Source of the DNA: Octopus bimaculoides
Lineage: Eukaryota
Assembly: GCF_001194135.2 (NCBI RefSeq)
Contig: NC_068993.1
Location: 23,262,798-23,308,428, forward strand
Length of the DNA: 45,631 nt
Reading direction: 5' to 3'
Each line of letters opens with the position of its first letter. Within the stretch, counting starts at the first letter, position 1. Below, one piece after another: positions 1 to 45,631 of the stretch. The notes beneath the pieces were generated by a model. That model was given only the letters and a program-made list of their open reading frames with translations, was not told the DNA's origin and made no database searches. The position numbers and the translations under genes were made by a program.

Positions 1-34
<34 letters not shown>

Positions 35-149
35 TGTGTGTGTGTGTGCTTATGTATATATGGCATATATCAATATGCATATATATATACATACACACGC
101 GCGCAAACATGTATATATATATATATATATATTGTGTGTGTGTGTGTGT
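1..149. repeat. Compound (TG)n/(TA)n microsatellite
   Basis: Seen directly. It produces the VCVC/YIYI pseudo-ORFs in the track. Confidence 0.97.
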
Positions 150-1774
150 CACAAATAGGCATCCATATCCTTGTAAGTTTTTTGGGGGGAGGCATGTTAA
201 AAGAAGTAGGATACTAAATTACAGTTCATTATCTACAAAATTGTTAGATGTGAAGATATGATCAAGAAGATTGTACATGAATGAATTGAGGCGTAATCTT
301 TTGTACTTCATAGTTGTTATGCAAAAAGGAAAAATGATTACGGAGAAATGGGGTTATTAATGAAGTGTAAAGGGAATATATTCTATTTGAAATGCTACAT
401 AAGTCGTTTCACTGCTGATAAATATCATTCTTGATAAGAGATATCACTTTAATCTATACAAGAATTCCCCGCAGCAGTTTATTTCTTAGTGAAGATAAAA
501 GAAAAATTATAAGATCATCGTATCTATAAGACAAATGTAAGAGATATTGTACACAGAATTTTTCTCCAGGTAAAAAAAATAACCGGTATATTTGATTCTG
601 TATTACTCATTCTGGTATTAAGCATGTATACATATTTGCACACTTTGGTACATTGATAAACATATGGACGCATACATATATGGAAGAAATAGAGATTAAG
701 TTTCTTGATAGAATGTTGTAACAAGACTGGCTTCCATGTTAAATCATTTCTTCTCACAAACATTTCGCTTATTTTCGGACGTAACATATATCTATCTCAG
801 ATACCTTAGTTGTCGTAGACATCTTGTGGAATTGCGAATCTGTTCTACCAGAGACATTCTATTATACTTTGGGCAGAATTTTGTTTCTTTTTTCAGTTAT
901 AAATAAATTATATTGATAAATAAAGAGAAATAATGGTGTGCTAAATAGACTTAACTAGACAGTTATATACTCCGTGTTTTTATATGGTGTTCCTTTATCT
1001 CTATGTTGGCGCTGTTTGTTTAATTTTGAAGAAAGACAGGCTTCCAATGACAAACAGACGTGATTCTGGAAATGTAGAAGGCTTCCCAAACCAGTTAAAC
1101 GTTTCTATGAAATGCACATTTTGCGTGCGACAAAAGCATCATGCGAATCATTGGCCTGTGTCTAATTTAGATGGGTATTAAGGAGGGAATTTCTAACTGG
1201 TCATTTCATATATTAGAAATTGTAGCGAAATCTATTTCGTATTACACCAGGACATCTTCATGGAAAAAGAAGATGCATAAATATTGCCTGGTCATTTTTA
1301 ACGATACGGTATGGTCACAACTAGAGTATAAATGATATTACGTCGATGTGACAAATACATACTGGGTCAGAAAAATAAAAGCCCTCGATATATAGGGGAT
1401 GTTTTCTGCATTGTAGAAGACAGTTGATTTCATTTGTACAATATCTTCATCGCACCTAGAGAAGAAATAGCTTCGTAACAACAGGCTCTATAAATGTATT
1501 GTAATATTTTCCCTCACGTATCCTGGCTCATAAAAAGACGACACAATTATTATCATTTGAATTATACTGGTTATACACACATATTTGGAGAAATACTGGA
1601 AGTATATGAACAAAAATTAAACAAAGTTCAAAGAATTAAAGTTTAGAATGGGAAATAAGAATAAATATAGTATGGAAAATTTTAAATAAATCTTGTATTA
1701 TTATGTCATTCTTACAATTAGTGTTTGTCAAACTATTGAGCACACTTTATATATATATATTTAATTTGATTTTT

Positions 1775-1825
1775 TCATTTTATCTAGTTTCAGCTCATGA
1801 GCTGTGGCCATGCTGGGGCACCGCC
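1775..1825 (-). mobile_element. 5'-truncated SINE/LINE 3' tail fragment, related to the tail of the 32995-33391 SINE
   Basis: Reverse complement GGCGGTGCCCCAGCATGGCCACAGCTCATGAGCTGAAACTAGATAAAA aligns with GCGGTGCTCCAGTATGGCCGCAGTGAAATGACTGAAACAAGTAAAA at about 33347-33391. Confidence 0.7.
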
Positions 1826-1878
1826 ATTATATAATTTGACTTATGCACTATATATATCGATGTATGTACGTACATATT

Positions 1879-1882
<4 letters not shown>

Positions 1883-1948
<66 letters not shown>

Positions 1949-1955
1949 TGTGTGG

Positions 1956-1994
<39 letters not shown>

Positions 1995-1997
1995 TGT
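1883..1997. repeat. (TA)n-(TG)n microsatellite
   Basis: Seen directly. Confidence 0.97.
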
Positions 1998-2749
1998 ATT
2001 CAACATAGTTTGTAATTCTTATGCAGTCATATCTCCACTGCTCCCAGAAATTGCATCTGTTACGACAAATATTTTTATTGTTCATACGAGACAACGTTTA
2101 TTACAAATTATTTGTTTCAATGTAGGTTATGGCCTTTTTCATTTGTGTTCCCCAAATAAAATTACGTATTTTAGAAAAGAGATAAAACATTCGAATTATA
2201 TTTTTTCAACTTAGCTAAGAAATAAACATTAAAATAAATAATAAAAGCCTAATAAAACCTTTATACAAATGCGTAGCTGTTGAACAAAATTCTAAAACAG
2301 TAAAATTAAAACGTGAAGGTTTGCAAGGAAACAAAAAAAAATGCAATAATAATAAAGACAATAATAATTTGGAAGGTCTCCAACTTAAGTGTACAAGGTT
2401 ATACTGCAGCCATAAATGTACAATTTGAGTTGCTGTCATTGTGTACATTGAAATGATAAATGGGATATGATTCAGAAGTTTGAACAGTAAAATACACTTA
2501 GTATCTAACTACTATTCATCTGGTATGCAAAGGAAACACTACGCAAGTGATGGTATTTGCAAACGGTTCAATCTAATTGTTTAGCCATTAAATTGTTTCA
2601 TTTAGATTTACAGCCAAAATCCAGTTTACTGCAGAAGTTTCAAGCACGAATGTTACAAATTAGACAGGACGACTTCTGCACGAAAGATAATTTATTCGGC
2701 GCTCTCTTCGTTCGGTCTTGTTTCACATTCTCTATATCTATCAATCTCT

Positions 2750-2841
2750 TTTTTGTACACATACACACACACTCATATATGCACGCACCCGCACGCTAGC
2801 ACACACACAAGCACTCACACACACACTCACTCTCTCTCACG

Positions 2842-2880
<39 letters not shown>
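2750..2880. repeat. Imperfect (CA)n/(CT)n microsatellite
   Basis: Seen directly. Confidence 0.9.
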
Positions 2881-5800
2881 GCGCAAATATTCATATATTC
2901 GTAATTTATATATATACAATGTTTTCTCAGATACGTCAAACTTAGACGCTAGGTCCAATCTAGTTTTGTTTCATTCATGTGTCTGAGAGATATATCTCTA
3001 TGTCTATTATAAAGTTGACTGGTAACAAATTTGCTTTTGAATATTTCTTCAAACCTTTCGAATTTCCACAACATTTAAACACTCTCTATATATTGTATGC
3101 TATTATTTTCTCTGTAACTATACATCATTACTAGCAGTTATCTAAGAGTTCCTCAGTAGCACGATCTCGTAAACGTGAATGAATCTTGGGTAAATGGTTA
3201 CTGAACAATATATCTCAAAGTATATGAGACGAGAGAACCCAAGAGTTTCCGCAAGAGCCTGAAGTAAGGTCTCCACAATTTCTGACACATTAATAACCCA
3301 ACCCAATTGAGACCTGGTTACAGCGTGATTATTAAATATAGCGTAATACTAGACCCCTGTTTCGAAACAGAAAATTACAAGAAAAGATTTTAAACATGTT
3401 CCCAAATATGTTACTATATTTTTCTAACTCAGTTGTTTCAATATTTGCTGATATATCTTCACGTAGGAAATGATGTGTACTGATAGAATTTGAATCACCA
3501 AACTATAAACATATGATCTCATATTCTCGTATAGCAGGCCAATATGAGGCCTGCACGAATTTACTTAAATAATATCAAAACTACTTATTATAGTTTAACA
3601 ATCTATAATTCTAGCCGCAAGTAAGTATATTTACGTGTCTCTGAAAGAACGAAAAAGATTCTTCGTTCTTTTATGCCATATATTGTTGAATAGCTTCTGT
3701 TTATTATCATATCTAGTGTTGCAATTTTCACTTCATTTAGTTTCCAGACATTATAAAGCAACATGATTTCATTTCACACATTTCTAAACTTTGTTACTGT
3801 TACTAAAATAGACTTACATTTTCATATAAATATGGGAAATATTTAAAAGGATAAATGCAGATACAAATACCTACGCGCCGGACCACAGTTTTTCCTTTAT
3901 TCCACTTCCGTGTAATTAATGGCAATATGACGCCCTCAAGAAAAAGATTCTGAAGCGAAAACCATGTTTTCCGGACTATCGCATATCAAATTACTGGAAT
4001 TCTAGTACATAATTTTTCTCACTCCGCATGTTTTGTGTGCTTTTTATATACACACTTATTTTCCGTTAGGCATATTCCGGCATGCATATACTCCAAACTC
4101 CATTATATGCATACGCAATTGTACTCACTCACCTACACGCTAGTTTATTTTAATATGTATACATTTATATACGTATACTAGTGTGCACGCATGCATACAT
4201 ATGCACGCACATGTATATTTGTGCTTGAATGCATTCTCATATGCATACCTCTGATTCTAAAAAAAAATCGATAAACTGTTTTTGATAACCGAATGCATTT
4301 TACAGACAAGAATGTTTTAGAATTCATTATATTTAAAAGTTTTTTTCATGCTTCTGCTGGAGTTTATGTTTTATAACTTTGCGGAATGCTATTTATCTTT
4401 GTGATAAATAGAATTCAGAATAACCGAATAAACTGGTTAGCTTATACTCTTTTAACAGGCAATAACAAGTTATTTAAAAATAATAATAATAATTGCATTT
4501 AATGCTTGCATCTAGCAATTCAAATAACTTTACGTATTCTCTGATTGAAGTGAGGAAATAAATAAAAATAGTGTCTTATTTTTATCCATATTTTTGCAAA
4601 AGTTAAATATATAGCAGCAACACATTTTCAGCAATTGGATTCAATTATATCGTTGCACATATATCGGACATTTTTTTGTTTTATTCAACCAAATAAATGA
4701 TATGGATATTTTGCATTTAACGTATTAAGAAAATATAACCATTTACGTCTTACTGATTCATCATATTCAATAGTGTGTAACAGGCACAAATGTGAAAAGA
4801 ATATTATATAAATCTATTTCATTTTCAATGACATCTTTTACAAGTTCAAAGTCTTCAGTGCAACGTTGCATGATAATACAATATGTCTATAAATTTCCAA
4901 AATTTAATCAAGCACTAAATTTAAAGATCATCATGAATATTCATTAAACAGTAAAATTATGTCCACAATCATTATTAAGAGTTTATATTTTGAAGTAAAT
5001 ATTATGATGTACCAGATTCTGAAATTAGAGTAATCTCGAAATACATTCTGTTCTTTACAAAATGCACATTCTGGCAATAACATATACCAATATAATGAAA
5101 AGGCTTATATATTCCTAATATATCGGTTTACGAAAACTATTCGATTAACCTGACAATATGTTTCCGATATCGTAGCCGTATCATTCTCAAGAATATGCGA
5201 ATCTTTTTCAGTACTTTATTTTATACCTATCTTGTGATTTATAGCAGGATAGCTGGTTTAATCACCTATATCAATTTCGAAAATCGTTAGTACACCATCT
5301 CCCTTTGGAATTTGATCATGTATATTGTTCTAATTTCAGGATTTCTGTAGTAGGTGCATCGATCATTTTGAGAACTTATTCTGATGAGTAATCAACTGTC
5401 CTGTATTTGTCGAAATTTGAATACAATTTTTTTCCATTTTCCGACTTTTCATACTTTATTACTTTCCTACTAATACGACTTTTGTGGATGTTGGGAACGG
5501 TATTCAAATAAATATGTATCATTACGTGGTAGCGGACCTGTAGTACATTGCATTCCTTCATCAGATGTGTTGAATGTAGATACTATATTTCAGTTGTAGG
5601 AAACATTCTAATTATCATGAAATAATGCAGGATACAACATCTATTCATTTTCACATCCACATACTAACATACTTTGCATTAATGGTTTACAGTTTACTTA
5701 TCAAAATATAATATTTGCAACAGCATCCCTTGACATTTCTAGTTAATTCGCGCTTTGTTCCTATTTCAACAATTCTATAAGCCTCAATTAATGCCACTGC

Positions 5801-7550
5801 ATAAATGAATCTCGAAGTTTTCATGCAATTCTTAGTTCTTTACATTTATTGCGTCAATAGTGTCTACGATGCCAAAGTGAATTTCGTTCACTCTTTCAGA
5901 AATGCAAGTGAAACCCAATATTATTTTGAACTTGATACATAACAAAATGTGACCAACTTTTGGAAAAGGTGTTTGCGTATAGTATATGCATTGCGTTTAA
6001 GTGCTTTCTTTGTTCAACTTTCGAATCACACGTGCAACTAAAAATTCTGTGTTAGTATTAGATATTGATATCTTCCTGTGCCCTAAGAATGTTTCACTAG
6101 TTTATAACAACTTAGCATGGGTTATGATTTATTAGAAGTGCCTATGTGTGTATATGAGGGAGCTGAATTATGCAAGGTTACATCTGTTAATACTACACTG
6201 GCTTCATTGCAGAAAATTCTCAAATTGGATAACAGTGTTGTCATCTCTATCATGAGCGTGGATGGCCTCGACAGGCATGAGGTCTAGCCTTCCACTCTTT
6301 CACTATACGAACTTAAGAACGACAGATGTTAGAACCTTAGCAGTGTCAAATTCGAAGATGGCAATGATGGTGAAAAGGACTCGTACAATATTAGACGTTA
6401 CTGCAAGAATAATAGAAGCCTACCCTATATTAATAAGAACTTTAATTATTTACCTTGTATTCTATAGAATATATTTTGTGATATAGCTAGTCGAATATCC
6501 CCATTCTCAACAAGGGTTTTAAGAGCTGGTCCAATATAGTAACGACAATGAGAAACAACAAAGAAAACAAAACTCAGAATTCCTCCCACAACTACGACTA
6601 GAAAGTTTTGTCGCTCAGTTTAATTTATGTCATTAATGCAAAAAGTTTAGCTAAAATACTGAATATTGAGCAGACACACACTGATAGTTATCTATTCCTG
6701 TTGTCAGGAGTTTTTATCCTAAAATCTCAATTTTTCAAATGTTTCGAACATTATTAAACACTTTTGGTTTCGAGGTTTCGTCCTCTGAACGCTTATTTAT
6801 ATACCTATTTCTCGTTCTATCGTAAATAGCTATTCTATGTCTATAATTATAGTTTAATTAGATCTTTTCTTGTACTTTAATAGAAAATGTCGGGACGTCG
6901 CGTTTGTTCTTTCTGCGATCCATTCTTGAAAGTTTTACAACGACTTTGTTGTAGAGATTCTACACATTTCTATACTTACTTCTATTTTAAATTATTGCTC
7001 CGAATTTGGATCTATTGAATATTTTGACCATGATCTCATCAATTTCTGAAATTGTATTTGACCCGTTTTATTCAGATTGATGCCGCTATTTCACTGTACT
7101 CCTTGAGGTTCTTCTGTTATAGGACTCACTAGAATGAAAATATATCTTAATGCATTTATCGCTGTTTACACCGTGCACGGCGAGCTCTAACATGGATATT
7201 TGCGTCTCTATTCTTGTATACGTAGGTACACACACTCAAACATCCACACATATCCACACACACACACACGCACACACACACACATGGCCAGCATATTAAA
7301 AAAGCTCTTAGGTAAAATCCATATATAGAGATATATAATTGTATATAATACAATTATAATTAAGGCTACTGGCGCTACCATGCCTATATACTGTAATAGA
7401 CACCAAATACGTCCAGCCACTATGTTTTCACTTCATAATACACATTTCGAAAGTGTGTTTGGCGTCTACTTCTAGCATATAGGCATGGTAGCTTCTGTAT
7501 CCTTAATTTTAAATGTTTTATATATATTTAAATATATATATATATATATA

Positions 7551-7679
7551 NNNNNNNNNNNNNNNNNNNNNNNNNNNNNNNNNNNNNNNNNNNNNNNNNN
7601 NNNNNNNNNNNNNNNNNNNNNNNNNNNNNNNNNNNNNNNNNNNNNNNNNNNNNNNNNNNNNNNNNNNNNNNNNNNNNNN
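7551..7679. other. Assembly gap (N) within a (TA)n tract
   Basis: Run of N flanked by TA repeats. Confidence 0.99.
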
Positions 7680-7697
7680 ATATATATATTATATATA

Positions 7698-8542
7698 CAG
7701 GGTGTGATGTATAAACTGTCGTCTAAATTATACAAATATTAAAATAGCACTGGCATCTCATTTTAACATATGTATTTATCAAAATTAAATAAAAAATACC
7801 TTGAAATACTAAAGAGAAGAGTAAGTTTCTTCAACAAAATCGGCGTTGGCTTCAACCACAGCATCCAAACGAATTCGGATTTTCTTGCAACCCTTCTGGG
7901 CGTTCTCCCTGTTCATGTTCGTGAATGCTGCCATAATTCTTACTTTCAGTTCATCTTTGGTGTTACAAGGAGTTTTGTTAGTTTCCCGCCCAAATGCGCC
8001 TAACACATAACAGAGAAATAAGTTCCAAGCTGGGGAGTTACATGACAAGATTTGAGGAGTGGTGTGGTCGCAAAATTTGTCTGACAGCAATGACTGGGTT
8101 CTCCTGCTTGGGTGGTATGGTGTAGAGTCCTGTGGCCAGACAGAGGGTCTTCCAGCAGACCCCTCGTGACCCAGGGCAGCATTACCTCAAGCAGATACTT
8201 GATGAAGGCCACCGTGTTAAGTCTGAGCCCGTGTGGAATGATGAACGGAGCTATAACGTCGCCATCTCTAGTGATCACTCCAAACACAATGATGTTCACT
8301 GGATGTTTCATTTTTATTATTATTGGTACCAGTTCGTATTGGAGTTTCCGGTGCGAATGCCAAGCATTACAGCATGCCATTTCCAAATTTCTGGCGGAGT
8401 GAATTGCATCAAGGTGTTGTTTCTCTCATAGACCATTCCCAACTGACCCTACTGTAATCTTTAGTCGACAATACCAAAAACAAACAATGCTCATGTGTGA
8501 GATAAACAGATAAAATGGTGACAATTTACCCATCACAGGCTG
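7698..8542 (-). mobile_element. Internally deleted maT (DD37D, Bmmar1-like) Tc1/mariner transposon
   Basis: TA-flanked degenerate TIRs: CAGGGTGTGATGTATAAACTGTCGTC (left) versus CAGCCTGTGATGGGTAAATTGTCACC (right, reverse complement). Minus-strand remnants are the N-terminus MQFTPPEIWKWHAVMLGIRTGNSNTN (ATG at 8409), then KMKHPVNIIVFGVITRDGDVIAPFIIPHGLRLN, then after a frameshift VWPQDSTPYH...NSPAWNLFL...ETNKTPCNTKDELKVRIMAAF...RLDAVVEANADFVE. The second Asp and the decayed third-Asp position are 37 residues apart. Confidence 0.88.
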
Positions 8543-9346
8543 TATGCATAAATTAAGTTTAGCTTTAACCTCCCCGGTCTTATAAACAGCAAGTAGATAT
8601 TTAACTTGCTTAGGGATTGTGGGTGCACCAAACCACACTTGTGCGTATGCTTACATTTTCGTGGATGCCTGTATGAGTGAGTGTACACTCGCTAAGCAGC
8701 TTGTGCGAGGTCGATTATACATCCATATCTGTTAACGGATATTTTTCAAGCTGTATTGCCTGTTCGATTCTTTTTTGCATCTGTAGTTTCAGTTTTGAGA
8801 TATTTCCTTCGTCTTGCTGCATTTTTCCTTTATGAAATATGTGGATACTGCTATTTTAACGAGTTGTATTTGCGCCACAGGAGATGGATAATGACATATT
8901 TTCATACAGCAATAATGTTGACGCAAAACACATTCATACACAAACGGAAGAGTGACGTCAGGTTTATTTTATGAATATATCTTACGTGAAAAGAAGCATT
9001 GATGATTTACCATTCAGCAGGCATTAACCTTACAGAAAGTGTATATTGTTCCAACACAAATATTCAGTTGACCATTTAACATAAAATAATATATTATCTC
9101 TGCCTAGCAATCCAACGTCGTATTGTGTGAAAAAATTATTTTTGAAATATCGATTTCTTCAAAATTGGCACAAGACCAATGTTTATAAGAGAGTAAGAAT
9201 AGCCAATTGAATGAAATACAATACAGTACTGGTAATTATGTTATCAGGTGACTTAAAACTAGTAATGAGAGATACAGAATAAAAATTAAGCCTCTAGCTT
9301 TTCAGTTCTTGAAATAATATTCAGAAACACGTAGTGGGTTTTGGTG

Positions 9347-9349
<3 letters not shown>

Positions 9350-9405
<56 letters not shown>

Positions 9406-9430
9406 GTGTGCGCGTGTATGCATGTATGTA
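9350..9430. repeat. (TA)n/(TG)n microsatellite
   Basis: Seen directly. Confidence 0.95.
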
Positions 9431-9780
9431 TATCAACGCACGCAGTATACCTTTTCTTAATTGTGTTTTCCGTTTACATAAAAATCAGTATTCTGTGATG
9501 AAGTACTTAGGACAAGAGGTAATCATTCAGTAAGCTGTTTTTTTCAAACATTTCTATTGATGTTTTTCATGCCCACTCCCATTTCTGATAAAGCCATCTA
9601 CACCACCAAATCTCACATATAGCAGGACTCCATTCGTAAACAATTGCACTGCGTCTTATTCTTGTGAGGTTATTAGAGAACATAGTAATCCAGACTTCTC
9701 ACAACAGGGGAACGGATATAAAAAGTGAAATTTATCAACGTTATTACCAGATTTATTATATTTATATAGTAAATAAAGCT

Positions 9781-9990
9781 AGGAGCTTGCAGAATCATTA
9801 GGACGCCGGACAGAATGCTAAGCGGCATTTCGTCCGTATCTGTGTTCTGAGTTCAAACCACCGAGGTGGACTTTGTGTTTCATCCTTTCCTATGTGATGG
9901 AATAATTACCAGTTTTATACTGGGATCGGTGTCATCGTCTTATCCGCTTCCCAGAAATCTCTTGCCTTGTGCTAAAATTTTAAATCACTA
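9781..9990 (+). mobile_element. tRNA-derived SINE, family A (degenerate)
   Basis: A-box-like TGCAGAATCATTAG, B-box-like GAGTTCAAACC, body CCGAGGTGGACTTTGTGTTTCATCC and tail CCTTGTGCTAAAATTT. It aligns by eye with the copy at 28541-28755. Confidence 0.85.
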
Positions 9991-11531
9991 TTTATACATC
10001 TAACATCAATGATGTCCACTAGATAAAAATGCAGTGAGCCCTCACCACCTACTATTTTTTATATCAATGTTACATGAAGGTCGTTTAGATACGTGCCTAC
10101 AGTAGTGACATTATTTTCAAGCTTATGACTTTATGACTTTCTCTTATGTACCTGTCCTAATGTTATAGCGATGCCCTCAGTAAATATCATGACGGTATAA
10201 CCTTTTTTACAATGGTGCAATACCGTACTAAACGTCTGTCTGTTTATGCAAGAGGTTTGTAGTAACTTTATAATGATGTACCTACTCTTGCGCACATCAT
10301 TAACATTTGGTGAACTGAGCTAATAGGCCCCGCATTAGTGATAATTCGACAGGAGACCTGACGTACTTCCAAATCTTCCACACCTGTATTTAAATATAAA
10401 ATATATAGTGCATTTCCATTTGACAAGTAAATCCCAGCTTTGGAGATGTATAACGTATAAGAAGGTGCTATGCACTTTTATCAGCAGAAGTAGCGTTCGT
10501 GGAAATTGTCATACAGAGAGATTTAGTTTGAAATGATGTTGACGTGAAAAAGGATTAGTGAGACTTATAAAGCAAGACATTTACTTGCTATTGAAGCTTT
10601 TTAAAAACCGACCAATTTATACTGAAAAAGATCGAATATTCGCAATCGGTTGCATTTGTATTTAGGTGCCATGAATGTACTTTGGGATTAAGGATCAAAC
10701 TCGCAGCTGAGAGATATTATTTCTAATTGCAACTAAACCAGATCTGAACAACCAGGTTTATTTAATATTGGCATACAGTGCAAAGCTGCGAAGCACGAAA
10801 TTCTGAAAATGTTCAAAAGGAACCGATAGATATTTAAACAATAAAACAGTAATAATAATAAAAAAATGCTGCTACTTATTTTTCGGAGGCTTAAAAGATT
10901 AAAGACAAATAAACTTATTTACCAAAACTCAATATATATTCTCCAAACAAGTATTACTTCTTGTGTTCATACTTATTATATATTGATGAATAGTATTGTA
11001 ATAATAATAAATGTTATTATCGTTGTTGTTGTTATTGCTTTTATAATTATTATTATCGTTGTAGTTCGTCTATTGACATGTTGTGCACATCGCTCCCATA
11101 AGTTTGTTGTTATTTATACTCTGTACGTTTGTTATCGTTACCGAGATTAACTAACCAGAACGTAAGGGAGCTGGTTATTTCTATCTAATCCTAAGTGACT
11201 AACTTGTTGCTTGCTTAGGCTGAGACGCTAATCAGTCTTTTTCTCAAAAAAGATGACGATCGAGAATTGATCGTCGGTCGAAAAGAGTAGCCGGTCATCG
11301 GTAGAATAAAACAGCCAAGTCATAAAACCCATTCACAGTTTTTGCAGCAGCGACATCGATGACAACAGCACAATAGCGCATGTGACATCTATAAAGTAAC
11401 TTAACGATGGTTTCAGAACTTCCTTCACCATCCCAGGAACAAATATATTCAATGACAACAAAATGCAACAGTAGCGGCAAGAACACTGCCAACTCTACCA
11501 TGAGCGTCAGTGACATCAAACCCGCACTACC

Positions 11532-11538
11532 ACTATTA

Positions 11539-11582
<44 letters not shown>
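11532..11582. repeat. (ATT)n microsatellite
   Basis: Seen directly. It gives the poly-Leu pseudo-ORF. Confidence 0.95.
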
Positions 11583-11939
11583 GTTCAGTAGTTTTATTTT
11601 TATAACGTGCTTTCACTTCACTACCGAGCGCAGCTCTGTGTGCCTTCGGGTATATGCTCTGGTTTACTGTGATGCTCTTATGGTTACTGTATTGAAAGTG
11701 TTTTGCGTAGGATCTGTGCAGTGACCAGCAGTGCAATTTTCTGTATGTTATGTATACTTGTAAGTCCTGGTGTTTTTGTTATGTATTTTTTTTGAATTTT
11801 TTTTTATCATACCTAATGCGCCTACTATGATAGGAATTGTTTCTGTTTTTAGATTCCACATTTGTGTTACCTCTATTTCCATGTCTTTGTATTTTGAAAG
11901 TTTCTCTATTTCTTTTAGGGAAACATTGTAATCTCCTGG

Positions 11940-11992
11940 TTATTATTATCATTATCATTATTGTTACTATTATTATTGTTGTTGTTGTTGTT
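11940..11992. repeat. (TTA)n-(TTG)n microsatellite
   Basis: Seen directly. Confidence 0.9.
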
Positions 11993-12107
11993 GTCGCCAC
12001 AACTGGAGGTGTGTTTTTGGAGGCCTGTATGCGTATGAGCAATTAACTTGTTTAAAAGGTTCTATACTGTATTTTGCTGTTTAAATCGTTTTGCAAGCCA
12101 ACTGCCT

Positions 12108-13690
12108 TATGACGTGATATAAACATTTTTGATTTCAAATTTCTTCAAAAATTTGCTTCGATGGAAGGAAACATTGAAGACGGCGACGAAAAGCGGGAGT
12201 ATGTAAGGAAGGTGGTACAGCACGACGCCTTCCCCGTCCTCCCCACCATGATTGGCAATAGACAACAGAAAGAAGAAGAAGAAGAAGAAGAAGAAGAAGA
12301 AGAAGAAGAAGAAGAAGAAGAAGAAGAAGAAGAAGAAGAAGAAGAAGAAGAAAAAGAAAAAGAAGAAGAAGAAGAAGAAGAAGAAGAAGAAGAAGAAGAA
12401 GAAGAAGAAGAAGAAGAAGAAGAAGAAGAAGAAGAAGAAGACGGAAGGAGTAAAGTTTTCTTCACTATATGGAAATTGTAGTGGCACCAAGAACTTCATT
12501 GAGAATACATGCTGCAAAGAATCTAAAAACAATAGAGTTAGCAGCGGTTAGCATTTTATTGGTTAACATCTCATTGGAGAACAAATTAGGAAAACTAAGC
12601 AAGGCAGCAAAATGTATGAAAATGAATGGAAGGAGGGCAGAATTGACTCCTCCAAGCGACATGCTTAAAGCAACAGCCAAACGGACAGTGGTCTATATAA
12701 ACGTGAACACAACGACACGGAAACTCGAAAATGCTAAACGTGACCAGGTGGAAAAAATCATTGAAACATATATGGTAGGACATTCACCACATTGTTGCAA
12801 CAGCGGGGTTGTACCGCGGAGTAAAGGTCCTTTGTAAGACCGAGGGATAGGTGATACAGAGCTCGGTGACAAGCAGCGCACCGGGGAAATCGTCCTCTTC
12901 CCAACGTACATGGGAAGATGGGCGGTACGAATTAAAGTATCAGGTGTCTCACCAGACCTTGATTTATGGTGGATTCTCGCCTGTATTTGTACAGACAGGG
13001 GAGAGAAATTTCCGGGATGTTAAAAGGTCCAAGAAGGAGAATCTTGTTGGTACTATCTTGGAGGTCTTTCATCACGTGAATCCAGGCCAGTTAGAGAAAT
13101 TCCTAGACGTGATTTCCCTCTCGAATGGTGTACAACTAAGGTTGAACGGCCACTCGCGGTTTTTTGCCCACAGAACGAGAACAGAAGGGCAGAAAGAAAT
13201 GTCCAAACGAAAGCACCGCAACCCAAAAGTCGACAAATACAACAACAACAACAACAAAAAGGCATGTGAATAGAAACAGAAATTGAACTCAAGTTGACAA
13301 AACAGGCAGGTGTTACAGTAAAGGTGGCAGTGGGAGTAGCACCAGCAGCAGTAGCGGAAACTACACTAGCAGCAGAAGCAACAATAACTACAAGGGAACC
13401 AGAACAAACAACACCAGAAGAAAACATACAACACAAGGCTCTACCATGCACCCAAGTAATGATGAGGGGGAGGCCCAAAAGAAAAAAAAACAAACAAAAC
13501 AAGAAAACAACACAGAAACAAGGGATAGTGGAGGCATCTAATACGAGTGATTAGAGTAGACGCTGTAGAATTTAGCAGAAATCTAGAGATAGAGAAGACT
13601 TGAGTAGAGGGTGACTTAGTTTGGAAAGAAGCACTCAGTAGAGGCAAAGCAACACACGTCTGGCAGCGAGATAGGTTCTGAATCAATTCT
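12108..13690 (+). mobile_element. Degenerate 5' region and ORF1-like (gag-like) remnant of a non-LTR retrotransposon, possibly L1/Tx1 clade
   Basis: GC-elevated, purine-rich block. Frameshifted plus-strand pieces read KRTVVYINVNTTTRKLENAKRDQVEKII / EIVLFPTYMGRWAVRIKVSGVSPDLDLWWILACIC / KKENLVGTILEVFHHVNPGQLEKFLDVISLSNGVQLRL, followed by a low-complexity A/T/Q/K tail. The family call is from recalled similarity only. No intact zinc knuckle or ORF2 is visible. Confidence 0.45.
12269..12440 (+). repeat. Long (GAA)n tract, about 56 units with one interruption
   Basis: Seen directly. It gives the poly-E/K/F/S pseudo-ORFs. Confidence 0.98.
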
Positions 13691-15149
13691 TACCGTTAAA
13701 ATATAATCTCTATTATCTGGATATCATAAATAGCATAAATTATAGTAGTCCGAATTGTAGTTTTAGTACCACAGTGTGTCTCGGTCACCCGGGCCTATCA
13801 CATAGCTTTCTTTACCTCCTGCTTTAGAGCAGGTTCCCTGGTTTCCTGTCGGAGATATCCTAAAAGAGAAATATCCATTTAAATTGATCAAAGTGCACAT
13901 AAGTTACATGATATTTCTGACTATCTGAAATATTCCGTTTCGAAAGCCTTGCCTGACTGCTGACATCACGTAAACATATGTTAAAGTAGCTTCGCTATTA
14001 CCATTAACATTAAACACATTTTAATACTTTCCCTGAAATCTGTCTGCCTTCTGTCTGAGTGAAAGGCAGTGAATGATGTTCACGATCGTTCCTACAGCAA
14101 TATAACCTACTCCGGCTGTAGGATATGGTCGTCACTATGGGGATGAGATTCTGAAATAGTAATCTTTAGTATGCTACTGACAGCTCAATATCAAGTTCTA
14201 AACACCGGTATATCTAATAATCCCAAACTGATAACGTCAAGAAATAATGACCGAGATGATTTTGGAGTAAGACTGAAAGAAGGATAGCAGGCTCCCTGAT
14301 ATTAACGGAATGGTAGTTGTTCCTAGTCAATGGTAGTTTGCCGTCGTATACATAGCGTCTGGTCTGGAAAACTTACTCCTGGGTTTAGTGTTCTTTCCTT
14401 CTCCCTTGACTTTTTCTTTCTAACCCGCAGTGCTCCATAAACATTTGCATTTTTTTGTAGGACGTGATCAACTTCCGATCATTATAATAGTCAAAACTTC
14501 ATAAGATGCTTTTGGCAACTGGTTACTTTTGCCTCAGCAGATTGCCGCTCGCACCCAAGTTTTATTGCCTCTTCCTCGCTCAATACGATGTGTTGCAATC
14601 ATCTGTCTGACTAAATTCATGAGGAATGTTTCTATGTTCATTGCCACACCACATATGATACTTCGGCCATTTGATCTGAGCACCTTTAGTTTAGCCTCTG
14701 AGATCGTGCGCTGAAGCAAAAGCGATGGTTGCGTGTAGAATATAAGTTAGCCAGGAGGACACAAAAAAAAAGCAAAAGTATGTTTAGTAACGTGGATTGT
14801 AGAGTAGTCATAAAAGTAAATGAAAAATCATGCAGAATATAAAATGAAATATTTTGAAACGAAACATTTTATATTAAAGTATATTAAATGGCTATACCCT
14901 AAGCCTTCTCTCAAAAGGTCAACATAAGTTTCACAAAGTTGCCTAATTATTTAGCACTTAATAAAGTATCCAGTTCACTGAAAATAAAAGCAAGTTTATA
15001 ACATTCTAAGTTTGTTTCAAAGACAGTATTTAAACTGAACATTTTCTTATATTCAAGACAATATTCTAAATTTACCTTCAATTTGAATTTAGAATTCATA
15101 TGCTTTTCATGAAAATGCGCAAATTATAGAACTAGTAATAATAATGAAT

Positions 15150-15353
15150 GTCTTAAATTTTGGTACAAGAGCAGAAACTCGGGATGTAGATAGGAACAAC
15201 CTCAATGCATCACATGTACTCTCTGTTATCGACGTCGAAATGTTAAACGGCAAAGGCGACCACGGGGAGCTTTGAACTCAAAATACAAACAGCTGGAACG
15301 ACTACCGCAATATATTTTGTTCTGTGCTATAATAAGTTTAGCGATCTACCGGC
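15150..15353 (-). mobile_element. SINE family A, old degenerate copy
   Basis: Plus strand contains AAATTTTGGTACAAG (3' tail), GGCAAAGGCGACCACGGGGAGCTTTGAACTCAAAA (body and B box in reverse) and ACTACCGCAATATATTTTG. Confidence 0.7.
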
Positions 15354-16878
15354 ATGTACAATGTAAGTAGAGAATTTTAATTTTCGGTATTAGTATCGAT
15401 GACCTTAGAACAAAACAGAAGATAGTGACATTGGCTCCTATTTTAAAACTATACAATTTAATTTGCTGTAATCTTTCAACACATATCTAATAACTGGAAA
15501 CATTAAAATAAATCATATAAAAGAAATCTATAATTTCCTACAAAAGGTATTATCGTTTTACATATAAAGAATAATTCTGGAATAGATTAAAGTCTTAGCT
15601 CTACAATATATCCATCTTCTATCATGTACAAGATAGTGATGGTGATTTCTTTCTTCCTTTCTTTCTTGTTATCTTGAACGCATAAAATTCAAAATAGATG
15701 AAAGTTTGTTAATTACCGATCGAGTTTCCTTCTTCATTTAGACTATTCACTTTATGCAAATAGAAACGCTCATTAAAGTTTCCTAACTTCACCTAGTTTA
15801 GATCGTTCATTACACCTCTCATACTCACCCACCTTCTTAATATCAATACCCTTTACATCATATCGACACATTCTTTCATCGTATGGGTATAGTGTGTATA
15901 TGTGTATGCTTATAGTTTTATGCGTATATGACGTGTGTGTTTCTGTATCGGCGCACAAACATGTGTATATACATATGTATGTACATACATATTAATATAT
16001 GTGAGTATTTATGTATATATACGTGTGTGTATCTGTGTGTGAATGTGTGTGCAAGAGAGAGAGGTAGAGAGGGAGAGAGAGTAAAAAGAAAAAAAGAAAC
16101 ATGGAGAGAGATTATGAATTTGCGTGTAATTTAGCTGTATCTGTGCTTGTATGTACGTGTGGATCTGTGTATTTATGTAATTGTCAGGATATTGTGGTGT
16201 GTATGTAGATGACTTTTAATTGCATATGTAAGTTGTGAGATTTTGAATCTGTGTGTCTCTCTATGTATTAAGATTTGCTCTTCTATTAATATACAACCTA
16301 CCGGAAATATACCTCTATGCTTGCTATGTATTTGTATACTTTTCAACCAACTGCAAATCTTTTTTCTGATATCTGTTTACATGTTTATTTAATAGTGTAT
16401 AAACACGCGTGCACACATACATACAGATACAGTCGCACAGATACACGCCCATACATATGTATATGTGTGTGCTTCTACTTGCAAAATTACGAATTTATGT
16501 ATTCTGCATTCCTATCGTGTCACTATGTATAAGTCGTGTATGTGTACGTTTCTAATTTCTAAATAAATAATGATGACCGAAAACGAAGAGAATGTAACTA
16601 AATATAAAATTGTCAGTTAATTTACCATAAATATAAAATATCTCTTAGAAAAATTATAATGATGATAATATGAAAATTCGAATAATAGGAAAAATTATGA
16701 ATAAAACAAGTTCCATAAATAGATATATTAAATGATGTTTTGTAACAGTCTTTTAAATACGAATATAATATCAACCGATTGGATTTCAATCAAATTTGCC
16801 TCTGATATTAAGTGTAATCACATTCTTCATTATACTCAAAAATGCAGAGGGACACATACGCATATCATTATTGCATAT

Positions 16879-16943
16879 TGTGTGTGTGTGTGTGTGTGTT
16901 TGTGTGTGTGCGTGCGTGTGTGTTTGTGTGTGCGTGTGTGTAT
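16879..16943. repeat. (TG)n microsatellite
   Basis: Seen directly. Confidence 0.95.
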
Positions 16944-17820
16944 GTAGAAGCTCATGGTCGTACTTTAGAACTGTAGGCGCAGGCACAGCTCTTTGTTTAG
17001 AAGTTTGCTGTGCACCTTAATCAACTGACTTCTGCTGTAGCCCTGCCTCGACCGAATCTTGTGAAACCGTTGATCCAGACACGTTTATTCTCTCTCTTCA
17101 TTTTCCTTCCCCTCCTCATTGGTTTCTTTCCTCATTCCTTTCCGTTGAAGAGCCTGAGCGTCAAACTAATACACCTGCGTGTTATTTCCTGACCTGCATC
17201 TGTTTTTTTTTTATCACTCTTTGCGAGTTCTCGCGCGTGCGTTTGTGTTATTGTCGCTCATCACCGTTTCACAACAGATGTTAGTGTAATTAGGTCCCCG
17301 TAACTGGACAGTCTTACAAAAGAGACCGATGGAATAAGAACCAGGCTTAAACCAGAAAATCTCTGCTCACAGTTCAATGGCTGAAACAATGCAAAGAGAA
17401 AAGAACGTACATGACACCCACACAAAAACATATTCGCAAACAGCTCGAACACACAAAAACATATTCATATCAATTTAGAGAGAAAAATATCTCATTTGAA
17501 TTTGACAGCGCCGGGAAAAACCTGTGTATTAGTTTCAGTTATTTCATTAAATTTCATTTATAAATTTTTATTTGGATATGTATGGCATGTGAGAACAGTT
17601 CCAATACTTAATGAGATACCGGCGAAAGCTTACTTTTGAATCGAATGTCAATTAATCCCGATTATTGAAAAATGAAATTGTGTTGTATTGGGAGGGTCAT
17701 TACACCAATAATAATAACACACGCACTCATACAGTATCTCTTCTTTTTCTTAGCCAGTTGGTTAAATATCCAGCCAACTAACTAATTGATTAGTTCAGTT
17801 CTGTATTTAAGAGAGGAGGA

Positions 17821-17971
17821 GTTATGTACGTTATTTACATTATATATATTTGACGGATATTTGTCCTCATTTTGTTTGTTGTTAACACAACGTTTCGGCT
17901 GATATCTTGGGGTTAGTAGCCCGCGCTCTTAACCATACGTCATATGCCCGTGGGTATATGGCGTAGTGGTT
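17821..17971 (-). mobile_element. Internally deleted tRNA-headed SINE with a Penelope-like half-hammerhead tail and an inverted duplicate of its head
   Basis: Minus strand reads GGGCATATGACGTATGGTTAAGAGCGCGGGCTACTAACCCCAAGA (tRNA-like 5' half), fused to TATCAGCC-GAAACG-TTGTGTTAACAAC...ATATC-CGTC. Plus strand 17952-17971 (GGGTATATGGCGTAGTGGTT) is an inverted copy of the head. Confidence 0.7.
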
Positions 17972-18126
17972 TATCAATCCATAAATATAAATAATACCTC
18001 GAACGAGTTCGGCGACAATTGTGATGAATGTGTGATAATTTATAAACATGCGTATATATACACAGGCAGAAACAAACACATTGCGCACACACAGACATTC
18101 GCTGATTATAACTTATTTACATATGC

Positions 18127-18164
<38 letters not shown>

Positions 18165-18364
18165 TAAGACTTGGCTCTTATTTCTAGCAGGTAGATGCTC
18201 ATTAAGCATCATTACGCTTCGTGCAAATTTCATAGTTCCTTAAAGCTATCATAACTGCGTTCCACCCATGCTACTACTGGTGATATCATCAAATTTTGAA
18301 TTTATCCACAGATGATATGAACAGTAGTGACATCTAACTTCAAATCTCAGTGTTTGAATATTTC

Positions 18365-18397
<33 letters not shown>

Positions 18398-18398
<1 letters not shown>

Positions 18399-18427
18399 GA
18401 GTTATTAATATTTCTAAGTCTCTCTAA

Positions 18428-18464
<37 letters not shown>

Positions 18465-18687
18465 ATTGATTGATAGATAGATGCATGTCTATGCCTGTTT
18501 ATATTTCGTGTATGATCACATTCTATGTTCTGTTTATAAAGTGGCTGTATTATGGACGTATTGTTGTCGATGTACGCGCGTAACGGAAACATTTTTTCTG
18601 AGCAAAGCAATTTAATACAAGCATTGATGTTGACGGTCACTTGAAATTATTTATCGTGCGTTGATGCGTGTAAATATATTCTGCCTA
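18398..18687 (+). repeat. Copy 1 of a 290-bp identical direct duplicate
   Basis: Identical by eye to 19661-19950, including the length of the (GA)n tract. It ends exactly at the N gap. Confidence 0.95.
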
Positions 18688-19363
18688 NNNNNNNNNNNNN
18701 NNNNNNNNNNNNNNNNNNNNNNNNNNNNNNNNNNNNNNNNNNNNNNNNNNNNNNNNNNNNNNNNNNNNNNNNNNNNNNNNNNNNNNNNNNNNNNNNNNNN
18801 NNNNNNNNNNNNNNNNNNNNNNNNNNNNNNNNNNNNNNNNNNNNNNNNNNNNNNNNNNNNNNNNNNNNNNNNNNNNNNNNNNNNNNNNNNNNNNNNNNNN
18901 NNNNNNNNNNNNNNNNNNNNNNNNNNNNNNNNNNNNNNNNNNNNNNNNNNNNNNNNNNNNNNNNNNNNNNNNNNNNNNNNNNNNNNNNNNNNNNNNNNNN
19001 NNNNNNNNNNNNNNNNNNNNNNNNNNNNNNNNNNNNNNNNNNNNNNNNNNNNNNNNNNNNNNNNNNNNNNNNNNNNNNNNNNNNNNNNNNNNNNNNNNNN
19101 NNNNNNNNNNNNNNNNNNNNNNNNNNNNNNNNNNNNNNNNNNNNNNNNNNNNNNNNNNNNNNNNNNNNNNNNNNNNNNNNNNNNNNNNNNNNNNNNNNNN
19201 NNNNNNNNNNNNNNNNNNNNNNNNNNNNNNNNNNNNNNNNNNNNNNNNNNNNNNNNNNNNNNNNNNNNNNNNNNNNNNNNNNNNNNNNNNNNNNNNNNNN
19301 NNNNNNNNNNNNNNNNNNNNNNNNNNNNNNNNNNNNNNNNNNNNNNNNNNNNNNNNNNNNNNN
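18688..19363. other. Assembly gap (N)
   Basis: Run of N. Confidence 0.99.
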
Positions 19364-19660
19364 GCCAAGCCAACATGGCAGTCCCAAAATTAGGACGAAA
19401 GCTGCCGTGAATTAGCTCCAAGAAGCCATCGCCTCTAGCTAGCTATGTGACACACGAAACCTGTGTCCTTTATAACCTTCGAACAGGGGAGGTCAGCAGT
19501 GTCCCCCTGCTGGTTTGGCATCTGCAGACTAGACTAGTTTCAGGGTGTTGCCCCTTGTCAATGCAGAGTAGCCAAGCCTTAGCCAGGCGGCGCTGCTGAC
19601 TATCTGCTCGAAGGTTATTTATCTAATTTCAGTGGAATCTATCCACTGGTTTTCAGAAAT
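19364..19660 (+). other. GC-rich, highly self-complementary element of unknown class, probably the end of a mobile element or a structured RNA
   Basis: Four consecutive stem-loops at 19374-19409, 19449-19467, 19472-19618 (a rod) and 19630-19648. The 5' end is lost in the gap. Confidence 0.6.
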
Positions 19661-19690
19661 AGAGTTATTAATATTTCTAAGTCTCTCTAA

Positions 19691-19727
<37 letters not shown>

Positions 19728-19950
19728 ATTGATTGATAGATAGATGCATGTCTATGCCTGTTTATATTTCGTGTATGATCACATTCTATGTTCTGTTTAT
19801 AAAGTGGCTGTATTATGGACGTATTGTTGTCGATGTACGCGCGTAACGGAAACATTTTTTCTGAGCAAAGCAATTTAATACAAGCATTGATGTTGACGGT
19901 CACTTGAAATTATTTATCGTGCGTTGATGCGTGTAAATATATTCTGCCTA
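19661..19950 (+). repeat. Copy 2 of the 290-bp direct duplicate
   Basis: Identical to 18398-18687. Confidence 0.95.
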
Positions 19951-20407
19951 TGATATAATTCCATTTTGTTCATTAATGCTGATGAAATGAGAAAACAGCT
20001 GCAGTTTGATTAGTAACTATTAATCACATTTATGAGGAATGGTTTATGCTCAATGACACTAGAGATTCAGAGAGGTATCATCTTCATTACACAGTCCATC
20101 ACTAATTGAGTTGCTCGGGAGAAGGGAAACATTTGTGCTTCATTTAAGATAAAAGAGATATTTTCTTCGAAAAGGTGGAAAGTCTAACCGTCTTTTCGAT
20201 AGAATATTTCTCCTCTTTAGACTCATACTTGTGACTAAAACATCTGCTTCTCTGATCGAAATGCAAGATAAAATTAGAAACTGTTGTCTGACTGTAACTG
20301 ATCAAATATAACCAGTTGAATGCGTTCATTTTGAGAGAAGTAACAATAGTGAATTTATAGAAGTTGCTTAACATCACATCAAATATTAGTTGACTGAATT
20401 CTAAATG

Positions 20408-20442
<35 letters not shown>

Positions 20443-20452
20443 NNNNNNNNNN
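20443..20452. other. Assembly gap (N) after a (CA)n tract
   Basis: Ten N. Confidence 0.99.
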
Positions 20453-21046
20453 ATATATGTACATATACATGTATACAACTTGCGGTTGTGCACACAATCA
20501 CAAGCACACATTAAATTTAATGGAAAGCTTCTAAATAGTTTTACAATGTTCCAACAGATAATTTTATAATTTTCATTTAGATATATTTAATTTGTTGCAA
20601 AAAATTGTAACTGGGTGTAAGTGTAGGATATACATAGTTATGCAGACACAGGTATATAAACCCATACACAAAGAAGTATATGTGTGTTTGTAGTGGGTGT
20701 ATGTATATAAGGATTCCTTGAAGTTGAGTGTATTTTCGACGTCATTTACCTCCTGACATATTTATTTATAAAGCCACTAGGGGCTCTTCTTCGATGTCAT
20801 CGTCGTGCACATTGGACGAGAAGGTTAATTTTTTTGCTACGCTTATATTCAAGCAGAATGTTCGAACGAATGAATCAGAGGTTTAGAGCGATTTGGGATA
20901 GTTTTCTCAAATACTTGCAGGTCGTATTGCATATCTAAATCTTCAGGTTTTAAGTTGTCAGAGCGTGGGTAGCACTCTAACAGACGTTGAAGTTTTGAAT
21001 CAAGCTTGACTTTTTGTAGAAGAAATACCAGGAATTCTAAAGACCA

Positions 21047-21079
<33 letters not shown>

Positions 21080-21085
<6 letters not shown>

Positions 21086-21311
21086 GTTGTCCGGAAAGTG
21101 CGTGCCGATTTTTAAAGGAAAGAAAAGAGTCAATAAATACTTGCCATTACATTTTTAATCAACCAAATATGAACCATTTTGTTGCACAATGCGTGTCCAT
21201 CTTTCCTTTAACTTGAAAATGCCCTCTTCCCAGAATTGAATTGGTTTCCCGACAAATAAGTCGAAAGGTAAGCTACTATAAATGGGCACGAACTTTCCGG
21301 ACAACCCAATA
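21080..21311 (-). mobile_element. Mariner-derived MITE (232 bp) embedded in (TA)n
   Basis: 27-bp TIRs TATTGGGTTGTCCGGAAAGTGCGTGCC / GGCACGAACTTTCCGGACAACCCAATA with one mismatch. Minus strand 21238-21155 encodes a mariner C-terminus, QFWEEGIFKLKERWTRIVQQNGSYLVD*. Confidence 0.93.
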
Positions 21312-23893
21312 TATATATATATACATAGTGTGTGTTATTATACATTGCTTATCGTTATTATTTTTCTTGTTGCTGATGCTATTTTATTTTTTAACTACGT
21401 ATTTGAAATATTTCTACTGAATAATTTATTCGAATTTGCGTAAGTTATAAGTCTTAATTTTATGCCATTAATTATATATAATCAAAAATGGGTTCTAAAT
21501 AATATTTCGGATCTGGTTAGTGCTATACTTTTAACAAAGCCAAATTTTACTGCACTTAGTATTTAAAATTTCATAATTGCGTAGTGTAGCGTTTCATAAA
21601 TTAATCGATCATTCGCGGATGCAATGATGGATTTACTAATATTTCACTTAGAGGTTCCGAAATATTGCAAACACAAATATTTGGTCCCTTCCCCATCTTT
21701 TAATAATTTTTTGCGGCAATATCTAACGCTTTACTCTGGATGTCCTTATATGACCCCTACTGCGTACAATAGTTCTATGAAATGTGATAATACCTATACG
21801 GTTTATATTCTAATTGTTTCAATATATTTCATTCCCAAACATAGACAGAAAACACTCAAACACTGTTTAGTGAACGAGGTATCAAAACTATCTATTGTAG
21901 AATTTAAAACACTAAAAACGATATATAATTTAAAACAGATCCCAAATTTAATATAGATAAGATAATATCGTTCAAACTTCTATTGCATTTCATCAATCAT
22001 CAACTATATTTTAAAATTTCTTCAATTTCTAATAAGAAATGTTTTTTCATTATCTTCATTTAATCCTTGTAATTGTATGAGGTATTATTTTGTGTATCTC
22101 CACTTAATTAATCAACAACAATCCTAAGTAGAAGATTGTAAAAACAAATAAAACTAATAAATCGATTTTGATAAATACAGTGAGAACCTATGTATTGGAG
22201 GAGCTGTTCAAAGAGCTCCTAATTAACAGAATCATTCTAACAATTTGGAGAAAGGAAAGTAAAGCCTACGAGTAATTGTTAGAGACTCGCAAATGAAAGT
22301 GGATTTATTTTTACAAAATGAAGAGGTAATTACCGAAAATCTATTTAATATCTAATTCAATAAAAATCTGATTTTTTTCAATGTAAAGAATAATTATGGA
22401 CCGTATCACTACTGTATACTGTTATACCGATCATTATAGACTACACGAGCCGAATTTAATCAAATTATAATATTTTATACAGAAGGTACTAATGTAATTT
22501 TTATCCAGAGATTTGTAAAATTAAAACCGTAAACTAAGTATAAATCATTCTTGTGGCACTATTACATAAAACAAGTAAGTTACATGTCTTGCACAATCGT
22601 CTTTTCCCAGAAATTCTCATTTTATTCAAGTATCGTTCGCAGTCAGAAGAAGAGAGACAAAACCTTGCTATGGATGTTAGACGCTTAATTCCAAGAGATT
22701 AAGAAATATTCTGTAAAAATAAATTTGAATATTTAGACGGACAGCGAATAATTCATCGCGTGCAAAGGAACATTTATTGTAAAATATACTGAAGCCTTAT
22801 TTGCCTAAAATTTTCAAACTAATTGAGAAAGTAGTTATGAATATATTTTACCAAGTATAATTTGCATAATTATGACTGCAACAAGCTAAGAGAAAACTTG
22901 ACACCAACTGATTGTTGCATCAATACGTGATGTACCGATGCGACAGATTATTACTTACAGAAAAAACAAACAAACCATAATTGTAATTATTAACTCTCAA
23001 ACAGCAGAACGATATTGCCAGAATTTAAGAAATAACCTCTAAAAATAATACTATATATTATGAGAAAATGTTATAGTTGTTCCTCAGAAACAGACCATTA
23101 CAGGCTTCTTCTGGCATTATTCGAATACAAATTAATTGAGCGCAAATCCAAGCCGGCAAGTTTTAAAGAAAAAGGAAATCCTTATAATACTTAGTAAGAA
23201 TAATTTGCATAATTTACAAAAGATTAATGAAACGGGAGAAATAACTAGCCTTAGCATGACATAGGTAAAATATAATTCACCGATTTATTTCCAAAAATAG
23301 ATTTCATTGACTAAGTAATTGAAGACGGTGCAGAATCTTAGCCGCATCGCAGTGGAAGGGCTAAATGAAAAAAATGAATTCAAATTTAACAACTACATGC
23401 TGAGACATTCAAATAAGTTGTCGTTGTAACACATAGAAATGAAGTATCAAATCTACACAAACAAATCCTGGAAACCTTTCAAATTTCGGTTAATTTTAAA
23501 CATCGGATGCCTCCATTTTTAACACACCCACTTTTCACTATCCAACTTTCGTATGTTCAAGATAAGAAATGGAAAACATGTAAGATCTTTATTTTTTTAA
23601 TATATACAAATTAATTATCACTTTACGAAACCGTTTTGAAAATGAATAAATTTCATCAAAGAAACTGAAGACTGTGTATCACTTTAAAATATGAAAGAAA
23701 TGTAATGAAATGTTCTAAAATTAAAAAAGAAAACGGAAGGAAGTGAGCAATGGAGTTGCAATTCTCACATCTGCTACATCATATTAACTCGGAGAGACAG
23801 GAGTGAATCATAAACAGACACATCACTGTTTATTTCCTCATTTAAGACAGTCCGAGTTATTTCATCTTGTGGCGTCCGTGACTTGATAAGCAT

Positions 23894-24111
23894 TCGAAGG
23901 GGTGCTGAAAAGTTCCTGTCTTTGGGTAAAAGAAAATATAGAAGGATGCCTTTATTATGAGTTTACTCAACATATTCCCCTTTCCGATTCGCATACGTAT
24001 TGTAGCGGTCCTTCAGTTTTTCTAAGCCCTGTAAAAAGAACTTCGAAGTTCGATCCACCAACCAGGCCTTTCGCGACACCCTTGAAGCCAGGAACCTTTC
24101 AAAACTCCCTA
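23894..24111 (-). mobile_element. Mariner-derived MITE (about 218 bp), second family
   Basis: Degenerate TIRs GAAGGGGTGCTGAAAAGTTCCTGTCTT / AAGCCAGGAACCTTTCAAAACTCCCTA. Minus strand 24046-23963 encodes SKFFLQGLEKLKDRYNTYANRKGEYVE*, a typical mariner transposase end. Confidence 0.85.
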
Positions 24112-25120
24112 CTTACACTGCAGTTCATAAAACTGGTAATTAATTTAAAAAATTAATTGAAAAATCTGTGAGCCAAACTGAACAGATCTGCATACAGCTG
24201 TTATAATTAATAGCTATGTTGTGATTGAGGCCCAACTTCTCCGCAGATTATTAATCCAGCAATGGAGGAACAATGAACTGTAACTCTAAAAAATCTGAAC
24301 GAACCAAGCTAAATACAAGTGCGGCCGTTATGTGAACCATCTTGTTTCTCAATAACAAAGGTCAGTTATAGGCTAGCTTTAGCAAAACATCGAAAATATA
24401 CAGACTTTTGGTATTCATATTATTTTGCTTTAAATATGGAAGGCATTTTAATAATTAGCAATCAATTCTATACTAGTCTAGAAAATTGGAACAAAAAGTG
24501 ACACTACAAACGAAGATAAAATCCAAAAACCTTATGAATGTAGAATTTGTTTGTAGATTGCTTATAGAATTGTACGATATATATTATTTTTGTGTGAAGT
24601 GGCTTGCGAATAATTAATTTTAAAATAATTATTTTGTTTATTGACATTTTTAGTTATATGAATTTGCTGCTGAATCTTATTTGAATATAGGCATCTTAAA
24701 TTGGAGAATGGATTTCGTTAATGATAATTGCTTCACGCTCTATGTAGTAAGAATGAAAATATATTGAATATAACTGGCATTTCAACAGAATGTGTAACAC
24801 TTGAGGATAAGTTAAACTGAAATATTTATCTTTAAAAGTCAAGTAAATAGTAAATAATATAAACACAATTTTCCAATTAAATATTTCAATTTTTGTAAAA
24901 TGAGATAATGTCAGAACGTAGACGATAGAACAATATTAAAGCAGAAACCAAACACTTAATTAGAATTATTTTCTTCTCACTCGTACTATAAATTGTTTTC
25001 ATTCTGAATATTTGCATTTAACTCAATATCATTTTTGCATGAATTTCCCAGGGACAACATATTTCCGAGAGTAAATGTTACGTCTTTGTGTGTCACCAAT
25101 AGCAGATATAGATCACCCTA

Positions 25121-26363
25121 TATTGCGTCATTCCACAAATAACGTGATTTTTAATACTTGTATTAAATCTAAAATGTATTTAATCTAAAATATACTCTTC
25201 TTCGTTTTCTACAATACTTTTCCATCTGTCTTGTAGACTTGCAAGGCTCCTCTTCCAAAATTCACTTGTCGGTGACGAAAAGTACTCCTCCAGTACTGTT
25301 CTGACCTCTTCTAAAGAATTCATATTTCTGACGTCCAAATGAGTTTGTAGAATGCGGAATAAATGCTAATCAGATGGGGTATGTCCGGCGAATATGGTGG
25401 GTGGGGCATCGTTTCCCATTCAAACTGCTCCAGTCTTTTGAATGTCATCCTCACTATATGTGTCCAAGTAGCAATCCTTATGGACGAACACCTTTCGTCT
25501 TGAAACCAAAGATGGTCATTTTTCGTGTAGCGCTGGCTTAATGCCGCTCAAGTTATTCGCAGTATATCACCTTTGTTATCGTTTGGTTTGGGCGTAAATG
25601 TTTATAATGGACTAAACTTTACATATCCCACCAAACAGATAACAACACATTACATGAGTGAAGACCTTCTTTAGCCTGGGGCACGGTGTTCACCTTTCTT
25701 TACCCACTGTCTTCGGCGCTTGACATTTTTATAGAGAACCCATTTCTCGTCACCAGTCATTATTTGGTCCAAAAAGAAGAACACACATTCACTCACTGCG
25801 ATTAGACTCGGAAATTTTGTGAGGAACCCATTGACCCAAATTGCGGACTTTTCCGATGGCACTCAGGTGTCGATGAATGGCTGAATGACAAAATCCAAGT
25901 TTCTCTGCTAGTTTCTCAGCAGTTACAATGAGATTTTGTTCTACAAGGGTCTGCGAGACTGCCTCATCGAGCTCTACAGGTCGTCCAGGACGAGTTTCGT
26001 CTTCTAGGCTGTCGTTTCCGGTTCGGAAATTCTGGAACCACCGTTGACACTGGCTTACGCTTATTGTCCAATCGCCATATATTGCATTCATATTCCTCGC
26101 ACTTGACGTTGCGTTCTGGCCTATGTTGAACTCATAAAGCAAACTCTACCGAATATGCTCCTTTGTCACTTCCATTATAAATTTGAAAAAATAACTGTTT
26201 AAATCAAGCTGCCCTCTTCAAAACTTGCATTAAGAATAAGTTCATGTTAAATTTACTACCTGCCTTTATAGCAAGTTGATGCAAGCAGTTTATCATGTCC
26301 CCCTACAACTTTTAGTTTATGCAATTGAAAAAAAAAACACATTATTTATGGAATGATCCAATA
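25121..26363 (-). mobile_element. Near full-length mariner (DD34D) transposon, non-functional
   Basis: About 30-bp TIRs: TATTGCGTCATTCCACAAATAACGTG (25121) and TATTGGATCATTCCATAAATAATGTG (right end, reverse complement). Total length about 1.24 kb. Confidence 0.95.
25180..26175 (-). pseudogene. Mariner transposase pseudogene
   Basis: MEVTKEHIR*SLLYEFNIGQNA...CQRWFQNFRTGNDSLEDETRPGRP...GQWVPHKISE, then FLDQIMTGDEKW, HKD, PHPPYSPDI and ...LQDRWKSIVENEEEYILD*. It has multiple stops and frameshifts and a short deletion after the WVPH motif. Confidence 0.95.
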
Positions 26364-26442
26364 TTAAAAGCCGCCAACTAACCATTAAGGTAAAATATTA
26401 TTTTTTATTACCCAGGAAATAAATACAACCTTATAATCCAGA

Positions 26443-26620
26443 TTTCAAAGTTTGGCACAAGTCCAGCAATATCCAAGGAGGGATTAAGTCGATTACATCA
26501 ACCTCCAGTATGCAAGTGGTACTTATTTTATCAACGCCAAAGGAATGAAAGGCAAATTCCACCTAGCGAAATTTGAACTCGGAACGTAAAGACAGACGAA
26601 ATACCGCTAAGCATTTCGCC
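26443..26620 (-). mobile_element. SINE family A, 5'-truncated
   Basis: TTTCAAAGTTTGGCACAAG...GAATGAAAGGCAAA...AATTTGAACTCGGAACGTAAAGACAGACGAAATACCGCTAAGCATTTCGCC is the reverse complement of the family A sequence seen at 28541. Confidence 0.9.
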
Positions 26621-27007
26621 TAGGAAATTTCGGAAGGGGATGAAAAACAAAAACATTTGCCATCTATTTCCTGAACCATGGTTTCAAGCTATTTTCGGCA
26701 AAATAAATTAATTTGCTATCGTAGGCAGGAAAGCCAAGGTTAACATATAAACACGAAGCAATACATAGAACACGCCTTGTGCTTATATATTATAATTTTT
26801 CATATCTACTGCGCATGTACGGTTTTCTTATCGGCAGCAAATACAAAAACTGCCGATTTTCTCTAAGAAATTAGCCAAAAAAATCATTATATCATTGTTA
26901 ATAAATCTGAGGGTAGCAAAAAAATTTTGAAATTCTTTTTGCTGCCAGTGGTCTAGCGAGGAGAAAAAACTAGTTAATAGACTATGTATTATTCCTAAAA
27001 ATGGATA

Positions 27008-27203
27008 CAGTGTACATTTAAACACAAAGGAGAGATGTCCATTACAAGACATCTAACCCGCTAGAAGGAGCAGTCAAACTCCAAACCACAATTAGGGATA
27101 ATTTTGAAATTATTCCTAATTGTGGTTTGGAGTTTGACTGGTCTTTCTAGCGGGTTAGATGTCCTATTATGGACACCTCTCTTATATGTTTAAATGTACA
27201 CTC
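27008..27203. mobile_element. 196-bp foldback MITE with Tc1-like CAGTG termini and flanking TA
   Basis: The element is essentially two ~97-bp inverted arms with about 9-10 mismatches, separated by 2 nt. TA lies at 27006-07 and 27204-05. Confidence 0.88.
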
Positions 27204-27207
27204 TATG

Positions 27208-27211
<4 letters not shown>

Positions 27212-27266
<55 letters not shown>
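27212..27266. repeat. (TA)n microsatellite
   Basis: Seen directly. Confidence 0.97.
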
Positions 27267-27269
<3 letters not shown>

Positions 27270-28540
27270 CATGCTTAGAAACGTACATACACATGTATAT
27301 ATATTCATACGTATATATCCATAATTATAATGCATATGGATGTAAATTGATCTTGGTAGAGGGATAAGATGACTGCCACTGCACAATTCGAATATATTGG
27401 AAAAATGTTACTAACTCCGTGGGTGTAGGGACTTATTTATTTTGGAAATTAACTTGTAAAACGTAGATAAAAGTGCCTGAGGGAAAGGGAGGTTGTTCAT
27501 GTATGTAGTTGCATAACTTCTATTCTATTTTCCTCTGGTATATATGTTGTAGATATTTACATATTCCCTTGTCATGCACGCTGACATAAGTTTGTCTATG
27601 TATATTTATATATGATCAATATGGTTCTCGTCATCTTTGGCAACATCGTTATAACGTCGTCATCAACATCACCATCATTATAACTATCATCATCACCACC
27701 ACCACCATCACCACCATCCTCATCTTTATCATCGTTCACGATATCCATCCTCCTCCATGCCTCCTTATCTCTCACTATGTTCTACTAGAAATAGTGGTTG
27801 AACCCAGAAATGCTAAAAGTATATTAAAAACTCTAGGCGAAAAACAAAGGCATGGTTATTACATTAATTTATAACTGAGATTAAATTAACACTGACTTCG
27901 AGATAATCACCTGCAAAATGTCATTAGTCCATCACTTGAAATTTTTCAATATAGAGTCATTAATTAAGATAAGGTATCTGAAAGTTCCGTTTAACAATAA
28001 GTGATATAATTGAGCTATTATCTAAAATGGGAAATGTAAATTTCTTAATTTGATGTCCCATTTAGTAGTTTCATTCGCTATAATCTGATATTTGTTATAT
28101 TGGTTTAAAGCCGTCAATTTAAAGAACACAAGTTCATGGTCGTAACAATTGCCTAACATAACTGATACGTATATTGTCGATTTTAAGAACACGAATGCTA
28201 ATTACAAATGCAACAGGAGTTGCCCTTCTAATTTACAGAAATGATGTAAATAACGACAGTAATCTAGATTGTTTTATGAATTATCGCTCCCAACATCTTG
28301 TCACCCGATTTATTCTTACTACCGTGGTGTTTTTATAATCAGGAGACATTTTAATTCCCAGTGAAATTAAGTAAAAAATAAAGTGAACTCGTGAAAAATG
28401 TCGCATGTCTTAAGGGAACATTGAAGTTAACAACTGGTATCATTATACACATGTCTATTTTAGAGTACATAAGTATATGGTAATGAACTTCTATTTCAGC
28501 AACAGAAAATTGAATTATATTTAACTGTCAATCCATCTCA

Positions 28541-28755
28541 GGCGGTGACCTAGCAGAAACGTTAGCATTCCGGGCAAAATGCATAGCGGTGTTTCGTCTG
28601 TCTTTACGTTCTGAGTTCAAATTCCACCGTGGTCGACCTTGCTTTTCATCCTTTCGGGATCTAGAAAGTAAGTACCAGTTGCGTACTGGGGTTGATCTAA
28701 TCGACTGGCCCCCTCCCCCAAAATTTCCGGCCTTGTGCCTAGAGTAGAAAAGTAT
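28541..28755 (+). mobile_element. tRNA-derived SINE family A, full-length and well preserved
   Basis: GGCGGTGACCTAGCAGAAACGTTAGC (A box), GAGTTCAAATTCC (B box), TTTCATCCTTTCGG, GTACCAGTTGCGTACTGGGG and the tail CCTTGTGCCTAGAGTAGAAAAG. Confidence 0.92.
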
Positions 28756-31094
28756 GTTTCTCTTTTTGTGCATGTGCGTGAGTGTGTCTGTGTGTGAGTT
28801 TGTTAGTGTGTGTAAGTGGTGTACGTATGGGCAATAGATGACAGACAAGGCACTTATTCAATTGGTGCCACGGTGTTCCAGATGTTTCTCTTGTAATAAG
28901 TTCCAATGAGGTGCCAACACTCCTTCCATTAGTAAATCATCAATGACAGTCTGGGTCTAGGTTAAGAAATCCAAAAGGTGTCTATGTCTGCTCAAAAGTA
29001 CATAGCCACCTGAAACATTTAGTAAGAGCACGTAACAAGAAGAGATAACTGGTTCAAATTAAATACCAGAAAATGAAAGTATAAATCCTGAATTTTCATT
29101 TTTATTTGTTCATTTATAATTTGAACTCTTATTTTACCCTCTAATCTAAAAGTCATGAATTTCATGCTATTGATAGTATACAAGACACATTTTTTTCTTC
29201 GGTTATATATGTTACACTATAACATGAAACTGGTGTTTATAAATATTATGTAAATCGATTTTGCGTACTCATATTTTATATCTTTTTATGCTTTATTTTT
29301 ATCAATTTTCTACTTCGCGTTTTAGTATAAATATGCCATTTCTTGTTTCCCGTAACTGAAATGAGGTACTGAATATTTAGATTAAGCGTTATTTATCCTG
29401 TGGCTAGTAATATATGCTATGATTTGTTAAGATGGTGTTTACGTTCCTCCCTTCATCCTTGCCTTTCTCTTATTCTTGTTCTTCCCACCTGTCTTCCTTC
29501 TCTACGACTCTCCCTTCCTCCTATTATTTTGTCATTACAATTAGTATATTATTTCATTGTGCGACAGTTAGTTCGAAGACCCTTGTCAACCCTGATTAAA
29601 CATAACTCCAGTGTAATGCATTCTAGCAATAGCAATTCTGTAATTCTTTCAAAGTAGCCCACTGCAAGATTGTAGGGCATAATATATGCGGTATTTAGCT
29701 GCTATTTCTTATATTTTGTGTCGATTAAAAGTAGCCTCTTTTTCAGGCTCGTTTTTGATTATTTTCATGTAATTTCTAGTAATGAAGAAAACATCTCTGT
29801 GAAAATTAATGAAATAATGCTACTTTGCATATAATCCGAAGTTTACTTTCATAAATATTAGAAAGATACAACGGCACTATTTTCTTTTAATCATTTCTAT
29901 ATATCATAGATAGCAAAATAAAATTTGTGTGTAATGCATAGAAACTGTGAAGATAGCATTTGTCAGCATGAACATAAAATGAATGAAGATAGTAATAGTG
30001 AAAAGTTAAGAAAGAAAATATTTTTAAAAAAAGGGATGTAAAGATGCTATTTTAGTAATATGCATGATTATTTTTTATGTATTTAATATGATGTGGGTTT
30101 TTGTGTGTAGAATTATATTATTTCACACACATCTCTCCACGCATATACGCAAATACATAAAGACATAAGCATCTATATATCAACACATAGGATGCTAGAA
30201 AAATGTAAACGCTGCATACTTAGTGGAGGTGTGTGCGAATGTGTATGCTTTTCGATATTTGTGGATAAAACTTTATTTTGACTTCTATCATGAAATTACT
30301 GCTGAGTTAGTCAATAGTATACATTAAATATAGTATGATAATCTGTATGTGTATTTAAAAGAATGTCTCTAATTCTGATTTTCTTTTTTCATAAATCTTC
30401 AATTTCATTTTTGCTAAAACGTTCTTTTTACTGTTATGTTTATCTCTATTTTTTTACTTCATATATATCATTACTCTTTCCTGTTTAGAGTGTCAACATA
30501 AATTAGGCCTCTCAAGTAATATTCGTTAAATTACCATCTCTAAAAGCTTCTTAACCATCAATACATTTATCTCGTGTAATTTCCTCTAACTTGTTTATTA
30601 TGGCGAATAAGTTTGTAAATAATCAGACGTGCATATGAATATTTCCTCTTCATTTCATAAAACTGTAGGTACACAAGTTATAGGTCTACTTCTGATGGGT
30701 GGGGTTGCTTTTTCACCCTATATTAACCATTACGTAACTTGGTGTTTTCTCTGAACAACAGGGAGGTCCTAGCAGTGTTTAGTTACTTTTTGATACGTTC
30801 TTCGAATTTAACTTCCATGATTCTGTTAAAAATTCTCCTCATCGATCAATGTTTGGGTGAATTTTAACGGCTCACCCACAACAAATTTATGTTGTGTTTG
30901 TATAACTAATGACCATTATTTCACTAACCATTATGAAGAATTGGATGTTGACGTAAAGTAAGTCTTCTTTGTTTATATCTTTATATGAGATCACTGAAGA
31001 GCAAGTTTTAATGTGCTTCTTTCGATAAAATGGATAATATGTATAAAATTAAGTAACAATTGCTCAACTCCCCTGAAAATTGCGTAGCATTGTT

Positions 31095-31118
31095 CTCTGT
31101 CTGTCTAACTGTTGTCTA

Positions 31119-31177
<59 letters not shown>

Positions 31178-31270
31178 GTGTTTCTCTCTGTGTATGCATG
31201 TATGTATGTGCGTGTATATGTATGTGTGCATATATGTACATACGTATGTATGTATGTATGTATGTATGTG
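31095..31270. repeat. (TCTG)n-(TATG)n compound microsatellite
   Basis: Seen directly. Confidence 0.95.
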
Positions 31271-32389
31271 AATATGCATATTTATATATAAGTGAAACAA
31301 AATTAGCTGTGACACGTTAATGAACAATATAGCCAAATACAGATATAGCAAATCCATAGCAGCTGCTGAATGGCTTATTAACCATTGTTTTGATAGCGAT
31401 TTTCCAACAGTTTATATGTTAACTAACACCTTGTTGATACGTCTAATCGGCCAGTGCACCTCTTTAACACTTGTATATTTGTATTCAAAGAACCTAGGTT
31501 TTATTTGGTATGACACCTCACCTCACCGAATTTTAACAATCCTCTTTAGGGAACAATTCTCTACTGATTTTATATTTCACATTTGCTTTTAAACATCAAA
31601 AATTATAATAATTCTTTTCCTTAAGCTCAATTTTAGAACAACGGTAAACGTGTATTATTGTTTCTGATTCTTATTAAGCTTTCGAAATGGAAGTGAACAT
31701 AATTGCATTTAACTTAAATTTCGCATACGTGTACATCATCCTATTCAGATGATAAGATGCAGACATGTATGAATACGTGTTGAATGCTTTGAGTTGTTTA
31801 ACGTCAATTGGATAAGGATAAAACTATAAATCCATAGTAACTAGTCCGATGTTTTATTGAACCACATTTATGTTTATTTAATATCTCCAGTCACGAAAGG
31901 AAAAGAAATAACGAATATGTAACTCTGTAACGAACAAATATTTGAAAATGTATAAAATAACGATAAGGTATCTAGAAATCAATGTGCTTCAGAATATATC
32001 TGTAAATGTTTGTTCTTTCATGTTACTGCTTCAGTGAATATCGTGTATTTTAGCTTTAAATACATATTAACAGAATGTTTCATGTGAATTAAGACAATTA
32101 GGAAAATGAAGTTTAACCAACCATAATAATTGATTTGGTGAGATTCTAAATATAAATAATAGATAAATGAGAGAAAATCTAAAATGTAAAAAGAAAAACA
32201 AGTAAAAAACGTGATATAATGCATAAAAAAAAATTCACAATAGCGATATATATCATTCTGAAAATGGATTTCTGTCGGTTTCGACGATGCATATTCAGAT
32301 TATTTGATTAAATGAACATCCTACTATGATTATTTTGTAGCTCTCTGCATGTTCTAATAATAATTTTTGTATAAGTGTCTCAGTGATCC

Positions 32390-32750
32390 ACTGGGATATG
32401 TGTCTTTAAGACTCTTCGAGTAGAATCTTCTTGATAAATTTTGTGTCAAGGCTTATTCTTCAAATTACATGTACATTCCATCCCTGGTGGTATTCCAGCT
32501 CCCACCAACCCAGTCTCTCCCATATGGCACGAGTTAGTCAATGAGCTGCAAATTTCAGCACAGATTTTGCCGAGAAACGCTATGCTCAGAGATTTTCCTT
32601 CTATGAGCAACCTATTTCAGTAATTCGGTGAATCATATTATCTTTCTCAAAGACGTTTCTACAGTTGGACAAAGATGAAGCTGCTATTTCTTGCAAATCA
32701 TAAGATTAGGCTTATTCATTCTGAACTTGACCTTCGTTGATGCAAATATT
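32390..32750 (+). mobile_element. Possible highly decayed BEL/Pao pol fragment
   Basis: Across frameshifts it reads DPLGYVS / RLILQITCTFHPWW / PIWHELVNELQISAQILPR / KMKLLFLANHKI. The motif order recalls Pao DPLG...KxILQ...WD...IPR...LLxAKSK, but the spacing is imperfect. Confidence 0.3.
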
Positions 32751-32994
32751 TCATCAAATGAAATATTTTAACACATTAATTGTTCTATCTTTTACACTAT
32801 TCAAGCATTAAACTGGCTATTATTTCAATTTAATGCGTGCTAATCAAATATCAAATACTATATTCCTGGTATTTTACTGATTCTGCCACAAATTATTGAA
32901 TAATGAATATGTTTAGCGACCTGTAAAATCCAAGAAAAAATTAAATACTCGACATTATTTTAGATATCAAGTATCTAAAAATCCTTCTATAATA

Positions 32995-33391
32995 GGCGCA
33001 GTAGTAGCTGTGTGGTAAGTAGCTTGAATACCGATCACATGGTTCCAGGTTCAGTACCACTGCGTGGCACCTTGTGCAAATGTCTTCTAGTATAACCTCG
33101 GGCCGACCAAAGCCTTGTGATTGGAATTGGTCGACGGAAACTGAAAGAAGCCTGTCGTATATATGTATATATATGTATGTGTGTATATATGTTTGTGTGT
33201 CTATGTTTGTCCCCCCCCATCAACGCTTGACAACCGATGCTAGTGTGTTTACGTCACCGTAACTTGGCGGTTCGGCATAAAGACCGATATAATAAGTATT
33301 AGGCTTACAAAGAATAAGTCCTGGGGTCAATTTGCTCGACTAAAAGCGGTGCTCCAGTATGGCCGCAGTGAAATGACTGAAACAAGTAAAA
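32995..33391 (+). mobile_element. tRNA-derived SINE family B (about 400 bp) with an internal TA/TG microsatellite
   Basis: Head GGCGCAGTAGTAGCTGTGTGGTAAG...GGTTCAGTACC, core GCACCTTGTGCAAATGTCTTC...GACGGAAACTGAAAGAAGCC and tail GGCCGCAGTGAAATGACTGAAACAAGTAAAA. Confidence 0.9.
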
Positions 33392-34431
33392 TATTAAGAG
33401 TTATGTTTACATATAAATAGAAAATCAATAGACCGCTGTCTCCAACAAGTTCTGCTACCATGATAATTTACCCTCATTGGAACTTTGTGTCATGTGATGC
33501 TTTTGTATCGCAAGTAACAAAATCTTTCCCTTAGTGTCAGATTCTCGCTCGTCCGCTATCAGATGTTGGCCGCTCTTCGGTGAAATCCTGTTCTCAAAAC
33601 AATATGTGGGTGATTGAACATTTGATTCCCTAACACATGCATTGAAAATTCTTTCTCATAAATATCACTCTGGCAAATGCTTGCCTAGTGGAGGTCTAAT
33701 ATATTTAGAAACCGCCATTGCAACTGCTTATATTGAGCTATACATTTTCTTTTGATGGTATCAATGTGCTGTGAATACATGTCATAGTCGATGTCCGATG
33801 AGAAATACTATTGGATACAAAGACAATACTTTGAATAATTGATAAATTGCATAACAGCAATAGTTATAATTAGATTTGCCAGTTACAACGAATTCTCTGA
33901 AGGAGACTGCTCGCTTTAGTGGTTGCCTTATTGTTACAATATGAAGAATCATATGTCAAGTCATGCTTTTCTGATCTAGGTGCAAAGACCGACAGAACAC
34001 TACTAATGCGACAGCGGACATTGTGTATCTTTCTGTATATATGGTAAGTGATGTAGGATTGAAAAAATATACATATGATAGTTGCAAAATTATCTAAGAA
34101 TACACAGTGACATAAGAAAGGGTAGTAGTTTATTGATGCTCACCCAACAGTCTGTATCTCTGACTTTTCTATGACACCTTGTCGGCTTCAGAGATGTTAT
34201 GGACAGGGACATATATGCCAATAGGTGTCCCTGTATAATTAGTTTATATGCATTTCATTATTTATGTATGTATATTTGTATGTATGTATGTATCTACACA
34301 CACACATATGTATGCTTTAATCTAAAATGGAAACAATCACAAATTATTGTATCTGATTTGCTTGGGGAAATGTTGAGATAATTTTACATGAAATCAATGG
34401 TATCCTCAATACACAAATAAAGTGGAGATGT

Positions 34432-34466
34432 ATGTATGTATGTATGTAATTATGTATGTATTTATG

Positions 34467-34500
<34 letters not shown>

Positions 34501-34530
34501 TGTATGTATGCATGTATGTATGTATGTATA
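34432..34530. repeat. (TATG)n microsatellite
   Basis: Seen directly. Confidence 0.95.
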
Positions 34531-35297
34531 TTTCTGAAAGTAACTACTTCCATTTAAGTATGTGAAAAAAAACCGTAGATGACATACTTTTGCCTGAGAA
34601 ATATTTGGTATTGTTTCACTTCTCCGAAACTGCTAGATTGTAAAAAAACACTCCTGTATCAGTTATATATTCTATTTATGCAATCCCACGAATTCAGATT
34701 TGACATACTTCGACCGATACGGAGAGAAATGTGTAGTATATATTATATTGTGGACGTAAATACTGATTAATAAACTATTTGTACAAACTTATTTCGTTAT
34801 ACTCATTTTTCAACAATTATTTCATGTTCTATTAAATTTACGTTGTCTTTATACTCGCTGATTCACGGTAATTTAGACTTGACATTTGTGCCTGCAGGAT
34901 ATTGAAATGTTGAATAATAGCAAAACAAAAATATTGTTTCGTTTGTGGAGCTATTGTACCACAATATCTGTAACACAGCATCCTATACCTGGTTATTGAG
35001 TGCTTTCACTTATTGCATGAGCCTCGACTACTGCAATCTGTTTTCATATTTATAATTGACGCTTACAATGTCATCAAGGTGTCACTGTAAAAATGATCAT
35101 AAATTAAACGTAGTAAATACATACAGAAATTATCTAAATATTACAAAGTTATTTATTATACATCTGCTTTTTATCAACTCCTTTTATGAAAATCGTTGCC
35201 TGCTTTCAACATATATATTCAGTCGATTAATTAAATTTAGCAAACGTTTTCCATTTACTGAATTTATTTATTGTAATATATTACATCTAAATATCCA

Positions 35298-35510
35298 GCG
35301 AGATGGCAGAATCGTTTGCACTCCGAGCAAAATACTTAGCGGTAATTAATCCGTCTTTACGTTCTGAGTTCAAATTCCGCCAAGGTAGACTTAACCTTTC
35401 ATCTTTCTGGAGACTATAAAATAAGTACAACATGGGAACTGGGGTCGATGTAACCAGCTTAACCTTCTTCTAAAATGACTGGCCCTGTGCTAAAATTCGA
35501 AACTAATTTA
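35298..35510 (+). mobile_element. SINE family A
   Basis: GCGAGATGGCAGAATCGTTTGC, CTGAGTTCAAATTCCGCC and the tail GGCCCTGTGCTAAAATTCGAAA. Confidence 0.88.
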
Positions 35511-35729
35511 TTATTTTCTACTCTAGGCACAAAGCCTGAAATACTTGAGGAGAGGCCAGTCGATTAGATCGGCCCCAGTACGCAACTGGCACTTAAATCA
35601 TCGACCTCGAAAGGATCAAAGTCAAAGTCAAAGTCAGCCTCGGAGGAATTTGAACTCAGAACGCAAACACAGACGAAATACCACTAAGCATTTCGCCCGG
35701 CGTGCTAACGTTTCTGCCAGCTCACCGCC
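35511..35729 (-). mobile_element. SINE family A, tail-to-tail with the previous copy
   Basis: TTCTACTCTAGGCACAAAGCC...GGAATTTGAACTCAGAACG...CTAACGTTTCTGCCAGCTCACCGCC. It carries an internal (TCAAAG)x3 expansion. Confidence 0.92.
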
Positions 35730-36000
35730 TTTTGGAACTAATATATTAAAGCTATGAGGCAACAGTGTATAAGTGGTATAAGTCATTTAATACATAAATG
35801 TTTCTTTTTAAAGAAGGTAGTAAAATACTATTCTTCACACTATACAATTTTGATCTGAATTATCAAACCATCGTTTAAATAATATTAAGCCCTAACACAC
35901 CGAAGGCATATTAAGCCTTTGGTATCAAGATAATCTTTTCAAATTAGTCATTCGCCTCAGAATATATGGAAATATGAACGTGTGGAATTTCCACTTCGTA

Positions 36001-36300
36001 TACATATAGCATAATTATTGATATAAATATATTGAATAATTTTTTCTTTAGATGTTCTCGGACTCCTGTATGTTGGATGAAGTAATCTGTTTGAAATAAA
36101 ACGTCTTTCTTCAATACTTTTAGTTTCGCCTACACCACAGAACAATCTTCCCAATGAGCTCAGGTCATGTCCCATAAGCATCAGTAGCACATAATTCCAC
36201 AAGTCAGTAATATTCGGACATTCGACGACTAGTCTTTCTATACATCTGTGCTAGTAGATATTATGCTGAATCAGTGATGTCTCCTAGCAGCACTGCCTGG
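36001..36300 (-). mobile_element. Possible decayed LINE ORF2 C-terminal (zf-RVT-like) fragment
   Basis: Minus-strand frame RCIERLVVECPNITDLWNYVLLML resembles the HxxxECPxxxxLW motif of L1-type ORF2 ends. The His and upstream Cys residues are not intact. Confidence 0.3.
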
Positions 36301-36782
36301 CTAGGAATTTCTATAAATTATTCATGGACCCCGGCCTGAAAGTTTTCGAAAGTAGACTAGCCAGTGGATTATCGTGAAAACCAAGGTTTTCCATTTTGTC
36401 GCTACTTATATTCCTTAAAATTCATATTAGATTTTCCACCAAGTGAATTGTCCGACAGACCGAGGTAAATAAATTATTAATGGTATTGTAGGTGCCACGC
36501 GCCCTGCCTCGCTCTACGTTTGATCCAAGACAGCAGCACTGTCGGAAGAAGTAGCTGTGGTAATGTTAGTCTCACTAACGGTGACACACCTGCTCACCAT
36601 CCAGGAAGCCGCTTGTATCCTAGTCTCGGATAGGTAAGCCCACTATTAGCCATGGCATGCCCAGTACTCCATTCAACGAAGTTTGACAATAAATTAGGAA
36701 GCAGTTTAATGCGTACGTTTCATTGAAAGGAGCAGAGTGGGCGCCTATAGAATGAGGCATAACAATCAGGTAGTAATATAAC

Positions 36783-36995
36783 TTTTTCTACTGTAGGCAC
36801 AAGACCCGAAATTTTGGGGGAGAGGGCCAGTCAATTAGATCGACCTTAGTACGCAAATGGTACTTAATTTATCGACGCCGAAAGGATGAAAGGCAAAGTC
36901 GATCTCGGTGCAATTTAAACTCAGAACGTAAAAACAGACGAAACAAGGCTAAATATTTCCCCCGGCGTGTTAATGTTTCCTGCCATCTCGCCGCC
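36783..36995 (-). mobile_element. SINE family A
   Basis: TTCTACTGTAGGCACAAGACCCGAAATTTTGGGGG...GAAAGGATGAAAGGCAAAGTCGA...TAAACTCAGAACG...CTGCCATCTCGCCGCC. Confidence 0.92.
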
Positions 36996-37203
36996 TTCAG
37001 GTAGTAATATAACACAAAATTGATGTAAGCGATCACTACATCTTCTACGTCTTTCAAAATAAAATTTGTTTGCTTATTTCTTGGTTAAACTGTTAACTCT
37101 ACTGGTTATCACGTTCTATACCTCCAGACTGCGAGAACGACTTTATAGGTCCATGGACTATCCTACAAGGTTGTTGGAAAGTATGGACTAACTTTTCCAC
37201 GAA

Positions 37204-37539
37204 TTGCGTGAAATTAACCTGCAAGTGGCTGAGCACTCCACAAGTACGTGTACCCTTAACGTAGATCTCGGGGAGATTCAACGTGACACAGTGTGTCAAG
37301 GTTGGCCCTTTGAAATACCGGTACAACAGAAACAGGAAGAAAGAGTGAGAGAATGTTGTGGTGAAAGAGTACAGCAGTGTTCGCCACCACCCGCTGCCGG
37401 AGCTTCGTGGAGCTTTAAGTGTTTTCGCTCAATAAACACTCACTCGCTCAATAAACACTCACAACGCCAGGTCTGGGAATCGAAACCGCGATCCTATGAC
37501 CGCGAGTCCTCTGTCCTAACCACTGGGCCATTGTGCGTC
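37204..37539 (-). mobile_element. tRNA-derived SINE family C
   Basis: Minus-strand head CGCACAATGGCCCAGTGGTTAGG (A box)...GGTTTCGATTCCCAG (B box), then a ~260-bp body ending GCAGGTTAATTTCACGCAA. It has an internal 19-bp tandem duplication at 37425-37462. Confidence 0.82.
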
Positions 37540-37879
37540 GACTAAAACGAATACGCACAAGCTCTATATGAAGAAAGGTAAAATTTGACATGAGCTAATT
37601 TGCGTAAGGGACTGAATCAACACTGAAAGAAGAAACATGACAGAATATTTCGTAAACAGCAAACAAAACGTGGTACAGTATGCTGCTAAAGCAGAAGACT
37701 TTACGAAAACTAAACTTGAGAGAGCTCATGGTCAGTGTTACCGTGAAACTGATAACTTAAAGGATCAGGAAGCGTATTGGAGACCTGAGAATTTAGATCA
37801 GAAAGAACAAATCCCCGGTTGATACAATATGTTCAATCAGTGACATCACAATATTGGATGCTGTGCGACGTCTTAAATG

Positions 37880-37930
<51 letters not shown>

Positions 37931-37943
37931 GTAATAATAATAA
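37880..37943. repeat. (AAT)n microsatellite
   Basis: Seen directly. Confidence 0.96.
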
Positions 37944-37949
37944 CACGTT

Positions 37950-38122
37950 CTAATAATGACACAAGGCCTGAAATTTTGAGGAGGGGACTAGTCGATCACA
38001 TCGACCCCTGTGTTTCACTGGTACTTAATTTATCGATCCGGAACGAATGAAAGAAAAAATTGAGCCCTGCGGAATTTGAACTCAAAACATAAAGACAAAA
38101 TATTGCAACGCGTTTTACCCGA
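37950..38122 (-). mobile_element. SINE family A, truncated
   Basis: GACACAAGGCCTGAAATTTTGAGG...GTACTTAATTTATCGA...GCGGAATTTGAACTCAAAAC. Confidence 0.85.
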
Positions 38123-38139
38123 ATAATGATAACAATAAT

Positions 38140-38217
38140 TTCTGCAATAAGCAGAAAGCCTGAAATTTTGGGGCAGGAGAATAGTCGATTATATCGCCTC
38201 CAGTTCACAACTGGCAT
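38140..38217 (-). mobile_element. SINE family A, 3' tail fragment
   Basis: GAAAGCCTGAAATTTTGGGGCAGGAGAATAGTCGATTATATCG...CAACTGGCA. Confidence 0.7.
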
Positions 38218-38219
38218 AT

Positions 38220-38745
38220 ATGCCTTCTGCTCTTAACTGATTGGAAGTGTTATCCTGTAAATGCTTTATTATGGTATAAAAGATGGGCAAATATTCTGCT
38301 CAGTACCACAGATTTACTTGCCAGTTGTTTGACCTTAACCAGTTAAGCATGTTCCTTGATGGCTGATGTTATCTGCATCTTTGATCACGAGCAGAAGTAC
38401 TGTGGCAGTGTCATAGCCATGTGATGAGAGAAATTCTTTGAACTTTGAATAATTCCATCTGGAAATATATTTGTTTTGTTCAATATCCTTAAACAACCTT
38501 TATTGAGGGACCTTTTGAGTTGGGTGGGCTACTCGGCCTGAAGAAAATTCTAACATGGCCTGCAAGATCATGTACTGTTTATCTTGATATAAGATCACCA
38601 TGCCGCGCACAAATGGTTGTGATCCATGTGCCTGGTGTACCCTTATCCGACGTATTGTCATGATGGGTATACTGGACTTCGTATATTTTACCCCAGTGTC
38701 ATTTTGATGCGATGCACTGATCTCTCGCTCAATAATGATAATGAT
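38220..38745 (+). mobile_element. Interspersed repeat, probably a retroelement 3' end terminating in a degenerate (AAT)n tail
   Basis: GC-elevated non-coding block ending CTCTCGCTCAATAATGATAATGAT. It resembles a common octopus repeat from memory and is not verified. Confidence 0.4.
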
Positions 38746-38790
38746 GAGAAGAAAAATGGATAGCAGCAACTACACTAGCAGCAGCGGTAT

Positions 38791-38801
38791 AGTAGTAGTA
38801 T

Positions 38802-38839
<38 letters not shown>

Positions 38840-38854
38840 CTAGTAGTAGTAGTA
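38791..38854. repeat. (AGT)n microsatellite
   Basis: Seen directly. Confidence 0.95.
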
Positions 38855-41499
38855 ATTATGAAATCATCTAAAAAGTTGTAAGTTTATATAGAGCCATAAA
38901 ATGAGTGTTTCTTTATAAATTGTATATTCTACATTATTTTTTTAAAAAACACATTATTTCTTCTAGATAAGGCTGTAATTGAAGGACCATGACTTTGCCA
39001 TTCTTCCAGCAGTTCAGTAGTCCATTTATAAATCTTAGAGCTTCACAATGATTACAGAGAGTATTTATGTCACCAACGTTGCAATTTGCAACCATATATT
39101 TATAGTTCTTTTGACATTCTCAGACATTTTCATGTTATATTCTTGAACACGTTCCCTTATCTGGTATAAGTACTCGCTCTATACTCATTGATGCTCCCAT
39201 CCATATTCGAGAGATTTGAATCTTGCTTCTCTTTACGTAATTACTATCGCTGTTTCATTCTTTCTCTTGCTAGCGTGCATCGTCTGTCATCCATATTGTA
39301 TGAATAAATAATAATTTTTAAAGGAACAGACGATAAATAATTGCACTTATGCGCATGGGTTAAGTAATTGGCGATATCAAAAATTTCGTTCAATCAAAAT
39401 GAAAAAAAAAACTACACTTTCCCCAATCCACTCATCACCACCACCTCCATCACCATCACCACCACAACCATCATTATAATTTTCCGTAACGAATCTCAAA
39501 GTTATCTTGCAACCAAGATTATTCCATTTCACTACAGTTCTGTTGTCTGCTTATATCTACTTTTCTTACTGTCAAAGTTCGAATAAAGAAATTTAAAAAG
39601 AATAACATCCACGGCTAGTTTGCTAAGTTATTTCAGTTTCATTGAAAAATCATTCTTTCTATTTATGGTGCGTGTATTATTTTCCCATTTTCTGTCGAAA
39701 CTTATCCGTATAATTTTTGTAAAATAAGATTAAGAAGTGATTTGATTTCCTTGCTATGGCTGTTTGGAACACTATAAACTTTACAGTAATAACTATCAGG
39801 ACCGATTTTATCCATTTTCTTTTTAACTTAAAAGCCATTAGAGGAGCAGCCTTTACGGTAAAAAAAAATTTACATGTAGATATTTTCAGAGAAAAAAATG
39901 AACAATTCAACAGAGGTTTGGCTGTCGTTTCTAGCACAATCCAAACCACCCTCCGTCTTCACTCTCACATGTATTGATGTTTTTCATTATGTTTCTCCCA
40001 TCAACCACATTTTATGGAATGATGATGCCGAAGTAACACACGCGTGGTCCATTGGTGGTATATAAGCAACAGAAAAAATTGTAATTTAAATTTCTACCAC
40101 TCACACGGTTTCGCCGTGTGAGTGGGTAAGAAAAAACATTTTCTAACAGAAAAGTATGCTATAAAAATGTATTATCATTACGTAATTCCTTTTAAAAATC
40201 TGTGTGCATAAATGCCAACAATGACCTTCTCAAGCTCTCCAGTATTTAAAATTTTACACAGTAACAATCGGGGGCAGCGAGTGGGGTTGCAAAAAACTCA
40301 TAATATTCCAAATTGTATATTTTATGACATATAAATGTATTTATGGGAGGAAAAATATTGATTAACATCAATAATTGCGGGAGCGATAAAGAAACGCTAC
40401 ATTACAGAGTCACTAGTATATATTTAAGTATGGGTTTCGTAGATTATTTCATCTTGGTAGGTACGATGAGTTATGGTCAAAAACCTTCTTCACATTCTAG
40501 ATCATTCTCTAATCCATATGACGGTATCACAAAAAATGTCTTTAAGACAGTGGACTGTGGCATCTCTTTTTACATTTTGCCGACTGAATTCATTAATAAT
40601 TTTACATTTTTTTAATAATACTCGTATAGCTAAATAAAATACTGATATTTTATTTTAGATTTGTTTTGAAACTGAACATTCACTTACTATTTAAGGGTAG
40701 TACAGGTATCTAATACACGTTCTAGTGTGAACGGAGGCAGCCATATGGAGAGGTAGATAATGCGTCCATTTTGTTCGTAAGTCTCGATAACTTATTTTAA
40801 GCTTTGAATATTTTACATTATTCTATATTAGGTTTATTTTTATGCAGACGGTATAAGAATGATGGCTAGTGGTGATGGTAATAGTATCAATAAACTAGAC
40901 ATTAAAGTAAACTGTTTTCCATTGTGTTTTGTTGCCTTATACATATCTATGTGTACTGAAGAATGCGAATAACAATTGCTGCCGAGGTCAGCCATCTCGG
41001 AAATGAGGGATTATTCCTGTTACTAACTTTGGAGTGGTTTCAGCCCGGATGTCATAAATCACAATTATTTCATTAAGCACTTCATAGCGTTCAGTGAAAT
41101 ATTTTGACAGGTTCCTTGCTATTTAGATAGTATAGTTATAGTTGTAAGTGTAGCTGTTATATTTGTATTGATATTAAATGCGTAAGCTATAAGCATGGAC
41201 GCAAATTTCCATCTATGTATGTACATGTGTGTAAATATGTATATATATCTGTATGTTTGTGTATGTGTATGTATACCTGTGTGTTTTTTTGTGTGTGTGT
41301 ATGCATGTATGTATATATATATGCGAGGTCGAATCGAAGACATTTTGGATTTTCGTTGATGGCTTCTGAAAACTTGTATTTCCATGTTATATTATTGATT
41401 TGATAAACGTAGTCCAATCGCTGCAGAATTGTTTATACATTATTTTCATGTATTCCATTTAAAGTTTAATAGTTAATTCATTATTATACACCTTTGATA

Positions 41500-42424
41500 A
41501 TGAGTCGTGAAGACATTGAATATAGGGCCATTTTACGCTATTTATGGAAAAAAGACTGAGTTTAAGGGCAACGGCTAAAGTAATTAATGAGGTGAAAGTG
41601 GCAGGAACTTTTCCAGAACTTATGGCACAAAACTAGTTCTGATGTTTCAAGGAAGTTGACACAATCCTCAAAAACAAACAAGGACAGAGAGACTTCTAGT
41701 AGAATATGAATCCTTGTTTGAAATATATGGATAGTAAAACAGTGGCACTCATACATTGTCGTCTAAACTTGAACCTTCACAAAATACCGTCAATGGATAC
41801 CTCCATAAGCTTGCCCTTGAGAAAACACTGTTGAGAGGTTCCTCATGAACTGACAAATGAGCGGCTTCAACGACGCCTGGATCTTTTGCAAAAGACTACT
41901 GGGAAACCCTTGAGATGCCCGTTTTTCGCATCGAATTTATAATACGGGATTAAAATGGACTTGTTTTCGTAATTCTAGTAAGTGACTATTACCGTCAGAC
42001 CTCAGGACCAGTTGTTAAACAAGCACTGTTTGAACAAAAGATCTTGCTATGTGTTTGGTGGAAATTTAGGGATGCACTGCACTTAGAGCTTCTCGCAGAT
42101 AGCCATGCTGAAAACGATAAACTTCATGCCCAACAACTACAGCTTCGCAAATGCACTACCCGGCAGAGCTCAATCGAAGCCGCACACACACTTGAGGAAT
42201 TTGAGGGACTAGAAGTTCTGGCTCACACTGCTTACAGTCCAGTCCAGTCCTTACACCATCAGAGCACTATCTTTTACGATCCATGGCACATTCCCTACAC
42301 GGACGGAAGTTCAACAATGTGGATGAGGTTGGAAACGGTATTATATAGAATTATAATGCTATTTTATCTCTGGCTACAACGGCAAAAGACAATTGAATAT
42401 GACGGCATATATTTTGCTGAATAA
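41500..42424 (+). pseudogene. Decayed mariner transposase
   Basis: MSREDIEYRAILRYLWKK / LSLRATAKVINEV..GT..ELMAQN*F*CFKE, VPHELTNERLQRRLDL, EQKILLCVWWKF, LEVLAHTAYSP, EHYLLRSMAHSLHGRKFNNVDEV and QRQKTIEYDGIYFAE*. It has many frameshifts and the TIRs are not recognisable. Confidence 0.85.
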
Positions 42425-42629
42425 ATGTTTTTCGCATGTAATTTGTTTGAAATATTGGTTAAAGCTGGAAATAAGAAAAAAAATGTTTGGGCTTAATCTG
42501 GTGTATATATATATATATATATATATATCAAACAATAAGCAACACGGATTTCAAAAGTGATTGCAGTACGCACGTTTCATGCTACTTCAATTTATTTAAG
42601 TAATGTGAGCATTACCTTAAATGCAATAT

Positions 42630-43414
42630 NNNNNNNNNNNNNNNNNNNNNNNNNNNNNNNNNNNNNNNNNNNNNNNNNNNNNNNNNNNNNNNNNNNNNNN
42701 NNNNNNNNNNNNNNNNNNNNNNNNNNNNNNNNNNNNNNNNNNNNNNNNNNNNNNNNNNNNNNNNNNNNNNNNNNNNNNNNNNNNNNNNNNNNNNNNNNNN
42801 NNNNNNNNNNNNNNNNNNNNNNNNNNNNNNNNNNNNNNNNNNNNNNNNNNNNNNNNNNNNNNNNNNNNNNNNNNNNNNNNNNNNNNNNNNNNNNNNNNNN
42901 NNNNNNNNNNNNNNNNNNNNNNNNNNNNNNNNNNNNNNNNNNNNNNNNNNNNNNNNNNNNNNNNNNNNNNNNNNNNNNNNNNNNNNNNNNNNNNNNNNNN
43001 NNNNNNNNNNNNNNNNNNNNNNNNNNNNNNNNNNNNNNNNNNNNNNNNNNNNNNNNNNNNNNNNNNNNNNNNNNNNNNNNNNNNNNNNNNNNNNNNNNNN
43101 NNNNNNNNNNNNNNNNNNNNNNNNNNNNNNNNNNNNNNNNNNNNNNNNNNNNNNNNNNNNNNNNNNNNNNNNNNNNNNNNNNNNNNNNNNNNNNNNNNNN
43201 NNNNNNNNNNNNNNNNNNNNNNNNNNNNNNNNNNNNNNNNNNNNNNNNNNNNNNNNNNNNNNNNNNNNNNNNNNNNNNNNNNNNNNNNNNNNNNNNNNNN
43301 NNNNNNNNNNNNNNNNNNNNNNNNNNNNNNNNNNNNNNNNNNNNNNNNNNNNNNNNNNNNNNNNNNNNNNNNNNNNNNNNNNNNNNNNNNNNNNNNNNNN
43401 NNNNNNNNNNNNNN
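42630..43414. other. Assembly gap (N)
   Basis: Run of N. Confidence 0.99.
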
Positions 43415-43467
<53 letters not shown>

Positions 43468-43545
43468 GTGTGTGTGTGTGTGTGTGTCTGTGCTCGTGTG
43501 TGTAATACACACACTCACACACACACACACACATATATATATATG
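43415..43545. repeat. (TA)n-(TG)n-(CA)n compound microsatellite
   Basis: Seen directly. Confidence 0.95.
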
Positions 43546-44821
43546 GGATATGATTGCACATGTGTACATGCATATATATGAATATATTCGTATAAGTATA
43601 TGTATACACATGTTCTATATATTTCGTACATGTGTCTTTAGATGACCTCAGCCCCATCAAGCAAGACCATGTAGCAAGCAAAGGAAGCAAGTAGCAGTAT
43701 TTTTGTATTTGATGATGATGATAATGATGATGATGATGATATGCAGAAATGAATAGCTCTTAAAGTCGGATGTGTCAGCTGCCATAACCATATGCATATA
43801 AGCATATCTCACCTTCCCATCCTACAGCATTGTGTAAATGATATTCGAAATTTCCCGCTTATGCACCCATCACACACGCACAAGCATCGCATAAAATATC
43901 AGCATTGACATGCATATATATGTATGTGTATGGCTGTGATTGCGTCTGTGCACGCTGGTGCATGTGTGTGTGTATGCATGCATATATGTATGTAAGTGTG
44001 CATGCATGCTTATGTATATTTGTAAAATGTAATTTAGACCTCATGTTATACAAACCTGGAGAAAATATTTTGAGTGCAGAATTTTGGAGGTATATAAGTG
44101 TATGCATATCTGTGCGAATGTAAAATCTTATATTCGAGAGTGAGATGGGGGGGATTTAAATCCTTTGCCGATGTACCGATGTAATATTTTGAATATCCAT
44201 TATATTCTATTGCATATAACCTAGTCGGACATATATACATCAAAATTTAACGTCTGCCATTCCATAACATTTTATGTTTATGTGTGCTATGAAAAGTAGA
44301 GCAAGACGTTCTTCTCATCTATCACAAATGCTGGTTGGATAATATGAAAAAATGTTAAGGATCTCTGGTGTTCACCATATACGTTCTGACATTTTCGACT
44401 CATATTGAAACAAACGTGGTTGCAAAGTACAGCATCAACCTGACAGGTCCTTTCAAATCACGAAAATATAGTTGCAAAAGTAATAATGTTTTGAAATATC
44501 TGCCAAGCATAGTGATATGTACTGAACGGAAATCGATATCTTTATTACTCAAAGTAGTACAGAAGAATATGCTCCATATTTTTGCAAAGGTTTGAGAAAG
44601 TCGAATGTTATAATAAAAATATTAGCTAAAATAATCAGCAGTAGAAAAAGAAGAAATGTTTGTAATTGCCCACGAAGTCAATAAAAATGGCACCACAAAC
44701 GCACACTTTCATAAATATATAACTATATATATATATACGTATACATATATGATATACATATATATGTATGTATATATGCATATCTATTTGTATATATATA
44801 TATATATGTACGTATAAATAT

Positions 44822-45117
44822 NNNNNNNNNNNNNNNNNNNNNNNNNNNNNNNNNNNNNNNNNNNNNNNNNNNNNNNNNNNNNNNNNNNNNNNNNNNNNNN
44901 NNNNNNNNNNNNNNNNNNNNNNNNNNNNNNNNNNNNNNNNNNNNNNNNNNNNNNNNNNNNNNNNNNNNNNNNNNNNNNNNNNNNNNNNNNNNNNNNNNNN
45001 NNNNNNNNNNNNNNNNNNNNNNNNNNNNNNNNNNNNNNNNNNNNNNNNNNNNNNNNNNNNNNNNNNNNNNNNNNNNNNNNNNNNNNNNNNNNNNNNNNNN
45101 NNNNNNNNNNNNNNNNN
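44822..45117. other. Assembly gap (N)
   Basis: Run of N. Confidence 0.99.
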
Positions 45118-45149
<32 letters not shown>

Positions 45150-45338
45150 GAGTACAAAACAAGTTGGAAAAATAGTATTTGAATACCAAATGTACAGCAA
45201 TAAATTGGTTGCTGAAGATATAAAATTATCGCAAATTTTACTCAGAGTTTCACGTTTACTTATTCAGTATTCATCACAACTGTCCGACGAACGGGAATAT
45301 GAAACTCTAAGCAACAATTCTATGATAATGTTACTGCC

Positions 45339-45631
45339 ACATACACACACACGCACACACATATACATATATATATATATGTATGTATATATATATACAT
45401 ACATACATATATATATATACATACATATATATATATATATACATACATATATATATATATATATACATACATATATATATATATACATACATATATATAT
45501 ATACATACATATATATATATATACATACATATATATATATATATACATACATATATATATATACATACATATATATATATACATACATATATATATATAC
45601 ATACATATATATATATACATACATATATATA
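45339..45631. repeat. Higher-order TACA-punctuated (TA)n satellite
   Basis: Repeating CATACATATATATATA units of about 18-24 bp run to the window end. Confidence 0.95.

What the first reader, a model, noticed from the sequence alone, without database searches (positions are those of the whole stretch)
19364..19660. Unclassified ~300-nt element that folds almost entirely into hairpins, with a 147-nt G-U-containing rod
Seen: in an AT-rich genome this GC-rich block forms four consecutive stems. H1 pairs CATGGCA (19374-80) with TGCCGTG (19403-09) and encloses GTCC-CAAAATTA-GGAC-GAAA. H2 is GACACA-CGAAACC-TGTGTC (19449-67). H3 is a rod (19472-19618) with segments ATAACCTTCGAACAG/CTGCTCGAAGGTTAT, GTCAGCAGTGTC/GGCGCTGCTGAC, CCTG/CAGG, GGTTTGGC/GCCAAGCC and TCTGCA/TGCAGA. 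H4 is CAGTGGA-ATCTA-TCCACTG (19630-48). Several arm differences are G-U wobbles on the plus strand, as expected for single-stranded RNA structure rather than a decaying DNA inverted repeat. Known: non-autonomous retroelements (retrozymes, Penelope pLTRs, LINE UTRs, DIRS termini) carry such folds. GTCC-CAAAATTA-GGAC-GAAA resembles stem II plus GAAA of the Schistosoma SMalpha hammerhead, but the required CUGANGA is replaced by CATGGCA. Inference: this may be the terminus of an undescribed structured mobile RNA or a ribozyme-like motif. It is the best candidate for a new system in this window.
Basis: partly seen in the sequence, partly recalled or inferred. Interest (0 to 1): 0.72.

Follow-up and report, generated by a model that had tools for sequence, protein, structure and literature searches.

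The report
Hairpin-rich octopus interspersed repeat copy
The hairpin-rich 294-base block is real, but it is most likely one copy of an ordinary short non-coding repeat of octopus genomes that contains an old, decaying inverted repeat, and it is not a ribozyme or a selected RNA structure.

Summary
The block folds far better than shuffles (z -6.1; rod alone -6.9). The minus strand folds equally well, and the G-U asymmetry (4 versus 1) is not significant.

A second copy lies in Octopus vulgaris chromosome OX597823.1. It is 85% identical over window 19364-19578, sits in unrelated flanks, and has a possible 7-bp target duplication. So this is an interspersed repeat.

That copy lacks the outer 3' arm of the rod, H4 and the tail. 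Of 41 comparable pairs, none changed on both sides, 4 became wobbles and 7 broke. Paired columns are no better conserved than unpaired ones. The rod's two arms differ more from each other (74.5%) than the 5' arm differs between the two copies (88.7%), so the palindrome is old and its arms drift independently.

The 20-mer GTCCCAAAATTAGGACGAAA does match helix II, loop 2 and GAAA of the Schistosoma hammerhead. However, CUGANGA is absent in both copies, helix I cannot form, the motif is degraded in O. vulgaris, and Rfam finds nothing.

In this assembly, 293 bp before the gap repeat exactly after the element. That gives an "empty" version, (TA)n|AATAGAG, and a "filled" one. This points to a presence/absence variant or an assembly artefact.

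Verdict: an unclassified non-autonomous repeat, probably a minus-sense retroposon. Low interest.

The parts
19364..19657 (-). Visible copy of the repeat (294 bp, 50% G+C). The left end coincides with the contig start after the gap. The right end is defined by the start of the duplicated flank. The sense strand is inferred, not shown.
19364..19578 (.). Part shared with the Octopus vulgaris copy (L003 9965-10175), 85% identical. This is the family core.
19364..19373 (-). Terminal pentamer repeat: (GCCAA)2 on plus, which is (TTGGC)2 on minus. It reads GCCAA-GCTAA in O. vulgaris. It is the candidate short tandem-repeat 3' tail of a minus-sense retroposon.
   Evidence: read from the sequence
19374..19409 (.). 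Hairpin H1: 7-8 bp outer stem, inner GTCC/GGAC stem and a 6-nt bulge. In O. vulgaris 2 outer pairs are broken and 1 wobble becomes Watson-Crick.
19381..19400 (+). Hammerhead-like 20-mer GTCCCAAAATTAGGACGAAA. It equals Schistosoma helix II + loop 2 + GAAA apart from a 2-nt loop insertion. It reads GTCCAGAAATATAGGACAAAT in O. vulgaris.
19425..19456 (.). Best-conserved stretch between the two copies (32 nt identical). It lies mostly outside the predicted hairpins.
19449..19467 (.). Hairpin H2 (6 bp). There is one G-C to G-U change in O. vulgaris.
19472..19618 (.). Rod H3: an imperfect 147-bp inverted repeat.
19579..19618 (.). Outer 3' arm of the rod. It is absent from the O. vulgaris copy and supplies most of the exceptional folding energy.
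19619..19657 (.). AT-rich end with hairpin H4 (19630-19648). It has no counterpart in the O. vulgaris copy.
18688..19363 (.). Assembly gap (676 N) that abuts the left end of the element.
18368..18394 (.). (TA)n tract that directly precedes AATAGAG in the version without the element.
18395..18687 (+). 'Empty-site' copy of the right flank, 293/293 identical to 19658-19950.
19658..19950 (+). Right flank of the element, the duplicate of 18395-18687.

Best explanation
The block is one copy of a short (about 0.2-0.3 kb), non-coding, G+C-rich interspersed repeat family of octopus genomes. It is a non-autonomous mobile element of unclassified type.

Shown:
- The family has at least two copies in unrelated flanks.
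- The exceptional fold comes from an internal inverted repeat whose arms are old and drift independently.
- No ribozyme core is present.
- This assembly holds one version of the locus with the block and one without it, next to a (TA)n tract.

Inferred:
- The element is a retroposon whose sense strand is the window's minus strand.
- It would be copied by target-primed reverse transcription by a partner LINE or Penelope-like enzyme.
- That enzyme would recognise the 3' stem-loop (H1 on the minus strand) followed by the short (TTGGC)n tail.
- The O. vulgaris copy is then a 5'-truncated insertion, and 19657 is the 5' end of a fuller copy.
- The rod is a relic of an ancient inverted duplication in the master copy. 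One possible origin is snap-back self-priming from the apical hairpin. It is not a maintained RNA structure.
For: Second copy:
- P0009 = CAI9729092.1 of Octopus vulgaris was found by phmmer.
- Its locus L003 (OX597823.1) aligns with window 19364-19578 at 85% over 212 nt, with no flank similarity.
- The copy is a G+C-rich island, 9965-10175, between AGTTATC and AATTATC.
- The window and L003 share four other repeat families at 67-86% identity.

No selection on pairing:
- 0 compensatory, 4 wobble and 7 broken pairs out of 41 comparable.
- 85% versus 80% identity in paired versus unpaired columns, p 0.37.
- The shared part alone folds at only z -1.8.
- Arms are 74.5% alike, against 88.7% between the copies.

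Other points:
- Both strands fold alike.
- No open reading frame and no terminal inverted repeats.
- Pentamer repeat at the left end in both copies.
- Exact 293-bp flank duplication, with (TA)n at the empty site. The other four gaps lack such a duplication.
Against: - Only two copies could be obtained, so the consensus, the termini and the copy number are unknown.
- The candidate target duplication is 6 of 7 in AT-rich DNA and could be chance.
- No tRNA, 5S or 7SL head, pol III boxes or poly(A) were recognised.
- The left junction in the window is hidden by the gap, so no target duplication can be read here.
- The few G-U wobbles lean towards the plus strand (4:1), opposite to the proposed sense strand.
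- The two versions of the locus could be paralogues or an assembly artefact and not alleles.
- Dfam and Repbase could not be searched, so the family may already have a name and class.
Confidence: 0.6

Rival explanations
1. The block is a decayed member of a hammerhead-bearing retroelement lineage: a metazoan non-LTR retrozyme, an SM-alpha-like element or a Penelope-like-element pLTR. H1 would be a dead type I hammerhead and the rod would be the self-paired retrozyme body. Active relatives would self-cleave and circularise.
For: - The 20-mer at 19381-19400 matches Schistosoma helix II + loop 2 + GAAA at 18 of 18 letters apart from a 2-nt insertion (sequence confirmed in PMC7118274). None of 100 shuffles of the window contained the pattern.
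- After GAAA, a 5-bp helix followed by UC can be drawn (read).
- The size (about 300 nt) and the self-pairing fit non-LTR retrozymes (PMC7229834).
- Penelope-like elements favour (TA)n targets, carry 30-40-bp tails and upset short-read assemblies (PMC8557442). The empty site here is (TA)n, and a 39-nt AT-rich end follows the rod.
Against: - CUGANGA is absent in both copies (CAUGGCA, UAUAGCA). Position 15.2 is G and 16.2 is C, against the GAAAY/RUH rule. Helix I strands do not pair.
- The motif region is one of the two least conserved stretches between copies (74%), and GAAA is lost in O. vulgaris.
- Rfam gives no hammerhead or other ribozyme hit at E<=10.
- No second tandem unit is visible.
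- G+C is 50%, whereas retrozymes are described as below 45%.
- Helix II sequences differ among real retrozymes of coral, mussel and axolotl, so identity with Schistosoma is not what homology predicts either.
Confidence: 0.08
2. The block is a DNA-level foldback or MITE-type element, or a composite in which the 147-bp rod is a small DNA transposon nested in another repeat. It would move by cut-and-paste through its terminal inverted repeats.
For: - The rod has 15-nt ends that are 14/15 complementary.
- Both strands, and DNA parameters, fold equally well.
- A 4-bp TTTA stands on both sides of TAACC...GGTTA.
- A bona fide TA-flanked MITE rod lies in the same window at 27008-27203 and has a relative in O. 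vulgaris.
Against: - Homology with the O. vulgaris copy runs without a break across the left boundary of the rod (19449-19578). The rod is therefore not a separate insertion in this copy.
- The arms are only 74-84% alike, with indels.
- The 294-bp unit as a whole has no terminal inverted repeats.
- TTTA in AT-rich DNA is weak evidence.
Confidence: 0.15
3. The block is a functional structured RNA locus, such as a hairpin-RNA or miRNA-like precursor or an ADAR substrate, whose folds are maintained by selection on plus-strand RNA.
For: - Very strong fold.
- 4 G-U versus 1 A-C among arm transitions on the plus strand.
- The rod is 4 kcal/mol more stable on plus than on minus.
Against: - No compensatory change, and 7 broken pairs.
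- The outer arm is missing in the other copy.
- Paired columns are not better conserved.
- The whole block folds better on minus.
- No Rfam family matches.
- Expression could not be tested.
Confidence: 0.04
4. The block is a chimeric contig end or a foreign contaminant with no biological link to the flanks.
For: - The block starts exactly at a contig edge next to a gap.
- The flank is duplicated.
- Composition differs from the surroundings.
Against: - An 85% identical copy sits inside a chromosome-level Octopus vulgaris assembly.
- There is no match in plasmids, phages, bacterial or archaeal genomes, metagenomes or viral contigs.
Confidence: 0.05

Closest known systems
Non-autonomous non-LTR retroposons with a 'stringent' LINE-type 3' end
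   Same: - Short, non-coding and dispersed.
- One copy is truncated at one end and sits between similar 7-mers.
- On the minus strand a stem-loop (H1) lies directly before a terminal (TTGGC)2 repeat.
- No terminal inverted repeats.
   Different: - No recognisable pol III head.
- No partner LINE identified.
- The tail has only two units.
- Orientation rests on one truncated copy.
Metazoan non-LTR retrozymes and the Schistosoma SM-alpha hammerhead repeat (PMC7229834; bioRxiv 10.64898/2026.07.22.740005)
   Same: - About 300-nt, heavily self-paired, non-coding unit.
- A 20-mer identical, apart from a 2-nt insertion, to hammerhead helix II/loop 2/GAAA.
- A possible link to Penelope-like insertion habits: a (TA)n target and assembly trouble.
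   Different: - No catalytic core and no helix I.
- No tandem units seen.
- 50% G+C.
- The motif is not conserved in the second copy.
- No Rfam hit.
MITEs and foldback elements, such as the TA-flanked MITE at 27008-27203 of this window
   Same: A rod of 150-200 nt formed by inverted repeats that folds equally well on both strands.
   Different: The rod here is internal to a longer repeat unit. Its arms are much more diverged. No convincing target duplication is present, and the unit ends are not inverted repeats.

Membership tests
Hammerhead ribozyme, type I | Core CUGANGA 5' of helix II | tested here: not met
   CAUGGCA in the window (19374-80) and UAUAGCA in the O. vulgaris copy. No CUGANGA occurs on either strand of the block (read).
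Hammerhead ribozyme, type I | GAAAY after helix II, and RUH at the cleavage site after helix III | tested here: not met
   The window has GAAAG, and the only drawable helix III ends in CUC (15.2 G / 16.2 C). O. vulgaris has CAAAUG. The rule is quoted from PMC7229834 supplement.
Hammerhead ribozyme, type I | Helix I formed by the strands 5' of the core and 3' of the cleavage site | tested here: not met
   GCCAAGCCAA and CAAGAAGCC are not complementary.
Hammerhead ribozyme, type I | Match to Rfam hammerhead covariance models | tested here: not met
   No hit at E<=10 on 107, 501 or 45631 bases.
Metazoan non-LTR retrozyme | Head-to-tail tandem units, each with an intact type I hammerhead | tested here: not met
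   No internal direct repeat exists beyond an 8-mer. The O. vulgaris copy is a single 211-bp unit. The 5' side in the window is hidden by the gap.
Metazoan non-LTR retrozyme | Unit of 170-400 nt, highly self-paired, low G+C (below 45%) | tested here: inconclusive
   Size and pairing fit. G+C is 50%.
Metazoan non-LTR retrozyme | Expressed as circular RNA | not testable with these tools
Penelope-like element (pLTR region) | RT and GIY-YIG coding region, pLTR partial tandem, hammerhead in the pLTR | tested here: not met
   No open reading frame lies in or beside either copy and there is no hammerhead. The (TA)n target and the 39-nt AT-rich end are only consistent with such an element.
MITE / foldback DNA transposon | Terminal inverted repeats at the ends of the mobile unit, with a fixed-length target duplication | tested here: not met
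   The unit ends GCCAAGCC... and ...TTTTCAGA are not inverted complements. The rod's own ends pair, but family homology crosses its left boundary. The TTTA flanks are weak evidence.
SINE / non-autonomous non-LTR retroposon | Dispersed copies with target duplications of variable sequence; 5' truncation | tested here: inconclusive
   One extra copy was found, flanked by AGTTATC/AATTATC and truncated at the right end. The window's left junction lies in the gap.
SINE / non-autonomous non-LTR retroposon | Pol III head derived from tRNA, 5S or 7SL | tested here: not met
   ARAGORN found none. There are no Rfam tRNA, 5S or 7SL hits in the block.
SINE / non-autonomous non-LTR retroposon | 3' tail: poly(A), or a short tandem repeat preceded by a stem-loop | tested here: inconclusive
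   (TTGGC)2 lies on the minus strand right after H1 in the window, and TTAGC-TTGGC in O. vulgaris. There are only two units.
Helitron | 5' TC, 3' CTRR preceded by a hairpin, insertion between A and T | tested here: not met
   The minus strand starts with TC and has H1 10 nt from its end, but it ends in TTGGC. The empty site shows the junction between T and A.

The most novel reading that the evidence does not exclude
The family descends from a hammerhead-bearing, Penelope-dependent retrozyme lineage in cephalopods, where none has been described in the papers searched. Younger or master copies would still carry an intact type I hammerhead next to the rod and would make circular RNAs. The copy here would be a dead relic that kept helix II, loop 2 and GAAA.
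Probability: 0.07. Interest if true: 0.45.

Novelty: new member of a known kind. Interest (0 to 1): 0.12.

Why it matters
It matters little beyond repeat annotation. The result shows that a very strong single-sequence fold, with G-U pairs and a striking 20-letter match to a famous ribozyme, can come from an ordinary repeat that carries an old inverted duplication.

It also flags a likely heterozygous insertion or haplotype duplication at a scaffold gap in this octopus assembly.

If the minority reading were right, it would add cephalopods to the animals with retrozyme-like elements.

Tried and rejected
- No other copy in the window (blastn, word size 7).
- Rfam at gathering and at E<=10, on three stretch sizes: only microsatellite noise.
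- No tRNA found.
- blastn against plasmids and phages found nothing.
- Exact-pattern scans found nothing: viral contigs four times, metagenome contigs twice, bacterial and archaeal genomes twice.
- Word-indexed protein search with the longest frame, and with all six frames joined, found nothing. Only the exhaustive phmmer search found the O. vulgaris open reading frame.
- Exact look-ups of 14 distinct window open reading frames, aimed at a gap-free version of the locus, were all absent from the collection.
- Mariner homologues led to contigs of JGI sample 3300002938. These share only the mariner with the window and are not octopus-like.
- Three full-text searches for 12-20-mers of the element found only unrelated primers.
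- A search for papers on hammerheads in cephalopods found none.
- A sliding-window fold scan was dominated by microsatellites and was out of register with the rod, so it was of little use.
- Considered and dropped: tandem duplication of a 1263-bp unit (there is no second copy of the block downstream), SECIS and K-turn readings of H1, and a tRNA-like reading of the minus-strand 5' end (only partial A/B-box resemblance).

Full report
**Observation.** H1, H2, the 147-nt rod H3 and H4 are all present at the stated coordinates.
- The block is 50% G+C in a 34% window.
- As RNA it folds at -116.8 kcal/mol, z -6.1, with 0 of 200 dinucleotide shuffles as good.
- The rod alone gives -76.3 kcal/mol, z -6.85.

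The structure is real and non-random, but it is not strand-specific.
- The minus strand gives -122.3 kcal/mol, z -6.4.
- The rod also folds with DNA parameters at z -5.2.
- Aligning the arms as DNA gives 4 transitions that read as G-U on plus and 1 on minus (p about 0.19), plus 6 transversions and 14 gap columns.
- Several transitions sit at CpG/TpG sites, and CpG observed/expected is 0.44 in the block against 0.84 in the window. This is what methylation-driven decay of a DNA palindrome would give.
- A larger and cleaner rod, a TA-flanked MITE, lies at 27008-27203 in the same window. Rods are therefore ordinary in this genome.

**Context in the assembly.** The block starts at the first base after a 676-N gap.
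- The 293 bp just before the gap (18395-18687) are 100% identical to the 293 bp just after the block (19658-19950), microsatellites included.
- The element therefore ends at 19657.
- The assembly holds two versions of one junction: (TA)n|AATAGAG... without the block and ...TTTTCAGA|AATAGAG... with it.
- None of the other four gaps has duplicated flanks; three of them are bordered by microsatellite runs on both sides, and the fourth (42630-43414) on one side only.
- (TA)n tracts of at least 6 units cover only about 1.4% of the window, so the position at a tract edge is not random. However, microsatellites are also where assemblies break.
- The simplest reading is a presence/absence variant that the scaffolder laid in tandem.

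**Searches for relatives.** Most searches found nothing.
- No second copy in the window.
- No Rfam match and no tRNA.
- Nothing in plasmids, phages, viral contigs, metagenomes or prokaryotic genomes.
- Nothing in the word-indexed protein search, even with all six frames joined.

An exhaustive phmmer search with the 62-residue stop-free frame (19411-19596) found P0009 at E 5.7e-7.
- P0009 is CAI9729092.1, a 'hypothetical predicted protein' of Octopus vulgaris.
- It is encoded on chromosome OX597823.1 of GCA_951406725.2, fetched as locus L003.
- At the DNA level, window 19364-19578 aligns with L003 9965-10169 at 85% over 212 nt. A few more bases align up to 10175.
- The flanks are unrelated.
- The window and L003 share four other repeat families at 67-86% identity. 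One is an abundant tRNA-type SINE of about 215 bp with long target duplications. Another is the 27-kb MITE.

The window is therefore from an octopus or a close relative, and the block is a member of an interspersed repeat family.

**What the second copy says.**
1. Extent. In O. vulgaris the copy is a G+C-rich island of 211 bp (9965-10175) in AT-rich DNA. It lies between AGTTATC and AATTATC, a possible 7-bp target duplication with a 6 of 7 match. Its left end is the same GCCAAGC... with which the window contig starts. This suggests that 19364 is at or near the true end of the element. On that reading the gap opens in repetitive sequence at the element's left edge (the (TA)n target tract or the element's own pentamer repeat), as the microsatellite-bordered gaps of the window do.
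2. Missing parts. The copy stops after GCCGAACC, which corresponds to GCCAAGCC at 19571-78. The outer 3' arm of the rod (19579-19618), H4 and the AT-rich end have no counterpart.
   - Without that arm the shared part of the window copy folds at only z -1.8, with 8 of 200 shuffles as good.
   - The O. vulgaris copy folds at z -3.1 into a different structure.
3. Pair changes. On the two-sequence alignment, 41 predicted pairs are comparable. None changed on both sides, 4 changed on one side to a wobble and 7 are broken.
   - 4 of 11 is about what neutral, transition-biased change predicts.
   - Paired columns are 85% identical and unpaired columns 80% (p 0.37).
   - The best-conserved stretch, 19425-19456, lies mostly outside the hairpins.
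4. Age of the palindrome. The window's 5' arm is 88.7% identical to the O. vulgaris 5' arm but only 74.5% identical to the reverse complement of its own 3' arm.
   - The inverted duplication therefore predates the common ancestor of the two copies.
   - The arms have drifted apart without compensation.
   - The O. vulgaris copy most likely lost the outer arm by truncation.

**The hammerhead lead.** GTCCCAAAATTAGGACGAAA (19381-19400) matches CTGATGA-GTCC-CAAATA-GGAC-GAAA of the Schistosoma ribozyme in helix II, loop 2 and GAAA, apart from a 2-nt loop insertion. The ribozyme sequence is printed in PMC7118274. The pattern occurs in none of 100 shuffles of the window. A 5-bp helix III ending in UC can also be drawn.

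Every defining feature fails, however.
- CUGANGA is CAUGGCA here and UAUAGCA in O. vulgaris.
- GAAAY/RUH (rule quoted in the supplement of PMC7229834) reads GAAAG/CUC.
- The helix I strands are not complementary.
- The O. vulgaris copy reads GTCCAGAAATATAGGACAAAT, and this region is among the least conserved (74%; only the rod's apical-loop window is lower).
- Real retrozymes of coral, mussel and axolotl have different helix II sequences. Identity with a flatworm ribozyme is therefore not what descent would predict.

I keep a small probability (about 0.07-0.08) that the family descends from a retrozyme or Penelope-like lineage. Those elements are about 300 nt long, self-paired, favour (TA)n targets and disturb short-read assemblies (PMC7229834, PMC8557442).

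**Mechanism.**
- Shown: a dispersed, non-coding repeat with no terminal inverted repeats, no open reading frame and no ribozyme core.
- Inferred: the sense strand is the minus strand. Three observations support this.
  1. The O. vulgaris copy is truncated at the right end and may carry a target duplication around the truncated copy. This is the pattern of 5' truncation in target-primed reverse transcription.
  2. The left end carries (GCCAA)2, which is (TTGGC)2 on the minus strand, in the window, and GCCAA-GCTAA in O. vulgaris.
  3. On the minus strand the H1 stem-loop lies directly before this short tandem repeat. That is the layout of 3' ends recognised by 'stringent' LINE reverse transcriptases (established knowledge, for example UnaL2).
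- Origin of the rod: the family core ends exactly with the 3' strand of the apical hairpin. Snap-back self-priming of a cDNA from that hairpin is therefore one plausible origin of the outer arms in an ancestral master copy. This is speculation.
- Evidence against the model: no pol III head, no identified partner, only two copies, a weak target duplication and a wobble bias that leans the other way.

**Comparison and novelty.** The block works like, and is best filed as, an unclassified non-autonomous interspersed repeat, probably a retroposon. Membership in hammerhead ribozymes, retrozymes, Penelope pLTRs, MITEs and Helitrons was tested, and at least one defining feature was not met in each. 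Dfam and Repbase could not be searched, so the family may already be catalogued.

**Verdict.** The 'structured RNA / ribozyme-like' part is not supported. Interest is low (0.12).

Noticed in passing
window 27008-27203: A near-perfect palindrome of about 195 bp, TA|CAGTGTACATTTAAAC...GTTTAAATGTACACTC|TA. It is a Tc1/mariner-type MITE with a TA target duplication, followed by a (TA)n tract. It folds at -80 kcal/mol per 150 nt and gives sub-threshold mir-2513 hits on both strands. A 76-78% relative lies at L003 2926-3041.
   Followed up: partly
window 18395-18687 and 19658-19950, gap 18688-19363: An exact 293-bp duplication lies on both sides of the gap, so the scaffold probably holds two haplotypes or versions of one locus in tandem. 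The gap length and the duplicate are likely assembly artefacts.
   Followed up: partly
window 28550-28751, 36783-36973(-), 35507-35721(-), 26454-26617(-), 35330-35428, 37960-38115(-), 9814-9972; L003 15419-15629: An abundant tRNA-type SINE of about 215 bp that ends in ...CCTAGAGTAGAAAA. It has long target duplications, for example ATATTACTACCTGA on both sides of the copy at 36.8 kb. It is unrelated to the element studied.
   Followed up: partly
window 8000-8386(-), 25789-26368(-), 42044-42424(+): Mariner-type transposase fragments (HTH_48 and DDE parts). The closest proteins, 70-79% identical, come from eukaryote-like contigs of JGI sample 3300002938, which share nothing else with the window.
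   Followed up: partly
window about 17880-17975 (-): A tRNA-like stretch (GGTTAAGAGCGCGGGCTACTAACCCCAAG) lies upstream of the (TA)n tract, possibly the head of another SINE family. ARAGORN does not call it.
   Followed up: no
window 33005-33391; L003 10983-11355 and 4956-5324: Another repeat family of about 390 bp is shared between the window and O. vulgaris at 71-83% identity. It is unclassified.
   Followed up: no
L003 9287-9402 and 10717-10835: Two direct repeats of about 115 bp, about 91% identical and 1433 bp apart, bracket the O. vulgaris copy of the element. They could be two copies of a small repeat or a partial tandem (pLTR-like) arrangement. No homologue is visible in the window.
   Followed up: partly
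window 12107-12532: A long poly-purine/poly-pyrimidine tract (GAA/TTC-type) gives poly-E, poly-S and poly-F open reading frames on both strands. It lies in a stretch of about 41% G+C at 12-14 kb whose nature was not examined.
   Followed up: no
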